This document shows positions 1-64,000 of a DNA stretch of 64,000 nt, in pieces (position 1 is the first letter of the stretch; the number at the start of each line of letters is the position of its first letter). Source of the DNA: an uncultured Chloroflexia bacterium (GTDB lineage: Bacteria > Chloroflexota > Limnocylindria > Limnocylindrales > CSP1-4); the NCBI GenBank assembly GCA_963752475.1, contig CAVVYR010000006.1, positions 288,001 to 352,000 on the forward strand, in the 5' to 3' direction. The position numbers were made by a program, and so were the translations under genes. The notes beneath the pieces were generated by a model. It saw only the letters and a program-made list of their open reading frames with translations, made no database searches and had not been told where the DNA came from.

Positions 1-693
1 GTCGGTGGAGGCGTGCGCGAGGTCTACGACCTGCTCGACGACACCGAGGCCACCATCACCGGCGAGGTCATCGTGCCCGTGCGCCTGTGCCTGGCCGGCC
101 TGCCGGGCGACCGACTCGAGGATATCGAGCGGGTGTACTCGCATATCCAGGCGCTGACCCAGGCGGAGCCATTCCTGCGCTCACGCGAGTGGACGCTGCT
201 GGCCGCCACCAACACCGCCGCCTCGGGTCGCGAGATCAGCCGGCTGCAGGAGCACGGTTCCGCGGCCGTCCTGTCGCCACGCGCGGCGGCCCTCCATGGG
301 CTCGCGATCCTGGCCGAGGACATCCAGGCCGAGCGGCGCAACCGCACACGCTTCCTGGTCATGGCCATGCCCCATAGCGACGGGCTGCCGGCCCCGTCCA
401 GCGCCCAGCCCGACGGCGCCCGCCGCTCGACGCTGGCCTTCTCCGTGCGCAACGAGTCAGGCACGCTGGTGCGGGCCCTGAGCATCATCGCCGACCACCG
501 CATCAACATGACCAAGCTGGAGTCGCGACCCAGCCGCGAGGGCGCCTGGAACTACGTCTTCTGGGTCGATGTCGACAGCGACGTCTGCGACGCGGGCGGA
601 CCGGGCGCGGCCTTCCTCGACGACTTGCGTTCGGTCTGCGTATGGGTGCGGGTGATGGGCTGCTATCCCCGCTGCGTGGAGCCGGACATCTAG
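1..693 (+). CDS. pheA: Prephenate dehydratase with C-terminal ACT domain (5' truncated by window edge)
   Basis: Motifs VYSHIQAL, NRTRFLV, and INMTKLESRPSREGAWNYVFWVD typical of PDT-ACT. Confidence 0.92.
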   Translation, partial: VGGGVREVYDLLDDTEATITGEVIVPVRLCLAGLPGDRLEDIERVYSHIQALTQAEPFLRSREWTLLAATNTAASGREISRLQEHGSAAVLSPRAAALHGLAILAEDIQAERRNRTRFLVMAMPHSDGLPAPSSAQPDGARRSTLAFSVRNESGTLVRALSIIADHRINMTKLESRPSREGAWNYVFWVDVDSDVCDAGGPGAAFLDDLRSVCVWVRVMGCYPRCVEPDI

Positions 694-701
694 GGGCGTC
701 C

Positions 702-1781
702 ATGCGAGCGGTCCTCTTCGAACGGTTCGGCCAGCGGCCGCGGCTGACCACGCTGCCAGACCCGGAGCCGCCGCCGCACGGCGCGGTCATCGCGGTGCGT
801 GCCACGGGCGTCTGTCGCAGCGACTGGCACGGCTGGAAGGGCCATGACGACGGCATCGAGCTGCCGCATGTGCCGGGCCACGAGTTCGCGGGTGTCGTGG
901 CCGCTGTCGGTCCGGGCGTGCGGCGCTTCGGGGGAGGGGAGCGTGTGACGACCCCGTTCGTCAGTGGCTGCGGCACCTGTCCAGAGTGCCTCGCCGGCGA
1001 TGAGCAGGTATGCCGCGACCAGACGCAGCCGGGCTTCACCCACTGGGGCTCGTTCGCCGAGTACGTCGTGGTCCACCATGCGGACCTCAACCTCGTGCCG
1101 CTGCCCGAGACCATCGACGACGTCGCGGCGGCCACTCTCGGGTGTCGGGTGGTGACCGCCTTCCGGGCGATCGTGGACCAGGCCGAGCTGGCGTCGGGCG
1201 AGTGGTTGGCGGTACAGGGCTGTGGCGGCGTCGGCCTCTCGGCGGTGATGATCGGAGCCGCACTTGGTGCCCGCGTCGTGGCGGTCGACATCGAGCCTGC
1301 GGCGCTGGCGCTGGCGCGCGAACTCGGCGCCCAGGTCACGCTCGATGCCGGGCGTATCGACGACGTGGCCACGGCCGTCATGGACGCCACCGACGGCGGC
1401 GCGCACGTGTCCATCGATGCCCTCGGCCAGCCCGAGACCTGCGTCGCCTCCGTCCGGAGCCTCCGACGGCGCGGACGGCATGTACAGGTGGGGCTGCTGC
1501 TGGGTGATCGGTCGACGCCACCGATCCCCATGGACCGCGTGGTGGCCCACGAGTTGCGCATCTACGGCAGCCACGGGATGCAGGCGAGGCGCTACGACGC
1601 CCTGCTCGAGCTCATCGTCTCGGGCCGCCTCGATCCCTCGCGGTTGGTCGGTCGCACGGTCACGCTCGAGGCGTCGATCGCGGTGCTGATGTCGATGGAT
1701 CGTCCGGGGGCGGCCGGCGTGACCGTCGTGAGTGGCCTGTCGCCAACGTCATCGGAGTGTTGCGTACCCACGTCAGACTGA
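702..1781 (+). CDS. Zinc-dependent alcohol dehydrogenase family protein
   Basis: GVCRSDWH, GHEFAG, CGTCPEC...C structural Zn site, GCGGVG; ATG at 702. Confidence 0.92.
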   Translation: MRAVLFERFGQRPRLTTLPDPEPPPHGAVIAVRATGVCRSDWHGWKGHDDGIELPHVPGHEFAGVVAAVGPGVRRFGGGERVTTPFVSGCGTCPECLAGDEQVCRDQTQPGFTHWGSFAEYVVVHHADLNLVPLPETIDDVAAATLGCRVVTAFRAIVDQAELASGEWLAVQGCGGVGLSAVMIGAALGARVVAVDIEPAALALARELGAQVTLDAGRIDDVATAVMDATDGGAHVSIDALGQPETCVASVRSLRRRGRHVQVGLLLGDRSTPPIPMDRVVAHELRIYGSHGMQARRYDALLELIVSGRLDPSRLVGRTVTLEASIAVLMSMDRPGAAGVTVVSGLSPTSSECCVPTSD

Positions 1782-1827
1782 GGCACAGTCGCGGTCCGCA
1801 CCCGCGCGTACCCTGCAGGAGGATCCG

Positions 1828-2034
1828 ATGAGCACGACACCCAGCACCGACGCCGGCGACGCCGGCTCGGGTAACCGACGCCGTTGGCTCATCGTCGGCG
1901 TCGTCGTGATCATCATCGTCGGGATCGCCGTGGCAGCCGTGATGTGGTGGTACTTCTACGGCCAGCCCGCTCCGGAGGCGCCGACCATCGACAACGCGCT
2001 CCAGCAGCTGCTGCCGACCGACGCGCCCGAGTAG
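1828..2034 (+). CDS. Small single-pass membrane protein
   Basis: AGGAGG RBS before ATG 1828; RRRW followed by one hydrophobic helix. Confidence 0.7.
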   Translation: MSTTPSTDAGDAGSGNRRRWLIVGVVVIIIVGIAVAAVMWWYFYGQPAPEAPTIDNALQQLLPTDAPE

Positions 2035-2050
2035 CGCGGGAACGGGGCTC

Positions 2051-2383
2051 CTAGCGGCGCCCTCGCGCTGCGACCTCGGCGGCCGCAGAGGCCCACTCGC
2101 GCAGCTGCTCCGTGTCCTCGCGGATGGGCTCGGGCACCTCCCAGTAGGGCATGCGTGCGTGCTGCGTGGAGCCGGCGGCCTCGAAGGCCGCGGCCGTGCT
2201 CGAGTCGGCCCGCAGGTACAGGCGCCCCTCCGAGTCGACGATGGCGAACATGATCTCGTCCTTGAACATGCCGTGACCGCCGAACATCGCCCTCGACGTG
2301 ACGCCAAGTGGCGCCAGCGTCTCCTCGAGTGCGGCGGCGGCCTCGATCCCCGCGGTCCTGCCGCGGGCGCCCTTCGTGCCCAT
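2051..2383 (-). CDS. TfoX/Sxy N-terminal domain protein
   Basis: RAMFGGHGMF...MFAIV...LYLR...MPYWEVP signature. Confidence 0.85.
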   Translation of the reverse strand: MGTKGARGRTAGIEAAAALEETLAPLGVTSRAMFGGHGMFKDEIMFAIVDSEGRLYLRADSSTAAAFEAAGSTQHARMPYWEVPEPIREDTEQLREWASAAAEVAARGRR

Positions 2384-2886
2384 CAGGCCTCGGAGATGGT
2401 CACCGACTTGATCGCGACAGGCTCGACCGGGCGGTCCTGGGCTCCTGTGGGGGCGCCGGCGATAGCGTCGACGACCTCTTCACCAGCGCTGAGCTTGCCG
2501 AAGATCGTGTAGTTGGGGGGCAGGGGGTAGTCGGCGTGCATGACGAAGAACTGGCTGCCGTTGGTGTTGGCGCCGGCGTTGGCCATGGCCAGCGTGCCAC
2601 GAAGGTACTGGCGCGTGACCGGCTCGTCGTCGAAGCGGTAGCCGGGGCCACCGGTGCCGGTGCCGGTGGGATCGCCACCCTGGATCATGAAGCCGCTGAT
2701 GACGCGATGGAAGATCACGTCCGCATAGAAGCCCTCGTTGGCGAGGAAGACGAAGTTATTGACCGTGCGCGGCACTTCCGAGGCGAACAGCTGCGCGGTC
2801 ATGGTTCCGGCCGAGGTCTCGATGGTGGCCGTGTAGGTCTTGGCCGGGTCGATGACCATCTCCGGCGGGTTGGCGTACTGCGGCAC
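2383..2886 (-). CDS. Cyclophilin-type peptidyl-prolyl isomerase
   Basis: FHRVISGFMIQGGDPTGTGTGGPGY, LAMANAG, NGSQFF; GTG start at 2886 after AGGAG. Confidence 0.95.
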   Translation of the reverse strand: MPQYANPPEMVIDPAKTYTATIETSAGTMTAQLFASEVPRTVNNFVFLANEGFYADVIFHRVISGFMIQGGDPTGTGTGGPGYRFDDEPVTRQYLRGTLAMANAGANTNGSQFFVMHADYPLPPNYTIFGKLSAGEEVVDAIAGAPTGAQDRPVEPVAIKSVTISEA

Positions 2887-3206
2887 GTATGCACTCCTGG
2901 TTGGTGGGTGATCGGGACAAGCGTAACCGACGTGGCGCAGTTGCCCCTGTGGCGAGCTCGGCGCTTCCGGCGGGTAGCTACGATGGCGACCACAGATCGA
3001 CGCCCGCGCCGTCGAGCGCACCGAGCGCTGGGTCGCGAGGTCCTGCGCCGGGCCATCGACGACATGACCGAGCTGAAGCTGATGGTGGTGGCGCAACCGG
3101 GCTGACTCCCGACTCCGGGGTCCTGCCCGCGGAGTGTGCGTTTCGGGTCATTCCGTGGCGGTGCGTTGAGGTGGTCGAATAGCCTGACCAGCCTCGAGCT
3201 GGGACT

Positions 3207-5699
3207 ATGCGATTGCCCAACGTGAGCCTCCCGCGCCGCCCCCGCTCCGGCCTCTTCGGTGATGCCCGGCTGATCCGTCTCAGGCTGTGGTTGGCCATGC
3301 TCGGCTTGGCCGTCCTGCCGATGGTCGGCGTCATCTACCTCATGGGTGCGCTCACCAGCGACGAGCCGCCCAGTGGCGCCGAGCTCTACGGGTGGGAGAC
3401 CTCGGCCGCGGCCGCTGACCTCGCCGCAGCGGAACGCGCGGTCGAGTCGCGCCTGCTGGCGGTCGCCGCTGACGTCGACCTGCGCAAGCTCGTCGATGGT
3501 GTCAGCGGTAGCGCTGAGCGCGCCACGGCCACGAAAGTCATCTCGATGCTGGAGATGGGTGACGAGGGCCTCATCGAGGGCCTCTGTCTCACGCGCACGC
3601 TCGATGGCTCACAGGTGTCCATCAGCGTCCCCAGCGGGGACTCGATCGGCACCGATGCCTGTGGCTCGACGGCGCTGATCGACGCAGCGCTCGCCACCCC
3701 GCCCGGCGGCGTGGCCCGGGGTACGACCTACGGATCCGACCGCACGCGCCGCCTCATCATCGCCACCGAGATCATCGGTGCCGCGCGCCGCAACACCGGC
3801 GTGGTCAGCGCGGAGATCAGCCTGCGTGACCTTTTCGCGGCCACGCCCAGCGCCGCCGGTCTGGGCACCAGCGCTGCGCTCGTAGACATGGCCAACAACA
3901 CCATCGTGGCGGGCGCACGTACCGACTCGGTCGTCTCTGGCAGCGACATCGAGGGCACTCGCCCGCTGGGCAACCTGCGAGTGCGTGTCAACGGCATCGT
4001 CACCGGCCACGAGGGCACCGCCGACGCGCTTGCCGACGCGGGCTGGGCCGCCACCGCCGCGCCGCTCTTCGAGTCCGACGACGGAGCGCGCTTCGGGCTC
4101 ATCCATATCTGGCCGGCCGCGCCGGCGGCGTCGGGCGACCCACTGGTATTCGTGCTGATCGGCTTCGCCCTCGTGGTGGTGCTGGTGACGGTCGTGGTGG
4201 CTCGCACGTTCCTGCAGCCGTTCGACGACCTGGCCGAGTCGCAGGCACAGCTGGAGGTGCTCTACCGCGAGGCACGTGAGGACTCCCTCCACGACGGACT
4301 CACCGGCCTCGGCAACCACCGTTCGTTCCAGGAGGAGCTCGACCGACAGCTCGATCTGTTCCGTCGCCACCAGGTGCCGATCGCGCTGCTGCTGATCGAC
4401 CTCGACGACCTCAAGGTCGTCAACGACAACGAGGGCCATCCGGCCGGCGACAAGCTGCTGCTGGGGATGGCTGGCGCCATCCGTGACACGCTGCGCTACG
4501 GCGACCGCGCCTTCCGCATCGGTGGTGACGAGTTCGCCGTGCTGTTGCCGCATACCGATGCCGACGAAGCGCTCATCGCGGCCAACCGGCTGCGCCACTT
4601 CTGCCTACGACCGGCAGCCGGTGAGCGGGTCATCCCGTTCTCCGGCGGCATCTCCTCGGTGCCGCAGCTGACCTCGGACCGCAACGAGCTCTTCCGTCAG
4701 GCCGACGCGGCACTCTATCGCTGCAAGCGCGGCGGCCGAGGCACGGTGGCGGTCTTCGATGCCGATCGCGACCTCGTGCCCGAGGACAACCACGGCGCCG
4801 GCTCGGCCACAGCCGTCCGTGACATCGTCCGCTCGCGCAACCTCAAGCCTGTCTATCAGCCTATCGTCGACCTGAGCGACGGTTCGGTCCTTGGCTTCGA
4901 GGGCCTCATCCGGCCGGGTGCCTCGTCGCCCTTCTCCAATCCCGGCCAGCTCTTCGCCGCGGCCGCCGCCGCGGGCCGCACGTCGGAGCTCGACCTGGCC
5001 TGCTTCGAGGTCGTGGCGGCTGGGGCCGCACAGATCGATCCCCAGAAGGTCGTGACCATCAACCTCAGTCCGCAGACGCTGGAGCTCGAGGACTTCTCCT
5101 CCTCCTGGCTGCTGGAGATCCTGTCGCGCTACGAGATCAGCCCTGGTCGCGTCATCGTGGAGCTGACCGAGCGCGAGGCCATCACCGACCTCGATCGGCT
5201 CCGTCGCAACGTGGCCTCCCTACAGCGCGCCGGCGTCCGGCTCGCGGCCGACGACGTCGGTGCCGGCAACGCCGGCCTGCGCCTGCTCAGCCAGGTGCGT
5301 TTCGACATCATGAAGATCGACCTTTCGCTGGTGCAGGACGGTGCCCAGCACGAGTCCTCGCGCGCGGTCGTGCGCTCGCTCATGGACCTGGCCGCGCGCC
5401 AGGGTGCCGTGGCCATCGCCGAGGGCCTCGAGACCGCCGAGCAGCTGCGCTCGCTACGTGAGCTGGGCATCACCACCGGCCAGGGCTATCTGCTGGGCCG
5501 GCCGGGCAACAACCTCGGCCTGACCTCGGTCGATATCGAGGCCCTGGCCACGGGCACGCTCATCGTCGACGCCGGGCCGGCCAGGCCGGCTCCTGCGCCC
5601 AACGTCCCCTCGGCCACGACCACTCCACCGCCACCGCCACCGCCGGAGAGCGGTCCCAGGATGGCCGGTGACGACGCGCTCGAGAGGACTCCCGTCTAG
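3207..5699 (+). CDS. Membrane-bound diguanylate cyclase/phosphodiesterase (2 TM, extracytoplasmic sensor, GGDEF, EAL)
   Basis: HDGLTGLGN, RYGD I-site, intact RIGGDEF, FEGLIR, DDVGAG, KID, AEGLET. Confidence 0.93.
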   Translation: MRLPNVSLPRRPRSGLFGDARLIRLRLWLAMLGLAVLPMVGVIYLMGALTSDEPPSGAELYGWETSAAAADLAAAERAVESRLLAVAADVDLRKLVDGVSGSAERATATKVISMLEMGDEGLIEGLCLTRTLDGSQVSISVPSGDSIGTDACGSTALIDAALATPPGGVARGTTYGSDRTRRLIIATEIIGAARRNTGVVSAEISLRDLFAATPSAAGLGTSAALVDMANNTIVAGARTDSVVSGSDIEGTRPLGNLRVRVNGIVTGHEGTADALADAGWAATAAPLFESDDGARFGLIHIWPAAPAASGDPLVFVLIGFALVVVLVTVVVARTFLQPFDDLAESQAQLEVLYREAREDSLHDGLTGLGNHRSFQEELDRQLDLFRRHQVPIALLLIDLDDLKVVNDNEGHPAGDKLLLGMAGAIRDTLRYGDRAFRIGGDEFAVLLPHTDADEALIAANRLRHFCLRPAAGERVIPFSGGISSVPQLTSDRNELFRQADAALYRCKRGGRGTVAVFDADRDLVPEDNHGAGSATAVRDIVRSRNLKPVYQPIVDLSDGSVLGFEGLIRPGASSPFSNPGQLFAAAAAAGRTSELDLACFEVVAAGAAQIDPQKVVTINLSPQTLELEDFSSSWLLEILSRYEISPGRVIVELTEREAITDLDRLRRNVASLQRAGVRLAADDVGAGNAGLRLLSQVRFDIMKIDLSLVQDGAQHESSRAVVRSLMDLAARQGAVAIAEGLETAEQLRSLRELGITTGQGYLLGRPGNNLGLTSVDIEALATGTLIVDAGPARPAPAPNVPSATTTPPPPPPPESGPRMAGDDALERTPV

Positions 5700-5716
5700 C
5701 GCCCTACACTCGCTGC

Positions 5717-6544
5717 GTGGAGACGCAGCAGATCATCCAGAGCCTCAGCTACGTCACGTGGGTCCTGCTGGGCGGCCTCGCCCTCGGCAGCTTCGCCCTG
5801 ACGTGGTGGTTGAGGCAGACCACCGACGCGACCGCCGGCTTCCTCGGCTTCAGCGCCATCCTCGCCGCCGTCTTCGGCCTTGGCTGGCTGATGGTGGAGT
5901 GGGGCCTGCCCGACCCGGTGGACCTGGAGATCGGCTACCTCGAGGAGTTGAACGAGCCGCGCCGGGCAGCCATCGCGGTCTTCTCCCTGCTCTCGCTGGC
6001 GGCGGGCATACGCCTGCGACGTGGGGGTCGGGCACGATGGCTCGGTGCCCTGGCCACGATCGCTGGTCTGACCGCGCTCTTCCTCGGCGCCTGGAGCTGG
6101 GGCGAGGGCGAGGCGATCTCGGTCTCGATCTTCGTCCAGCTGGTGGCGCTCTCGGCCGTGACCGGTGGCTCGCTGGCGGCGGTCGTGCTGGCGCACTGGT
6201 ACCTGGTCACGCCCAAGATCTCCGAGCGACCGCTCATCGTCACGACCCGACTGTTGATGCTGGTGCTCGTGATCCAGCTGCTCCTCTTCGGCGTCTGGAC
6301 CGCGGCCGGCATCCCCGACTTCGAGCCCTTCGAGGTCCTCACCGGCGACAATCTCGTCTTCGTGTGGCTGCGTCTGATCGTGGGCCTGGCGGCGCCGCTG
6401 GTGCTGACGTGGATGGCCTGGCGCACGGCTATCACGCGCTCGATGGAGTCGGCCACGGGCCTGCTCTACATCGAGTTCGCGCTGGTCATGGCCTCCACCA
6501 TCGTGGCTGCGGGGCTCTTGTTCGGAGAGGGCATGCTGGTCTGA
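5717..6544 (+). CDS. Multi-pass membrane protein of unknown function (HWYL motif)
   Basis: About 8 hydrophobic segments; TACACT -10 box 6 nt before GTG; coupled to moaD-moaE. Confidence 0.75.
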   Translation: METQQIIQSLSYVTWVLLGGLALGSFALTWWLRQTTDATAGFLGFSAILAAVFGLGWLMVEWGLPDPVDLEIGYLEELNEPRRAAIAVFSLLSLAAGIRLRRGGRARWLGALATIAGLTALFLGAWSWGEGEAISVSIFVQLVALSAVTGGSLAAVVLAHWYLVTPKISERPLIVTTRLLMLVLVIQLLLFGVWTAAGIPDFEPFEVLTGDNLVFVWLRLIVGLAAPLVLTWMAWRTAITRSMESATGLLYIEFALVMASTIVAAGLLFGEGMLV

Positions 6545-6546
6545 CG

Positions 6547-7311
6547 ATGCGTGTCACCGTTCGCCTCTTCGCGCTGCAACGAGCCCAGACCGGACTGCGT
6601 ACCCATGATCTCGAGCTGCCGGACGGATCGGACGTGGCCGGCGCCTGGAAGGCGCTCGTGGCCGACCTGCCGGCCATCGCCGCAGCCGAGGGCGTGGTGC
6701 GCTTCGCGCGCAACGGCAGCTACGTCGATACGACCGAGCCGCTGGCTGATGGCGACGAGCTGGCGGTCATCCCGCCGGTCGCTGGTGGAGCCGACTCGCC
6801 CGGCCGCTACCGACGCCTTGAGATCACCGAGGCGTCGCTCGATGAGGGCTTGCTCGCCGAGTTGCATGGGGCGGTCGCAAGCGATGCCGACGGGGCCGTA
6901 GCCGTGTTCGCCGGCCAGACGCGCGAGACGCCCGGAACGCCGGCACCGGGCCAGGAGACCGAGGCCGAACGTTTCGCGGGCCAGGTCGTCACGGGCCTGA
7001 CGTATGAGGTCTTCGAGCCCATGGCCGTGTCGGTGCTCGAGGAGATCGCCGACGAGATCGAGGCGCGCTTCGGCGTTCGCCGACTGGCGGTCGTGCACCG
7101 GGTCGGTGAGGTCGACGTCGGGCAGTCGAGCGTGCTCATCGTGGTCGCCTCGCCGCATCGTACGGAGGCTTTCGAGGCCTGCCGCTACGCCATCGAAGAG
7201 CTCAAGGCGCGAGCACCGATCTGGAAGAGCGAACGCTTCGCCGACGGCTCGGTCTGGCTCGGTTCGCGCGCACGGCACGGTCCGGAGGGCACCCCCATCG
7301 CCGACGACTAG
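6547..7311 (+). CDS. moaE: Fused molybdopterin synthase MoaD-MoaE
   Basis: ThiS/MoaD fold ending IPPVAGG, then MoaE motifs HRVG, SPHRTEAF, LKARAPIWKSE. Confidence 0.9.
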   Translation: MRVTVRLFALQRAQTGLRTHDLELPDGSDVAGAWKALVADLPAIAAAEGVVRFARNGSYVDTTEPLADGDELAVIPPVAGGADSPGRYRRLEITEASLDEGLLAELHGAVASDADGAVAVFAGQTRETPGTPAPGQETEAERFAGQVVTGLTYEVFEPMAVSVLEEIADEIEARFGVRRLAVVHRVGEVDVGQSSVLIVVASPHRTEAFEACRYAIEELKARAPIWKSERFADGSVWLGSRARHGPEGTPIADD

Positions 7312-7348
7312 CCTCTCCCGCGGGGCTCTAGCCTCTCCCGCGGGGCTC
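7308..7348 (+). repeat. 20-bp tandem duplication overlapping the moaE stop codon
   Basis: CTAGCCTCTCCCGCGGGGCT x2. Confidence 0.85.
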
Positions 7349-7470
7349 GGGGACGACCAAGCGAAGGTCACGCGGAGCGACGTCACGACGATCCCATATG
7401 CTGCGCCCCACAGGGACGGTACCCGCTTGGCGGCGTCGTTGAACGGGCGGGGAGATCCGGCGGGCGTGAC

Positions 7471-7711
7471 CTTGTGGACATCTGTCGCCACCACCGACCG
7501 TAGACCTACTCGTAGTCATCGCCGGTGCATGTGAGCAGACATCAGCCGCACTTCCCGAGCGGGTGTGGGCATAGCCGGCGAACGCAGAGGCGGCCGAGGG
7601 CATCGACCGCGACCAGATCGTGGGAGTAACGTCGGGCCGGACGACGGATGGCCACAAGGAGCGACCGGATCGGTCGTTGGCGTCGATGGGGACGACGCCT
7701 GACCACGAGCG
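7471..7711 (+). repeat. 241-bp modular intergenic element, copy 1
   Basis: Colinear manual alignment to 13509-13749 (reverse) and 32304-32544. Confidence 0.85.
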
Positions 7712-7798
7712 CCCGCAAGTTGCCGCCCGAGGGCGGTGTGTCCGCGCGCAAGGAGCCGGGACTAGGCTGTTCAGCCGAACCCGGCTACGATTCAGCTC

Positions 7799-8479
7799 AT
7801 GACCGATCCCGCACGCCGAGCCAAGCCCGTCGGGCCGCCGCCGCCCGGCAGTCCGCAGCAGCCTCCGCCCTCGGGCGGCACGTACCAGCAGCCACCTCCG
7901 CCCTCGGGCGGCACGTACCAGCAGCCACCGCCCGGCCCAGCCGGGTCCGGTTCGTACCAGGCGCCCCCCGGGCAGCCGTACATGCGTGTCTATCGCTGGG
8001 ACTCCAGCCGCGGCTCGTTCCCCTGGTTCGCCATCCTGCTGCTGGTGCTGGGCGTCGGCCTGCTCATCGAGATCCTCATCCCCGACCTCTCGTTCGGCTC
8101 GCTGCTCATCCTGGCGGCCGGCCTGGCCTTCGGGGCCGCCTGGCTCTGGGGCCGCATCGTCGGTGCCACCATGCCCGCGCTCGTGCTCACGGCCTGGGGC
8201 CTCGCTTCGGTGGGCCGCGACTTCGATGTGCTCGTGGGCGACGGCTGGAACACGCTCTTCATCGGCATCGCCTTCCTCATCGGCTGGGGGCTCGGTCGGT
8301 TCCAGCACGTGCGCCGCGAGTACGCGCTCTGGATCGGTGTGGTGCTCGGGGTCATCGGCCTGGCCGATACCTCGGACGCGCTGCCCTTCGACTTGAGCTT
8401 CGCGGTCATCATCCCGCTGGTGATGATCGGCCTCGGCTTCTACTACATCTGGCAGAGCCGCCTGTGGGAGCGCCGCTAG
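7799..8479 (+). CDS. Membrane protein with Pro/Gln-rich N-terminal repeats
   Basis: QQPPPPSGGTY repeats then about 6 TM helices; TACGAT 7 nt upstream of ATG. Confidence 0.8.
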   Translation: MTDPARRAKPVGPPPPGSPQQPPPSGGTYQQPPPPSGGTYQQPPPGPAGSGSYQAPPGQPYMRVYRWDSSRGSFPWFAILLLVLGVGLLIEILIPDLSFGSLLILAAGLAFGAAWLWGRIVGATMPALVLTAWGLASVGRDFDVLVGDGWNTLFIGIAFLIGWGLGRFQHVRREYALWIGVVLGVIGLADTSDALPFDLSFAVIIPLVMIGLGFYYIWQSRLWERR

Positions 8480-9231
8480 CCCAGGTAGCGCCGTTCGGGA
8501 TCGAGCACCTCGCGCATCAGGCGCAGCTCCTCAGCACTGGGCGGAGGCGTTTCGCCCAGATCGGCTGCCGCGCGCACTTGCCACTCCATGGCCGCGTGGA
8601 CGTCTTCGAGCGTGTGGCCGGCATGGATGGTGTCGAGACGCATCTCCCCGTCATCGTCGAAGTGGTACACACCCAGGTCGGTGACCACGACCGACGGACC
8701 ACGCGGGTGCCCGGGTGAGTTGCCGGGCGAGGTGCGGAAGTCGATCTGCTCGACGAACGAGCGCCGTGATTGGCGCATGACCACGAAGACCTGGTGGCTG
8801 TGGAGGGCGATCTCGTTGGCGCCGCCCGAGCCCGGCAGCCGCACCTTGGGCGTGGCGTAGTCGCCGATGACCGTGGAGTTGATGTTGCCGAAGCGGTCGA
8901 TCTGGGCCGCGCCCAGGAAACCCACGTCTACCAGCCCGCGCTGGAGATAGAGCCCGAAGAGGTCGACCTGCGACATCACCGCCAGCGACCCCGTGACGAT
9001 GGTGGGGTCGCCGATCGAGAGCGGCAGGCGCGCCGGCTGGGCCCCGTACGCGCCGGCCTCGTAGATGAGGATGAGGTCCGGGGCCACCGTGTGGAGCGCG
9101 AGGTTGACCGCGATGTTGGGCAACCCGATGCCCACGAAACAGACGCGCTGTCCGGCCAGCTCGCGCGCGGCGGCCGCGATCATCATCTCGTTGGGCGTGT
9201 AGCCGGCGTGATCGTGGACGATCTCGTTCAT
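8476..9231 (-). CDS. CoA-transferase beta subunit (GctB/CatJ-like)
   Basis: FVGIGLP, LIYEAG, GAAQIDRFGNINST, RLPGSGGA. Confidence 0.92.
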   Translation of the reverse strand: MNEIVHDHAGYTPNEMMIAAAARELAGQRVCFVGIGLPNIAVNLALHTVAPDLILIYEAGAYGAQPARLPLSIGDPTIVTGSLAVMSQVDLFGLYLQRGLVDVGFLGAAQIDRFGNINSTVIGDYATPKVRLPGSGGANEIALHSHQVFVVMRQSRRSFVEQIDFRTSPGNSPGHPRGPSVVVTDLGVYHFDDDGEMRLDTIHAGHTLEDVHAAMEWQVRAAADLGETPPPSAEELRLMREVLDPERRYLG

Positions 9232-10148
9232 CGGTACTCGCCATAGTCGATGGGGCCGGCCAGGGCCGTGCCCGAGGGGCGGATGCGGTCCGTCACCGCA
9301 GGCCCGAGCTTGGTCATGTACTCGGCACGACCAGCCACGCCGTGGACGTACTCATCGAGCCAGGTCGCGGTGGCGGCAGGGTCGCGGCCGATGGCATCCC
9401 AGTCGACGTAGAAGGTGTTGTCGCGGTCGTAATAGCCCTGGGCGAACGAGGGATGCGCCCCGTAGGGCTCCACGACCACGGCGTCGACGATATGTCCGGG
9501 CAGCACCGTACGGTTGGGGTCGGCCCGGATGACCGCTTCCTCGACCAGCTCCTCGACCACCACGATGACGCGCTCGGCGGCGAAGGCGCACTCCTTCTGC
9601 GAGCCCAGCAGGCCCCAGACCTGGGTGTCGCCGGCGGCGTCTGCCCGTTGCGCGTGGATGATGGTCACGTCGGGGTTCAGCGGCGGGACGACGTAGATGG
9701 TCTCGCCGTCATACGGGGAGACGACCGGCTGGATGCGAGGGTTGGCCCTGGGCATGTCCGTGCCGGTGTAGCTGCGCAGCGGGTAGAAGGGCATGTTGGC
9801 CGCGCCGGCGGTGTAACGCCCGACCATGCCGAAGTGGCTGTACTCCTCGATCTCGAGTGCGGGTTCGGGACCCTCGGTCACACGCCTGATGGCGTGGAGG
9901 CTGCCGACACCGGGGTTGCCGAGCCAGCCGAAGACGAGCTTGCGCGCGACGCCGGCCGCGATCATCTGGTCGTAGATGACGTCGGGCGTCATGCGGATGA
10001 GGGTCAGATCGCGCCGCCCTTGGCGGATGATCTCGTGTCCCGCGGCGAAACCGATCAGATGCGTGAAGCCCTCGATGGCCACGCTGTCCCCATCCCGTAC
10101 CAGCTCGGCGACGGCGTCACGCATGCTGGTCACCTTCGACCCGGTCAC
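9228..10148 (-). CDS. CoA-transferase alpha subunit (GctA/CatI-like)
   Basis: EGFTHLI, RMTPD, GNPGVGSL, HAQRAD, GAHPS; ATGA overlap with the beta gene. Confidence 0.92.
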   Translation of the reverse strand: MTGSKVTSMRDAVAELVRDGDSVAIEGFTHLIGFAAGHEIIRQGRRDLTLIRMTPDVIYDQMIAAGVARKLVFGWLGNPGVGSLHAIRRVTEGPEPALEIEEYSHFGMVGRYTAGAANMPFYPLRSYTGTDMPRANPRIQPVVSPYDGETIYVVPPLNPDVTIIHAQRADAAGDTQVWGLLGSQKECAFAAERVIVVVEELVEEAVIRADPNRTVLPGHIVDAVVVEPYGAHPSFAQGYYDRDNTFYVDWDAIGRDPAATATWLDEYVHGVAGRAEYMTKLGPAVTDRIRPSGTALAGPIDYGEYR

Positions 10149-10187
10149 GCCTCCATCGTAGCGCTCAGCGAGCGTCCGATGGCGGTC

Positions 10188-11078
10188 CTACAGCGGCTGG
10201 CTGGCCTCCCACAGGGCATCCTCGAGTTCGTCCACGGTGATGGCGCCTTCGAACTTGGCTCGGACCAGGCCCTCGGCGTCGATGACGATGACGTAGGGCT
10301 CCGTGCGCAGGCCGTAGCGCTCCGTCCAGGGCGCCGACTGCAGCGCGCCGTCGTCCGAGAGCATCGGCTGCAGGTAGCCGTCCTTCTCCCACATGAGGTA
10401 CGGCTCGACATGGACGAAGTTGACGTCATCGGGATGGCTGGCCGCGACCTCCTTGACCTTCTCGATGGTCGGGCCGCAGGTGGCCGTCTGGCAGAAGGCC
10501 GGGGTCACGAACGAGATGACCGCGGACTTGTCGGCTTCGATGGCATCGAGGATCGACAGGTCGTAGAAGCGGGCCACCGGATCGGGGTCGCTGGAGATCC
10601 GCGCCAGGTCGCCGTCGACGTCCGCGGCGGTGGGCGTGTCGATGAGCGGGGCCGGGCTGCCGATGGCCGGGGTCGAACTCTCCTCCCAGACCTGGTAGCG
10701 CTGCGGCGTGAGCTCGGTCGAGCCGTCGGGGAAGGTCACCTGGAAGAGCGTGCCCCACTCCCCGGAGTGGGGGAAGGTGACGTCTGCGGCGTAGAGGCCG
10801 CGCAGGTCCTCGATGGCCCAGATGAAGCGAGAGTCGGCACTGAACACGACCTTCTCGGGGTCGGCTTCGAGGTCGTAGAAGGCCAGCTCTACTTCGACGT
10901 CAGGAGCGGCCAGGAGCCCTCCGGCCCCATCGGTCAAGGTGAAGAGGAAGCGGTTCTCGCCGACCGCGATCTCCGACGAGGCTAGCCGTGCGATGACGCT
11001 GGGGTCCGACTGGGCCGCGGCCGGTGCGGCGGCGAGCGTCAGCAGCAGGGCCGACGTGAGGGCGATCGATCGTTTCAT
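10188..11078 (-). CDS. Secreted thioredoxin-like fold protein (CxxxxC)
   Basis: Signal peptide MKRSIAL...AAA|Q; TPAFCQTATCGP, FVHVEPY, TEPYVIVID. Confidence 0.75.
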   Translation of the reverse strand: MKRSIALTSALLLTLAAAPAAAQSDPSVIARLASSEIAVGENRFLFTLTDGAGGLLAAPDVEVELAFYDLEADPEKVVFSADSRFIWAIEDLRGLYAADVTFPHSGEWGTLFQVTFPDGSTELTPQRYQVWEESSTPAIGSPAPLIDTPTAADVDGDLARISSDPDPVARFYDLSILDAIEADKSAVISFVTPAFCQTATCGPTIEKVKEVAASHPDDVNFVHVEPYLMWEKDGYLQPMLSDDGALQSAPWTERYGLRTEPYVIVIDAEGLVRAKFEGAITVDELEDALWEASQPL

Positions 11079-11189
11079 CGAGGCGAAGCCTACGACGTCC
11101 TCTCGGAACTCGCCGTGCTCGGCCTCACAGGCAAGCCGGCGCGGCGGCAGTGACCGGGGCGCCTCTTCCCCGGTCACTGCCGTCGCCGG

Positions 11190-12596
11190 TCAGTCGACGT
11201 TCACCAGCCGGCTGTGACCAGCGAGCTGAGCCACGGCCTTCTTGAAGACCTCGGAGAGGTCCGTGCTGGCGCCTGACGTCTTGGGAAGGCAGTAGTAGTT
11301 GTCACCGTCGTCGTTCTCGGTGCCGGGGCAGCCGTTGTCGTTGCTCGAGTCGGTGGCCATGGCTGCGAGCAGGTCCGGAGCCGAGTCGTTGACCCAGCTG
11401 CCGGTCGTGTCCTGGCAGATATGGTCCTGCTCGACGTCGAGGCCGAAGCCGACGGTGTAGATCTCGATGCCCTTGTCCTTGGCTGCCTTGGCCGCATCGA
11501 ACGCGTCCTCGCAGTAGTTCCTGGTCGACTTGACCGAGGGCGTGGCCGAGTTGTTGGGCTTGCCATCGCTCAGCAGCAGGATGGCCTTGACCGCGCCATC
11601 GCGGCCATACGTCTCGAGCTCGTGGGTGGCCATGCGCACGGGATCGGCGATGTCGGTGCCCTGGCCGCTGGAGTTGTCGAAGCAGGCGATGGCCTGGGCC
11701 ATGGCGCTGCTGTCGGAGGTGTAGTCGGCCTCGAAGCTGGCGCCCTGGCCGGTGAGCCCGACCGGCACCCACTCACGCAGGCCGCTCGCGGGATCGGTCG
11801 TCCAGCCGTCAGCGTTGTTGGCCTTGGCGGTGCAACCACCCGTGGTCTGGCTGCGATGGAGCAGGCTCAGGCCCATCCACTGCAGGCGGGGGTCGTACTC
11901 CTCGCGCACCGCGTCGGCGGCGGCCCGGGCGTTCTCGGTGTCCACGCCGCTCATCGAACCGGTGCGGTCGAGGATGATGACGAGATCGACGGGGATCTCG
12001 GGTGGCTCGCCGCAGGCGCCCTTGCAGGCAGCCGCGGTGCGGGCGCCCGTGGTGCCCTCGAAGATGCCCAGGACGGGGGCGAAGTTGTAGTCCACGGTGG
12101 CGGGGCTACTGACTACGAGCGTGTTGCAGACGTGGCCCAGATCGGGGTCGCAGGTGGCGTAGGCGGTGTCGCCCTCGACCGTCCACGAGGCACTCGGGCC
12201 CGGGTCGCACACGGTCGGTACGTCGGTCGTGCGGGCGGTGCCGCCCTCCGCGCCGATGAGGCAACGGAAGTCCACCTCCACGTCCGAGTCCGGCAGGCCT
12301 TCGGGGTAGTTGAGCTGGACGTAGTCGCGAGCCGTCTGTTCGGCGGCAGCGGGGTCGTCCTTGAGCAGGCCGACGCCGGCGAGGGCACCCGCGTCGAGCG
12401 CGTTGTAGAGGTCGAAGTTGGCCTTTCGCAGCAGGCCCTGGTCGAGCACGAGGGCCGCGGCGCCCATGATGACCGTGAGGAAGATGGCGAAGATGACGAG
12501 CGCCTGGCCGCCCTGGCGGCTACGAACGCGCTGGCTGCCCTCTTCGGGCGGCCGGTTGGAGATGGTGCCCCTGCGGGCCCAGTAGCGGAAGTTCAC
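11190..12596 (-). CDS. TadG-like pilus-associated protein with vWA domain
   Basis: Prepilin-like GQALVIFA, DAGALAG, MIDAS-like DRTGS, LLSDGKPN, IYTVGFG; Cys-rich; start uncertain. Confidence 0.85.
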   Translation of the reverse strand: MNFRYWARRGTISNRPPEEGSQRVRSRQGGQALVIFAIFLTVIMGAAALVLDQGLLRKANFDLYNALDAGALAGVGLLKDDPAAAEQTARDYVQLNYPEGLPDSDVEVDFRCLIGAEGGTARTTDVPTVCDPGPSASWTVEGDTAYATCDPDLGHVCNTLVVSSPATVDYNFAPVLGIFEGTTGARTAAACKGACGEPPEIPVDLVIILDRTGSMSGVDTENARAAADAVREEYDPRLQWMGLSLLHRSQTTGGCTAKANNADGWTTDPASGLREWVPVGLTGQGASFEADYTSDSSAMAQAIACFDNSSGQGTDIADPVRMATHELETYGRDGAVKAILLLSDGKPNNSATPSVKSTRNYCEDAFDAAKAAKDKGIEIYTVGFGLDVEQDHICQDTTGSWVNDSAPDLLAAMATDSSNDNGCPGTENDDGDNYYCLPKTSGASTDLSEVFKKAVAQLAGHSRLVNVD

Positions 12597-12707
12597 GTCG
12601 ATCGTCCTTCGTGGTGGTGGCGAGCCGGGGAGGAGAGGGCCGGCTCGCCGTGGCGTCGGTTCGCTGCCTCGCGGAGGAACGCCGTGCCGAAGGAGCGGGG
12701 TCGGGAG

Positions 12708-13175
12708 CTACTCGATGCGCATCTTCAATTCCGAGGAGAGCGGGATCTCGGTGCCGAAGAGGACGGGGAAGAAGACCGAGTACTTGTAGTCGACGGTCAC
12801 CTTGGTCGCGTCACCGGGCAGCCACATCGGGTTGGTGCAGTTGGTGAAGCCGCTGCCCGACGGGCGCTCGCAGGTGACGGTCACGTCGAGCTTGCTGGCG
12901 TCGAGGTTGCCGGCCATCTCGCGGACACGGTCCTCGATGGCGTTGGTGTTGCCCGGGTCGATGACGCCGAGTCGGGCACCTTCGCGGGCCGCGTTGACCA
13001 GCGTCAGGTCGGAGTAGATGCCGAGTCCGAAGTCGAACATCCCGGCCACGACGAGGAAGAAGACGGGCAGGATGATGGCGAACTCGACGAGCGCCTGGCC
13101 GCGGCCGCGCTCACGCTTCTGATCGGTTGTGGCAACGACGTCGTCGCGTCGCTCCTGGGCGGTGGTGGCACGCAT
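12708..13175 (-). CDS. TadE-like minor pilin
   Basis: [15 protein letters not shown] and NAAREGAR. Confidence 0.9.
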   Translation of the reverse strand: MRATTAQERRDDVVATTDQKRERGRGQALVEFAIILPVFFLVVAGMFDFGLGIYSDLTLVNAAREGARLGVIDPGNTNAIEDRVREMAGNLDASKLDVTVTCERPSGSGFTNCTNPMWLPGDATKVTVDYKYSVFFPVLFGTEIPLSSELKMRIE

Positions 13176-13266
13176 CGCGTTCCTCCGACTTGCCCCCTGA
13201 GAGAAGGGTGCGCCCTGGCCGGAGGCTTCGCGATGTCGTCTCGCGTCGCCGGAGAGGTTCCAGCCC
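13173..13266 (-). promoter_or_regulatory. Structured tadE leader occluding SD and start codon; riboswitch-like
   Basis: Minus strand CATCGCG-AAG-CCTCCGGC pairs with GTCGGAGG-AA-CGCGATG; GCGA tetraloop stem upstream. Confidence 0.4.
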
Positions 13267-13508
13267 TGACGTCAGGGGGGAGGCAGTACCGAAGTTCTAG
13301 CAGTGAAGTACTAGACCGGGAAGGACCACCAACCGCACAAGAGGGCACTCATTCGCCGAAACGGTGCGCCGGCGAACCGCGCCGACGCCCGATTCCGGGA
13401 TCGAGGACTAGTACTTCTGGTCGGTCTGCGTGTGGTGCCGCATCCGCCGTCGGGTCGCGCATGGCGTGGTGTAGCCGTCAGGGTTCGTGGCGCATCCCCT
13501 CTGTCCCT

Positions 13509-13749
13509 CGCTCGTGGTCAGTCGTCGTTCCAGGCGACGCTAGCGCCTGCTCCGGCCGATTCCCATGGACAGCCGACGCTAGAGTCGACGGTAGGCCGAC
13601 GACGCTGGGCGGATACGCCCTTCGATGCCCCGCCCGGCCGGCCGGCTATGCCCAGTCACCCTCGGGATCCGTGGCCGACGACCACGGGACGCCCTCGGCG
13701 GTGACTACGAGCAGGACATGGGTCGGTGAGGGCGACAGGTGTCCGCAAG
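13509..13749 (-). repeat. 241-bp modular intergenic element, copy 2 (inverted)
   Basis: Reverse complement starts CTTGCGGACACCTGTCGCC and ends TGACCACGAGCG; gapless to copy 1. Confidence 0.85.
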
Positions 13750-13819
13750 AGCGACGCCTGATGGCTGGATCCCTGGTGTCTGGCCGCTCGAGGTTGCGGC
13801 GGGGCCCGTCTGCCGCCCG

Positions 13820-15121
13820 TCAGCGGGCCGCGATGGCCTCGACGGCGTGGGCCAGGACGTCGAGGCCACTGGCCATCGTGGCCTCGTCGATGACGAGGGG
13901 CGGGGAAAGGCGAACGGACTTGTGGCCGCAGCCGAGCACCAGCAGCCCGCGGGTGAAGGCCTCGTACTCCAACGCTTCGGCCTGCTCTGGCGTGGCCAGC
14001 TCCAGCGCCAGCATGAGGCCGATGCCACGGGTGTCGACGACGACGTCGGGGTGCTCTGCGGCGATGCCTCGCAGCGCCGCGAGGCCTTGCTCGCCACGGG
14101 CCACGGCATTGTCCATGATCCCGTCCCGCAGCAACTCGATGGTGGTGATGGCGGCGGCGCAAGCGACGGGGTTGCCGCCGTACGTCGAGCCGTGCGCACC
14201 CTTGCTCCAGGACTCGAGGATGTCGGCCCGCGCGACCATGGCCGCGAGCGGCATGCCTGAGGCGATGCCCTTGGCGCTGAGCAGGATGTCCGGCTCTACG
14301 CCGAAGTGCTCGATGGCCCACATCTTGCCCGTACGGCCGGCGCCCGATTGGATCTCGTCGGCGATGAGCAGGATGCCGTGGCGGTCGCAGAGCTCGCGCA
14401 GGCCGGTGATGAAGCCGGCCTCGGGCACGATGTAGCCACCTTCGCCCTGCACGGGCTCGACGATGACGGCCGCGACCTCTTCGGCAGGCACGATCTTGTC
14501 GAAGAGGACCTCGTCGAACCAGGCCAGGTCAGCCTTGTGGCCGTAGGGCGCGTGGTGGATGCCGTTGACCAGCGGCGCGAGTCCGGCGTGGTATTGAGCC
14601 TTCGAAGCCGTCAGCGTGACCGCGCCCATGGTGCGCCCGTGGAAGCCGCCCAGGAAGGAGACCACGGCGTGGCGTCCGGTGTGCACCCGAGCCAGCTTGA
14701 GCGAGGCCTCCACGACCTCGGCACCGCTGTTGCCCAGATAGACGCGCACCGCGCCGCCGATGGGGGCGGTCTTCGCGATGGCCTCGCACATCTGCGCGTA
14801 GATCGGCGGGTAGAAATCCGAGGCGCTGTAGTGGACCAGCTCATCGGCCTGGTCCTTGATGGCGCCGATCACGGCAGGGTGGGAGTGACCGGTGGAGTTG
14901 ACCGCGATGCCGGCACAGAAGTCCACGAAGATGTTGCCGTCGATGTCCTCGACCTCGGCGCCGCGACCGCGGACCGGGACGAAGGGGTACGCGCGCGGCA
15001 GGCTCGGTGACGAAAGGCTGTGGTCGAACTCCACGTGGGCCCGGGCCTTGGGTCCGGGCACCTCTGTCCTGAGGCGCGGCGCGACCTCTCCGGTGATGTC
15101 AGCGAGCTTGGCCTGCGTCAA
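13820..15121 (-). CDS. Class III PLP aminotransferase (GabT/ArgD-like)
   Basis: SGAE, FHGRT, EPVQGEGG, DEIQSGAGRTG, SAKGIASG, STYGGNP. Confidence 0.92.
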   Translation of the reverse strand: MTQAKLADITGEVAPRLRTEVPGPKARAHVEFDHSLSSPSLPRAYPFVPVRGRGAEVEDIDGNIFVDFCAGIAVNSTGHSHPAVIGAIKDQADELVHYSASDFYPPIYAQMCEAIAKTAPIGGAVRVYLGNSGAEVVEASLKLARVHTGRHAVVSFLGGFHGRTMGAVTLTASKAQYHAGLAPLVNGIHHAPYGHKADLAWFDEVLFDKIVPAEEVAAVIVEPVQGEGGYIVPEAGFITGLRELCDRHGILLIADEIQSGAGRTGKMWAIEHFGVEPDILLSAKGIASGMPLAAMVARADILESWSKGAHGSTYGGNPVACAAAITTIELLRDGIMDNAVARGEQGLAALRGIAAEHPDVVVDTRGIGLMLALELATPEQAEALEYEAFTRGLLVLGCGHKSVRLSPPLVIDEATMASGLDVLAHAVEAIAAR

Positions 15122-15289
15122 TGGTCTCCCTCCAGCGATGGGTCATCCCTCTGAATGCGTTCTATGCATGATGGATAGCGAGTATAGGGCCGCTCTCGGG
15201 GCGCGGGAGGCCGCCTGAGCGATGTCCTCATGAGCGGATGGCGGCGCGATGTGCGGATGGCGGCGCGCTCCCTCGTGCCGCGGGCGCTG

Positions 15290-16864
15290 TCAGTCGACGA
15301 TGGTGTGGGACTGCTCGCGCACGAAGAGGCCCACGTAGTAGGGACCCAGCGCGGACTTGCCGGTGGAGCCCGAGCCCTTCCAGCCGCCGAACGGCTGCAC
15401 GCCCGGCCAAGCCCCGGTCGTGGCGCCGGCTCGGCGGTTGACGTAGAGCACACCCGTGTGGATCTCGTTCAGGAACTGGTCGACCTCCGCCTCGACCTCG
15501 CTGTAGATGCCTGCGGTAAGGCCGTAGACCACGCCGTTCGACAGCTCCAGGGCTTCGTCGAGCGAGTCGACCGGTGCGACCGCGGTGAAGGGCACGAAGA
15601 GCTCGTCGCGGAAGAGCCGGTGGTCCTTGGGCAGGTTGCCCACGACCGTCGGCTCCACGTAGAAGCCACGGGCCATGTCGCCGTCGGTCGGGTTCTCGCC
15701 GCCGGTGAAGACGGTGCCTTCGGCGCGTGCCTCGGCCACGGCCTCGTTGAAGCGATCGACCGCCCGCTGGTCGGTCACCGGGCCCAGGAAGGTGTCGCGC
15801 TCGAGTGGGTCGCCCAGCGTCAGCGCCTCCGTCTTCTCGACCAGCTTCTGCACCAGCTCATCGTGGACCTCGCGCTCGACGTAGACGCGGCTATTGGCCG
15901 AGCACTTCTGGCCGCCGAAGCCGAAGGCCGCGCGCATGATGCCCTCGGCGGCCTTGTCGAGGTCCGCGCTCTTCATCACGATGGCCGGGTTCTTGCCGCC
16001 CATCTCCACGATGCAGGGCCGTGGGTAGGCCTTGGTGAAGCTGCGATGGAGGCCCATGCCGACCTCGTACGAGCCGGTGAAGACGATGCCGTCGAGGTGC
16101 AGGCTGTTGGCCAGCTCGTCACCGACCGATTCGCCGGGGCCCATGACCATGTTGCACACGCCGTCGGGGATGCCCGCGTCGCGCAGGGCCTCCATCAGCA
16201 CCACGCCGCTCATGGCGCCGGTGCTGGCGGGCTTGAAGACGACGGTGTTGCCAGCCACGAGCGCACCACCGACCGGGCCGGCGGCGAGCGCCAGCGGGAA
16301 GTTGAAGGGCGCGATGACGCCGAACACGCCGTACGGCCGCGAGACCGAGCGGGTATGCGTGGCCGGATCACCGAGGTTGTCCATGGGCTTCTCGTAGAAG
16401 CCGTTCTCCTCCGCCATCCTGGCGTAGTAGCGGATGAGGTCGGCCGACTCCTCGACCTCGCCCAGCGCCTCCAGGCGGGTCTTGCCGACCTCGATGGCCA
16501 TGAGTGCGGCGTACTCGTGCACCCGCTCGCTGATGAGGTCGGCGGTCCGGTTCATGAGCTCGACGCGCTTCTCCCAGCCGAGCGCGCCCCAGGCCTGTTG
16601 CGCGGCGCGGGCCGCGGCGATGGCGTCCTGCACGTCCTGCCTGGTGCCCTTGGCGAAGCGGCCGACGAGGATGTCCCCGTCGATGGGGGAGCGCAGCTCG
16701 AACTCACCCTCGCCGGCGCGCTCCTGTCCGTCGATGATGTTGGGGTGTCCGGCGCCGAGCCGGCCACGAGCGGCCACGACGGCTGCCTCGAAGGCCGCGT
16801 GCAGCTCCTCGTTGTCCGCGCGGAGGGTGGCGTAGGTGATCTTGGTGCGCGGTGCGTCGGTCAT
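15290..16864 (-). CDS. Aldehyde dehydrogenase (P5C dehydrogenase-like)
   Basis: PFNFP, FTGS, EMGGKN, GQKCSA, ELFVP, QPFGGWKGSG. Confidence 0.9.
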   Translation of the reverse strand: MTDAPRTKITYATLRADNEELHAAFEAAVVAARGRLGAGHPNIIDGQERAGEGEFELRSPIDGDILVGRFAKGTRQDVQDAIAAARAAQQAWGALGWEKRVELMNRTADLISERVHEYAALMAIEVGKTRLEALGEVEESADLIRYYARMAEENGFYEKPMDNLGDPATHTRSVSRPYGVFGVIAPFNFPLALAAGPVGGALVAGNTVVFKPASTGAMSGVVLMEALRDAGIPDGVCNMVMGPGESVGDELANSLHLDGIVFTGSYEVGMGLHRSFTKAYPRPCIVEMGGKNPAIVMKSADLDKAAEGIMRAAFGFGGQKCSANSRVYVEREVHDELVQKLVEKTEALTLGDPLERDTFLGPVTDQRAVDRFNEAVAEARAEGTVFTGGENPTDGDMARGFYVEPTVVGNLPKDHRLFRDELFVPFTAVAPVDSLDEALELSNGVVYGLTAGIYSEVEAEVDQFLNEIHTGVLYVNRRAGATTGAWPGVQPFGGWKGSGSTGKSALGPYYVGLFVREQSHTIVD

Positions 16865-16962
16865 GATCCTTGGTCTTCCTCGTGGCGTCGCCTTCTCAGC
16901 ATCGATCCGGGCGCGTGGGGGCCGCGTCGATAGGCCGAGTCTACTCTCGCTCCGGCCCTCTG

Positions 16963-16996
16963 AATCAAGACGGCCGCCCCGTCACCGGAGCGGCCG
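16963..16996 (-). terminator. Probable intrinsic terminator after the zinc-ribbon gene
   Basis: Minus strand CGGCCGCTCC-GGTGAC-GGGGCGGCCG followed by TCTTGATT. Confidence 0.5.
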
Positions 16997-17022
16997 CGTG
17001 GCGTCCTGAAGGAGGAGTCGTC

Positions 17023-17388
17023 CTAGGCGGTCTCGGCCTGCTCCGCGTTGCGCGCCTGCACGGTCCGGAAGCAGTCCGAGCAGTAGACCGGCTTGTCCAT
17101 CCGCGGCTTGAAGGGCACCTGCGCAGCGTTGCCGCACTCGGAGCAGATGACCGCGAAGTATTCGCGCGCGGCGCGGTACTCACCGCGCTCGTAGCCGCGC
17201 GGGCCGCCGATGTCGCGGGATTCGTAGCCGCTCGACTCGCGCATCGAGCGCCGGGCTGCCCGGCAGCTGGGGCAACGCTTGGGATCGGACACGAACCCCT
17301 TCTCCGCGTAGAACTCCTGGTCGGCAGCGGAGTGGATGAACTCCACGCTGCAGTCGACACATGTGAGGGATCGATCCGTGTACGACAC
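17023..17388 (-). CDS. Zinc-ribbon / CxxC-x17-CxxC domain protein
   Basis: LTCVDC...QEFYAEKGF...PKRCPSCR and CSECG...VPFKP...PVYCSDCF; AGGAGG RBS. Confidence 0.9.
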   Translation of the reverse strand: MSYTDRSLTCVDCSVEFIHSAADQEFYAEKGFVSDPKRCPSCRAARRSMRESSGYESRDIGGPRGYERGEYRAAREYFAVICSECGNAAQVPFKPRMDKPVYCSDCFRTVQARNAEQAETA

Positions 17389-17775
17389 CTTGGCTGACCT
17401 CCTGGGGCGCGATAGCTTGCATCTTCGGTCCGGCCGACCCCTGCCGGGCAGGCTGAAACAGGAGGGCGTAGGCGTCTGGAGTGCCGGGCGCCGTATGTCC
17501 CAGTTCTGTCCCGAGGTCCCGTTCTGGTGGGGCGCACCGGAATGCTCGAGGGAGGTTACACCGACGCCACGGAACCGGCAACGGCACCCGATTCCGCGCT
17601 CACCCGCTTGCCAGGCCATGGTGCGCGCGCTCCCGCCCGCCGTCGGTACCGAGGGTCCCATGAACGGATCAGGCAGCGTCGGCAGCAGGGTCGGGTGGCA
17701 CAATGGAGCGGTCGTCAGCACGTCGCCCTGCTTGCCGCGAAGCGACGAGAGGGAAAGGGGATCCCCAGCCAGCCC

Positions 17776-18954
17776 ATGCCGTCACTGCTCCATCTTGCGG
17801 ATGTCCATCTCGGTGCGCGTCACGCGGACATGGGCGCGGCTGCGACGGCCCAGCGTGAGCGGCAGGCCGCCGCCTTCGCCCGAGCCATCGATGAGGGCCT
17901 GGAGGCCGGCGTCGACCTGGCCCTCATCTGTGGCGACCTCTTCGACTCCAACGCCCAGCCGCGACGCTCGGTGGAAGCGGCCGCAGCCGAGCTGCGTCGC
18001 CTGACCGACCGCGGGGTGCGCGTGGTCATCATCCCCGGCACCCACGACGTCTACGACAAGCGCTCGATCTATCGTGCCTTCGACCTGCCGGCGATGGCCG
18101 GCCTGGCGCCCGGCAGCGAACGGCTCACGGTGCTCACGCCCGAGCGGCCCGAGCTCCTGCTGCGGGACCTCGACCTCATCATCCATGGCCGAGTCTTCGC
18201 CACCAAGCGTGCCCCACGCAGCCCGCTGGCCGGCTTCGACGTGCGGGCCGACGATCGCGCCCGTTGGAAGGTCGGCATGATCCACGGATCGCGCACCATC
18301 CCTGGCCGGGTCGAGTCCGACGACGTCATCTTCACCGACGATGAGGTCGCCGCGTCCGGTCTCGACTACCTCGCCCTCGGACATTGGCACAGCCACTCAC
18401 GCGGACGGGCGGGTGCGACCACCTGGGCCTACGCCGGGGCGCCGGAGCCCGTCGCGGTGGACCAGGATGGCGCCGGCTCGGTCTGCCTGGTCCGGCTCGA
18501 GGACGGCCCGGGCGACAGCAAGCAGGTGCGTGTCGAAACGGTGCGCGTGGGGCGCACGGTCTTCCGCGCCGAATCGGTCGATGCGGCCGACCTCGAGAGC
18601 CAGGTCGCGCTCGTCGACCAGCTGCAGGTGCTGGCCGACCCCGACCTCGTGCTGGTCGCCAGCGTCGATGGCATCGCACCGGAGTCGCTCGAGCTCGACA
18701 CCGATGAGGTCGAACGGGCGCTCGCAGACGCGTTCCTGCACATCCGGGTGCGCGATCGCTCTGCAGCCGAGCTGGCCCAGGCGCCCGAACTGCCACACGA
18801 CACCGTGGCCGGTGCCTTCGCTGTCGCCCTGCGGGCTCGGATCGCGGAGGCTGAAGCCAGCGGTGACGCCGAGGCCGCGGAGCAGGCACGACGGATCCTG
18901 CGCCTCGGACGCCGGCTGCTGCTCGACGACCCGGACCTGGTGACGCTGCCGTAG
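17776..18954 (+). CDS. SbcD/Mre11-like metallophosphoesterase (YhaO-like)
   Basis: ADVHLG, GDLFD, PGTHD, ALGHWH, YAGAPE. Confidence 0.9.
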   Translation: MPSLLHLADVHLGARHADMGAAATAQRERQAAAFARAIDEGLEAGVDLALICGDLFDSNAQPRRSVEAAAAELRRLTDRGVRVVIIPGTHDVYDKRSIYRAFDLPAMAGLAPGSERLTVLTPERPELLLRDLDLIIHGRVFATKRAPRSPLAGFDVRADDRARWKVGMIHGSRTIPGRVESDDVIFTDDEVAASGLDYLALGHWHSHSRGRAGATTWAYAGAPEPVAVDQDGAGSVCLVRLEDGPGDSKQVRVETVRVGRTVFRAESVDAADLESQVALVDQLQVLADPDLVLVASVDGIAPESLELDTDEVERALADAFLHIRVRDRSAAELAQAPELPHDTVAGAFAVALRARIAEAEASGDAEAAEQARRILRLGRRLLLDDPDLVTLP

Positions 18955-18956
18955 CC

Positions 18957-21438
18957 ATGCGCATCATCCGCCTTCGCCTCACCGACTTCAAGACCCACCG
19001 GGAGCTGGAGATCCAGCCCGCGGCGGGCCTGACCATCATCCGCGGCCCCAACGAGGCCGGGAAGTCGACGATCCAGAAGGCCATCGAGCTGGCCCTCTTC
19101 CGCAAGGCCGACTCGAACCGCGAGGATGTACGCCGTGCGCACGCCTGGGGCGCGAGCGACCCTCCCTCGGTCGAGCTCGACTTCGAGGTCGATGGCGTGA
19201 CCGGCAGCCTGCGCAAGCGTTTCGGCGGCTCTCGCTCGGAGGGTGAGCTCACGATCGGCGGGCAGACCATCCGCGACTACTCCTCCATCGGGGACGAGCT
19301 GGCTCGACTGACGGGCGTGCCCACGGAGAGGCTTCTTCCGGGCCACAGCCAGCGTCGGTCACGCCGAGCTCGATGCGGTCAGCGGTGACGAGCCGGCCAT
19401 CGGCGACCGGCTGCAGAAGGCGATCAGCGGTGCCGACCACGGCACGGCCAAGGCCAAGAAGAAACTCGAGACCGCGGTCCGTCGCTATCGCAGCGAGGGC
19501 CACAAGAACCCGGGGCTGCTCAAGGCCGCGCGTACCGAGATCGCCGACCTGGAGCGCGAGTTGGCCCAGGGAGAGGGCGAGCTCAGCCGACTCCAGTCCG
19601 ACCGAGGTCAGTGGGTCGAGGCCGATGAGCGCCGCCACGAGCTCGACCGCAAGCTTGCCCGCTTGCAGGCTGACCTGACCGAGGCGCAGCGTGCCGAGGC
19701 TCTGGCCCAGAAGCGCGATTCGGCCCGTGAGCGTCACGCGCGGCTGAAGCGTGCCGCCGAGCTGACCGCGGACCAGGACGAGCTACAGCGAGAGCTGCCC
19801 GCGAACCTGCCGCTGGCCCGACTTCGCACCGCGGTAGGTCACGCCCAGAGCCTGGAGTTCGAGCTCTCGGAACTGCAGGCGGAGATCGATACCGCGGCCG
19901 AGGCGGACGCCATCGGGGATCCTGACCTGGTGCCCCCGCGGCCGATGCGCTGGCTCGGTGCTGCCGCGGCGCTCGTGCTCATCGGTTGGCTGGGGATGTA
20001 CCTGTTGCGCGACAGCGGCCTGCTCGGCATCGGCGTCGTGGCCGTCCTCGCCGTGGGCGTGCTCCTGACCCTGCTCCAGGCCTTCCGACAGGCACGCAAG
20101 CGACGCATATACGGCCTGGCGATGCAGCTCGCGCAAGGTGAGGTCGAGACGCGACGAGAGCATCTGCGGGCACGTCAGGAAGATCATCGGCGCAAGCGTC
20201 GTGAGCTGGAGACCACGCTCGAAGCCATCGGGGTCCGCGACATCCGCGAGGCCGAGACGACCCTGGCCACGACCCAGGAGCACACCGAGCAGCTGGCCCA
20301 GATCGATGGTGAGCTACGAGGGCTGGGCGTCGAAGAGCGGAGCCTCAGGCGCCTCGAAGATGCCCGCGATGATGCCGCCGACGAGTCGGAGCGTGCGGAC
20401 CATGCGCTCGCCACCATGGGCAGCCTGGCTGAGGATCCCGAACGCAAGCGCGCGGAGCTCGAGCGCGAGATCGCGCGTGCGGCCCCGGCCCGTGACGCGG
20501 CCCGCTCGGAGGCCGATCAGGCCCAGGGGCGGGCCGATGCCAACCAGGTCGACGCCGAGCTCGTGGCCAGCCTCGCAGAGCGACTGGCCGCGGCGCGAGA
20601 TCGCTACGCCGAGTTCGAGCGACGGGTGCAGGTCTACGAAGGCACGCTCGCGGCCATCGATGCCGCCGAGGCGACCACGCTGAAGACCGCTGCCCGCTAT
20701 CTCGAGGAGCGTATGGGCCCCACCATCTCGGGCATCACCGATGGACGCTACGACGACATCGAGGTCGACGAGAAGAGCCTGGCCTTCAGGGTGCGGGCGC
20801 CCGAGACGGGCGAGCTCGTCGATGTCGACCGACTGTCCCAGGGCACGGCCGATCAGCTCTTCCTGGCCGCCCGCCTGGGCCTCGTACGCCTGGTGACCCT
20901 GGACCGACGCCCACCGCTGATCCTCGACGATCCCTTCGTGACCTTCGATGCAGGCCGCAGCGAGCGGGCCTTGCGACTGATCAGGCAGATGGCACACGAC
21001 CACGACTTCCAGGTGCTGTACCTCACCTGCTCGGACCGCTTCGACGCCGTCGCCGACGAGCTGGTCGTGCTGGACCGCCCGTCGGACGAGCGCGTGCTGG
21101 CTCACCAGCGACCGACCGACAGCGAAACCGCGAGCCAGCGACCGTCCGAGGCACCCCAGCCGACGCTGCGCTTCGAGCCCGACCCTCGGCCGAACCCCGA
21201 TCCGGTAGCGCCGCGACGCGTGGAGCCTGCCGAGGACGAGACGGTGCCGCTGTTCGCCGACGCTGCCGGGGGCGGCGAGGTCACCTCGCGCCTGGCCGGC
21301 CTGCGGGCGTCCAGGGCCGCGGCCGACCAAGACGAGGGTCCAGACCCCATCGACTCGCTGCGACGAAGCGTCCAGGATGCGGGGGAGGCCGACCCCTTCA
21401 GCCTCGGCGATGGTGAGCACGATGAGGATCGCGCCTGA
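18957..21438 (+). CDS. SbcC/Rad50-like (YhaN-like) coiled-coil ATPase with +1 frameshift near 19329
   Basis: GPNEAGKST Walker A; LSQGTADQLFLAARL signature; LILDDPF Walker B; removing one A restores TEGFFRATASV. Confidence 0.85.
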
Positions 21439-22337
21439 ACCTGCTGACCCCGCTCCTGGCCCTGGCCGCCGCCGCCTCATGGGGTGTGGGCGATTTCTCC
21501 GGTGGCATCGCGACCCGCCTCTCGAACAACTTCGTGGCCGTCTTCCTGGCCCAGGGCGTGGGGCTGGTCGTGGCGGCCATCCTGCTGCTGCTCTCGGACG
21601 AGTCCGCCCCGCCCACCGAGGCGCTGCTGTGGGGCGCTGCCGCGGGCGTCTCGGGTGCCTTCGGGCTGGGCTCGTTCTACCTCGCGCTGAGTCGCGGCAC
21701 GATGGGGTTGGTGGCCCCGGCCGCGGCCTTGCTGGCGGCGGCCTGGCCGGCGGCCTTCGCCCTGCTGACCGGCGACGGCGTGGGCACGTTGGCGCTCATC
21801 GGCATGGGCGTCGCGCTCGTCTCGATCGTGCTCATCTCGTGGCCCGACAAGCGGCTGGGCACGCCGGTGATGCCCACGTACCACGGCTCTCGCCGCAGTG
21901 AGTGGCTGCTGATCCTCGGAGCCGCCCTCGGCTTCGGTGGCTTCTTCCTCTTGATCGACGCCTCCCACGACGCTGGTGGCGCGGTCTGGTGGCCGCTGCT
22001 CATGGTCAAGATCGGCGGCGTGGCCGCGGTCGTGGCCGCGGTCATCGTGCTGGCTCCGCTGGGCCGGTTCCCCGGGATCAAGCTCGGGGCGGCGGCCCTG
22101 CTCGTCGGGTCGATCGCCGGCATCGGCGACCTCGGCGGCAATCTCTTCTTCGTGCTCGCGAGCGCTGAGGGCGAGCTGGCCGTGGTCATCGTGCTGACCT
22201 CGCTCTACCCGGTGGTCACGGCCATCCTGGCGCGGATCTTCCTGCGCGAGCGGCTGAGCCCCGTGCGCCTCGCGGGCGTGGCCCTGGCCATCTCCGGCGT
22301 GGTCCTCATCGGCCTGCCCGCCGATCTGCTCAGCTGA
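21435..22337 (+). CDS. EamA/DMT family transporter (probable CTG start)
   Basis: ALAAAASWGVGDFSGG and SLYPVVTAILA...ERL; frame open only from 21426. Confidence 0.85.
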   Translation: MNLLTPLLALAAAASWGVGDFSGGIATRLSNNFVAVFLAQGVGLVVAAILLLLSDESAPPTEALLWGAAAGVSGAFGLGSFYLALSRGTMGLVAPAAALLAAAWPAAFALLTGDGVGTLALIGMGVALVSIVLISWPDKRLGTPVMPTYHGSRRSEWLLILGAALGFGGFFLLIDASHDAGGAVWWPLLMVKIGGVAAVVAAVIVLAPLGRFPGIKLGAAALLVGSIAGIGDLGGNLFFVLASAEGELAVVIVLTSLYPVVTAILARIFLRERLSPVRLAGVALAISGVVLIGLPADLLS

Positions 22338-23166
22338 ACCAGCCTGCACCCGAGGGCCAGCGCATCAGGCGCACGGCGATGAGCACACCGAGTGCGGCGA
22401 CGACGAGGATGGTGGCCGCGGCGATGGCGGCGTCGACACCCTCCTGGAACTCGCTGTAGACGAGCAGCGGCAGCGTCTGCGTGCGGCCCTCGATGTTGCC
22501 GGCGAAGAGGATGGTGGCACCGAACTCACCCAGCGCTCGTGCCCACGCCAGCACCAGCCCGGCGCCGATGGCCGGCCCGGCCAGCGGCAGCGTGATGCGT
22601 CCGAGCACGGCGTTCTCCGAGGCGCCATCGACGCGCGCGGCTTCCTCGACTTCCGGCGTCACCGAGCGGAAGCCGGCTCTCGCGGCTCGGATGTAGAACG
22701 GGCTGGCCACGAAGACCTGGGCCACGATGACCGCCAGGGTGGTGAAGGGCAGGGTCAGCCCGACGACCTCGAGGGCGCCGCCGGCGACCCCGTTGCGCCC
22801 GAAGGCGAAGAGCAGCGCGAGGCCGGCTACCGAAGGAGGCAGCACGATGGGCAGGTCGACCAGCGCCTCGGCCAGGGCCTTGCCACGGAAGCTGGTCCGA
22901 GCCAGCACGAAAGCCAGGGGCGTGCCCAGGATGATGACGAGGGTCAGGCTGACCGCGGTGCTTGAGAGGCTCAATAGCAGGGCGTCGAGGACGGCCCGGC
23001 CCGCGAGCGCATCCATGACCGCGCCGGAGCCGAGGGCGCGCAGCAGCAGGGCCACGACCGGCAGAGCCAGGAAGGCCAGCGCGATCGCCGCCAGCAGCAT
23101 CACCCACCAGCTGGGGCGGTGCGACCAGGCGCGCGGGGTGGTGGGCGAGACCGTGGGACCACTCAC
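22330..23166 (-). CDS. modB: Molybdate ABC transporter permease
   Basis: DLPIVLPPSVAG, EEAARVDGA, WARALGEFGAT, FAGN. Confidence 0.9.
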   Translation of the reverse strand: MSGPTVSPTTPRAWSHRPSWWVMLLAAIALAFLALPVVALLLRALGSGAVMDALAGRAVLDALLLSLSSTAVSLTLVIILGTPLAFVLARTSFRGKALAEALVDLPIVLPPSVAGLALLFAFGRNGVAGGALEVVGLTLPFTTLAVIVAQVFVASPFYIRAARAGFRSVTPEVEEAARVDGASENAVLGRITLPLAGPAIGAGLVLAWARALGEFGATILFAGNIEGRTQTLPLLVYSEFQEGVDAAIAAATILVVAALGVLIAVRLMRWPSGAGWFS

Positions 23167-23960
23167 GGCCCGACCTCGAAGCCGGCCTCGGTGAGGATGG
23201 CGGCCGCGGCGGGTCCGCCCAGCCAGTCCAGGAACGCCGCGGCCATCTCGTGCTCGCTCAGCTGCACGGCAGCGTACGTGGCAGCCACGTGAGCCGCTGC
23301 CGGCAGCGCGATCTCGACCGTGTCTTCGCTGCCGGCAGCGTCGCTGCGGTAGACGAAGGCAGCGTCGCCTTCGCCCAGCTCGACCTTGGCCAGGGCGGCC
23401 CGGACGTTGTCCTCTCGCGAGGCGATGTTGCCTTCGACCGCGGCTGCGAAGGCGTCGGGCTCGGGCATCTCATCCGCCAGCCGCTCGAGCGTCAGTGCCG
23501 TGTAGCGACCGATGGGCGTGCCCGGTCCGCCCACGATGACCCTGACACCGGGCTCGGCCAGGTCGGTGATGTCGGTGACCGGGCCATCGGCACGGGCCAC
23601 GAGGGTGATCTCGTTGCCCGCGAAGGGCACCGGCTCCGCCGCGGCGTGGCCCTCCTCGGCGAGCCGCTGCGGGTGGATCTCATCGGCCGAGATGAAGACG
23701 TCGGCACGGGCGCCTTCAGCGATCTGGGCGGCGAGCACATTGGAGGCCTCGCTGGCGATGGTCAGCGGCACATCCGGCTCGACCTCGAGCCAGGCAGCCT
23801 CGAGCTCGTCGGTGACGGTGCGCAGGGAGGCTGCGGCGAACAGCGTCAGTCCCTCGTCGGAGGTGTCGCCCGAGTCACATGCGGCGACCGCCAACGCGAC
23901 CACGGCTGCGAGCACGCACCACCACCGAACGACGCTTGGCCGCCGTCCGGTGGCCTTCAG
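23163..23960 (-). CDS. modA: Molybdate-binding lipoprotein (probable CTG start; GTG 23915 alternative)
   Basis: Lipobox-like VAAC, FAAASL, QIAEGARADVFISAD, GEGDAAFVYRSD. Confidence 0.88.
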   Translation of the reverse strand: MKATGRRPSVVRWWCVLAAVVALAVAACDSGDTSDEGLTLFAAASLRTVTDELEAAWLEVEPDVPLTIASEASNVLAAQIAEGARADVFISADEIHPQRLAEEGHAAAEPVPFAGNEITLVARADGPVTDITDLAEPGVRVIVGGPGTPIGRYTALTLERLADEMPEPDAFAAAVEGNIASREDNVRAALAKVELGEGDAAFVYRSDAAGSEDTVEIALPAAAHVAATYAAVQLSEHEMAAAFLDWLGGPAAAAILTEAGFEVGP

Positions 23961-24382
23961 CGCGATGGCACCTCCACCATCACGTCGGTGGCTTTGACCG
24001 TGGCCACGACCTCATCGCCAGGCTCGAGCTCGAGCTCCTCGGAGGCCTCTCGAGTGATGAGGCTGACGAGACGGTGCGGGCCAGCCTGCACTTCGACCAC
24101 CGCCGCTACGCCGTCTCGCTCCACGTGCGTGACGATGCCCGGGAAGCGGTTGCGAGCGGACTGCGCCACGATCGGGCGGTCGGCGCCCTCGCGTCGGCGC
24201 TCCGCGGCCAGACGCGTGACATCGCCCTGGCTGACGGTGCGCTGGCCACCGGGCGTCAGCTCCACCTCGATGCGGCCGGCCTCGGCCCAGCGACGCAGCG
24301 TGTCAGGGCTCACGCCCAGCTGCGAGGCGGCCTCGCCGATGCGAAGTCGTGCGTTGTCTGTTCCTTGCTTATCGGCGTCCAT
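23957..24382 (-). CDS. MerR-like HTH plus TOBE molybdate-responsive regulator
   Basis: RIGEAASQLGVSPDTLRRW; SARNRFPGIV; VKATDV. Confidence 0.9.
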   Translation of the reverse strand: MDADKQGTDNARLRIGEAASQLGVSPDTLRRWAEAGRIEVELTPGGQRTVSQGDVTRLAAERRREGADRPIVAQSARNRFPGIVTHVERDGVAAVVEVQAGPHRLVSLITREASEELELEPGDEVVATVKATDVMVEVPSR

Positions 24383-24418
24383 GCGCGAGATTATCCCGCA
24401 TCGGCAGTGACATGCGCG

Positions 24419-25174
24419 TTACAGCGCGCCGGCGCTCCCGGGCTCAAGGAGCCACACCGCGGTGGGTCGAACGGCGGTCTGTGCCGGCAGGCGCGCCGGA
24501 TCCGGGGCGGAGGTGAACACGTCGCGAACGGTCTCGGCCTTGCCGGCGCCCGGGACCATGACCACGATGCTCAGCGCGCCGCGCAGGACGAAGGGCGAGA
24601 GCGTCACGCGCGGCAGGTGGGGCTCGATGTGCGTGGGCGCCGCCACCGGCATCACGGTCGACTCGGTCTCGCTCGCGGGTGGCGTGTAGGGGAAGGTCGA
24701 GAGGATGTGGCCATCACCGCCCATGCCCAGCAGCAGCACGTCGAAGGCGGGCACACCCTCGCGGACCGGCAACGTCGCCGCCAGCTCGGCTGCATACCGT
24801 TCGGCCGCCCAGGCGGCGTCTTGACCGTCAGCGATGGCCTCGTCCACGGGTATCGGGTGCAGGGTCGCGTTGGGGCCATCGTCGGTCTCGAGCCAGTCGC
24901 GCAGTGCACCGGACCAGTTTCGATCGGGGTGATCGAGGGCCACGAAACGCTCGTCGCCCTGCCACACGTGCACGCGCGACCAGTCGACGCGGGCGGCCCG
25001 AGGGTCGGAACGCAGGAGCGCGAACAGCGCCGCCGCCGAGGAGCCGCCGGTGAGCGCGAGGTGGGCCGATCCACGCCGTGCGACCCCGTTGCGCAGTCCC
25101 TCGACCACGAGATCGAGCGCCCGGCAGGCGATGCTCTCCTTGTCAGCGCAGACGATGACCGAGGTGTTTCTCAT
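24419..25174 (-). CDS. pgl: 6-phosphogluconolactonase
   Basis: ALTGGSS, GDERFV, LGMGGDGHILSTFP, RVTL. Confidence 0.92.
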   Translation of the reverse strand: MRNTSVIVCADKESIACRALDLVVEGLRNGVARRGSAHLALTGGSSAAALFALLRSDPRAARVDWSRVHVWQGDERFVALDHPDRNWSGALRDWLETDDGPNATLHPIPVDEAIADGQDAAWAAERYAAELAATLPVREGVPAFDVLLLGMGGDGHILSTFPYTPPASETESTVMPVAAPTHIEPHLPRVTLSPFVLRGALSIVVMVPGAGKAETVRDVFTSAPDPARLPAQTAVRPTAVWLLEPGSAGAL

Positions 25175-26436
25175 CGAGCGCCATCGCCTACGAGTGCCAC
25201 AGCCTTCTCGAGTGCCTGGGCGAAGAGACGGTCGTGCCCGGTGCGGTCGAGGGAGTCGGCCAGATAGGGCGCCTCATCGAAGGCCTCGAGCTTGCTCGCT
25301 CGGCGCACCACCGAGGCCCCGTTCCAGCTGGCGGTGGCCAGCAGGTGGTCGGCCTGGCGGGTGACGTTGACGTGGGTATCGGCCTCGCTGCGATGGGCCT
25401 CCAGCTCCGCTCGCACCACCGATCCGGCGACTCGCACGGCACCGCTGAACTCGACCTCCACGGGCCGGACCTCGACCCTGATCTCGCGCTTGCCCGAACG
25501 CACCGTGCCGATCCACGATTCGTCGTCCGACTCATGCAACGGCTCCACCACCTGCAGCCGGAGCCGCGACATCAGCCAGCCCACGAAGAGCACCGCGCGT
25601 GAGAGCCGGACGTCGCCGCCCGGCCGGGCCACATCGATGCGGATCGAGTCCAGGTGCCGAAGCTCGCGGACGAGCAGGGGATGGTCGAAGCAGGAGGCCA
25701 GGAGCTCGCGCCAGAGCATCAGGCGCATCCAGCTCACATCATGGACCACGAGCCCGCCGTAGACGGCATCGGCCATGCCCTTGAGCCGCGTCAGCCCATG
25801 GTGGCGGAAGGCACCCGAGTCGACGAAGAGCCGGTCGACCTCATCGGCCAGCTCGGCGAAGTCGGAGCGCCCGAAGGGCACGTCATCGGGCCACCAGAGC
25901 ACGACCGGCAGGTCGTGGATGAGCAGTGGCGCGACCGTGCTCGAGAGGTGCTGGGTCAGCTCGCCACCGACCTTGATGAGGACCTCCTCGGTGCAGACCT
26001 GGCTGGAGCCCTTCTCGGGCAGCTGGCAGGAGGCGTAGATGTGGGCGTCGAAGCTGGCCGGCCCGTCTGGGTCGGTGGGGGAGAGCACGACCGCGCGCGA
26101 TGGATGGCGCGAGGCCAGCGTGGCGACCGTGGCCATGGCTCGGTCGACGAGCTCCGGACGCGGCGCGACCACCACCAGCGTGAGCACCGAGGTGCGGGTG
26201 CGGACACGCACGCCATCGGCGTGGCTGCTGGCGCCCATGTGCCTGGCCACGCGCGGGTCGCCATGCGCCAGCTCGTGTCCTTCGGCTCCACCGAACGCGT
26301 CGCTGCTGGCCTCCTCGGCCACGCGGCCCCAGAGGCTGCTGAGCATGTCCGTGGTGGCCCGGATCGACTCCGTGCGCACCTGCCAGCGCCAGGTGCCGGT
26401 CTCGTCGAAGTCGATGGCCGTTACAGGCGTCGCCAT
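25171..26436 (-). CDS. opcA: G6PD assembly/effector protein OpcA
   Basis: HPSRAVV, PLLIHDLPVVLWWP, DVSWMRLMLWR; directly downstream of zwf. Confidence 0.88.
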   Translation of the reverse strand: MATPVTAIDFDETGTWRWQVRTESIRATTDMLSSLWGRVAEEASSDAFGGAEGHELAHGDPRVARHMGASSHADGVRVRTRTSVLTLVVVAPRPELVDRAMATVATLASRHPSRAVVLSPTDPDGPASFDAHIYASCQLPEKGSSQVCTEEVLIKVGGELTQHLSSTVAPLLIHDLPVVLWWPDDVPFGRSDFAELADEVDRLFVDSGAFRHHGLTRLKGMADAVYGGLVVHDVSWMRLMLWRELLASCFDHPLLVRELRHLDSIRIDVARPGGDVRLSRAVLFVGWLMSRLRLQVVEPLHESDDESWIGTVRSGKREIRVEVRPVEVEFSGAVRVAGSVVRAELEAHRSEADTHVNVTRQADHLLATASWNGASVVRRASKLEAFDEAPYLADSLDRTGHDRLFAQALEKAVALVGDGAR

Positions 26437-28088
26437 CGTCTGCCGTCCCGTTCGAGCAGCCGGTCCGCGGCCTCCGGTCCCCAGGTACCGGCCTCGTAGG
26501 GCTGGACGCTGCCGTCGAGCTTGCCGAAGCGGCGTGCGGTCCTGGACTTGCCATTGCCGCCGGCGACACCCCACTCGGCCCAGGTCTCGTTCAGCGGCGT
26601 CACCAGCGACCAGGCGGCCTCCACCTCGTCGGCACGGGTGAAGAGCGAAGCGTCGCCGAGCATGGCGTCGAGCAGCAGCGTCTCGTACGCCTCCGGCGCA
26701 TCGGAGAGGAAGGTCGAGCCGTAGGTGAAATCCATGTTCACCGAGCGCACGTCGAGCCCCAGGTCCGGCACCTTGGCCGCGAAGCGCAGCAGGATGCCCT
26801 CGTCAGGCTGGATGCGCATGGCCAGCATGTTGGGCTCGGGATCGCTGGCGCTGTCCCTGAATAGCGTCAGCGGTGGCTGGTTGAACTGGATGGCGATCTC
26901 GGTCGCGCGCCGTGGCAGGTGCTTGCCGGTGCGCAGGTAGAAGGGCACGCCGGCCCAGCGCCAGTTCTCGACCTCCAGTCGCAGGGCCACGTAGGTCTCG
27001 ACATGTGAGTCCTTCGAGACCTCCTCCTCATCGAGGTAGCCTCCCACCTTGCGGTCGGCGACCCAGCCGGCGGTGTACTGACCGCGCACGACATCGTTGT
27101 GGATGCGCTCCGGCGTCCAGTCGGTGTCGATGGCTCGAAGTACGCGTACCTTCTCGTCGCGCAGGGCATCAGCCTCGAAGTTGATGGGCGGCTCCATGGC
27201 CACGAGGCTGAGCAGTTGCAGCATATGGTTCTGCAGGATGTCGCGGCTGGCGCCGGCCTCCTCGTAGAAGGCACCGCGCGTGCCCACGCCCAGGTCCTCG
27301 GCCACGGTGATCTGAACGTGGTCGACGTAGCGTCGGTTCCACACCGGCTCGAAGATGCCGTTGGCGAAGCGGAACACCAGCAGGTTGCGCACGGTGTCCT
27401 TGCCCAGGTAGTGGTCGATGCGGTAGACCTGCGACTCGTCGAACGACTGCATGACCGCGTCGTTCAAGGCATGGCCCGAGTCGAGGTCATGCCCGAAGGG
27501 CTTCTCGATGACGATGCGGCTCCAGGCACCCTCGGGGTGAGCCAGGCCGGCGGCGCCGAGGTTGGCCACGATGTCCTCGTAGGCCGAAGGCGGCGTGGCC
27601 AGGTAGAAGAGGCGGTTGCCGCGACAGCCGGCAGCGGCGTCGATCTGGTCCAGGCGCTCGGCCAGGCGGGCGTAGTCCTCTGCCTTGGTGAAGTCGCCCT
27701 GTTGGTAGTGGATGGTCTGGGCGAAGTCGTTCCACAGCGCCCCCTCGACCTCGTTTCGCGAGTACTCGGTGACCGCGTCCTTCATCTCGTCGGCGAACGC
27801 CGCGTCGGTATAGGAGCGGCGCGAATAGCCCACGATGGACGTCTCCGTCGGCAGCAGTCGGGCGCGGCGGAGATTGTAGAAGGCCGGGAAGATCTTGCGG
27901 TGCGAGAGATCGCCGGTGGCTCCGAAGACGACCACGATGGCCGGGTCGGGCACGCGTTCGAGACGTGTGCCCGCACGCAGGGGGTTGGCGGCGGCCGCGT
28001 CTTCGACCGCGTCGCGATGCATCACGTGCCGTGCCCGCCTGTCGTCGCCTCTCGCCTTGCCCGCCTTGGCGGGCGCTTCCTTGGCCAT
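26421..28088 (-). CDS. zwf: Glucose-6-phosphate 1-dehydrogenase
   Basis: GATGDLS, EKPFGHD, RIDHYLGK, QNHMLQ, GVPFYLRTGK. Confidence 0.96.
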   Translation of the reverse strand: MAKEAPAKAGKARGDDRRARHVMHRDAVEDAAAANPLRAGTRLERVPDPAIVVVFGATGDLSHRKIFPAFYNLRRARLLPTETSIVGYSRRSYTDAAFADEMKDAVTEYSRNEVEGALWNDFAQTIHYQQGDFTKAEDYARLAERLDQIDAAAGCRGNRLFYLATPPSAYEDIVANLGAAGLAHPEGAWSRIVIEKPFGHDLDSGHALNDAVMQSFDESQVYRIDHYLGKDTVRNLLVFRFANGIFEPVWNRRYVDHVQITVAEDLGVGTRGAFYEEAGASRDILQNHMLQLLSLVAMEPPINFEADALRDEKVRVLRAIDTDWTPERIHNDVVRGQYTAGWVADRKVGGYLDEEEVSKDSHVETYVALRLEVENWRWAGVPFYLRTGKHLPRRATEIAIQFNQPPLTLFRDSASDPEPNMLAMRIQPDEGILLRFAAKVPDLGLDVRSVNMDFTYGSTFLSDAPEAYETLLLDAMLGDASLFTRADEVEAAWSLVTPLNETWAEWGVAGGNGKSRTARRFGKLDGSVQPYEAGTWGPEAADRLLERDGRRWRRL

Positions 28089-28117
28089 CGTCTGGCTCCT
28101 GTCTATCCCGCCATGGG

Positions 28118-29830
28118 TCAGGCGAGGGCTTCGTCGACGGCTACCCGCAGTTCGCTCAGCCCGGCATCGGCGTCGTCGCCGAGGTCGATGCGTATGGCCG
28201 GCAGTCCATGCGCCCCGAAGGCCGCGAAGTCACCCATGGCCTGGGCATCGATAAGGACACCGAACGTCTCGTCGCGACCGGGGATGGGCAGGTCTTGCGC
28301 GTGGCCGGTGGTCAGCTGGATGAAGCAGCCCGTGGCTGCGCCACCCTTGTGCAACTGGCCGGTCGAGTGCAGGAACCGCGGGCCGTAACCCGAGGTCGAG
28401 GCCTTGCGCGTGCCGTCACGCAAGGTGGCCTGTAGTGCCTGTAGCTGCTCGGTTCGGGCGTCCGTGGGCGCGATGTATGCGCCGATCTGGAAATAGCCCG
28501 ACTCGGGCACCTTGCCGAGGTGCTCGCGCAGAAGCTCGACGAAGTCCATCTCACCGCCACCCTGCTTCCAGGCACGCAGCTGACCACGGCGGGCGGTCGG
28601 CTCGGCCTCCGGCAGACGGCCATCGGCCGTGAAGACCTTGAGCACCTCGCTGGTGTTGTTCTTGGATTCGGTGACGTTGGGCTCGTCGAAGGGGTTGACG
28701 CCGAGGCCGATGCCTGCGACGGCCGTCGCGAACTCCCAGCGGAAGAACTCGGCTGCGACCCAGGAAGCGTCGTCGAGTCGGATGTCGATGAGCGGATGTC
28801 CGGCCTCGGTCAAGGCTTGGAGCTTGGCGTCGACGTCGGTGTGCCACTCGCTGTCGCTGGCAGGGCCCAGACGGACGAAGACGCGATCGTGGCCATAGGC
28901 CTCCGGCGTGCCCAGCGGCTCGCCGTTCACGGGCACGATGCCCACGCCGTCCTTGCCCGTGGACTCCGCGATGAGCTGCTCGAGCCAGCCGCCGAGCGCA
29001 GCCAGGTCGGGCTCGATGACGAAGGTCAGCTTGTCGCGACCGGCCTTGGCCAGCGCGGCCATGGCGGACCCGAGCACGAGGGCCGAGTTGTCGCCCGCGT
29101 CGGCCTTGGTGGACTCGGCCATGATGCGCGCGTCCTCGAGCAGCGGATCGATGTCCAGCCGCAGCAGGGCCGCGGGCACCAGGCCCACGTAGGTCAGGGC
29201 GCTGTAGCGTCCGCCGACATCGCTGGGGTTGATGAACGTCTCACGGAAGTAGTTCGAGTGGGGCAGGGCCTCGAGCGGCGCACCCGCGTCGGTGATGGAG
29301 ATGAACTCATTGCCTGCACGGTTGTGCGGGATGCGTCCGACGCGGCCCTCTTCGAGGGCCCAGTAGTGGGCCAGGAAGGCCAGGGTCTCGGTCGTCGAGC
29401 CCGACTTGGTGGCGATGATGCGGAGGGTCTTGCTGTCATCGAGCCGGGCGTCGATGTCGGCGATGGTGGCCGGGTCCGTGGAGTCGAGCACGTGGACCGT
29501 GAGGCCCTTGTCCGACTCGGGGTAGACCTTGGTCAGCACCTCCGGCGCGAGCGAGGATCCGCCCATGCCGCAGACGAGGGCGTCGGTGTAGCCGGATGCT
29601 TCGATGGACTCACCGAAGGCGGTCAGCTCCGCGACCTCATCCTCGAAGTAGGTGGGGGCGTGCAGCCAGCCAAGGCGCAGCAGGATCTTCTCGCCGACCT
29701 CGGGGTCGTCGGTCCAGAGGCTGGTGTCGTTGGACCAGACGCGGCTGGCCCAACGCTCACCAACGGCCTGGGCGATCGCCTCATCGACATCGTCCTGCAG
29801 CTCCGCCGGCAGTCTGAACGTGGTGTCCAT
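28118..29830 (-). CDS. pgi: Glucose-6-phosphate isomerase (resembles the Pgi half of Tal-Pgi fusions)
   Basis: GMGGSSL, KSGSTTET, GGRYSAL, QLIAESTGK, NPFDEPNV, HSTGQLHKGG. Confidence 0.88.
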   Translation of the reverse strand: MDTTFRLPAELQDDVDEAIAQAVGERWASRVWSNDTSLWTDDPEVGEKILLRLGWLHAPTYFEDEVAELTAFGESIEASGYTDALVCGMGGSSLAPEVLTKVYPESDKGLTVHVLDSTDPATIADIDARLDDSKTLRIIATKSGSTTETLAFLAHYWALEEGRVGRIPHNRAGNEFISITDAGAPLEALPHSNYFRETFINPSDVGGRYSALTYVGLVPAALLRLDIDPLLEDARIMAESTKADAGDNSALVLGSAMAALAKAGRDKLTFVIEPDLAALGGWLEQLIAESTGKDGVGIVPVNGEPLGTPEAYGHDRVFVRLGPASDSEWHTDVDAKLQALTEAGHPLIDIRLDDASWVAAEFFRWEFATAVAGIGLGVNPFDEPNVTESKNNTSEVLKVFTADGRLPEAEPTARRGQLRAWKQGGGEMDFVELLREHLGKVPESGYFQIGAYIAPTDARTEQLQALQATLRDGTRKASTSGYGPRFLHSTGQLHKGGAATGCFIQLTTGHAQDLPIPGRDETFGVLIDAQAMGDFAAFGAHGLPAIRIDLGDDADAGLSELRVAVDEALA

Positions 29831-31931
29831 CTAGCGGGCCTCCGCAGCCTCGAGGGTCGTGCCCGAGTGTTCGGCATCGGGGGAGATGATGCCGCAGACG
29901 TCCCCGGCGAGGACGCCACGCGCGATCTCGGCGACGTTCTCGACGGTGAAGCCGAAGGCCTCGAAGATCTGCGGTGCGGGGGCGCTCATGCCGTAGCGAT
30001 CGATGGCGACGATGGCACCGTGGCGCTGGTTCACGTAGCGGTCCCAGCCCAGCGACACACCCGACTCGATCGACACGCGGGCGGTGACGTCGGGTGGCAG
30101 GACCTCGTCACGATAGGCCGCCGGCTGCGCCTCGAAGCGTTCCCAGCTGGGCATGGACACGACGCGGACCTTGAGGCCCTCTGCCGTCAGTGCCTCGCGG
30201 GCGCCCATGGCCAGGTGCAGCTCGGAGCCGGTGGCAAGGAGGATGAGCTCGGGCGCGGTGACGGCACCGTTGGTCGTGGTGGCCTCGGCCAGCACGTAGC
30301 CACCCGCCCGCACGCCCTCACGGGCCAGCTCGGCCGTGCCCGGCAGGACCGGCAGCTTCTGGCGCGTGAAGACCATGGCCACAGGACCATGCGTGCTCTC
30401 GAGCGCCAAGGCCCAGCCGGCGGAGGCCTCGTTGGGATCGCCGGCACGCACGAAGGTCAGGTTGGGGATGGCGCGCAGCGCCGCGTAGTGCTCGATCGCC
30501 TGGTGCGTAGGGCCGTCCTCGCCGACGCCGATGGAGTCGTGCGTCCAGACGTAGATGATCGGCAGTCCGGACAGCGCCGCCACGCGCACCGATCCGCGCA
30601 TGTAGTCGCTGAAGGGCAGGAACGTGGCCACGAACGGCGTCAAGTCCACCGTGATAGGCGATGCCGTTGGCGATGCCCCCCATGGCGTGCTCGCGGACGC
30701 CGTAGCGGATGTTGCGGCCACTCTCGTCCGCGGTGAAGACGCCGCCATCGGGGATATCGGTGAGGTTGGAGCCCGAGAGGTCAGCGGAGCCACCGATGAG
30801 CTCGGGCACGCCGCCGGCAAGGCCGGCGATGGCGTTCTTCGAGGCGTTGCGGGTGGCGATGCCGTCATCGTCGGTGGAGTACGCCGGCAGCTCGGCGTCC
30901 CAGCCCTCGGCCAGGGTGCCGTCGATGCGGCGGCGCAGCTCGGCGCCGGCCTCGGGGTAGGCCTCGGCGTAGGCGGAGAGGCGATCCTCCCACTCGGCCA
31001 CCAGCTCCTCGCCGTTCTCGGCAGCCTCGCGGAAGTGCGCCAGGACGTCGGCGTCGACGGCGAAGCTGGCCTCTGGATCGAAGCCGAGTGCGGTCTTGGT
31101 GGCAGCCACCTCGTCGGCACCGAGCGGGGCGCCATGGACCTTGTGCGTGCCCGCCTTGTTGGGCGAGCCGGCGCCGATCACCGTCCTGACGCTGATGATC
31201 GAGGGGCGGTCGTCAGCGCGGGCGGCCTCGATGGCGGCCTCGATGGCGGCGACGTCCTCGCCGTCGGTCACACGCTGGACGTGCCAGCCGTAGGCCTCGA
31301 ATCGCGCCAGCACATCCTCGGACCAGGCCATGGAGGTGGGGCCGTCGAGCTGGATGTCATTGTCGTCGTAGAGCGCGATGAGCTTGCCCAGCTTGAGGTG
31401 CCCGGCGAGGCTGGCGGCCTCCGCGGCGATGCCCTCCTGGAGATCGCCGTCGGAGCAGACCGTGTACGTCCAGTGGTCGATGATCTCGTGGTCGGGCTGG
31501 TTGAACTCGGCAGCCAGACGGCGCTCTGCGATGGCCATGCCCACGGCGTTGGCGAAACCCTGGCCCAGGGGACCGGTGGTGGCGTCGACGCCGGCGGTCA
31601 GCCCGTACTCGGGGTGCCCGGGGGTCTTGGAGCCGAACTGGCGGAAGCGCTTGAGCTCCTCGAGCGGCAGGTCGTAGCCGGTGAGATGAAGCATCGAGTA
31701 GAGCAGCATGCTGGCGTGGCCGGCGCTGAGCACGAAGCGGTCACGATCGAGCCAGTCGGGACGTGTGGGGGCGTGCTTGAGGAACGACGTCCACAGCGCG
31801 TAGGTCATCGGCGCCGCGCCCATGGGCGCACCGGGATGGCCGCTGTTGGCCTGCTGGATGGCGTCGATGGAAAGGACGCGGATGGTGTCGATGGCCTTCT
31901 TCTGATCGAAGGGCGTGGTGGTGCCGTCCAA
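29831..31931 (-). CDS. tkt: Transketolase with +1 frameshift near 30642
   Basis: [28 protein letters not shown] then [26 protein letters not shown] in a second frame. Confidence 0.93.
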
Positions 31932-32303
31932 AGGTATGCTCCTCGAGGCTCAGGGTCGCTCGCTCACTCAGGCTCGAGCATCCCTACGTGGGTCCGTGCA
32001 GATGGCGTCTGTCGGGTTGGGCTGGGGGTTGGAGTGCGTCCCCATGATACTGGCCATATCCCGAGCGCAGACGGAGCCGACCGACCTACCTGCATGCCGA
32101 TCTTGAGGCCCTCGCTGCGGCTACCCAGCTGGAGGGTCACCGGGCGAAGCGCTCGGCCCGACCGACCCTCCGGGAGGGTGAGAGAGCGACCCGTTGCTCG
32201 TCCCACCCACGGCACGGGTGGTTCAGCGAACGAACGGCGGTCGGACTGGCGGTTCCGGGGCCTGCGTGGCCCGGTGACCCCCGGGGTGGGTACCCCGCCT
32301 GTC

Positions 32304-32544
32304 GATGTGGACATCCGTCGCTCCAGTCGACGCAAGTCCTACTCGTAGTCAGCGGATCCCGTCGGAGTCGAACCAGGGGCAGCTGCGCTGAGCGTGGCGG
32401 GGCATACCGGCGACCGCCGAGCATCGCGGATGGCGCCCTGCTCGACCGATTCGTGGGGCTAGCGTCGGCCCGGGCGACGGGTGGCCATCGAAACCCGCCG
32501 AGCGCCGCCATAGCGTCGATGGGGGCGACGAGTGGCTACAAGCA
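32304..32544 (+). repeat. 241-bp modular intergenic element, copy 3
   Basis: TGTGGACATCCGTCGC...CCTACTCGTAGTCA...GGGCATA...CGTCGATGGGGGCGACG at the same offsets as copy 1. Confidence 0.85.
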
Positions 32545-32627
32545 CGGGCTAGCGTCGGTGGGGGCGACGAGTGGCTACAAGCACGGGCTAGCGTCGATGG
32601 GGGCGACGAGTGGCTACAAGCACGGGC
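32511..32627 (+). repeat. 39-bp tandem repeat x3 (amplified terminal module of the 241-bp element)
   Basis: TAGCGTCG[A/G]TGGGGGCGACGAGTGGCTACAAGCACGGGC x3, no spacers. Confidence 0.95.
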
Positions 32628-32735
32628 TAGCCTCGCCAGCTGCGACGAAGCAGCTCCCGGCGCGGGCGAGCAGCTCCCGGCGCGGCGGCGGCAGGAGTCG
32701 ACCAGCTGCGTGAGTCCGCCGCATGACCCCTGCAG

Positions 32736-33224
32736 CTACGGCCCGGGCAGCGGGCCTCGGTCACCCGGAGGGGTTCGGCTCCAGTCGCCCGGCGCAGGAT
32801 GACCCTGGACGGTCTCGCGGAATGACTCCAGGAACTCGCGTACCTGACGTCGGTACCACGGCCACGACAGCCGGAGCGCCAGACCGTGGATCCCAGCGGG
32901 ATGGAGCGTGGCATGGAAGCGCATCTCCGTGCCACCACCACGCTCCTCGAAGATGGCGTCCCAGCCACCCGAGAGGGGGTCGGACCAGATGGCCGCGATG
33001 CGCTCGGGCCGATCGAAGACGGTCACCTCGACGGTATAGCCCACGTCCATCCCGGGCCAGCGGTCGACGGCCCGAAAGCGCGTGCCCTTGCCGATCGGGC
33101 CTTCGGTCAGCTTCGTTCGCTCGACCACGGCTGGGCTATGGCGAGTCGCACGGTCGATGCGGGCCCAGGCATCGAACACATCATCCGGCGGGCGCTCGAC
33201 CCGGACCGTCTCGTTCAGCTCCAT
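32736..33224 (-). CDS. SRPBCC/polyketide cyclase-like protein
   Basis: VERPPDDVFDAW, GPIGKGTRF, EVTVFDRPERIA, GGTEMRF. Confidence 0.8.
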   Translation of the reverse strand: MELNETVRVERPPDDVFDAWARIDRATRHSPAVVERTKLTEGPIGKGTRFRAVDRWPGMDVGYTVEVTVFDRPERIAAIWSDPLSGGWDAIFEERGGGTEMRFHATLHPAGIHGLALRLSWPWYRRQVREFLESFRETVQGHPAPGDWSRTPPGDRGPLPGP

Positions 33225-33288
33225 ATGCGATCCCCATGATCCATGGGTTCGAATCCTGCCACGACCCGAGCGCGTATCCTGCATCCCC

Positions 33289-34233
33289 GTGAGTCCTGTG
33301 AAGACACCCCGCCTCGTCGCGCTCGGCGACCTGCTCCTCGATGTCGTCATCACGCCCGAGCGACCCATCGAGCGAGGCACCGACGTGCCCGGCAGGCTGG
33401 CCTTCCGTCGAGGCGGCTCGGCCGCCAACACGGCTGCAGGCTTCGCACGTCTCGGCGGCGAGGCTGCCCTCATCACCAGCCTCGGTGATGACGTCTGGGC
33501 CAGCCGCCTGCTGGCCTCGCTGCGCGCTGACGGGGTGCGGGTCCACGCGGCTCGCCACCAGGGCCCAAGCGGTCGAACCGCGGCATTCATCGACCAACGA
33601 GGCGAGCGCTCCTTCGTGACCGAGCGTGGCACCGCCGACGCCCTCGAGCCGGCCGACCTGCGGGCAAGCTGGTTGCGTGGCGCCGACGTCCTGCACGTGC
33701 CGGCCTATTCGCTCCTCACCGAGCCGCTCGGCAACGCCGCGCTCGCGGCCGCGCGGTCGGCTCGTGGGGCTGATGCGCTCATCAGCGCCGACCTCTCGTC
33801 GGAGGGGCCGCTGCTGGCCTACGGCGTGCGTCGCTCCCGTAGCCGCATCGGTGAACTGGCTCCGGACATCCTGTTCGCGAACCGGGCCGAGGCTGCGGCT
33901 CTCTTGCGCGAGACGGGCCGGCGGTCGTGGGCCCGTCTGCTGGGCCATGCGTCGCTGGTGGTCGTGAAGGACGGAGTCTGGGGCTGCCGCGTGCTGTGGG
34001 CAGAAGAGGGCGATGTGCGTCAGGTCGATGTCGCCGCGACCCGTGTCGGCCGAAAGGTCGATACCACCGGCGCCGGAGATGCCTTCGCCGCCGGCTTCCT
34101 GTACTCGTTGCTCGGCTCGGATGGGCGAGAGGCCATGACACGCGACAAGGCCCTGCGCCGGGCGGCCATGGCTGGGCACCGCCACGCCGGCGCCACCCTG
34201 CGCCGCGATCGCCCCGAGATCGTCCTCCGCTAG
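33289..34233 (+). CDS. PfkB family kinase (candidate pseudouridine kinase)
   Basis: GGSAANTA, FANRAEA, VDTTGAGDAFAAG; adjacent to psuG. Confidence 0.88.
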   Translation: MSPVKTPRLVALGDLLLDVVITPERPIERGTDVPGRLAFRRGGSAANTAAGFARLGGEAALITSLGDDVWASRLLASLRADGVRVHAARHQGPSGRTAAFIDQRGERSFVTERGTADALEPADLRASWLRGADVLHVPAYSLLTEPLGNAALAAARSARGADALISADLSSEGPLLAYGVRRSRSRIGELAPDILFANRAEAAALLRETGRRSWARLLGHASLVVVKDGVWGCRVLWAEEGDVRQVDVAATRVGRKVDTTGAGDAFAAGFLYSLLGSDGREAMTRDKALRRAAMAGHRHAGATLRRDRPEIVLR

Positions 34234-34243
34234 GCTCATCGTC

Positions 34244-35170
34244 GTGAACGCCATCGATCTGCTCACCATCCATCCCGAGGTCCAGGCCGCGCTCGCCGAC
34301 GGCAGCGCCGTGGTGGCCCTCGAGTCGACCATCACGACCCATGGCCTGCCGCGGCCGGACAACCTCGAAGCGGCGCGCATGTCGGAAGCCGCGATCCGCG
34401 AGTCGGGCGCCGTGCCGGCCACGGTCGCGGTCCACGACGGGCACCTGCTCGTGGGGCTCTCCGACGACGAGCTCGTGGAGTTGGCCGATGCCCGGGACAT
34501 CCCCAAGGTCTCGCGGCAGAACCTCGCCGGCGTGCTGGCACAGCCGGGTTGGGGCGGGACGACGGTCTCGGCCACGATGATCGCCGCCCACCTCGCGGGC
34601 ATACGCGTCTTCGCCACCGGCGGCATCGGCGGCGTCCACCGGGGAGGGGAGTCCTCCATGGACATCAGTGCCGACCTCGGAGAGCTGGGGCGCACGCCCG
34701 TGACCGTCGTCTGCGCCGGACCCAAGTCGATCCTCGATGTCGGCCGCACGCTGGAGGCGCTGGAGACGCGCGGCGTGCCGGTGGTGGGCTATGGCAGTGA
34801 CGAGGTCGCTGGCTTCTACAGCCGCACGAGCGGCCATCGAGCGCCCTTGCGCGTGGACACGCCAGAGGAGGCGGCCGTGCTCATCGACAACCAGCGATCG
34901 CTGGGGCTCGAGAGCGGTGTGCTCATCACCCAGCCGCTACCGCCCGAGGTCGCCCTGCCGGCCGACGAGGTGGCTGCCGCCGTCGAGCGGGCCGAGGACG
35001 AGGCGCACGCACGAGGGGTCCACGGCCCGGCCAGCACGCCCTTCGTGCTCGCTCGAGTGGCCGAGCTGACCGAGGGCCGTAGCGTGGTCGCCAACCTCGA
35101 GATCATCCGCCGTGACGCGGCCCTCGCCGGCCGGATCGCGGTGGCCCTGGCCGAACGCACCTCGGTCTGA
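34244..35170 (+). CDS. psuG: Pseudouridine-5'-phosphate glycosidase
   Basis: ALESTITTHGLP, TTVSATM, FATGGIGGVHRG, DISADL, KSILD. Confidence 0.95.
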   Translation: MNAIDLLTIHPEVQAALADGSAVVALESTITTHGLPRPDNLEAARMSEAAIRESGAVPATVAVHDGHLLVGLSDDELVELADARDIPKVSRQNLAGVLAQPGWGGTTVSATMIAAHLAGIRVFATGGIGGVHRGGESSMDISADLGELGRTPVTVVCAGPKSILDVGRTLEALETRGVPVVGYGSDEVAGFYSRTSGHRAPLRVDTPEEAAVLIDNQRSLGLESGVLITQPLPPEVALPADEVAAAVERAEDEAHARGVHGPASTPFVLARVAELTEGRSVVANLEIIRRDAALAGRIAVALAERTSV

Positions 35171-35430
35171 CCCAGGGCTACTCAGCGGTCCTGGCCGCGC
35201 GAGGACGGCAGTGGTGGCGATAGGCGTGAAGTCATCGGTAGATGGCCGGGCCGACCGGGCTCCCTGTCGGACGCTCACACCGGGACCTCCGTACCGGTCG
35301 GAACACGCCGTCCGTTCATTGCCACGGACCCCACCGGCGGTCTACTCTCCGCACATCGAACGTCGGGTGCCGTGCGCCTGCGCTCCTGACGTGACATCAA
35401 CGACCACAGGGAGATCCACGGAGGCTCTCG

Positions 35431-35967
35431 ATGCGAATCTACGAAGGTAGTCCGCGGCAGGACTATGAGGAAGTCCTGCGGTCCATCGGTGCCTTCGTCG
35501 ACCAGCGCGGACTGCACGAGATCCTGCTGGCGGAAGCGCCCGATGGCTTCATCGTCCAGGGCATCGTGGGCCAGACGCATGACTCGTCCAACTGGTCCGA
35601 CCCGACGATGACCATCAGCAAGGAGACCTACACCTTCCTTGACGAGGACATCGCTCGCTTCCTCGAGGACTCCCAGGCTCGGCGGCGCACCGGTCCCCAG
35701 AACGATGGCTCACCGATGGCCGGCCCCTACGAGCGGGTGATGCGCGTCATCGGCCGCTATATCGACGACCAGAAGCCCAAGGACGTGTTCTTCTTCGAGC
35801 AGGAAGGGGCCTACGTCCTGCGCCTGCTGATGAACACTCGTCTGGGCAGCAAGCACCAGCTGGCCGAGTTCACCGCCGCCGACCTCGAGTCGATGGTGCG
35901 CCAGGGTCCTGGGCTGCGCGGTGAGGAGCTTCCCAAGCCTCCCGCTGAAGCGCCGGCAGAGGCGTAG
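35431..35967 (+). CDS. Hypothetical protein with internal domain duplication
   Basis: GGAGG RBS, strong coding bias; YEEVLRSIGAFVD versus YERVMRVIGRYID. Confidence 0.85.
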   Translation: MRIYEGSPRQDYEEVLRSIGAFVDQRGLHEILLAEAPDGFIVQGIVGQTHDSSNWSDPTMTISKETYTFLDEDIARFLEDSQARRRTGPQNDGSPMAGPYERVMRVIGRYIDDQKPKDVFFFEQEGAYVLRLLMNTRLGSKHQLAEFTAADLESMVRQGPGLRGEELPKPPAEAPAEA

Positions 35968-36113
35968 CCCTCCCGCCAAACTCGGCGCGGCCACCCAGGG
36001 GCCAACCGACCGGCACTTGCAACATGCGGTCGCCCGTGCCATCGTCAGAGGCACACGCAAGCAATGACGCGGATGGGTGGTCGAGGAGGACGTGCCCCCG
36101 CAGGAGGTCTGAC

Positions 36114-36275
36114 ATGGGCAGCATCATCAAGTTCATCGGGGCAGCGCTGGGTGTGCTCATCGCGGCCGCCGTCATCGTCCCGCTGGTCATCCTGGCCGGC
36201 CTGTTCATCTGGCTCAAGCTGACCGAGGAAGCGGACGAAGAGGCGCTCGAGCTCGAGCAGGAGGCGGGGGTCTAG
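36114..36275 (+). CDS. Small membrane protein with acidic tail
   Basis: AGGAGG RBS; hydrophobic stretch then EEADEEALELEQE. Confidence 0.75.
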   Translation: MGSIIKFIGAALGVLIAAAVIVPLVILAGLFIWLKLTEEADEEALELEQEAGV

Positions 36276-36341
36276 CCCCACCGACTCCACCAGCAGCAGC
36301 CGGGCCAGCACGGCCCGGCTTCGTCATGTCTGGAGATCTCG

Positions 36342-37172
36342 ATGCCCGACGCCACCGCCCAGCCGACCTTCGATCCCGACGGCGCGCCCGTCAGCGTGCT
36401 GCTCGACTTCGACGGCACCATCAGCCTCGAGGACACGGGTGATGCGTTGCTCGCGCGTCTCTTCGATGACCAAGAGCTGACGCGCCACATGGACGAGCTC
36501 TACATGAGCGGCGAGAAGGGCTCGCGCGAGCTCATCGCCTGGGATATGGAGATGCTGCCACGCGACGCGGACGTGCTCTGGGCTGAGGTCGACTCGCTGC
36601 CCGTCGATGAGACGCTCGCCGATCTGCTGGCGACGGTGCGCGAGGCGGGTGCCGCAGCCGAGGTCGTCTCCGATGGTGTCGGCTTCCACATCGAGCACAT
36701 GCTCGCCCGTATCGGTGTGACCGACCTGCCCGTGGCCACCAACCGCACCGTCGTGGGGGAGGGAGGCGCCGGCGTGAGCTTCCCCTTCGGGCACGCGTCC
36801 TGCTTCGTCTGTGGTACCTGCAAGCGCGAGCGCATCCGGCTGCACCGTGATGCCGGCCGGGCCGTCGTCTTCGTCGGCGACGGGCCCTCGGATCGCTACG
36901 CGGCCCACCACGCCGACGTCATCTTTGCCAAGGGCTCGCTGGCGGTCTGGTGCGAGGTCGAGAACATCCCCTATGAGCCGTGGGAACGATTGGCCGACGT
37001 GGCCGAGTGGCTGGAGATGGCGCTGCTCGACGGCCGACTACCGGCGGCGTCGGAAGGGTACGAGAGCTGGGCCGCCGAGGCCCGCCCGGAGGTCGAGACG
37101 TTCATCTGTGGCCCGGAGGTCTGGGAGTCAGGCCGCACCGTGGCCGGCCGGGCACCGGGCAGCAGGGACTGA
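36342..37172 (+). CDS. HAD-IB phosphatase (MtnX-like)
   Basis: DFDGTI, VVSDG, CGTCK, VGDGPSD, IFAK. Confidence 0.88.
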   Translation: MPDATAQPTFDPDGAPVSVLLDFDGTISLEDTGDALLARLFDDQELTRHMDELYMSGEKGSRELIAWDMEMLPRDADVLWAEVDSLPVDETLADLLATVREAGAAAEVVSDGVGFHIEHMLARIGVTDLPVATNRTVVGEGGAGVSFPFGHASCFVCGTCKRERIRLHRDAGRAVVFVGDGPSDRYAAHHADVIFAKGSLAVWCEVENIPYEPWERLADVAEWLEMALLDGRLPAASEGYESWAAEARPEVETFICGPEVWESGRTVAGRAPGSRD

Positions 37173-37244
37173 CGGCTCGCCGACTCATCGTCGCTGCCGT
37201 ATCCTTCGCCGCACCAGAGCGACCGCAAGCCGAGGTGCAACCAC

Positions 37245-37863
37245 GTGTCTCCCCGACGACGACTCACCGGCATCGCCGCGATGTCCGCGATCACCCTCGC
37301 CACAGCCGGTATCGCTGGCGCACCAGCCACGGCGCAGGAGGACGACGCTGCTGCCGAGTTGCGCGCGATCCTCGAGGCCTTCGGCGGCGGTGACGTGCCG
37401 GATGAGGTGCTGACGCAGATCCTGAACCAGTACGAGGCCATGGGCATCGACCCGATGATGATCTTCGGGGGTATGGACCCCGACATGCTCGAGGCCATGG
37501 CTGAGATGGGTGGCGCGGACATGGACGAGTCGGCCTTCATCAAGATGTTCATGGGCGGCGCGGACGACGAGGCTTTCTTGAAGATGGGTGACGCTGCCTT
37601 CCCCAAGGTGGAGATCCAAGGTAGATGACGCCGAGGCGTTCCCGAAGGTGGAGATCGAGGACGAGGCGTTCCTGAAGTGGGATGCCGAGGACGAGGCGTT
37701 CCTGAAGTGGGATGCCGAGGGCCAGGCGTTCCTGAAATGGGACCCGATCGAGGGTGGTGGGGCCTTGGCCGCCGTGGAGTCCGCGCTGGGTGAGGCGGCC
37801 GCCCAGGGCGACATCGACCCGGTCACCCTGGCGACCATCCTCGAACTGCTGCAGGAGCGATAG
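37245..37863 (+). CDS. Secreted acidic protein with seven AF[LIP]K repeats; +1 frameshift near 37616
   Basis: Signal peptide ending ATA|QEDD; ORFs 37245-37628 and 37588-37863 carry the same motif and join by removing one C. Confidence 0.75.
37657..37746 (+). repeat. 30-bp coding tandem repeat x3 (EDEAFLKWDA)
   Basis: GAGGACGAGGCGTTCCTGAAGTGGGATGCC x2 plus one degenerate copy. Confidence 0.92.
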
Positions 37864-37881
37864 CGGCACATCCGGGTCGAT

Positions 37882-39339
37882 ATGGATCGCGATGCCGTCG
37901 CCGCGCTCGGTGAGCGACTCCGGCTCATCGGGTACGACGCGCCGCGCATCCAGCGTCGGCTCGGCCGTATCCCGGCCCGGCTGACGCCCTCGGTCGTCGC
38001 GGTAGCCGAGCGACGGGCCGGGGACGACGTGCTCGGGCAGGCCGTCCGGCTGTGGAACCTTGGATCGACACTCTCTACCGAGGCCGCGGTCGCCACGTTC
38101 GGCGATGTCGACATCGAGGCGCTTGTCGGATGCGGGCTGGTCACCGCCACGTCTTCGGAGGTGCGAGCGGTGCTCCGGCTCTCCCCGGTCGCCGACCGAC
38201 TCCACGCGCATGACTTCGACCGTGGTGGGGGCCTGTCCCGGGACCACGTCGTTGGGATCGGCCCGGCAGCGCTCACGCTTTCGGGCATCACGCCGCGCGC
38301 CAGGGTCGGGCGAGCCCTGGACCTGGGAACCGGTTGCGGCGTGCAAGCGTTCGGCCTGGCCCGGCATGCATCCTCTGTCGTAGCCACGGATATCAGCCAG
38401 CGTGCCGCGTGGACGGCCCGGCTCGGTGCTTCCCTCAACGGCCTCGGCTCGCTCGACATCCGGGTCGGCGATCTGCTGGAACCGGTGGCGGGCGAGGACT
38501 TCGACCTTATCGTGTGCAATCCGCCGTTCGTCGTCTCGCCGGCCGAAGAGCTGGCATTCCGCGACGCTGGCGAGCGAGGCCACGCGCTATCCCGCGGGCT
38601 CGCGAGATCCCTACCGGCCAGACTCCGACCCGGCGGGGTGGCCTGTGTCCTGGTCAACTGGATCGTGCCGCCCGATGTCGACCCGGCAGCGGAGGTCAGG
38701 ACGTGGTTCAGCGACCTCGAGGCAGACGTGCTGCTGCTCCACCATGAGACGCTCGATCCCGTGGCGTACGCGCAGCGTTGGGCAGGCCTTCCCGTCGATG
38801 CCGATCTGGGCACGGCGCGCGGATTCCTCGACCGCTGGCTGACGGAGCTTCAGCGGCTCGGGGCCGCCAAGGTTGCTGCCGGTGCCCTTGTCATCAGACG
38901 GACCGACGCCCGTCCGCGCTGGCGCCTCGTCCGCATGCAGAATCGGCCCTCTGCCGGCGGCCCCCAGGTACAACGGATCTTCGATGCGCTCGGCCGCTTC
39001 TCGGGCCCGGCGGACCCGGCCCTGGAGTCGGCGGTCTTCAGTCTGGTCGCCGGTCACCGGGTCGAGCAGCGACTGCACTACGGCTCGGCCGGCCATGTCG
39101 CGGGACCGGCCACGCTCCGCCTCGATCGTTCTGCGGGCGTGCTCGCGACGGTCCCGGCCGAGCTGCTCGAAGCGGTCTTCCTGATCGACGGTCAGCGCGA
39201 TCTCTTGGCGATCGCAGAGGATCTAGGCGACTCGCGCGAGGTCTCTGCCGCCGCGGTCATGCACGATCTGGCTCCGCACGTGCTGGAGCTGTTCGAGCTC
39301 GGCTACCTGGAGCTCCGGGATGCCCACGGTCCCACCTAG
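37882..39339 (+). CDS. Class I SAM-dependent methyltransferase, HemK/MTS-like with N- and C-terminal accessory domains
   Basis: ALDLGTGCGVQ, ATDIS, FDLIVCNPPF; C-terminal IDGQRDL...L..L...GYL segment. Confidence 0.9.
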   Translation: MDRDAVAALGERLRLIGYDAPRIQRRLGRIPARLTPSVVAVAERRAGDDVLGQAVRLWNLGSTLSTEAAVATFGDVDIEALVGCGLVTATSSEVRAVLRLSPVADRLHAHDFDRGGGLSRDHVVGIGPAALTLSGITPRARVGRALDLGTGCGVQAFGLARHASSVVATDISQRAAWTARLGASLNGLGSLDIRVGDLLEPVAGEDFDLIVCNPPFVVSPAEELAFRDAGERGHALSRGLARSLPARLRPGGVACVLVNWIVPPDVDPAAEVRTWFSDLEADVLLLHHETLDPVAYAQRWAGLPVDADLGTARGFLDRWLTELQRLGAAKVAAGALVIRRTDARPRWRLVRMQNRPSAGGPQVQRIFDALGRFSGPADPALESAVFSLVAGHRVEQRLHYGSAGHVAGPATLRLDRSAGVLATVPAELLEAVFLIDGQRDLLAIAEDLGDSREVSAAAVMHDLAPHVLELFELGYLELRDAHGPT

Positions 39340-39354
39340 ACCTAGACTGCTTTG

Positions 39355-39936
39355 ATGGGTGTGATGGACGAGGCCGAAGAGGTCCACTTCACGACCGCTG
39401 ACGAATGGCGCTCGTGGCTGACGGCGAACCACACGCGCGAGCAGGGGGTCTGGCTCTTGTCGTACAAGCCGCGCACGGGAAAGCCGGCCATCGACTACGA
39501 GGACGCGGTCTGCGAGGCCCTCTGCTTCGGTTGGATCGACGCCACCTACCGCCATGTCGATGATGAGCGAGGAGCCCTATGGTGGTCGCCGCGCCGGAAG
39601 GGCAGTGTCTGGGCGCGCACGAACAAGGCTCGCGTGGAGCGACTGGAGGCCGAAGGCCGCATGACCGAAGCTGGCCGCGCCGCCATCGAGCGCGCCAAGG
39701 CCGATGGGTCGTGGACCCTGCTGGAGCCGGTCGAGGACCTCATCGTCCCCGATGACCTTGCGGCGGCGTTCGCCTCACGCCCGGGAGCGCAGGAACACTG
39801 GGAGTCGTTCGCACCTACGGCCCAGCGTGCGTACCTGCTCTGGGTCTACACCGCGAAGCGCAAGGAGACACGAGCGAGGCGCGTAGCGGAGTCGGCTGCG
39901 CTCGTCGCCGCTGGACTACGGCTCCAGGATCGCTAG
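39355..39936 (+). CDS. YdeI/OmpD-associated family protein
   Basis: WRSWL..NH, EALCFGWID, PRRKGSVW..TNK, AKRKETRARR. Confidence 0.9.
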   Translation: MGVMDEAEEVHFTTADEWRSWLTANHTREQGVWLLSYKPRTGKPAIDYEDAVCEALCFGWIDATYRHVDDERGALWWSPRRKGSVWARTNKARVERLEAEGRMTEAGRAAIERAKADGSWTLLEPVEDLIVPDDLAAAFASRPGAQEHWESFAPTAQRAYLLWVYTAKRKETRARRVAESAALVAAGLRLQDR

Positions 39937-40123
39937 GATCCGCCCAGTTCGTTCGATCGGATCGCAAGTGGTGACAGCAGTCAACGATCGGTGCGGTTCT
40001 GGGCGCTCTGCGTGGAGAATATGTACCATCATGGCGTCACATCTCCGGACCATGACTGGTTCGGGTGGGTCGCCTGCCAATCGTCTTCTTCGCATTCTTC
40101 CGCGGTCCCACCAGGAGATCCAT

Positions 40124-40987
40124 GTGAATACGTCTCAAGACCGATCACACGCAGCAGCGGCGGAGAGGGAGGCCGACGCTTCGAGCGGTCTGTCGCGATC
40201 ATCTCGCGGTCAGGCCCTGGTCGAGTTCGCCCTGATCCTGCCGGTCCTGCTGCTCATCCTGCTGCTCACCGTTGACTTCGGGCGCCTTTTCTTCAGCTAC
40301 GTCGCGGTCAACAACGCGGCTCGCGAAGCGACCAACTACGCTGCCATGCACGCCGGCGATCCTGACTACGACGCCGCTGCCTTCGACGCCGCCGTGGGCC
40401 AGGTGGCTGCCGCGGAAGCCAACGTCCAGGCTCAGGGCGGCGAGAACGAGATCTCCATCACCGGCCCCGTGTGCTTCGCACCTGGCACCGAGGTGGCCAT
40501 GGACTGCAACAGCGCCGCCCAATATGCCGGTGGTATCGGCAACCATGTCAGGGTCACGGCGAGCCAGCCCTTCGACTTCATGACGCCGATCATCGGTGAC
40601 GTGGTCGGCAGTCAGCTGGTGCTGAGCGCCTCTGCCACAGGAGCCGTCCTCAACCCCATCAACCCCGCTGTACTCGACGGCGGCGACGGTGACGATGGTG
40701 ACGACGGCGGCGGCGACGGTGACGATGGTGACGACGGCGGCGACGGTGACGATGGTGAGACGGGCGACGGTGACGATGGTGACGACGGCGGCGATACGTG
40801 CACCGTTCCGCTGCTCACGGGTAGGCTCTTCAACAACCCCAGCGCCCTCAACACTTGGCATAACGAAGCCAACTTCACGGGCACACTGACCAACGACGTC
40901 CCCAGGGACAACCAGAAGATCAAGTACCAGAGCCTTGCCGCGTACTCCGAGCAGCCATGCGACTCGAACATGCGGGTCTGGCGGTGA
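40124..40987 (+). CDS. TadE-like pilin with acidic GDD stalk and C-terminal PASTA-like domain (cassette A)
   Basis: [15 protein letters not shown]; GDGDDGDDGG repeats; CTVP...W..ANF...QSL. Confidence 0.85.
   Translation: MNTSQDRSHAAAAEREADASSGLSRSSRGQALVEFALILPVLLLILLLTVDFGRLFFSYVAVNNAAREATNYAAMHAGDPDYDAAAFDAAVGQVAAAEANVQAQGGENEISITGPVCFAPGTEVAMDCNSAAQYAGGIGNHVRVTASQPFDFMTPIIGDVVGSQLVLSASATGAVLNPINPAVLDGGDGDDGDDGGGDGDDGDDGGDGDDGETGDGDDGDDGGDTCTVPLLTGRLFNNPSALNTWHNEANFTGTLTNDVPRDNQKIKYQSLAAYSEQPCDSNMRVWR
40676..40795 (+). repeat. Coding low-complexity repeat (Gly/Asp)
   Basis: GGCGACGGTGACGATGGTGA units x4. Confidence 0.9.
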
Positions 40988-41571
40988 GACCGCGCCATGG
41001 CGGGAGGTCGGCGACTACGGACCAACAGGGTCAGACCCTGGTCGAGTTCGCGATCGTGCTGCCGGTCTTCCTGCTTGTGCTCTTCGGTCTCATCGATGTC
41101 GGTCGGCTCGTGTACACCAACGCAGCCGTTTCACAGGCCGCTCGTGAAGGCGCCAGATTGGCCGCAGCCGAGACCGCTTGGACCGGGGTCACGGATAACC
41201 CGGCTTGCGTCGCCGACGCCAGCCTCATCACCGCGGCAAACCCGGGAGCCTTCGTCTGCCCACTGGATGTGTCCGCGCTCAAGTCACATGTGACGGACGC
41301 GGCACAGCGCATGACGGTGGCGATGGGACCTGTGGCCAGTGTCCATCTCAGCTGCAACACCGGGGCAGACGACGACCAGGCCCCTTCCGGCGAGTGGACC
41401 GAGTCATCGGGGGGAAACGGGTGTGCTGACGGTGGCGGCGATCCGTTTAGTGCCCCGGGCGACCTCGTCTCGGTCCGCGTCCTGTACGACTACCAGTTCT
41501 TCACTCCCATCATCAGCACCTTCCTCGGTCCCACGACCCTGAGCGGCTCTGCGACCATGACAATCAACTAG
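40984..41571 (+). CDS. TadE-like pilin (cassette A)
   Basis: QGQTLVEFA, QAAREGAR; GTGA overlap. Confidence 0.88.
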   Translation: MRPRHGGRSATTDQQGQTLVEFAIVLPVFLLVLFGLIDVGRLVYTNAAVSQAAREGARLAAAETAWTGVTDNPACVADASLITAANPGAFVCPLDVSALKSHVTDAAQRMTVAMGPVASVHLSCNTGADDDQAPSGEWTESSGGNGCADGGGDPFSAPGDLVSVRVLYDYQFFTPIISTFLGPTTLSGSATMTIN

Positions 41572-41580
41572 GAGGCCAGC

Positions 41581-42711
41581 GTGCATCGTCGAAGTCGCAA
41601 GCCACAGCAGGGACAGGCCATCGCCCTCTTCACCCTCGCTCTCTCGGCCCTCATCCTGGCGAGCGCCGTGGTCGTGGATGGCGGGTTCGCTTTCGCCGAG
41701 CGCCGCCAGGCACAGAACGCGGCCGACTTCGCAGCCATCGCCGGAACCCGTATCGTCGGCATCGCCAAGACCGGTCAGCCTGCTGGAGCAGGAACGGCGG
41801 CAAACGTCCGCAACGCGGTCACCTCGACGCTCTCAGCCAACGACGCTTCGCTGGTCAGCGCCCGCTATGTCGACCAGGCCGGCCAGGACCTCGGTGATGT
41901 GACCTCGGCAACGGCTATCCCGCAGGACGCATTCGGCGTCGTCGTCGAGGCCCGGACCGACTGGTCGCCGTTCCTCCTCGGCATCATCGGGGCCGCAGAC
42001 TGGAGTGCGTCCGCGCCGGCCACTGCCTACACGTCCGGCACAAGTGGCGACGGTGGGGTCATGCCCGTGGCTGTGTCTGACACCGCCTACGAGAGCTTGA
42101 CCCAGTGCCTGGTCACGGAGCTCAGCGACTGCATCGGCGACCTTACGCCCGGCACCAACATCAACGCCGGCAGCTTCGGCTGGCTCACGTTCGGACGCAA
42201 GACCAGCAACAAGCATCAGTGCCCGTGGGAGAACAGCCTCAGGATGGACGACAATCCCGACGATTGCGAGCAGAACAACGGCTTCCTGAACCGCCAGATC
42301 GGACCGCCGTCGGTGACCCACGGCTGCTGCGGCCCCGTCGGGGAGGATGATAGTGCGGACCGGATCGGAGCCTACACCGGCAACACACACGGCGACTTCA
42401 GCTACTACATCGAGAACGAACTGGTCGTCTGGGTCCCGATCTATGACGATACCGTCGGCCCACAGGGCTCCGGTTCTGGCGCCTACTACGACATCATCGG
42501 CTTCGGGCCGATAGTGCTGACCGAACAGGACGGCAACTCCAACTCGAGTGCCCACGTGAAGTGGCTGAAGGGCAAGGCCGTCCTCACCGACTGCACGGGC
42601 ACCGATGGTGAGTCGGCCGTGGATTGGTCCATCGAAGGCGCCAGCTACTGCAAGGGCCCGGCCGGCAACTTCACCTTCGGAGCGACTGGGGACGTGCAAC
42701 TCCGTCGCTGA
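41581..42711 (+). CDS. TadG-like Cys-rich pilus tip protein (cassette A)
   Basis: QGQAIALF, AQNAADFAAIAG, GSFGWL, WVPIYD. Confidence 0.85.
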   Translation: MHRRSRKPQQGQAIALFTLALSALILASAVVVDGGFAFAERRQAQNAADFAAIAGTRIVGIAKTGQPAGAGTAANVRNAVTSTLSANDASLVSARYVDQAGQDLGDVTSATAIPQDAFGVVVEARTDWSPFLLGIIGAADWSASAPATAYTSGTSGDGGVMPVAVSDTAYESLTQCLVTELSDCIGDLTPGTNINAGSFGWLTFGRKTSNKHQCPWENSLRMDDNPDDCEQNNGFLNRQIGPPSVTHGCCGPVGEDDSADRIGAYTGNTHGDFSYYIENELVVWVPIYDDTVGPQGSGSGAYYDIIGFGPIVLTEQDGNSNSSAHVKWLKGKAVLTDCTGTDGESAVDWSIEGASYCKGPAGNFTFGATGDVQLRR

Positions 42712-43122
42712 GCGAGCCAGATCGGCGTCGAGGAACAGTAGCGAGCATCGCGGGCTCTGAGCGCGGCAGACTCCGAGACGTTCTACGGGGAGCTACCTTC
42801 GACCTCTGACTGGCCACGCCGCCGTGAGCGCTCCTGGCCTGCGCTTGCAACTGCCAAACCGCTCGGTGGCGTGCCGCCGGCAGGCGCCGAAGCCAGTCGT
42901 GGGCCACGTGGCTCCGTCGATCATCTGCTCGATCAGGGCGGTCGGCAGTGGCAGGGGGCGGTCCGGGAGTCCCTTGGTAGGGGGAACGGGGGCCCTTCGT
43001 ACAGGCGCGACGTACAGGGTTCGTGGGACACGATGCGCACCTAGCGATACGGGGCGCCCACGCCGCTGTGAACCAGGGTGCCCCGGCCAAGTGTCGACCG
43101 AAGAGGACGGACCGCCGGAGCC

Positions 43123-44092
43123 ATGAAGCCCCGCAACCGGGTCACAGACGATCGAGCTGGCTATGGCCAGGCATTGGTCGAGTTCGCCCTCGTGACGCCG
43201 GTCATGCTGCTCATCATGCTGCTGGCCGTCGACTTCGGACGCCTGTTCTTCACCTACGTCTCGGTCAACAACGCGGCGCGCGAAGGAGCGTTACTACGCG
43301 GCCACCCACGCTGCCGACTCCGACTACGTACAGTCGACCTACGAGTCACGCGTGGCCCAGGCGGCGGTCAACGAGGCCAACGCCCAGAGCCAGGGCAGCG
43401 AAGGCGCGCTGACGGTGGCTGTGCCCACGTGCTACGAAGCGTCCACCGGGACCGCGTTGTCCTGCGACACGGCCTCTGACTTCGCGGGCGGTATCGGCAA
43501 TCGCGTGACGGTGTCAGCAAGCCGGACGTTCACCTTCCTGACGCCCATCATCACCGACGTCCTCGGCGGCGAGCTGACGCTATCGGCGTCTGCCACAGCG
43601 CCGGTCATGAACCCGGCGGTGACGCAGATCGTGGCCGTGGCCACGCCGACGCCGGCCACGACGCCGACGCCGACAGCTGGCGCGACTGCGACCCCGACCG
43701 CGACGCCTACCGCCACCCCAACGCCGACACCGACCCCGACACCTACTCCCACCCCCACACCGACACCGAGCCCGACGGTGCCCGGGTTCGTCGTACCCAC
43801 ACCGACGCCCACCCCCACACCGACGCCCACCCCCACACCGACGCCCACCCCCACACCGACGCCCACCCCCACGCCCACGCCGGTGCCGACGCCGTCGATC
43901 TGCATCGTGCCGGACTACTGGCACACGCACTGGAACGACGTCGGTGGCGTACATGCACTCGAGGTGTGGGAAGGAGCCGGCTTCAGCGGGACACTCATCA
44001 ACCTCGCCGGCAGCAAGAAGATCCAGAACCAGTCGTTGGCCGCCGGAGTAGAGGTGGCATGTACATCGAACATGTCGGTCGACAACAACTGA
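43123..44092 (+). CDS. TadE-like pilin with Pro-Thr stalk and PASTA-like domain; +1 frameshift near 43291 (cassette B)
   Basis: [17 protein letters not shown]; paralogue of 40124; removing one T restores [11 protein letters not shown]. Confidence 0.82.
43643..43897 (+). repeat. Coding (Pro-Thr)n repeat
   Basis: ACACCGACGCCCACCCCC-type units. Confidence 0.9.
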
Positions 44093-44676
44093 TGCGCCGC
44101 ATTCGATCACGCGACCAGGGCAGGGATGGGGAGCGTGGGCAGGGCCTGGTCGAACTCGCCGTGGTGCTACCGGTGTTCCTGCTCATCGTGTTCGGCCTGG
44201 TCGACGTCGGACGTCTCGTCTACACGAACTCGACGATCTCCCAGGCCGCCCGAGAGGGTGCTCGTCTGGCGGCGACCGAGGCTCGGTGGATCGGCTCCAC
44301 CCATGACGCCTGCGTGGCCGACGAGAGCGGCATCACTTCGGCTCGCCCGGGCGCGCATGTCTGCCCCGCCGACGTGACCGCGCTCAAATCGCACATCGCC
44401 GACGCCGTCGAGCGCATGACGGTCGCGGTAGGACCCATCACCAGCATCCATATCAGTTGCAATGACGGCAGTGGCCTCGATCCGGCGCCGAGCGGCGACT
44501 GGACCGAGGGCTCCGGGGGCAACGGCTGCACCGATGCCGATGGCGATCCCATCTCCGCGAGCGGCGACCTCGTGAGTGTCCGCATCGAGTACACCCACGA
44601 CTTGTTCACTCCCCTCGTCAATTCGTTCGTCCCATCGACCTCGCTGAGCGGGTCGGCGACGATGGCCATCAACTAG
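44092..44676 (+). CDS. TadE-like pilin (cassette B)
   Basis: RGQGLVELA, SQAAREGAR; TGATG overlap; paralogue of 40984. Confidence 0.88.
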   Translation: MRRIRSRDQGRDGERGQGLVELAVVLPVFLLIVFGLVDVGRLVYTNSTISQAAREGARLAATEARWIGSTHDACVADESGITSARPGAHVCPADVTALKSHIADAVERMTVAVGPITSIHISCNDGSGLDPAPSGDWTEGSGGNGCTDADGDPISASGDLVSVRIEYTHDLFTPLVNSFVPSTSLSGSATMAIN

Positions 44677-44677
44677 G

Positions 44678-45781
44678 GTGACAGCGGTGCGTATGTCCTC
44701 TCGGGAGCATCAGCGCGGCCAGGCACTGGCCCTCTTCGCGATCATGCTCACGGCCCTCGTGCTTGCCTCAGCTGTCGTCGTCGACGGCGGCTACGCCTTT
44801 GCCCAGCGGCGTCAATCCCAGAACGCGGCTGACTTCGCTGCCATGGCCGGCGCTCGCATCATCGGCGCGTCGCTGACGTCCCGGCCGCCTGGTGTCGGCA
44901 CCGCCGCCAACGTGCTTGCGGCTATCGAGACGACGCTGGCAGATAACGAGAGTGGCCTCGTCTCGGCCCGCTACGTCGATCACTCCGGAGGAGATCTCGG
45001 AGACGTCACTACCGCGTCCGCCATCCCCGGCGATGCCTTCGGAGTCGTCGTCGAGGCACGCGCCACATGGCAGCCGTTCCTGCTGGGCACACTCGGCGTC
45101 ACCCAGTGGATCGCCGGTGCCACGGCCACAGCCATGACCATCGGCGAGAGCGAAGGCGGCGCCATCCTGCCGGTAGGCATCGATGAGGACACCTACAACG
45201 GCATGTCCGATTGCGATGCGCATGTGTTGGGCAGCTGTTTCCAGGCCCTTACCCCAGGCGACCTCATCGGTCCAGGATCCTTCGGCTGGCTGAAGTTCGG
45301 ACTGAACGGCAACGGAGGCAAGTGCGACTGGAGCTGGAGTCTGGGCATGGAAGCCGACGGTGGCTGCCAGAACAACCAGCCCTTCCTGCAGTCGCAGATC
45401 TGGCCGGAACCCGACCCGCATGGCTGCTGTGGACCCGTGGACGCGCCTGGGCCAAACGGCGAGGTCAACGAGAACAAGATCGGCGCTCTGACCGGCAACG
45501 AGTGGGGCGACCTCAGCCACTACGTCGACGACCAGGTCCCGGTGTGGGTGCCGATCTACAGCAGCCTCTCCGGCAACGGCTCCAACGCGTACTACAACAT
45601 CGTCGGCTATGGGGCCATCGTCTTCACCGGCTCTGGCACACAGCACGCCAAGTGGCTGCAGGGCTACCGGGTCGACGAGCTGGCCTGCCAGGACCCCTCG
45701 GACCCCAGCATCAAGTACTGCAGCGCCCCCGGCGGTGCCTTCAAATTCGATGTGACCGGCGAGGTCGAACTGCGCTACTGA
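44678..45781 (+). CDS. TadG-like Cys-rich pilus tip protein (cassette B)
   Basis: RGQALALF, SQNAADFAAMAG, GSFGWL, WVPIYS; paralogue of 41581. Confidence 0.85.
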   Translation: MTAVRMSSREHQRGQALALFAIMLTALVLASAVVVDGGYAFAQRRQSQNAADFAAMAGARIIGASLTSRPPGVGTAANVLAAIETTLADNESGLVSARYVDHSGGDLGDVTTASAIPGDAFGVVVEARATWQPFLLGTLGVTQWIAGATATAMTIGESEGGAILPVGIDEDTYNGMSDCDAHVLGSCFQALTPGDLIGPGSFGWLKFGLNGNGGKCDWSWSLGMEADGGCQNNQPFLQSQIWPEPDPHGCCGPVDAPGPNGEVNENKIGALTGNEWGDLSHYVDDQVPVWVPIYSSLSGNGSNAYYNIVGYGAIVFTGSGTQHAKWLQGYRVDELACQDPSDPSIKYCSAPGGAFKFDVTGEVELRY

Positions 45782-46246
45782 GCCCGGGTGCGTCGCGCCC
45801 CAGTCGAGCGCGCGCACACTCCTGGAGACACCCACGGCACCTCGATCACCGTGGGTGTCTTCGTGTGCGTCCGAGGGCAGCACGAGGCATCACGGCCGCG
45901 ATGGTGACCCTCGCAAGACGGATAGGACCATAGGCTGACGAGCCCGTGACGATGTATCCCCCACCAGTCAAAACGGAAGGTACTCGCCCGTAGGTCCGCC
46001 CAGGGCATGGGACCTGCGGGCTGCTCCATGGCCGGTCCGCTTGGGCAATGGGCGGTCGGGGGTGGTCATGCCTACAGGCCGGCCGCGGTGACGGCGGTGC
46101 GGTGCTCCTTCGAGGCACCGACCATGGTCCTGCTGACGGATGGAAGCGCGCGCCCGAGGATCGGTCTCAGACAACGAAACGGCCTCGACGTACAAGGGCC
46201 ACCAGCGATCACAGCAAGAGAACGGGCAGGGCAAGGAGCAAGCAAG

Positions 46247-46687
46247 ATGCGCAAGATCATCAGCCTCTCGATCGGAGTAGCTCTCGCGGCCACGGTGTTC
46301 GCGGCACTTCCCGCCGCTGCCGGGTCCGCCACCGTCACGCGCGGCGGTGACTGCGGTCTGCCCGGCCTCGATGTCGACGGCGGCCTCATCCGGCCAGGGC
46401 GCATGGGCACCGTCAAGAGGTTCGTCGTGAACGACAACCACGCGAAGCTGACCTGCAAGGGCACCGAGATCGAGAACGACTACGGGCGAACGCATGTGGT
46501 CGCCGGGTTCAGTGTGTGCGGTCTTCCTGCCCGGCGAGGAAGAACCCCCATCGTTGGCATCACCGAGGACTCCTTCGCCAAGATCAGCAAGGACGGCAAC
46601 GCCATCGTGCAGTGCACCCTTCCGATGGAGCAGCTAGAGCGACCGAGCGGAGGCGTAGCCTGCTTCGACAGGCGCCTTGGAGCCTGA
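46247..46687 (+). CDS. Small secreted Cys-containing hypothetical protein
   Basis: AAGGAG RBS; MRKIISL signal peptide; five Cys. Confidence 0.75.
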   Translation: MRKIISLSIGVALAATVFAALPAAAGSATVTRGGDCGLPGLDVDGGLIRPGRMGTVKRFVVNDNHAKLTCKGTEIENDYGRTHVVAGFSVCGLPARRGRTPIVGITEDSFAKISKDGNAIVQCTLPMEQLERPSGGVACFDRRLGA

Positions 46688-46701
46688 CTCCGACCCCCGG
46701 G

Positions 46702-46731
46702 CGGCCCAGCTGATGCAGCTGGGCCGTTCTT
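46702..46731 (+). terminator. Intrinsic terminator between convergent genes
   Basis: CGGCCCAGCTG-ATG-CAGCTGGGCCG then TTCTT. Confidence 0.7.
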
Positions 46732-46746
46732 CGTGCCCGGGCGCGG

Positions 46747-48198
46747 CTACGTCTGGTCTTCCTCCTGCCCGTCGGATGTGGCCGCGTCAGCGGCGTCTTC
46801 CACCACGTCAGCATCGGCGTCGGTGGAGACGTTGATGTCCACCTCGGCGATGGTGTCGGGCTCGGTGCGAGCCCGGATGGCGCGCTCCTCCGCCGACCCG
46901 GTGAGGTTGGCGTTGTCGAGCGCGTTGTTGAAGACGCTGGCCATGTTGATCCCGGTCAGGTTCTCGATGGCAGCACTGGTCTGGGTCAGGTTGCTGGTGG
47001 TCGTGCGCACGATCTCCGAAGCCCCGTCGGTCGAGAGCACGGTCAGGTTGTCGATCTGGCCGATGGGCTCGGCCGCGGCACGAACGGTGTTGGGCAGGTC
47101 ACGCAGGATCGTGGCCAGGACGGCCGCATCGTTGAAGTGCCGGTACGCCTCCGCTCGCATCTCGAGCGCGGCGGCCTCGGCCTCTCCCTGCTTGTGGATG
47201 ACGGTCGCTTCGGCCTCGCCCTGGAGGCGGACCTTTTCAGCCTCAGCTTGGGCCGCGGCGATGGCGGCGAGACGATCGCCATCGGCGCGCTTGACCACGG
47301 CCTCGGCCTCGGCCTCGGCGGGACGCACGGTGCTCGCCAGCAGCTCCTTGGCCTTGCGCTCGGCTGCCAGCTCGGCGAGCCTTGTCTGTTCCTGCATGAC
47401 CTCCTGGGTCGCCTTGGCTTCGGCCAGAGGACCGGCCTGACCGGCCTGGGCGCGTGCCCTGTCGGTCTCCTGCTTCACGTCGGCTTCACGCAGCTGGACG
47501 CCGCGCTCGGCGTTGAGCTTGATCTGCTCGGCCTCCGCTTCGCGCACCCGGGCTTCCTGGTCCGCGTCAGCCTGGGCCATGCGGGCGTCGCGCTCGCGGC
47601 GGGCCAGCTCCTGGCGTCCCACGAGCTCCATGTACTCGAGCGCCTCGCCGCCGATGGCCTGGATGGTGAAGCTGTCGATGACCAGGCCGGAGGTGGCGAG
47701 GTCGCCGATGGCGGCCGACTGCACGGCCTGCTGGAACTTCTGGCGGTCGAGGTTCAACTCCTCGACGGTGAGCGTGCCGACGATCGAGCGCAATGAGCCC
47801 TCGAGCACGTTCTTGACGATGTCGTCGACCTCGCGGATGTCCGTGCGCAGGAAGCGCTCTGCGGCATTGCGGATGGACGTTTCGTCGGCGCCGACCTTGA
47901 ACGTGGCCACGCCCTCCAGGGCGACCTTGATGCCCTGGCTCGTCACCGCATCGGTGAGCTGGACGTTGATCTGACGGGCCGTCAGCGACAGCCGGCCGAG
48001 CTCGTGCAGCAGGGGCAGCACGATGATGCCGCCGGCACGCACGACCTTGAGCTCCTGGTCGCCGCCTCGACGACCGCTGCGGATGAGGGCCTCATTGGCG
48101 CTGGCGACCTTGTAGCGAGACGCGGCGTAGGCCACGACCAGCGCCAGGATCACCACCAGGAAGAAGACGATCAGGGCTTCTGCACCCAGGCTTGGCAT
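46747..48198 (-). CDS. Flotillin (SPFH domain, FloT-like)
   Basis: N-terminal TM; NAAERFL, LEGSLRSIVGTLTVEE; AEA repeats; EPIGQIDNLTVLS. Confidence 0.92.
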   Translation of the reverse strand: MPSLGAEALIVFFLVVILALVVAYAASRYKVASANEALIRSGRRGGDQELKVVRAGGIIVLPLLHELGRLSLTARQINVQLTDAVTSQGIKVALEGVATFKVGADETSIRNAAERFLRTDIREVDDIVKNVLEGSLRSIVGTLTVEELNLDRQKFQQAVQSAAIGDLATSGLVIDSFTIQAIGGEALEYMELVGRQELARRERDARMAQADADQEARVREAEAEQIKLNAERGVQLREADVKQETDRARAQAGQAGPLAEAKATQEVMQEQTRLAELAAERKAKELLASTVRPAEAEAEAVVKRADGDRLAAIAAAQAEAEKVRLQGEAEATVIHKQGEAEAAALEMRAEAYRHFNDAAVLATILRDLPNTVRAAAEPIGQIDNLTVLSTDGASEIVRTTTSNLTQTSAAIENLTGINMASVFNNALDNANLTGSAEERAIRARTEPDTIAEVDINVSTDADADVVEDAADAATSDGQEEDQT

Positions 48199-48281
48199 GG
48201 TTCGTTCCTCGAGTCGTGAGAGCCTGTGGACGATGCGGGAGGCTCTCGGCTCCCGCGTGGGGTCAGGGGGTCAGTCAGGGG

Positions 48282-48848
48282 TCAGTGGGTCTCGCTGGGG
48301 TCGATGGCAGGCGCCGGTTCGGGGTGGGCCGCGGGTAGCTCCACGATGAGCCCGTTACCGGCCACACCCGTGATGCGCACCATCACGCCCCGCGCGATGT
48401 CGTCCGAGGCCGTGGCGCGGTACTGCTGCGTGGTCCCCTCGACCTCCAGCGAGATCGTGCCCCACGCGGTCCTGGGAATCGACACGAGCACGTACGCTTC
48501 GCGGCCGATGAGGTCCTCCTGGGAGAACGGCGACTCCGTCTCCGAGGTGTAGAGGAAGCGGAACATGGCCCAGGAGAGCGCGCCGCCGGCTGCGCCGAAG
48601 GCCACGCCCACGACAGAGGCCTGCGCGCCGTTCAGCCCCAGCACCTGTGTGCCCAGGAGGCCGCCGATGCCGAACATGGCCACGAACGACAGCAGGATGG
48701 GCATGAGCGAGGTGCCACCCAGGTCGAAATCGAGGAAGTCGAGCAGCCCTCCCAGGATGTCGTCGAGCAGGACGGTGATGAGGAGCAGGGCACCGCCCAC
48801 GATGGCGCAGACCAGGAAGATGAGGTCTGCGGCGCCGCTGTCGAACAC
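48282..48848 (-). CDS. NfeD-like (YuaF-type) flotillin partner
   Basis: Three TM helices plus C-terminal OB-fold-like LIGREAYV...V.ITGVAGNGLIV. Confidence 0.85.
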   Translation of the reverse strand: MFDSGAADLIFLVCAIVGGALLLITVLLDDILGGLLDFLDFDLGGTSLMPILLSFVAMFGIGGLLGTQVLGLNGAQASVVGVAFGAAGGALSWAMFRFLYTSETESPFSQEDLIGREAYVLVSIPRTAWGTISLEVEGTTQQYRATASDDIARGVMVRITGVAGNGLIVELPAAHPEPAPAIDPSETH

Positions 48849-49018
48849 GGACGAGCCTCCAGTCTGCCGGGACGCCGGCACTACGATCGTTGTCGTCTAT
48901 TGTCCGGCAGGAGGGCAATGAGCGTGTGACGGCGGTGCTTCGTCGGCCCGCCTGACGGTCCGCGGGAGTCGGGGTAGCATCCGCCCCGGAGGGACCACCA
49001 CCTGCCCCTGGAGGAACG

Positions 49019-50383
49019 ATGCGCCCCGACAAGTCTCGAACGCTGACCACCGCGCTAGTCGCGCTGCCTGCCGCCCTGGTCCTCTCGCTCGCGCCGGTCG
49101 CGGCACAGGACGCGAGCCCCTCGGTGACCGAGGCCTCGGCCGCTGCCGAGTGTGTGGAACCGGAGGCGTCGCAGGCGCCCGTCACCGACGAAGCGCTGTC
49201 GATGCCGGAAGACTTCCGCATCGCCCTCTTCGACGGCGTCTGGCAGGGTATCCGCGACTACTACATCGACCCGGACACCAACGGCCTCGACTGGGACGCC
49301 ATCGGCGACGAGTACGCCCCGCTGATCATCGCCACCGACAACGCGCACGAGGTCTATGCGCTCCTGGCCGAGATGGTCGAGACCCTCGAAGACCCCTACA
49401 CCGGCTTCTTCCAGCCCGAGGACCTGGGCGATCCCGCCGCCTTCGATCCCAGCTACGGCGGCATCGGCGCACTGCTCGACACCAGTGCCGCGGGCGAGGA
49501 TACGCCCGGCCTGCGCATCCTCTACGTCTTCGAGGGTGGCGCGGCCAAGGATGCCGGCATCGAGGCACGCGACAGCATCATCGGTGTCGAAGGTGACTCC
49601 TGCGCCCGTATCGCCGAGATCCGCGGCCCGGAAGGCACCGACGTCACGCTTACGGTCGTCTCGCCCGGTGAGGAGCCTCGAGATGTCACGCTCGATCGCC
49701 GCCGCATCGACCCGGTCATCGCGCCGGAGGTGCGCCGGCTCGAAGCCGACCCCGCGATCGGCTACCTGCAGGTGCTGGCGCTCTCCGGCCAGGAGGCCGT
49801 CGATGGCATCAAGCAGGGGCTGACCGAGCTGCTGCGCGGCGACGAGCCCCTCGAGGGCCTGGTGCTGGACCTGCGCTCCTCCAACCAGGGCGCACCCGGC
49901 GTGGTGCTCGAGGCGCTGGGCAGCTTCGTGGAGGGCGAGGTCGGCGAGTACCACTCGCGAGTGGGCAACGAGCCCATCGAGGTCAAGCCCAACGAGATCC
50001 ACCCGGACTACGCGGATCGGCCGCTGGCGGTGCTCGTGGATGAGGAGACCGAGGCCGACGCCGAGCAGCTCGCGGCCATCCTGCAGGACCAGGATCGAGC
50101 CACCATCGTGGGTACGCAGACCTCGGGCCAGACGCACGGCGCGACCATGGTCGATCTGCTCGATGGTTCGCTGCTCCAGATCGTCTCGTGGGGCTTCCAG
50201 CTGCCGGACGGGCAGACGCTCGAGGGCGTGGGCGTGACCCCGGATGTCGTCGTCGAGGACGACTGGCTGAGCTATCCGGAGGCAGACGACCCCTTCATCC
50301 TGGCCGCGCTCGAGGTGCTGTCGGCCGCGTCGGACGATGGTGACGTCGCCGAGGAGACCCCCGAGGCCGAAGCCGCGGGATAG
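49019..50383 (+). CDS. Secreted S41/CtpA-like PDZ protein, catalytic residues substituted
   Basis: LEDPYT, YGGIG, IRGPEGTDV, LVLDLR, GVGVTPDV; TEADAE and TSGQT replace SASASE and TFGKG. Confidence 0.85.
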   Translation: MRPDKSRTLTTALVALPAALVLSLAPVAAQDASPSVTEASAAAECVEPEASQAPVTDEALSMPEDFRIALFDGVWQGIRDYYIDPDTNGLDWDAIGDEYAPLIIATDNAHEVYALLAEMVETLEDPYTGFFQPEDLGDPAAFDPSYGGIGALLDTSAAGEDTPGLRILYVFEGGAAKDAGIEARDSIIGVEGDSCARIAEIRGPEGTDVTLTVVSPGEEPRDVTLDRRRIDPVIAPEVRRLEADPAIGYLQVLALSGQEAVDGIKQGLTELLRGDEPLEGLVLDLRSSNQGAPGVVLEALGSFVEGEVGEYHSRVGNEPIEVKPNEIHPDYADRPLAVLVDEETEADAEQLAAILQDQDRATIVGTQTSGQTHGATMVDLLDGSLLQIVSWGFQLPDGQTLEGVGVTPDVVVEDDWLSYPEADDPFILAALEVLSAASDDGDVAEETPEAEAAG

Positions 50384-51336
50384 AGGTGGCAGGCCACCTC
50401 GTGGCCACCATCGAGCTCGACCAGCGGCGGGATCTCGCGCTCACACGTGCCCGCGATGGCGGCCGGACAGCGGGGCGCGAAGGCGCAGCCGATGGGCAGG
50501 TCACCGGCATCGGGTGGCTCGCCGCCGACCACCGGACGCTGGCGTAGCCGGTTCTGTGGATCGGCCTCGGGCACCGCGGCCAGTAGCGCCTGCGTGTAGG
50601 GGTGCCGAGCGTCCTCGATGAGGGCCTCGGCCGGCGCCAGCTCCACGATGCGCCCCGCGTACATGACCGCGATGCGGTCGGCGAAGTGACGGGCGCTCGC
50701 GAGGTCATGGGTGATGTAGAGGAAGGTCAGGTCGCGCTGCGCCTGCAGCTCCTTGAGCAGGTACAGGATCTCCGCTCGGCTTGAGGCGTCGATCATCGAC
50801 ACCGGTTCGTCGGCCACGAGGTAGTCGGGCTCGAGCACCATCGCGCGCGCGATCGAGACGCGTTGCCGCTGGCCGCCCGAGAGCGTGTGCGGGTACTTGT
50901 CGGCGAACTCGGTGGCCGGCCTGAGCTTGACCTGCTCGAGGGCCTCGATGACCGCGGCATCCTGCTCCGAGCGGTCCGAAGGGCCGTGGATGACGAGCGG
51001 CTCAGCCACCAGGTCACCGACGCGCATGTACGGGCTGAGGCTGGAGAACGGGTCCTGGAAGATGGCCTGCGCTCGCCGGCGGAACGAGAGCATGGCCGCT
51101 CCCTCGAGCCCGGCGATGTCCTCGCCCTCGAAGACGACCTGGCCGTCACTGGCATCGACGAGGCGGAGGGTGGCGCGCCCCAACGTCGTCTTGCCGCTGC
51201 CGGACTCGCCCACGACGGCCACCGTCTCGCCCATGGCCAGGTCGAGCGAGACGTCGGTGACAGCGGCGATGGGCCGCTCGCTGAAGAACGACTTGCGCAC
51301 GTAGAAGCGCACCGACAGTCCTTCGATGCGCAGCAC
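50272..51336 (-). CDS. oppF: Peptide ABC transporter ATPase (OppF-like); native 5' end disturbed by IS110
   Basis: GESGSGKTT, IFQDP, LSGGQRQR, ADEP, HPYT, GCAFAPRC; GTG 51336 is a plausible residual start. Confidence 0.88.
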   Translation of the reverse strand: MLRIEGLSVRFYVRKSFFSERPIAAVTDVSLDLAMGETVAVVGESGSGKTTLGRATLRLVDASDGQVVFEGEDIAGLEGAAMLSFRRRAQAIFQDPFSSLSPYMRVGDLVAEPLVIHGPSDRSEQDAAVIEALEQVKLRPATEFADKYPHTLSGGQRQRVSIARAMVLEPDYLVADEPVSMIDASSRAEILYLLKELQAQRDLTFLYITHDLASARHFADRIAVMYAGRIVELAPAEALIEDARHPYTQALLAAVPEADPQNRLRQRPVVGGEPPDAGDLPIGCAFAPRCPAAIAGTCEREIPPLVELDGGHEVACHLYPAASASGVSSATSPSSDAADSTSSAARMKGSSASG

Positions 51337-51360
51337 CGGCCCGTCCTCGGCCGTCCACTC

Positions 51361-52419
51361 GGGCGACGGCCCGGTGGTCGAGGCCCTGCTCGACGCCGGG
51401 CTGACCGTCGTCGTCATCAGCCCCAACCAGCTCAAGGGCCTCCGTTCGCGCTACGGCTCGGCCGGCAACAAGGACGACCGCTTCGACGCCTTCGTGCTCG
51501 CCGACACCCTGCGCACCGACCGGGCCCGGCTTCGCCCGCTGACCCAGGACACCGAGGCCACGCGGACCCTGCGCGCCACCGTGCGGGCCCGTCGCGACCT
51601 GGTCAGGCACCGCGTCGCGGTGTGCAACCAGCTTCGCGCCCACCTGCAGGCCACCTTCCCCGGCGTGGTCGGCCTGTTCGCAGAGCTGGACTCGCCGATC
51701 AGCCTGGCCTTCCTGGCCCGCTTCGACTCCCAGGCACGTGCCGACTGGCTCTCCCCCGGGCGGCTGGCGGCCTGGCTGGCCAGCGTCGGCTACAGCGGCC
51801 GCAAGGACCCCGCCGACCTCCATGCCCGACTGCAGGCCGCACCCCGGGGCCCGGTCGGACCCGACGGTGCCGCCCGGGCCCATGTCACCCGCGCCCTGCT
51901 CAGCGTGCTCGACGGCCTGGTCGAGCAGATCGGGACCCTCGAGGCGCAGATCACCGAGCAGCTCGCCCTTCACGCCGACGCCCACATCTTCCGGTCCCTG
52001 CCCCGCAGCGGCACCGTCCGCGCCGCCCGGCTGCTCGCCGAGATCGGCGACGTCCGCGCCCGCTTCCCCGACGCCGCCTCCCTGGCCTGCCTGGCCGGCG
52101 TCGCGCCCTCGACCAGACAGTCCGGCAAGCACCGAGCCGTCACGTTCCGATGGGCGGTCGACAAGGAGCTCCGCGACGCGGTCTGCGACTTCGCCGGCGA
52201 CTCCCGACGCGCCAACCCCTGGGCCGCGAAGATCTACGACGACGCCATCGCCCGGGGCAAGGACCACCCCCACGCGACCCGCATCCTGGCCCGTGCCTGG
52301 CTCGGCGCGATCTGGCGCTGCTGGCAGGATGACGCCGCCTACGAACCCGCCCGACACCACGCCCTCCAGGCCATGCAGGACACCGCCATGGCGGCCCAGG
52401 GTTGACAAGGGCTACTCAT
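51361..52419 (+). mobile_element. 5'-truncated IS110-family element (transposase remnant ends 52405)
   Basis: GDGPVVEAL, KDDRFDAFVLAD, LLAEIGD..RF, AGVAPSTRQSGK, LARAW; N-terminal GID and E motifs absent. Confidence 0.9.
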
Positions 52420-53390
52420 GCCGGCTCCTCTGGGTCGCGCCGGCGGTCGAGCCGCCAGCAGCGCGCGTGGTGGCCGGTCCCGACCTCGATGTAGGGCGGC
52501 GGTTCGCCACATCGTTCGTAGACCAGCGGACAGCGGGCGGCGAAGCGACAGCCACTGATGGGATCGCGCAGGTCCGGCGGCGCGCCGGGCAGGAAGTCGG
52601 GTGGCTCGGGGTCGTGCAGGCTGGGGATGCTCGCGAGCAGGCGCTGCGTGTAGGGGTCGGCTGGCGCCTCCAGCACGCGCTCGGCGGAGCCCAGCTCGCG
52701 CACCTGCCCGGCGTAGACCACGGCGATCGCGTCGCACAGGTCCGACGCCAGCGCCAGGTCGTGGGTGATGAAGAGCATCGAGATACGCCGCTCGGACTTG
52801 AGCTCCTTGAGCAGGTTCATGATCTGCGCCTGGATGCTCACATCGAGCGCGCTGGTGGGTTCGTCCAGGATGAGCAGCGGCGGATCGTGCGTCAGCGCCG
52901 AGGCGATCATCACGCGCTGCTTCATGCCGCCCGAGAGCTCGTGGGGGTAGCGATCGGCCACGGACACCGGTAGGCCCACGCGCGCGATCAATCCTTCGAC
53001 GCGGGTCCGCACGTCGGCCTTGCCCATGCCGTCCGAGCGCAGCCGCTCACCGACCTGGTCCCCCACGCGGATGACCGGGTTGAGCGAGTGCATCGCGCCC
53101 TGGAAGACCATAGCCATGCGGCTCCAGCGGATGTGCTTGCGGAAGGCCTCGTCATCGAGCTCGGTCAGCTCTTCGCCATCGAGCCGCACCGAGCCGCCGA
53201 CGAGCGTGCCGTTGCGCGGCAGCAGGCGCATGAGCGCGGTGGCCATGCTGGTCTTGCCCGAGCCCGATTCGCCGATGATGCCCAGGGCCTCGCCCTCGGC
53301 CAGGTCGAAGGAGATACCGTCCACCGCGCGCAGGGGGCCTCGCTCGGTGGAGTACTCGAGCGCCAGGTCGCGGGCTTCGAGGAGGGCCAC
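52416..53390 (-). CDS. oppD: Peptide ABC transporter ATPase (OppD-like)
   Basis: GESGSGKTS, VFQGAMHSLNP, YPHELSGGMKQR, GCRFAARC; TAGTG overlap with oppC. Confidence 0.92.
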   Translation of the reverse strand: MALLEARDLALEYSTERGPLRAVDGISFDLAEGEALGIIGESGSGKTSMATALMRLLPRNGTLVGGSVRLDGEELTELDDEAFRKHIRWSRMAMVFQGAMHSLNPVIRVGDQVGERLRSDGMGKADVRTRVEGLIARVGLPVSVADRYPHELSGGMKQRVMIASALTHDPPLLILDEPTSALDVSIQAQIMNLLKELKSERRISMLFITHDLALASDLCDAIAVVYAGQVRELGSAERVLEAPADPYTQRLLASIPSLHDPEPPDFLPGAPPDLRDPISGCRFAARCPLVYERCGEPPPYIEVGTGHHARCWRLDRRRDPEEPA

Positions 53391-54811
53391 TAGGAGCGCC
53401 TCAGCTTGGGGTTGACGATGGGCTCCATGGCCAGCGCGAGGAGCATGAAGGTCATGGCCGTGAGCACGATGAGCAAGCCAGGGGAGACGACCCACCACCA
53501 GTAGCCCAGGAAGACGGCGCCGGTGCGGAAGCCATCCTCGAGGATCTGGCCCCAGGTCGGCAGCGACGGATCGCCCAGGCCCAGGAACGAGAGGCCGGCC
53601 TCGGCCAGGATGACCGCGGGCACGAAGAAGATGAGCTGGGTGAAGACGTAGGGTGCCGTGTGCGGGAAGATGTGCTTCACGAGGATGTGCCGCGACGAGG
53701 CGCCCAGCGCCCGTGCCGCCTCCACCTCCTGGCTGCCCGACAGGCCCAGCACCATCGAGCGCACGAGGATCGTCAGCCCCGGCCACGAGAAGGCCACGAG
53801 CAGCACCAGGATGAGCCACAACTGGGCCCCGAAGACGAAGACGAAGAAGATCAGCAGCGGCAACAAGGGCACGTTGTTGACGACGTCCGCGGCGCGTTGG
53901 ATGACGAGGTCGATGCGACCGCCCTTGTAGCCGCTGAGCATGCCGAGCCCCGTGCCGATGACCGTCGAGACCGTGGCCGCGGCGATGCCGATGAGCAGCG
54001 CCACCGGCAGCCCGAAGGCGAGCCCCTGGGCCAGGTCACGCCCGGATCCGTCCGTGCCCAGGAGGCCGAAGACCGTACCGCCCACGACCGTCCGCATCCA
54101 GGCGATGTCATCGTCGGGGGCGGCCAGCGCGACGCGCACCTGGGTCACGTACTCGCCGTTGAGCGGCTCGGGCTCCCCCTCCGGGCCTGGCACCCCGAAG
54201 AGCCAGGCCGCGGTGTCGTTCTGGATCATCGAGGCCGGTACGGTCTCGCCGTACGTCTCGGCCAGCATCTCGGAGATGGCCTGGGCCGTCTCTGGCTCAG
54301 CGGTCAGCAGCACCCGCAGCGGCGTCTCGTCGTGGCGCACGAAGGGCGGCTCTTCGCCGGCCCTGGGGCCGCGGATGGTCGTGCGCAACAGCGACACGGA
54401 CGACCCATCGGGCCGCAGCAGCGTCACGCTCAGCGACGGCGGCCGCTCCTCGAAGGCGACGTCGCCCAGGCTGAAGGAGAGGAAGCTCGGCGCTTCGGAC
54501 GCGGTGTGCTCGTAGACCAGGTCGTGGATCTCGACCCGTGCATCGCCACGCTCGGTGGTCTCTGTGGCCTGGCCCGACTCGAGGATCGTGTGCTCGACCG
54601 CGTCACCGCTCAGCGTCGCGGTCCAGGCCGGTGGCACGGCCTTGGGATGGTCGGCCCACACCGCGGGGTTGGACCATCGCGTGGGCCCGAAGTCGAGCGG
54701 GAACGTGGCCAACACGAAGAGCGAGCTCAGGCCCAGGAGCAGGGCCAGGGCGACGCCGATCTTGCCGGCCGTGCTGTCGAGGACCTGCCGCAACAGGCTG
54801 CGCCGCCTCAC
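53390..54811 (-). CDS. oppC: Peptide ABC permease (OppC-like) with large extracytoplasmic insertion
   Basis: LLGTDGSGRD, EAARALGAS, EAGLSFLGLG, YWWWV..PG. Confidence 0.9.
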   Translation of the reverse strand: MRRRSLLRQVLDSTAGKIGVALALLLGLSSLFVLATFPLDFGPTRWSNPAVWADHPKAVPPAWTATLSGDAVEHTILESGQATETTERGDARVEIHDLVYEHTASEAPSFLSFSLGDVAFEERPPSLSVTLLRPDGSSVSLLRTTIRGPRAGEEPPFVRHDETPLRVLLTAEPETAQAISEMLAETYGETVPASMIQNDTAAWLFGVPGPEGEPEPLNGEYVTQVRVALAAPDDDIAWMRTVVGGTVFGLLGTDGSGRDLAQGLAFGLPVALLIGIAAATVSTVIGTGLGMLSGYKGGRIDLVIQRAADVVNNVPLLPLLIFFVFVFGAQLWLILVLLVAFSWPGLTILVRSMVLGLSGSQEVEAARALGASSRHILVKHIFPHTAPYVFTQLIFFVPAVILAEAGLSFLGLGDPSLPTWGQILEDGFRTGAVFLGYWWWVVSPGLLIVLTAMTFMLLALAMEPIVNPKLRRS

Positions 54812-55866
54812 TGGTAGCGCACCCGGGGGTCGAGGAAGACGTAGAGGATCTCGAGCAGCAGCCGCGCGCCCACGTAGATGAGCGTGAACATGAAGGTCAG
54901 GCCGATGATGATCGACTCATCGGGCTGACCCGAGAACGTCTTGAAGTAGAGCTGGCCCATGCCCTCCCAGGCGAAGACGGTCTCGATGAGGATGGAGCCG
55001 CCGAGCGTGGCCGCCAGGCCCAGGATGAGCCCGGTGACGATGGGCGGCGCGGCCACGCGCAGGATGTGCCGGCGTCGGATGAGGCCCTCGGGCAGGCCCT
55101 TGGCGCGCGCGACCGTGACGTGGTCCTGTAGCGCGACGTTGAGCGTCATGGTGCGGATGACGTAGATCGAGGGCCCGATGCTCACCAGCACCAGCGTCAG
55201 GATGGGCAGCAGCGCGTGCCAGGCGAGGTCCAGGAAGGACGCCACCGCGCCCTCTGGCGGCGGTGTGGAGTACATCCCGCCCGAGGGCAGGATGCGTAAC
55301 CAGAAGCTGAAGATGAGGATGAGCAGGATGCCTGCCCACCAAGCCGGCAGGCCGTTGGTGATGGCCGCCACGTAGCTCACGATGCGATCGGCGCGTGAGC
55401 CTGGCCGGGTCGAGAGCCAGACCCCCACGGTCAGGCCGATGACCGCGTTGATGGCCAGCGCCGTCGTGAGCAGCATGATCGTCCGCGGCAGCCGCTCGAG
55501 GATGATGTCGGCCACGCCGTTGCTGCCATCCGCGGCCCTGATCGAGCGCGCCTCCCCGAGGTCGAATACGAGCACCTGCGCCACCACCGCCGGCAGTCGC
55601 TGGAACCACGGCTGGTCCAGCCCGTACGACTGCTCCAGCTCCGTGCGGCGGGTGGCGATGATCTCTTCCACCGCGTCCGGGTCCGTGACCGTCTCCGACA
55701 GGCCCGTGCGCATGATGCGCAGCTCCTCGCCGACCTGGGCCTCGAGGATGCGGTCGCTGTAGCCGGTGGCGCCGAGCGTCAGCACCAGCAGCACGAGCAC
55801 GATGATCAGCACCGCGCCGAGGCTGGCAGCGCGGACGAGGATGGGGCGCAGCGGCGATGGGCTCAC
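54808..55866 (-). CDS. oppB: Peptide ABC permease (OppB-like)
   Basis: YGLDQP, ERLPRT, LPSGGM, ARAKGL, ETVFAWEGMG. Confidence 0.92.
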   Translation of the reverse strand: MSPSPLRPILVRAASLGAVLIIVLVLLVLTLGATGYSDRILEAQVGEELRIMRTGLSETVTDPDAVEEIIATRRTELEQSYGLDQPWFQRLPAVVAQVLVFDLGEARSIRAADGSNGVADIILERLPRTIMLLTTALAINAVIGLTVGVWLSTRPGSRADRIVSYVAAITNGLPAWWAGILLILIFSFWLRILPSGGMYSTPPPEGAVASFLDLAWHALLPILTLVLVSIGPSIYVIRTMTLNVALQDHVTVARAKGLPEGLIRRRHILRVAAPPIVTGLILGLAATLGGSILIETVFAWEGMGQLYFKTFSGQPDESIIIGLTFMFTLIYVGARLLLEILYVFLDPRVRYQ

Positions 55867-55914
55867 AGGCGGAGTCAGCCCTCCTCGCGTACGGCTACGT
55901 GGACGCTCCCAAGG

Positions 55915-58326
55915 TTAGGGGAGCACCTCGAGGTCGACGCGGCGTTCGGTGATGCGGGCCAGCGAATCGCTGTCGGCCGCGATGAAGAGCTCGTAGAAGC
56001 CGGGGAAGAGCATGCCCGTCACGTCGGCCGGGACCGTCACGGTGAAGTTGCCGTCACCGTCGTCGACGGCGCGTCCGGAGACGACGACCTCCGTCGTAGC
56101 AGGGTCCAGCAGCAGGTACTGCAGGCCCAGCGTGCCGGGGCCGCTGACGGTCGCGCTGATGACCGCGTCCTCGCCGGGCACGATGAGATCGGTCCCGATG
56201 TCCTCGATCTCGAGCAGCGGCGGGTCGCCACGGTAGTGGTCGCCGGGGCTGAAGGGGTAGGACTCGTCACGGAAGGCGATGAGCTCGGCGAACTGCGCCG
56301 GCGGGTCGAACTGGGCCAGGTAGAACGGGCCCTGGCTGATGACCAGGTGATCGGTCTCGTCGTACCAGTCCTGGGCCGCCTCGTAGCGCGCCACTGCCTC
56401 CTCCGGCGTGACCAGCACCTGGCCGCCGAAGTCGAAGACGCCCTCGGGGACGAACTCGTCGCGCTCGAGGCTGCGCAGCGTCCGATCCACGAGCCCGGCA
56501 TCACGCTCGAGCACGAGCGAGAGCCAGGGCACGCTGAAGCGGCTGGCCGCGGTGTCGCTGTAGGCGCCACGTCGCTGCTCGAAGACGAGATCGTCCATGG
56601 CCGCCTTGAGCTCCCAGGGCATATCGAAGCTCGTGGGGCTGGCGTAGGCGCCGATGTGGTCGTCATCGAAGTGCCAGTAGTCGACGTAGACCTCGAGCTC
56701 GCCGTCATCGGTCAGGCGATAGCCCTTGAAGGTCTCGAGGATCGGTCGCGAGGTGACCGCGATGGCTGTCTCGATGCGCACCTTCTCAGGGTCGTAGGCC
56801 AGTTCGTTGCCCTGCGCGATGGAGTAGACCGCATCGGCGATGGTGATGCGCTGGCCGTGGTGCCAGTTCGCGTCGGTGTAGCCGGAGTAGTCGAAGGTGA
56901 CCTTGCTCACGGCCGTCGTGCCCGCTGGCACGGGTGTCCAGGTCTTGGACTCCACGTCCCACAAGAGTGCGTCGGCAGGCACCTCGAGCGTGCCGTCTGG
57001 ACCGGCTGTCTCGACGGCGTAGTCCGCGCGGAAGGGCTGAGGGATGCCGGTGAAGGCATCGTTCCAGATGGCTGGGTCGGACAGGTTGCGCCAGAGGTCG
57101 ACGGCGTAGACGTCGCCCAGGCCGCCGATGGGGTTGTAGGTCGTGCGCTCGGTCCAGACCCACTGGTGGCCCACGCGGACGTCGTCCGAACCGGGCACGT
57201 AGGCCTCGCGCAGGGCCCACGGGTTGCGCGGGCCGGCCACGAGGTCGCGGGTCATGCCGTCGAGGGCCTCGACCGCGGGGAAGCTGTTGTCGACGGTGGC
57301 GAGCCAGATGCGGATGGACTCATCGAGTCCGGCCGCAGTCATCTGGCGGTAGATCTCGTTGCGCTGCTCGAGGCTGTCGAACTCACCGCGGTAGAGCGTC
57401 TGGCCGAGTTCGTCGAGCTCGTCGTTCTGGTACTGCCAGTAGCCCTCTTCGAGCCAGCCGGGCATCTGGCCCAGCCAGGGGGCGATGTAGGCGTTGACGG
57501 AGCCCACGTCATAGCGGCGCGGCGCACTGCGGCCCCAGCCCTCGGTGTAGATGTGCCACTCGAACTGGGCCGGATCGCTGGAGTAGACCTTCTGGAGTGC
57601 GGGCGCGAACTGGTCGTAGGTGATGGCCACCACAAAGCCGGCCTGCTCCAGTTCGGAGCGGACGAGGTCCGCGATGTCCCGGCGCTCGTCTTCGACGCGG
57701 CCGATGAGCTTGATGCGCACCGGCTGCCCCTCGAAGTGCCAGATGCCGTCGACGAGCTCGGCGCCGGCCGCGGTCATCTCCTCGGCGATGACCTCACGCG
57801 CGAGCTCCGGCTCATACGTGATGCCCGAGCCGCGGTCGATGTCGTAGATGGTCAGGAAGTCGGGGTCCGAGGGGCCGACGTGCGTGAGCTGCGGCTCCCC
57901 CGCGCCCTGGTAGATGTCCTGGGCGATGGCGTCGCGGTTGACGAGGTACTGCATCGCCTGGCGGATCGCCTTGATGGAGAACGGGTTGAGTTCACCCTCT
58001 CGCGCGGGCGCAGGATTGAGGATGAGCGAGACCTGTGTGGCGGGAGCATCGATGAGCTCCACGCCCTCGGTGCCGCGCAGGTCCTGCGCCGCTTCGGTCT
58101 TGAGGCCGAAGAGGTAGAGATCCATGTTCCCGGCTTCGATGTCGAGCGGCGCCCGATCGACGAAGAACGAGTTGTAGAGCAGGCGCTCGGCGGCGGGTCC
58201 AGGTCGATCGTGCGGCGGCTCGTAGGCCTCGTCCTGGGCCAGTGTGGCGGCCGGCAGGAGCGAGCCCACCAGCGTCAGCGCGAGTGCGAACGACCCGGCC
58301 GTCCACACGCGTGTGCGTCCGGTCAT
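55915..58326 (-). CDS. oppA: Large family-5 ABC substrate-binding protein
   Basis: Signal peptide; NPFSIKAIRQAMQYLVNRD; WHHGQRITIADAVY; GPFYL; 803 aa. Confidence 0.88.
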   Translation of the reverse strand: MTGRTRVWTAGSFALALTLVGSLLPAATLAQDEAYEPPHDRPGPAAERLLYNSFFVDRAPLDIEAGNMDLYLFGLKTEAAQDLRGTEGVELIDAPATQVSLILNPAPAREGELNPFSIKAIRQAMQYLVNRDAIAQDIYQGAGEPQLTHVGPSDPDFLTIYDIDRGSGITYEPELAREVIAEEMTAAGAELVDGIWHFEGQPVRIKLIGRVEDERRDIADLVRSELEQAGFVVAITYDQFAPALQKVYSSDPAQFEWHIYTEGWGRSAPRRYDVGSVNAYIAPWLGQMPGWLEEGYWQYQNDELDELGQTLYRGEFDSLEQRNEIYRQMTAAGLDESIRIWLATVDNSFPAVEALDGMTRDLVAGPRNPWALREAYVPGSDDVRVGHQWVWTERTTYNPIGGLGDVYAVDLWRNLSDPAIWNDAFTGIPQPFRADYAVETAGPDGTLEVPADALLWDVESKTWTPVPAGTTAVSKVTFDYSGYTDANWHHGQRITIADAVYSIAQGNELAYDPEKVRIETAIAVTSRPILETFKGYRLTDDGELEVYVDYWHFDDDHIGAYASPTSFDMPWELKAAMDDLVFEQRRGAYSDTAASRFSVPWLSLVLERDAGLVDRTLRSLERDEFVPEGVFDFGGQVLVTPEEAVARYEAAQDWYDETDHLVISQGPFYLAQFDPPAQFAELIAFRDESYPFSPGDHYRGDPPLLEIEDIGTDLIVPGEDAVISATVSGPGTLGLQYLLLDPATTEVVVSGRAVDDGDGNFTVTVPADVTGMLFPGFYELFIAADSDSLARITERRVDLEVLP

Positions 58327-58329
58327 GGC

Positions 58330-60528
58330 CTACTCCTCGTCGCTCTCGTCGGCCGGGGCGTCCTCGCTACCGGGCACGGTCTCGGCGGCGATGAGCAGCT
58401 CCTGCAAGGACTCGATCTGCTCGGCGATGTTGCCGAAGCCGAACTCGGTGAAGAACGAGGTGGCCGCGAAGTTGCCCGACTCGTCGAAGACGGTGATGGA
58501 TTGGCTGCCTTCGCTCGTGATGGGCATGTAGATCGTCGCCGTGAAGCCGCCGTCCATGTTGGTGCGCAGCGTCGAGATGGTGCTGTCACCCAGCTGGACG
58601 AAGACATCCAGGTCGGGCTGGAAGTCGAAGCCCTGCAGGGTCACCTGCTGGCCGCCCGGTCCCGATGGCGGGTTGATGAAGATCTCCGGTGAGTCGACAG
58701 CCTCGGTACGAGCCACGGCGATCTTCTGGTTGATGGGGCCGAACTCACCGAGGCGGGCATCGGGCCAGGCCATGTGCACGTCGTCCTCGGTGGCGGTGAG
58801 GCTGAAGTAGTCGCCGATGAAGCGGCCGCCCGGGAAGGCGAAGTTGGCGTTGCTGCCGAAGTCGGTAACGCGTGTGTCGCCCACCGACAGCCCCAGCTCC
58901 TCGTTGGTGAAACCGAAGGTCTCGCCCTGGTCGTCCGAGCGGGTGTAGTAGATGTGATAGCGGATCTGGGCGGGGTCGTCGCGCATATCGCCCCACATCG
59001 CGTGCACCGCGCCGTCCTCGGCGACATCGATCGACGGGAACATCTGCACGTGGTCGGTGTCGTCGTCATTGAGCACCTGTGGGCGGTCCCAGGTCTGGCC
59101 GCCGTCGAGCGACTTGGTCAGGAACACGTCGCCATCGTCGTTGGGCTTGTCCGAGGGCCGGCCTACGTAGCTGATGTAGACCTCGCCGTCGGGGCCGGAG
59201 GCGATCTGCGGGAAGGACGAGGCCCAGAAGCGGAAGCTGGCGGTGCGCGGACGGAACTCGGTCTCGTTGAAGACCGAGGCCACGACCGGGTCCGTCCAGG
59301 TGTCTCCGGCGTCCGTGCTGGTGGCCACCTGGATCTCGCCGATGCCCTCCTGGGAGTCATCGTCGGTGCTGTCCATCCAGGCCACGTGCACGGTGCCGTC
59401 CGCGGTCACCTCCGGCTGGCTGCCCTGCACCACGCGCAGGGTGCCGAAGACGCTCGAGGTGCCGGTGTCGTCACCACGCTCGCCGTAGGAGCGGCGCACG
59501 ACCGGGCTCACGGCCACGGGGTCGGTCCAGGTCAGGCCACCGTCCTCGGACTTGACCAGCTCGATGCTGGTGCGCATCTCGGTCGGCAGCAGGTTGGGGA
59601 TCTCGCCGATGTAGAGGATCTCGTAGCTCAGGTCGAAGTTCGTGTAGGTCACGTAGATGACGTCGGTCTCGGGCTCATCGGGATGCGGGCCCACGGCCAT
59701 CCAGGGCTTGTCCAGGAAGCTGATGTCGACGATGCCGCGGAGGCGGCCGAAGCGGTCGGTCTCGAGGCCGTCGGTGTCGACCGTGCTGCGCGCGGACGAG
59801 ATCTGTGTGGGCCAGGTGAAGCCGTCGTCTTCCGACTTGGCTACGGCGATGCTCGAGACCTGCGCCGCGACCTCGATGGGACCCAGGTTGAACTCGTCGA
59901 TGCCGATGGAGATGTAGTTCATGTAGACGTTGCCGTCGCGATCGAAGGCGATGACCGGGTCACCACCGGCGCCGAGATCCTTGAGCAGGTAGGGCACCTG
60001 GTTGGGGCCCTCCCAGCGCTCGCCACCGTCGAAGCTGACATACGCCGACATCGAAGGGAAGGCGTAGTCGATGACGCCGAGCACGAGGTGCTCGGGATCT
60101 TCGGGGTTGGCCTCGATGTGCGGCTCGGTCTGGAATGGGGCCTGACCGAAGTCGCGGGTCACGAGGATGTTGCGGGAGAAGGCGGGGCCGGGATCGCGGA
60201 ACGGCACCGGCGCACCAGCACCGGCGGCCTGCGTCCGGTCGGAGGAGGCATCGACGCCGAGGCCCGGGCCCAACAGCTGTTCGGTGTCGGCCACCGCCGC
60301 TGCGCTGGGATCACCGCCGCCCGCGGCCATCAGCCAGGCCTGGCCCGAGAGCACGCCGCTGGCCGGACCGAGCAGGTCCATGGGCTCGGCGCCGATGAGC
60401 GGGATGACGTTGGACGGATCATGGCCCAGCGGGTTCTCCTCCTCGGCCGCGGCCGGTACCGAGATGCTGAGGGACAGGGCCAGTGAGGCGCCGAGCGCGA
60501 GGCGCCACGACGTGCGACGAGCGGTCAT
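58330..60528 (-). CDS. Secreted BNR/Asp-box beta-propeller (sialidase-like) protein
   Basis: Six Asp boxes: SFDGGERW, SEDDGFTW, SEDGGLTW, STDAGDTW, SLDGGQTW, SDDQGETF; FIGDY. Confidence 0.85.
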   Translation of the reverse strand: MTARRTSWRLALGASLALSLSISVPAAAEEENPLGHDPSNVIPLIGAEPMDLLGPASGVLSGQAWLMAAGGGDPSAAAVADTEQLLGPGLGVDASSDRTQAAGAGAPVPFRDPGPAFSRNILVTRDFGQAPFQTEPHIEANPEDPEHLVLGVIDYAFPSMSAYVSFDGGERWEGPNQVPYLLKDLGAGGDPVIAFDRDGNVYMNYISIGIDEFNLGPIEVAAQVSSIAVAKSEDDGFTWPTQISSARSTVDTDGLETDRFGRLRGIVDISFLDKPWMAVGPHPDEPETDVIYVTYTNFDLSYEILYIGEIPNLLPTEMRTSIELVKSEDGGLTWTDPVAVSPVVRRSYGERGDDTGTSSVFGTLRVVQGSQPEVTADGTVHVAWMDSTDDDSQEGIGEIQVATSTDAGDTWTDPVVASVFNETEFRPRTASFRFWASSFPQIASGPDGEVYISYVGRPSDKPNDDGDVFLTKSLDGGQTWDRPQVLNDDDTDHVQMFPSIDVAEDGAVHAMWGDMRDDPAQIRYHIYYTRSDDQGETFGFTNEELGLSVGDTRVTDFGSNANFAFPGGRFIGDYFSLTATEDDVHMAWPDARLGEFGPINQKIAVARTEAVDSPEIFINPPSGPGGQQVTLQGFDFQPDLDVFVQLGDSTISTLRTNMDGGFTATIYMPITSEGSQSITVFDESGNFAATSFFTEFGFGNIAEQIESLQELLIAAETVPGSEDAPADESDEE

Positions 60529-60564
60529 CGTTCTCCTTGTCGAGTCGGGGATCGGTGGTCCGGC

Positions 60565-61227
60565 CTAGCGGACGCGGTCGAGGATGGTGAGCAGGCTGTC
60601 GAGGCGGTTGGCCACGGTCATGAGGGCTTCCGATCGGAGCTCCTCGAACGAGGAGTCGAAGGCGTTGGCGCCGGATTCGACGTAGGCCGCAGTGAAGTCG
60701 GCGCTCGAGTCGAACTCGCCGAAGCGCCAGTCGAGGAAGGCTGGCGCCGCCTCGTCCACGCGGTCCACCAGCTGGCCCAGACGCTGCGGGTCCGATGAGA
60801 GGGCCAGGGTGCGGATGCGCGCGAGCTGGCCCTCGGCCTCCGAGCGTGTCTCGGGCATCTGCTTGCGCAGCTCGAAGAGCAGCTGGCGATCGGACTCGAT
60901 GGGGTCGTAGAGGTCGCCGAAGCGTTCGATGGAAGAGACCAGTCGGTCACGGTCGGCCGAGAGCGCATCGATCGAGGCCTGAAGGTCGGCATTGCTCGCG
61001 CTCAGCTGGTCGTTGGCCAGGCTGAGATCCTCGACGAGCGTGCGCAGTTCGTCGACGCTCGTGGTCGCGGCGACGTCGGTCATCGCATCGGAGTCGACCT
61101 CTGCGATCCCGGTGTCCATGGCCGTCACGCCAGCGGGGACCAGCATGAGGCCGCTCAGTAGCGTGGCGGCGACGAGTCCGCGTAGGCGGCGGTGGGGGAG
61201 CTGCTGCATCAGCATCGGTCGAGGCAC
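60565..61227 (-). CDS. Secreted coiled-coil hypothetical protein (first gene of the opp operon)
   Basis: GGAGAGG RBS; signal peptide; heptad repeats LSLANDQLSASNADL. Confidence 0.75.
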   Translation of the reverse strand: MPRPMLMQQLPHRRLRGLVAATLLSGLMLVPAGVTAMDTGIAEVDSDAMTDVAATTSVDELRTLVEDLSLANDQLSASNADLQASIDALSADRDRLVSSIERFGDLYDPIESDRQLLFELRKQMPETRSEAEGQLARIRTLALSSDPQRLGQLVDRVDEAAPAFLDWRFGEFDSSADFTAAYVESGANAFDSSFEELRSEALMTVANRLDSLLTILDRVR

Positions 61228-61393
61228 CTCTCCGGAATGCGGGTCCGGGGCTGGGCATTCCCGGTCTAGGGGGCCATCACATAGCGCAACGGTCCGATTT
61301 CGGGCGAGCCTACACCCATGGGGCGGAAAGCGCTGTCAGCTTGGTCGCGGTCGGATGACGATCACGCCTCATGCGGTCCGTTGGGGTGGAAGG

Positions 61394-61783
61394 TCAATCG
61401 TGGAAGCCCGGTCGCAGCACCAGGACGAGGAAGCCGAAGGCGGCCGAGATGATGGCCGAGTCGAAGGCGGCAGGGTCGTCGAGGCCGAGCGTGAGCGCAT
61501 CCGAGTAGGTCAACGCGGCCAGGATGAAGATGGCCAGCGTGAGGGCGGCCCACAGCGTGATGGCGATGTCGAAGCGTCGACGCAGGAGCATCAGTGCGCC
61601 GCTCGTGAGCAGCACCGCGGGGAAGATCCAGCCGGTCGGGAAGAGCGCGGCATCGATGCCGATGAAGAGCCAGGCAACACCCACGAGCAGGCCGAGCGCG
61701 AGGTAGACGACCCCGGCGCCACGCACGACCGCGGCCCACGACGAGGACGGCGGGCGAGGGGGTGGAGCGCTCAGTTCGGACAT
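61394..61783 (-). CDS. Four-TM hypothetical membrane protein
   Basis: Four hydrophobic segments; TAGGAT 7 nt upstream of ATG. Confidence 0.7.
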   Translation of the reverse strand: MSELSAPPPRPPSSSWAAVVRGAGVVYLALGLLVGVAWLFIGIDAALFPTGWIFPAVLLTSGALMLLRRRFDIAITLWAALTLAIFILAALTYSDALTLGLDDPAAFDSAIISAAFGFLVLVLRPGFHD

Positions 61784-61831
61784 CGGGCCTATCCTATCGG
61801 CCCTCACGTCGTCGCTTCCGAGGTCTGATCA

Positions 61832-63127
61832 TTGCGCTTCGTCCTGAACCGCCTTGCCCGTGTCATCGCTGCCGTCAGTCTGGCCATGGTACTGGCGGTT
61901 CCGGGGGTGGTCGCACAGGAGGACGAGGTCTCGTTCATGGTCTTCGGCGACCCTGCCGAGCTCGCGGCCTACCAGTCGCTCGCGGCCGCGTTCGAAGAGG
62001 CCTATCCGGACATCGAGCTCGAACTCATCCACATCCCCTCGGCCTCGGACTACCGGGCGCGGCTGGGAGTGGATTTCGCTGCCGGAGACCCCGCGGACGT
62101 GGTGCTCATCAACTACCGCCGCTACGCCCCCTTCGCGGCCATGGGTGCGCTGGAGCCGCTGGCGCCGTACCTGCGTGCGAGCGACGTCATCGGCGAGAGC
62201 GACTTCTTCGGGGTCGCCACCGATCCGTTCAAGTGGCGTGGCCAGCTGCTGTGCATCCCCCAGAACATCAGCAGCCTCGTCGTCTACTACAACCGGGCGC
62301 TCTTCGACGAGGCCGGCCTGCCATATCCGGAGGATGACTGGACGCAGGCCGAGTTCCTCGAGACGGCCAAGGCGTTGACGCGCGATACCGATGGCGACGG
62401 TGAGGTCGATCAGTACGGCCTCGGCACCGAGCCCTCGATCTTCCGTCTGGCGCCGTTCGTGTGGGGGGCCGGCGGGGAGTTGGTGGTGCTGGAGTCCGGG
62501 CTGCGGCCGATCCGCCTGGCGCTCGACTCACGGGCCGCGCGCGAGGCCGTCGAGTGGTTCGTCGAGCTGCAGACCGTGCACGGCGTCGTGCCCGACGCGG
62601 TCGCCGAGACCGCCGAATCGAGTGAGAGCCGCTTCCTCAACGGGCGCACGGCGATGTTCCTGAACTCGCGCCGAGGCACGCCCACCGCGCGGGCCGTGGA
62701 CGGGCTCGACTGGGACGTGGCGGCGCTGCCGATCGCGGTCGAACCGGCGAGCATCCTGCACTCGGACGCCTACTGCATGGCCGCGGCGACCGAGGACAAG
62801 GACGCGGCCTGGACGTTCATCGAATACGCCAACTCGCCGGAGGGACAAGCCATCGTGGCCGGATCGGGCCGGACGGTGCCCTCGCTCAAGGCCGTGGCCT
62901 CGTCGGAGGCCTTCCTCGATCCGTCCGCGTCTCCGGCCAACAGCGCGGTCTGGCTCGAGACCGTCGACACGCTCAGGACCGTGCCGGTCATGGCAGCCTG
63001 GGTCGACATCGAGGAGCTCACCGGGGACGAGCTGGAGCGGGCGTTCTACGGCCAGGCGTCGGTGGACGAGGTCATCGACGCGATGATCGCGCGCACGGCC
63101 CCGTTCTTCGCGGGCGAGGAAGGCTAG
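61832..63127 (+). CDS. Sugar ABC transporter substrate-binding protein
   Basis: Signal peptide; FEEAYPDI, VYYNRALFDEAG, FLNGRTAM, WDVAALP, AAWTFIEY. Confidence 0.9.
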   Translation: MRFVLNRLARVIAAVSLAMVLAVPGVVAQEDEVSFMVFGDPAELAAYQSLAAAFEEAYPDIELELIHIPSASDYRARLGVDFAAGDPADVVLINYRRYAPFAAMGALEPLAPYLRASDVIGESDFFGVATDPFKWRGQLLCIPQNISSLVVYYNRALFDEAGLPYPEDDWTQAEFLETAKALTRDTDGDGEVDQYGLGTEPSIFRLAPFVWGAGGELVVLESGLRPIRLALDSRAAREAVEWFVELQTVHGVVPDAVAETAESSESRFLNGRTAMFLNSRRGTPTARAVDGLDWDVAALPIAVEPASILHSDAYCMAAATEDKDAAWTFIEYANSPEGQAIVAGSGRTVPSLKAVASSEAFLDPSASPANSAVWLETVDTLRTVPVMAAWVDIEELTGDELERAFYGQASVDEVIDAMIARTAPFFAGEEG

Positions 63128-63142
63128 GGCACACTGCCCTCG

Positions 63143-64000
63143 ATGAACTCCTGGCGAGCCGGCCTGTGGGCCATGCTGCTGCCGTACCTGCTGGGCACGC
63201 TCGTGCTGGTGGGTCTGCCGGCGCTGATGTCCGGGGTCCTCGCGTTCACGACCTACGACGCGCTGACGCCGCCGGTCTACGTCGGCTTCGCCAACTTCCG
63301 CCTCCTCGCGGCCGACCCCATCGTGGGCCAGGCCTTGGCCAACTCGCTCTTCTTCATCCTGCTGGCGGTGCCGCTGCGCATCGTCGGTGCCTTGGGCCTG
63401 GCCCTGCTGCTCCGCCGACCGCGTCGCGGCGGCGGTGCCTATCGAGCGGCGGTGTACGTGCCCACGGTCATCCCGGAGGTGGCCTTCGCGCTCATCTGGC
63501 TGTGGATCTTCAATCCGGTCTTCGGGCCGGTCAACGTGGCGCTCGAGGCGCTGGGGTTGCCCACGCCCGGCTGGCTGGCCGACGCCGATACCGCGCGGTT
63601 CCCGTTCGTGATCATGGCCGCCTTCGTCATCGGGGAGGGCTTCGTGGTGCTGCTGGCCGCGCTACGCGGGCTCTCGCAGGAGGTCTACGACGCGGGCGCG
63701 GTCGATGGCGCCGGCCGCTGGGCGGCGTTCCGCTACCTGACGTTCCCGCTGCTGCTGCCTTGGCTGGCGCTGCTCACCGCCCGTGACGTCGTGCTCAGCT
63801 TCCAGTGGACCTTCACACCCTCGTTCGTGATGACCGGTGGCGACCCCTACTACGCCACCATGTTCCTGCCGCTGCTGACGTACGAGGAGGCCTTCGACCG
63901 CTTCCGCTTCGGCGCGGGCTCAGCGCTGATGCTGCTGACGTTCCTGCTGTCGGTGGCCATCATCGGCGGCATCTACCTGCTCTTCCGCCGCCGCGGCTAC
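63143..64000 (+). CDS. Sugar ABC transporter permease (runs off window)
   Basis: Manual translation from ATG 63143: VGFANF, NSLFF, YRAAVYVP, YDAGAVDGAG, ITFP-like LTFPLL. Confidence 0.88.
   Translation, partial: MNSWRAGLWAMLLPYLLGTLVLVGLPALMSGVLAFTTYDALTPPVYVGFANFRLLAADPIVGQALANSLFFILLAVPLRIVGALGLALLLRRPRRGGGAYRAAVYVPTVIPEVAFALIWLWIFNPVFGPVNVALEALGLPTPGWLADADTARFPFVIMAAFVIGEGFVVLLAALRGLSQEVYDAGAVDGAGRWAAFRYLTFPLLLPWLALLTARDVVLSFQWTFTPSFVMTGGDPYYATMFLPLLTYEEAFDRFRFGAGSALMLLTFLLSVAIIGGIYLLFRRRGY

Follow-up and report, generated by a model that had tools for sequence, protein, structure and literature searches.

What does a SAM-dependent methyltransferase do directly downstream of a gene for an exported protein built from repeats of one lysine-containing motif? 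The question is raised by a single locus of the window, which is the whole 64,000-nucleotide stretch of DNA analyzed here. An earlier sequence-only reading had proposed that the enzyme methylates the repeated lysine before export. Our sequence comparisons and structural models make the pair a good candidate for a new protein-methylation system. The specific reading that the pair is a two-gene accessory module in an uncultured bacterium of high GC content, and that its enzyme would methylate the motif lysines of its partner before export, is given about an even chance (roughly 0.5). Very few systems are known in which exported bacterial proteins have their own methylating enzymes, those for Rickettsia OmpB and Acinetobacter AtaA, and the available part of a 2024 review gives a fungal case as the sole example of lysine N-methylation in RiPPs (PMC11285071). 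If the reading is true, this compact pair of enzyme and substrate, whose target motif is short and countable, would make lysine choice easy to study, and it could yield a tool for site-directed peptide methylation.

The repeat-protein gene and its frame break

The repeat-protein gene and its parts are listed below by their positions in the window.

37245 to 37863, plus strand: gene for an exported acidic protein with A-F-x-K repeats, 205 aa once a +1 frameshift is bridged
37245 to 37334, plus strand: signal-peptide-like N-terminus of 30 residues (RRR, hydrophobic core, ATA|Q), read from the translation and the family consensus
37533 to 37544, plus strand: motif copy 1, A-F-I-K
37572 to 37583, plus strand: motif copy 2, A-F-L-K
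37596 to 37607, plus strand: motif copy 3, A-F-P-K
37617 to 37656, plus strand: 40-nt extra repeat unit with the frame break and motif copy 4 (A-F-P-K, 37636 to 37647), read from the sequence
37632 to 37747, plus strand: 30-bp tandem array with motif copies 4 to 7 (A-F-L-K at 37666 to 37677, 37696 to 37707, and 37726 to 37737), Tandem Repeats Finder
37750 to 37860, plus strand: conserved C-terminal segment of the repeat protein, family consensus ExALAQAAAxGDIDPATLxxILExLPEE, from the family alignment

The gene appears as two listed open reading frames in different frames, 37245 to 37628 (127 aa) and 37588 to 37863 (91 aa). Frame 1 ends at the TGA at 37626 to 37628, and the remainder runs in frame 2 to the TAG at 37861 to 37863. 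Taking the AGAT at about 37623 to 37626 as one step fuses both into the 205-aa protein P0121. The sequence-only reading had joined the two frames by removing one base near 37616; the frames do join, but the break is placed within about 37617 to 37626, about ten bases to the right. Intact homologues of 156 to 280 aa align across both halves of the window protein.

P0121 starts with a signal-peptide-like segment, VSPRRRLTGIAAMSAITLATAGIAGAPATA|Q as read from the translation. The predicted signal peptide ending in ATA|Q agrees with the earlier description, and the segment is unusually conserved across the repeat-protein family (consensus MSPxRRLxGIAALSAAxLATAGLAG). This family comprises 27 proteins from a search of 1.84 billion representatives and is without a Pfam match; a Pfam scan of both halves of the window protein also gave none. 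The protein is very acidic and probably disordered, and the Atlas model of a close homologue is of low confidence (pLDDT 0.47).

The seven motif copies with invariant A, F, and K that had been described were all found in P0121 (SAFIKM, EAFLKM, AAFPKV, EAFPKV, EAFLKW, EAFLKW, and QAFLKW). The general form of the repeat is (D/E)(D/E)-A-F-(L/I/P)-K-(hydrophobic)-(E/D/G). Nearly every lysine had been said to sit in the motif, and in fact every one does (7/7). The tandem expansion reported earlier was recovered by Tandem Repeats Finder as a single array with a period of 30, 3.9 copies, and 88% matches. The expanded units differ between family members, reading AFLKWDAEDE in the window versus LFLKIEGIDGEA in P0137. 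The F-x-K motif exceeds chance in the family. Among 14 members, 59 of 91 lysines have Phe at position −2, whereas 2000 shuffles averaged 4.19 and never exceeded 12; a hydrophobic residue occupies −2 of 80 of these lysines, and A is found at −3 of 60.

The frame break falls inside the 40-nt extra unit, and removing this unit leaves an open frame. A contig from a 95%-alike relative (X3, record 14) matches the window to 37616, and its next 10 letters fit the text after 37656 at nine positions; because this is a single low-depth contig, its support for a missing 40-nt unit is weak. None of the contigs of the near-identical runs X1 and X2 spans the break. Since the partner gene is frameshifted, the module is perhaps defunct in this genome, or the assembly is wrong there. 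A recent pseudogene, in which the frameshift is real, the exported product is just a truncated 127-aa protein bearing three motifs, and the methyltransferase survives as a remnant, is possible but doubtful. The break is present in the assembled sequence, it falls in a repeat unit that may be missing from a relative (the weak X3 comparison), and 13 of 13 compared homologues are in one unbroken frame. However, beyond the break the reading frame remains open and its conservation extends to the final residue, the enzyme gene is intact and retains every motif, and single-base errors within repeats are a common assembly fault.

The methyltransferase and its known relatives

The downstream gene and its domains are the following.

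37882 to 39339, plus strand: predicted SAM-dependent N-methyltransferase, 485 aa, cytoplasmic, intact (open reading frame and Pfam; AlphaFold2 model)
37990 to 38169, plus strand: N-terminal helical domain, Pfam DUF7059, residues 37 to 96 (28.5 bits against a cut-off of 27)
38296 to 38544, plus strand: Rossmann methyltransferase core, Pfam MTS, residues 139 to 221
38944 to 39336, plus strand: C-terminal PqqD-like winged-helix domain, residues 355 to 485 (profile and fold matches)

The ATG at 37882 leaves an 18-nt gap after the repeat-protein stop on the same strand, and the 485-aa protein carries NPPF at residues 213 to 216 (nt 38518 to 38529). The gap, the protein length, and the presence of NPPF are as the sequence-only reading had them. 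The AlphaFold2 model has a mean pLDDT of 90.4 and a pTM of 0.89. The window enzyme passes the DUF7059 gathering score, and 15 of 17 close relatives also match; the domain aligns with the N-terminal domains of GenN and AerE. A literature search on DUF7059 returned no paper. Among the 17 relatives N213, P214, and P215 are invariant, F216 is nearly invariant, and the SAM-binding residues are invariant or nearly so. A D-x-D motif (D111 and D113, both invariant) lies ahead of the Rossmann fold and is common to GenN.

Among solved structures, the profile search ranks GenN (E 6e-20, profile positions 61–256) and AerE (5e-16) highest. Foldseek reverses the order, with AerE first (E 2e-21, TM 0.71–0.73 by target, about 385 aligned columns, 24–25% identity) and GenN second (1.5e-19). 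These matches, together with the PqqD-like domain, support a methyltransferase that acts on nitrogen, as proposed earlier, and that belongs with enzymes modifying peptides or amines, its catalysis being predicted from sequence and model. The narrower placement in the HemK/PrmC group is rejected; the NCBIfam model TIGR03534 scores 55.8 bits against a curated cut-off of 199.1 and covers residues 142–254 only. PrmC/HemK, the release-factor glutamine N5-methyltransferase, shares the MTS-type Rossmann core and the (N/D)PP(Y/F) motif, but it has a different N-terminal domain, no C-terminal domain, and a GGQ-loop substrate.

AerE and PoyE are iterative asparagine side-chain N-methyltransferases of proteusin RiPPs, as described in the available part of their structural report (PDB 7RC2–7RC6; PMC9060474). 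AerE resembles the window enzyme in its helical N-terminal domain, its Rossmann fold, and its N-P-P-F type motif (Asn231 and Phe234 in the same source), and its repeated action on one ribosomal peptide is what is proposed for the window enzyme. That part of the source describes AerE as leader-independent and without a PqqD-like C-terminal domain (PMC9060474), whereas the window enzyme has a C-terminal domain. The AerE substrate is D-Asn in a nitrile-hydratase-like precursor accompanied by a radical SAM epimerase, and none such was found among the four Pfam-scanned flanking open reading frames of the window. In AerE, Tyr137 and Asp141 deprotonate the amide and both are essential (PMC9060474, available part). 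Their positions correspond to invariant Gly125 and nearly invariant Ala129 in the window enzyme by one HMMER profile alignment, with no superposition. The replacement fits an acceptor that needs no amide deprotonation, for example an amine.

GenN is the gentamicin 3''-N-methyltransferase (PDB 5TYQ, 5U4T, and others). It is the best sequence-profile match, shares D-x-D, and has an amine acceptor. In contrast to the proposed peptide substrate, GenN acts on a small molecule, a sugar amine, and belongs to an aminoglycoside cluster; the genes immediately flanking the window pair are not of that kind. GenN proteins are also 320–341 aa without a C-terminal recognition domain, compared to 485 aa for the window enzyme. 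The acceptors of these nearest relatives are an amide (AerE) and a sugar amine (GenN), and lysine is not among them.

The C-terminal domain was compared using a profile of 34 homologous C-terminal domains, which finds PqqD among solved structures (3g2b, E 8e-5; 5sxy, 6e-4). Pfam PqqD is matched by 16 of the 34 (best 2e-7) and Pfam DUF7782 by 25. The window copy aligns with the 33 other domains; by itself it matches neither Pfam PqqD nor DUF7782, and DUF7782 is also absent from the window genome. Its model (pLDDT 93.5) is a winged-helix fold with a three-strand sheet and three helices. The top Foldseek matches are the C-terminal domains of the carbamoyltransferases GdmN (1e-5) and NovN (4e-4), and PqqD 5sxy (E 2e-3, TM 0.67 by target), TbiB1 (0.057, 0.69), lasso B1 (0.087, 0.63), Rv2067c, and PKMT1 (E 0.1) are also matched. 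TbiB1 and lasso B1 were both solved with leader peptides. The predicted fold is that of RiPP recognition elements, which suggests a putative peptide-recognition role.

In the available parts of the sources, Rickettsia PKMT1 and PKMT2 acting on OmpB and Acinetobacter KmtA acting on AtaA are dedicated enzymes that methylate many lysines of one exported protein (PMC8232902; bioRxiv 10.1101/2024.05.15.594293). The window enzyme may do the same by analogy. The sequence-only reading had invoked the Rickettsia enzymes, and the comparison holds for their C-terminal winged-helix domain, which is of the same fold class (Pfam PKMT_2nd is matched by 3 of the 34 C-terminal domains), but fails for the catalytic domains, which are not close (whole-model TM 0.28–0.30, rmsd about 15). 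Pfam lists for the window enzyme and its close relatives contain generic methyltransferase families only. The PKMT and KmtA substrates differ as well, being large Gram-negative autotransporters without a fixed short motif repeat. To our knowledge, the PKMT1/2 and KmtA genes have not been reported as adjacent enzyme-substrate pairs.

In the proposed mechanism, a PqqD-like domain is fused to an AerE/GenN-type catalytic module composed of the helical N-terminal domain and the Rossmann fold with NPPF. The enzyme would bind the strand-like F-x-K motif and methylate the epsilon-amine of the motif lysine, copy after copy, ahead of export. This would yield a protein, secreted or at the cell surface, with several methyl-lysines. 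We infer the partner as substrate, lysine as acceptor, modification before export, and the role of the product. The two genes could also cooperate with lysine not the acceptor, which we consider unlikely. The F-x-K stretches would then be docking strands, and methylation would fall on another part of the partner, for example a Gln/Asn amide or a carboxylate; alternatively, the partner would act as a regulator or carrier of the enzyme. In RiPP enzymes, PqqD-like domains do bind peptide strands, with TbiB1 and lasso B1 among the fold matches here, and amides are methylated by the nearest relatives AerE and PrmC. However, the amide-activating Tyr and Asp of AerE are Gly and Ala in the window enzyme, Asn and Gln are few and unconserved in the repeats, and Lys is the only conserved nitrogen nucleophile of the motif.

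Linkage of the two genes

The neighborhood association expected for the methyltransferase homologues was found in five loci, where the partner gene immediately precedes the enzyme gene in the same orientation: the window, G006 (L007), L033, L034, and G399 (L123). A Pfam scan of four flanking open reading frames places the window pair between a HAD phosphatase and an OmdA-family protein, and tblastn finds these flanks upstream in G006 and downstream in L034, as in the window. The G399 flanks are unrelated, with no HAD or OmdA match; its neighbors were judged from open reading frame translations only. Because most partner loci keep the window gene order, part of the adjacency is inherited and the independent events are few. 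Seven partner/enzyme pairs agree in longest-contig size (12086, 4042, 38522, 15444, 3719, 8187, and 5064), two of which (12086 and 15444) are loci also seen directly. Matching sizes are suggestive, not proof, of both genes being on one contig. In five genus genomes that lack the pair, the upstream genes are retained as far as HAD and are followed by other genes, and because both genes are missing together, the pair behaves as one insertion or deletion.

The enzymes with a seen partner all fall in one clade with an SH-like support of 100 in two trees (15 of 104 rows and 16 of 91 rows). Nine of 17 close enzymes are without a traced partner (P0002, P0005, P0006, P0010, P0013, P0015–P0017, and, until its G399 locus was read, P0014). 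Absences by the partner profile are soft because the profile missed the divergent partner in G399, and three of the partner-untraced enzymes are on long contigs (69686, 29558, and 169602 nt) that lie outside the sequences read. Upstream of a more distant enzyme (L044, 38% identity) there is also a small secreted protein whose motif is of this type. These data support the two genes behaving as a unit.

It is improbable that the two genes have no functional link, with the enzyme using another substrate (for example RNA, a housekeeping protein, or a small amine) and its position beside a fast-evolving secreted protein merely inherited. The surrounding gene order is common to most pair loci, the wider enzyme family is mostly alone in varied contexts with no recurrent neighbor for most of it, and the best sequence match, GenN, has an aminoglycoside substrate. 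Four observations point the other way: the recurrence of the pair with different flanks in G399, the motif protein upstream of L044, the absence of the pair as a unit from five genus genomes that retain its neighbors, and partner types that follow enzyme clades (5 label changes compared to a shuffled mean of 17.4, a descriptive statistic only, because kin share labels).

The flanks also bear on whether the pair is a true multi-core RiPP, in which the methylated repeat region is cut into short signal or antibiotic peptides, with the role of leader or follower falling to the signal peptide or the conserved ends. Core-like repeat units do vary in number between relatives, and the variable region is bounded by conserved segments at both ends of the protein. 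The enzyme has a domain resembling recognition elements, and among solved structures its fold is closest to a RiPP enzyme. However, the Pfam scan of the HAD and OmdA flanks detected no protease, exporter, transporter, or immunity gene beside the window pair, uniform cleavage sites flanking the repeats are absent, and sister enzymes are paired with folded structural proteins (Hcp and tube proteins), not peptides. The partner carries an export signal instead of a classic leader, and a classic export signal is unusual in bacterial RiPP precursors. We regard this explanation as very unlikely.

Sister enzymes, Hcp, and tube proteins

Methylation of the partner before export remains our preferred reading of the window pair, and other clades of the enzyme family were compared with it. 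These lie beside Hcp, within type VI secretion clusters, or ahead of Tat-exported tube-domain proteins. Among 101 loci, 8 have an Hcp-like gene no more than about 1.5 kb from the enzyme, 6 have a double tube-domain protein with a Tat signal directly downstream, and 5 have TssH. By match coordinates, in four of four Actinomycetota genomes of the window's family, the only strong Hcp match of the genome lies 99–851 nt from the single enzyme homologue; the sheath family TIGR03355 was not found in these four. Five family genomes (G025, G179, G464, G323, and G252) have neither Hcp nor a repeat protein next to the enzyme gene. That sister clades are associated with Hcp, tube proteins, and type VI clusters is new here, as is the resemblance of the motif to the Hcp first strand. 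Titles returned by a literature search combining type VI secretion, Hcp, SAM-dependent methyltransferase, and gene cluster included none on this enzyme family.

The partner core A-F-[LI]-K-[IVL]-[ED] resembles the first strand of T6SS_HCP (Hcp, TssD), whose profile position 1 is the F of FLKIEG. This strand reads F-[LI]-K-[IF] in 8 of 8 Hcp proteins, and the P0137 repeats are identical to it at 11 of 13 positions (E 2e-4, one pair). The full Hcp-like 10-mer F-x-K-h-x-G-h-x-G-E occurs in 8 of 127 motif copies and 4 of 24 proteins, with none in the window copies, and hhalign of the partner motif against Hcp gives a probability of 1.1%. The Hcp domain PF05638 has no Pfam match in the partner halves and none in the window genome. 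In contrast to Hcp, the partner is acidic, has an export signal, and lacks a Pfam match, and the resemblance is at the motif level only.

A tentative and rather doubtful extension is that DUF7059-MTS-DUF7782 enzymes are widespread protein N-methyltransferases for the F-x-K of Hcp-type first strands, with the window clade an offshoot that has an exported, disordered, multi-motif substrate. The sister enzymes would then serve type VI clusters in Gram-negative bacteria and, in Actinomycetota, orphan Hcp genes, and the window partner would be a secreted poly-methyl-lysine protein or a decoy of the tube-protein strand. If the link of sister enzymes to Hcp, tube, and type VI genes is real, it would point to an unrecognized modification of contractile-injection tube proteins. 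Both this link and the likeness of the motif to the Hcp first strand had been missed by the sequence-only reading.

The repeat protein and its frame break

The repeat protein is encoded on the forward strand in two pieces, directly ahead of the methyltransferase gene and 18 bases from it.

37245-37628, + strand: open reading frame of 127 amino acids, first half of the repeat protein
37588-37863, + strand: open reading frame of 91 amino acids, second half of the repeat protein, in another frame
37632-37747, + strand: tandem array of 3.9 copies with a 30-bp period, holding the last motif copies
37882-39339, + strand: methyltransferase gene, 485 amino acids, with NPPF at residues 213-216

Taking AGAT at about 37623-37626 as a single step gives a read-through protein of 205 amino acids (P0121). 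Its N-terminus resembles a signal peptide, with RRR, a hydrophobic core and ATA|Q. P0121 is very acidic (43 Asp plus Glu versus 12 Lys plus Arg), and all seven of its lysines fall in its seven A-F-x-K copies. The sequence-only reading had described both genes correctly on every point that could be checked. The frame break lies inside a 40-nt unit (37617-37656), and by our reading of the sequence the gene is in frame without that unit. The frameshift was checked against Logan contigs of X1 and X2, the near-identical sequencing runs and the only ones that contain much of the stretch (shares of 0.51 and 0.27). Both runs are labelled freshwater sediment metagenome and may be the source sample of the assembly. 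Their contigs skip the break; 37410-37655 is missing from X1 and roughly 37558-37660 from X2. The break stands in the assembled sequence; that it is genuine and leaves the module dead in its own genome is less likely than not. In another genome from this genus (G006), an intact protein of 238 amino acids is encoded at the homologous position. The G006 protein has the N-terminus, the F-x-K motifs and the C-terminal segment in common with P0121, and the methyltransferase that follows it is 54% identical to the window enzyme. Scanning 36900-39600 returned no promoter-like and no terminator-like sites, a scan that is uninformative for a high-GC organism.

Neither half of the protein matched Pfam or NCBIfam. 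A four-copy profile retrieved 13 further family members from a collection of 5.8 billion sequences, and an HMMER search of all 1.84 billion representatives gave 27 at E <= 0.001 and 18 at E <= 1e-10. These searches indicate a real but small family. An order-wide search of 401 genomes with P0121 returned weak partial matches alone (best foreign E 1.7e-4), which were taken as chance. Lysine context was counted in 14 family members with 91 lysines. Phe occupies position -2 of 59 lysines and a hydrophobic residue that of 80, and Ala is at -3 of 60. Shuffled sequences contained a mean of 4.19 F-x-K and a maximum of 12, compared to the 59 observed. The motif consensus is (D/E)(D/E)-A-F-(L/P/I)-K-(L/V/I/M)-(E/G/D)-D. 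The amplified unit varies by member, being AFLKWDAEDE for the window protein and LFLKIEGIDGEA for the homologue P0137, and the amplification of differing units points to selection on motif number. Conservation across the family is unusually high in the signal peptide and in the final 30 residues, and in many members a Cys pair (ECxDxxC) directly follows the likely cleavage site. For the close homologue P0126 the ESM Atlas model is of low confidence (pTM 0.25), its best feature score of 0.77 was under the bar, and structure comparison with it gave TM <= 0.32 in all structure rows. The low model confidence is consistent with a disordered protein.

Linkage of the repeat protein to the methyltransferase

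The repeat protein lies immediately upstream of the enzyme on the same strand in five loci: the window, L007 (in G006), L033, L034 and L123 (in G399). Genes at foreign loci were defined as stop-to-stop open reading frames filtered on third-position GC, and their starts are approximate. Another 48 loci, of more distant enzymes and each with 900 nt or more of upstream sequence, gave no match to the partner profile. Seven partner/enzyme pairs have longest contigs of equal size, which suggests that each pair is on one contig; two of the seven are also directly observed loci. Enzymes with a seen partner group in a single clade with good support (15 of 104 rows in one tree, 16 of 91 in another). No partner was traced for nine of the 17 close enzymes, three of them on long contigs; the contigs of P0002, P0005, P0006, P0010, P0013 and P0015-P0017 were outside the neighbour inspection.

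The window's flanking genes are common to G006 and L034, so the adjacency is in part inherited. The G399 pair sits between genes unrelated to these flanks. Its divergent partner of 400 amino acids was missed by the profile in the genus search, and the count of two in 49 genus genomes is therefore too low; at least three have the pair. In five genomes of the genus the pair is missing; the upstream genes are retained through the HAD phosphatase, and other genes follow. In gene order, the pair behaves as one unit that is gained or lost together. That partner and enzyme are functionally unlinked is unlikely to our reading, with inherited flanks and untraced partners on one side and the G399 pair between unrelated genes on the other.

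The more distantly related enzyme of L044 (38% identity) is also preceded by a gene for a small secreted protein, whose repeats are of AFYKIN type and whose signal is followed by a Cys pair. At L044 (209-2031) and L123 (4274-4432), two loci without the window gene order, regulator genes, presumably two-component or LuxR-type, immediately precede the repeat-protein/methyltransferase pair. Another small secreted protein, with the internal repeat …KACTGLSYGQLKN…, fills the slot after the HAD phosphatase in pair-less genus genomes (L116 2388-2987, - strand; L117 830-1402, + strand). This position seems to be a preferred site for genes of secreted proteins.

Other genes near the pair were recorded as follows.

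35431-35967, + strand: protein of 178 amino acids, no Pfam or NCBIfam match
39352-39936: OmdA-family gene, between the methyltransferase and the next three open reading frames
39968-42711, + strand: three open reading frames, the first with a long Gly/Asp repeat (GDDGDDGG...)

From their N-termini we take the last three to be TadE/TadG-like, and further neighbours in the window are presumably PsuK/PsuG. The 178-residue protein is 92-93% identical over residues 1-164 at five loci of four other genus genomes and 77% identical in a fifth genome. In G006 it is 93.5% identical over a 62-residue match at the end of the locus, where its neighbours are 55-78% identical. On these identities, the protein appears unusually constrained.

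The methyltransferase and its predicted reaction

Pfam matches divide the enzyme into an N-terminal DUF7059 region and an MTS methyltransferase core. Identity as PrmC was rejected (55.8 bits versus a cut-off of 199.1). A profile of 17 relatives searched against solved structures matched GenN, the gentamicin amine N-methyltransferase (E 6e-20), AerE, a RiPP asparagine N-methyltransferase (5e-16), and HemK (7e-12). The AlphaFold2 model of the enzyme (pLDDT 90.4) was searched with Foldseek and matched AerE at E 2e-21 (TM 0.71-0.73 by target), GenN at 1.5e-19 and PrmC at about 1e-8; PKMT2 and Rv2067c both matched at about 1e-9 with poor overall superposition. The data statement of PMC9060474 identifies 7RC2-7RC6 as AerE, and that paper describes Tyr137 and Asp141 as essential. 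In the HMMER alignment these positions are instead Gly125, which is invariant, and Ala129, which is nearly invariant. GenN has a D-x-D motif in common with the enzyme, where it is invariant.

Residues 355-485 make up a domain of their own. The profile built from 34 homologous C-domains found PqqD (E 8e-5), and Pfam matches among the 34 were to PqqD (16), DUF7782 (25) and the winged-helix domain of Rickettsia PKMTs (3). The best fold matches of the C-domain model (pLDDT 93.5) are the C-domains of GdmN and NovN, followed by PqqD, Rv2067c, ThcOx, TbiB1 and lasso B1 (with leader peptides) and PKMT1. The enzyme therefore combines an amine- or amide-N-methyltransferase module with a domain of peptide-recognition type, and it belongs to the uncharacterised DUF7059/DUF7782 family. 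A multi-core RiPP that is cleaved is the least probable alternative; in its favor are the leader-peptide binders among the fold matches and the conserved ends of the repeat protein.

The enzyme has no signal peptide, so contact with the partner would be possible only before export. We favor iterative lysine N-methylation of the partner before export, with a probability of about one half, because no nitrogen nucleophile other than lysine is conserved in the motif, and because the amide-activating residues of AerE are missing while the acidic motif is common to an amine methyltransferase. The motif could instead serve docking only, or the acceptor could be a residue other than lysine; this we hold to be improbable given the conserved lysine. 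The predicted complex of enzyme, partner (second-ORF residues 13-91) and SAM scored 0.00, with the verdict 'no answer', and speaks neither for nor against any reading. If lysine methylation is the correct reading, the system would work similarly to the outer membrane protein lysine methyltransferases of Rickettsia and Acinetobacter, although the enzyme is not of their family. In function it would also resemble the iterative RiPP enzyme AerE, and here too it is not a family member. Literature searches, mostly by title, for DUF7059 and for type VI secretion or Hcp with a SAM-dependent methyltransferase gene cluster returned nothing on this family. A Rhizobium etli type VI secretion paper was discarded as a precedent, its methyltransferase fragment being an unrelated O-methyltransferase homologue.

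Tube proteins beside the wider enzyme family

Neighbor clustering across 83 wide-family loci found no neighbor family in more than six loci. Links to Hcp, the type VI secretion tube protein, to tube-domain proteins and to ClpV surfaced only through motif and family searches. Scanning all loci for F-x-K-rich open reading frames revealed a divergent gene, beginning MAFDAFLKIEGIDGES, upstream of three distant enzymes. Its product matches T6SS_HCP (E 1e-33 and 3e-36); position 1 of the profile is the F of FLKIEG. Neighbors were then counted by tblastn over 101 loci.

Neighbor types among 101 enzyme loci
Hcp-like gene near the enzyme: 8
Immediately downstream, double-tube-domain protein with a twin-arginine signal: 6
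TssH (ClpV) adjacent to the enzyme: 5
Other secreted protein (L041 type) near the enzyme: 4

All eight Hcp-like neighbors start F-[LI]-K-[IF], and partner types track enzyme clades. Tube-domain proteins match gp19, TIGR02241 and CIS1, and the TssH matches score 939-1291 bits versus a cut-off of 885. Four of the eight Hcp cases come from the taxonomic family to which the window belongs. Each of these four genomes has one strong PF05638 match and one enzyme homologue, 99-851 nt apart and in three different arrangements. A search of the four genomes (83-89% complete) did not find TIGR03355, a type VI secretion family which we take to be TssC. The orphan Hcp-like genes of Actinomycetota of this family are at L129-L132 (G160, G206, G419, G207) and L108, with a DUF7059-type methyltransferase close by.

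At L040, L053, L057, L058 and L066 the methyltransferase homologue is within a type VI secretion cluster, beside TssH/ClpV; judged from N-termini, other L057 and L058 neighbors are presumably TssA, TssB, TssC, TssG and VgrG. At L050, L062, L073, L075, L077 and L102 only a few bases separate the methyltransferase from a downstream gene for a twin-arginine protein of about 370 amino acids with two gp19/CIS1-like tail-tube domains. Export of a tube-domain protein is itself unusual. In one enzyme clade (L041, L042, L048, L065) the neighbor is a secreted protein of about 190 amino acids, encoded in divergent orientation, with aromatic-x-K-hydrophobic motifs (SFMKLDG, MYLKVDD), unrelated by sequence to the window partner.

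The P0137 repeats match the Hcp first strand at 11 of 13 positions (E 2e-4 for one pair), and an Hcp-like 10-mer occurs in four of 24 repeat proteins. Most motif copies, including all seven in the window, have only the 6-residue core in common with Hcp. By sequence comparison, the likeness is strong in a few members. Profile-profile comparison of the repeat family with three Hcp sequences placed the motif on Hcp residues 5-18 at a non-significant probability of 1.1%, too low to serve as evidence of homology. On the most economical account of these results, the enzyme family would recognize a strand of the A-F-x-K-hydrophobic type, which would be the Hcp N-terminus in some lineages and would be multiplied in an exported disordered protein in the window's clade. 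The bolder reading, modification of tube-protein strands across the whole enzyme family, is tentative. A genome search found no Hcp in the window's own genome, which has two gp19-type tube genes about 78 kb away on the same contig. They belong to a contractile-injection-like cluster that lies downstream, outside the window (contig C6, 404281-410907), together with a sheath-like open reading frame and an HExxH-type one that is presumably DUF4157-like.
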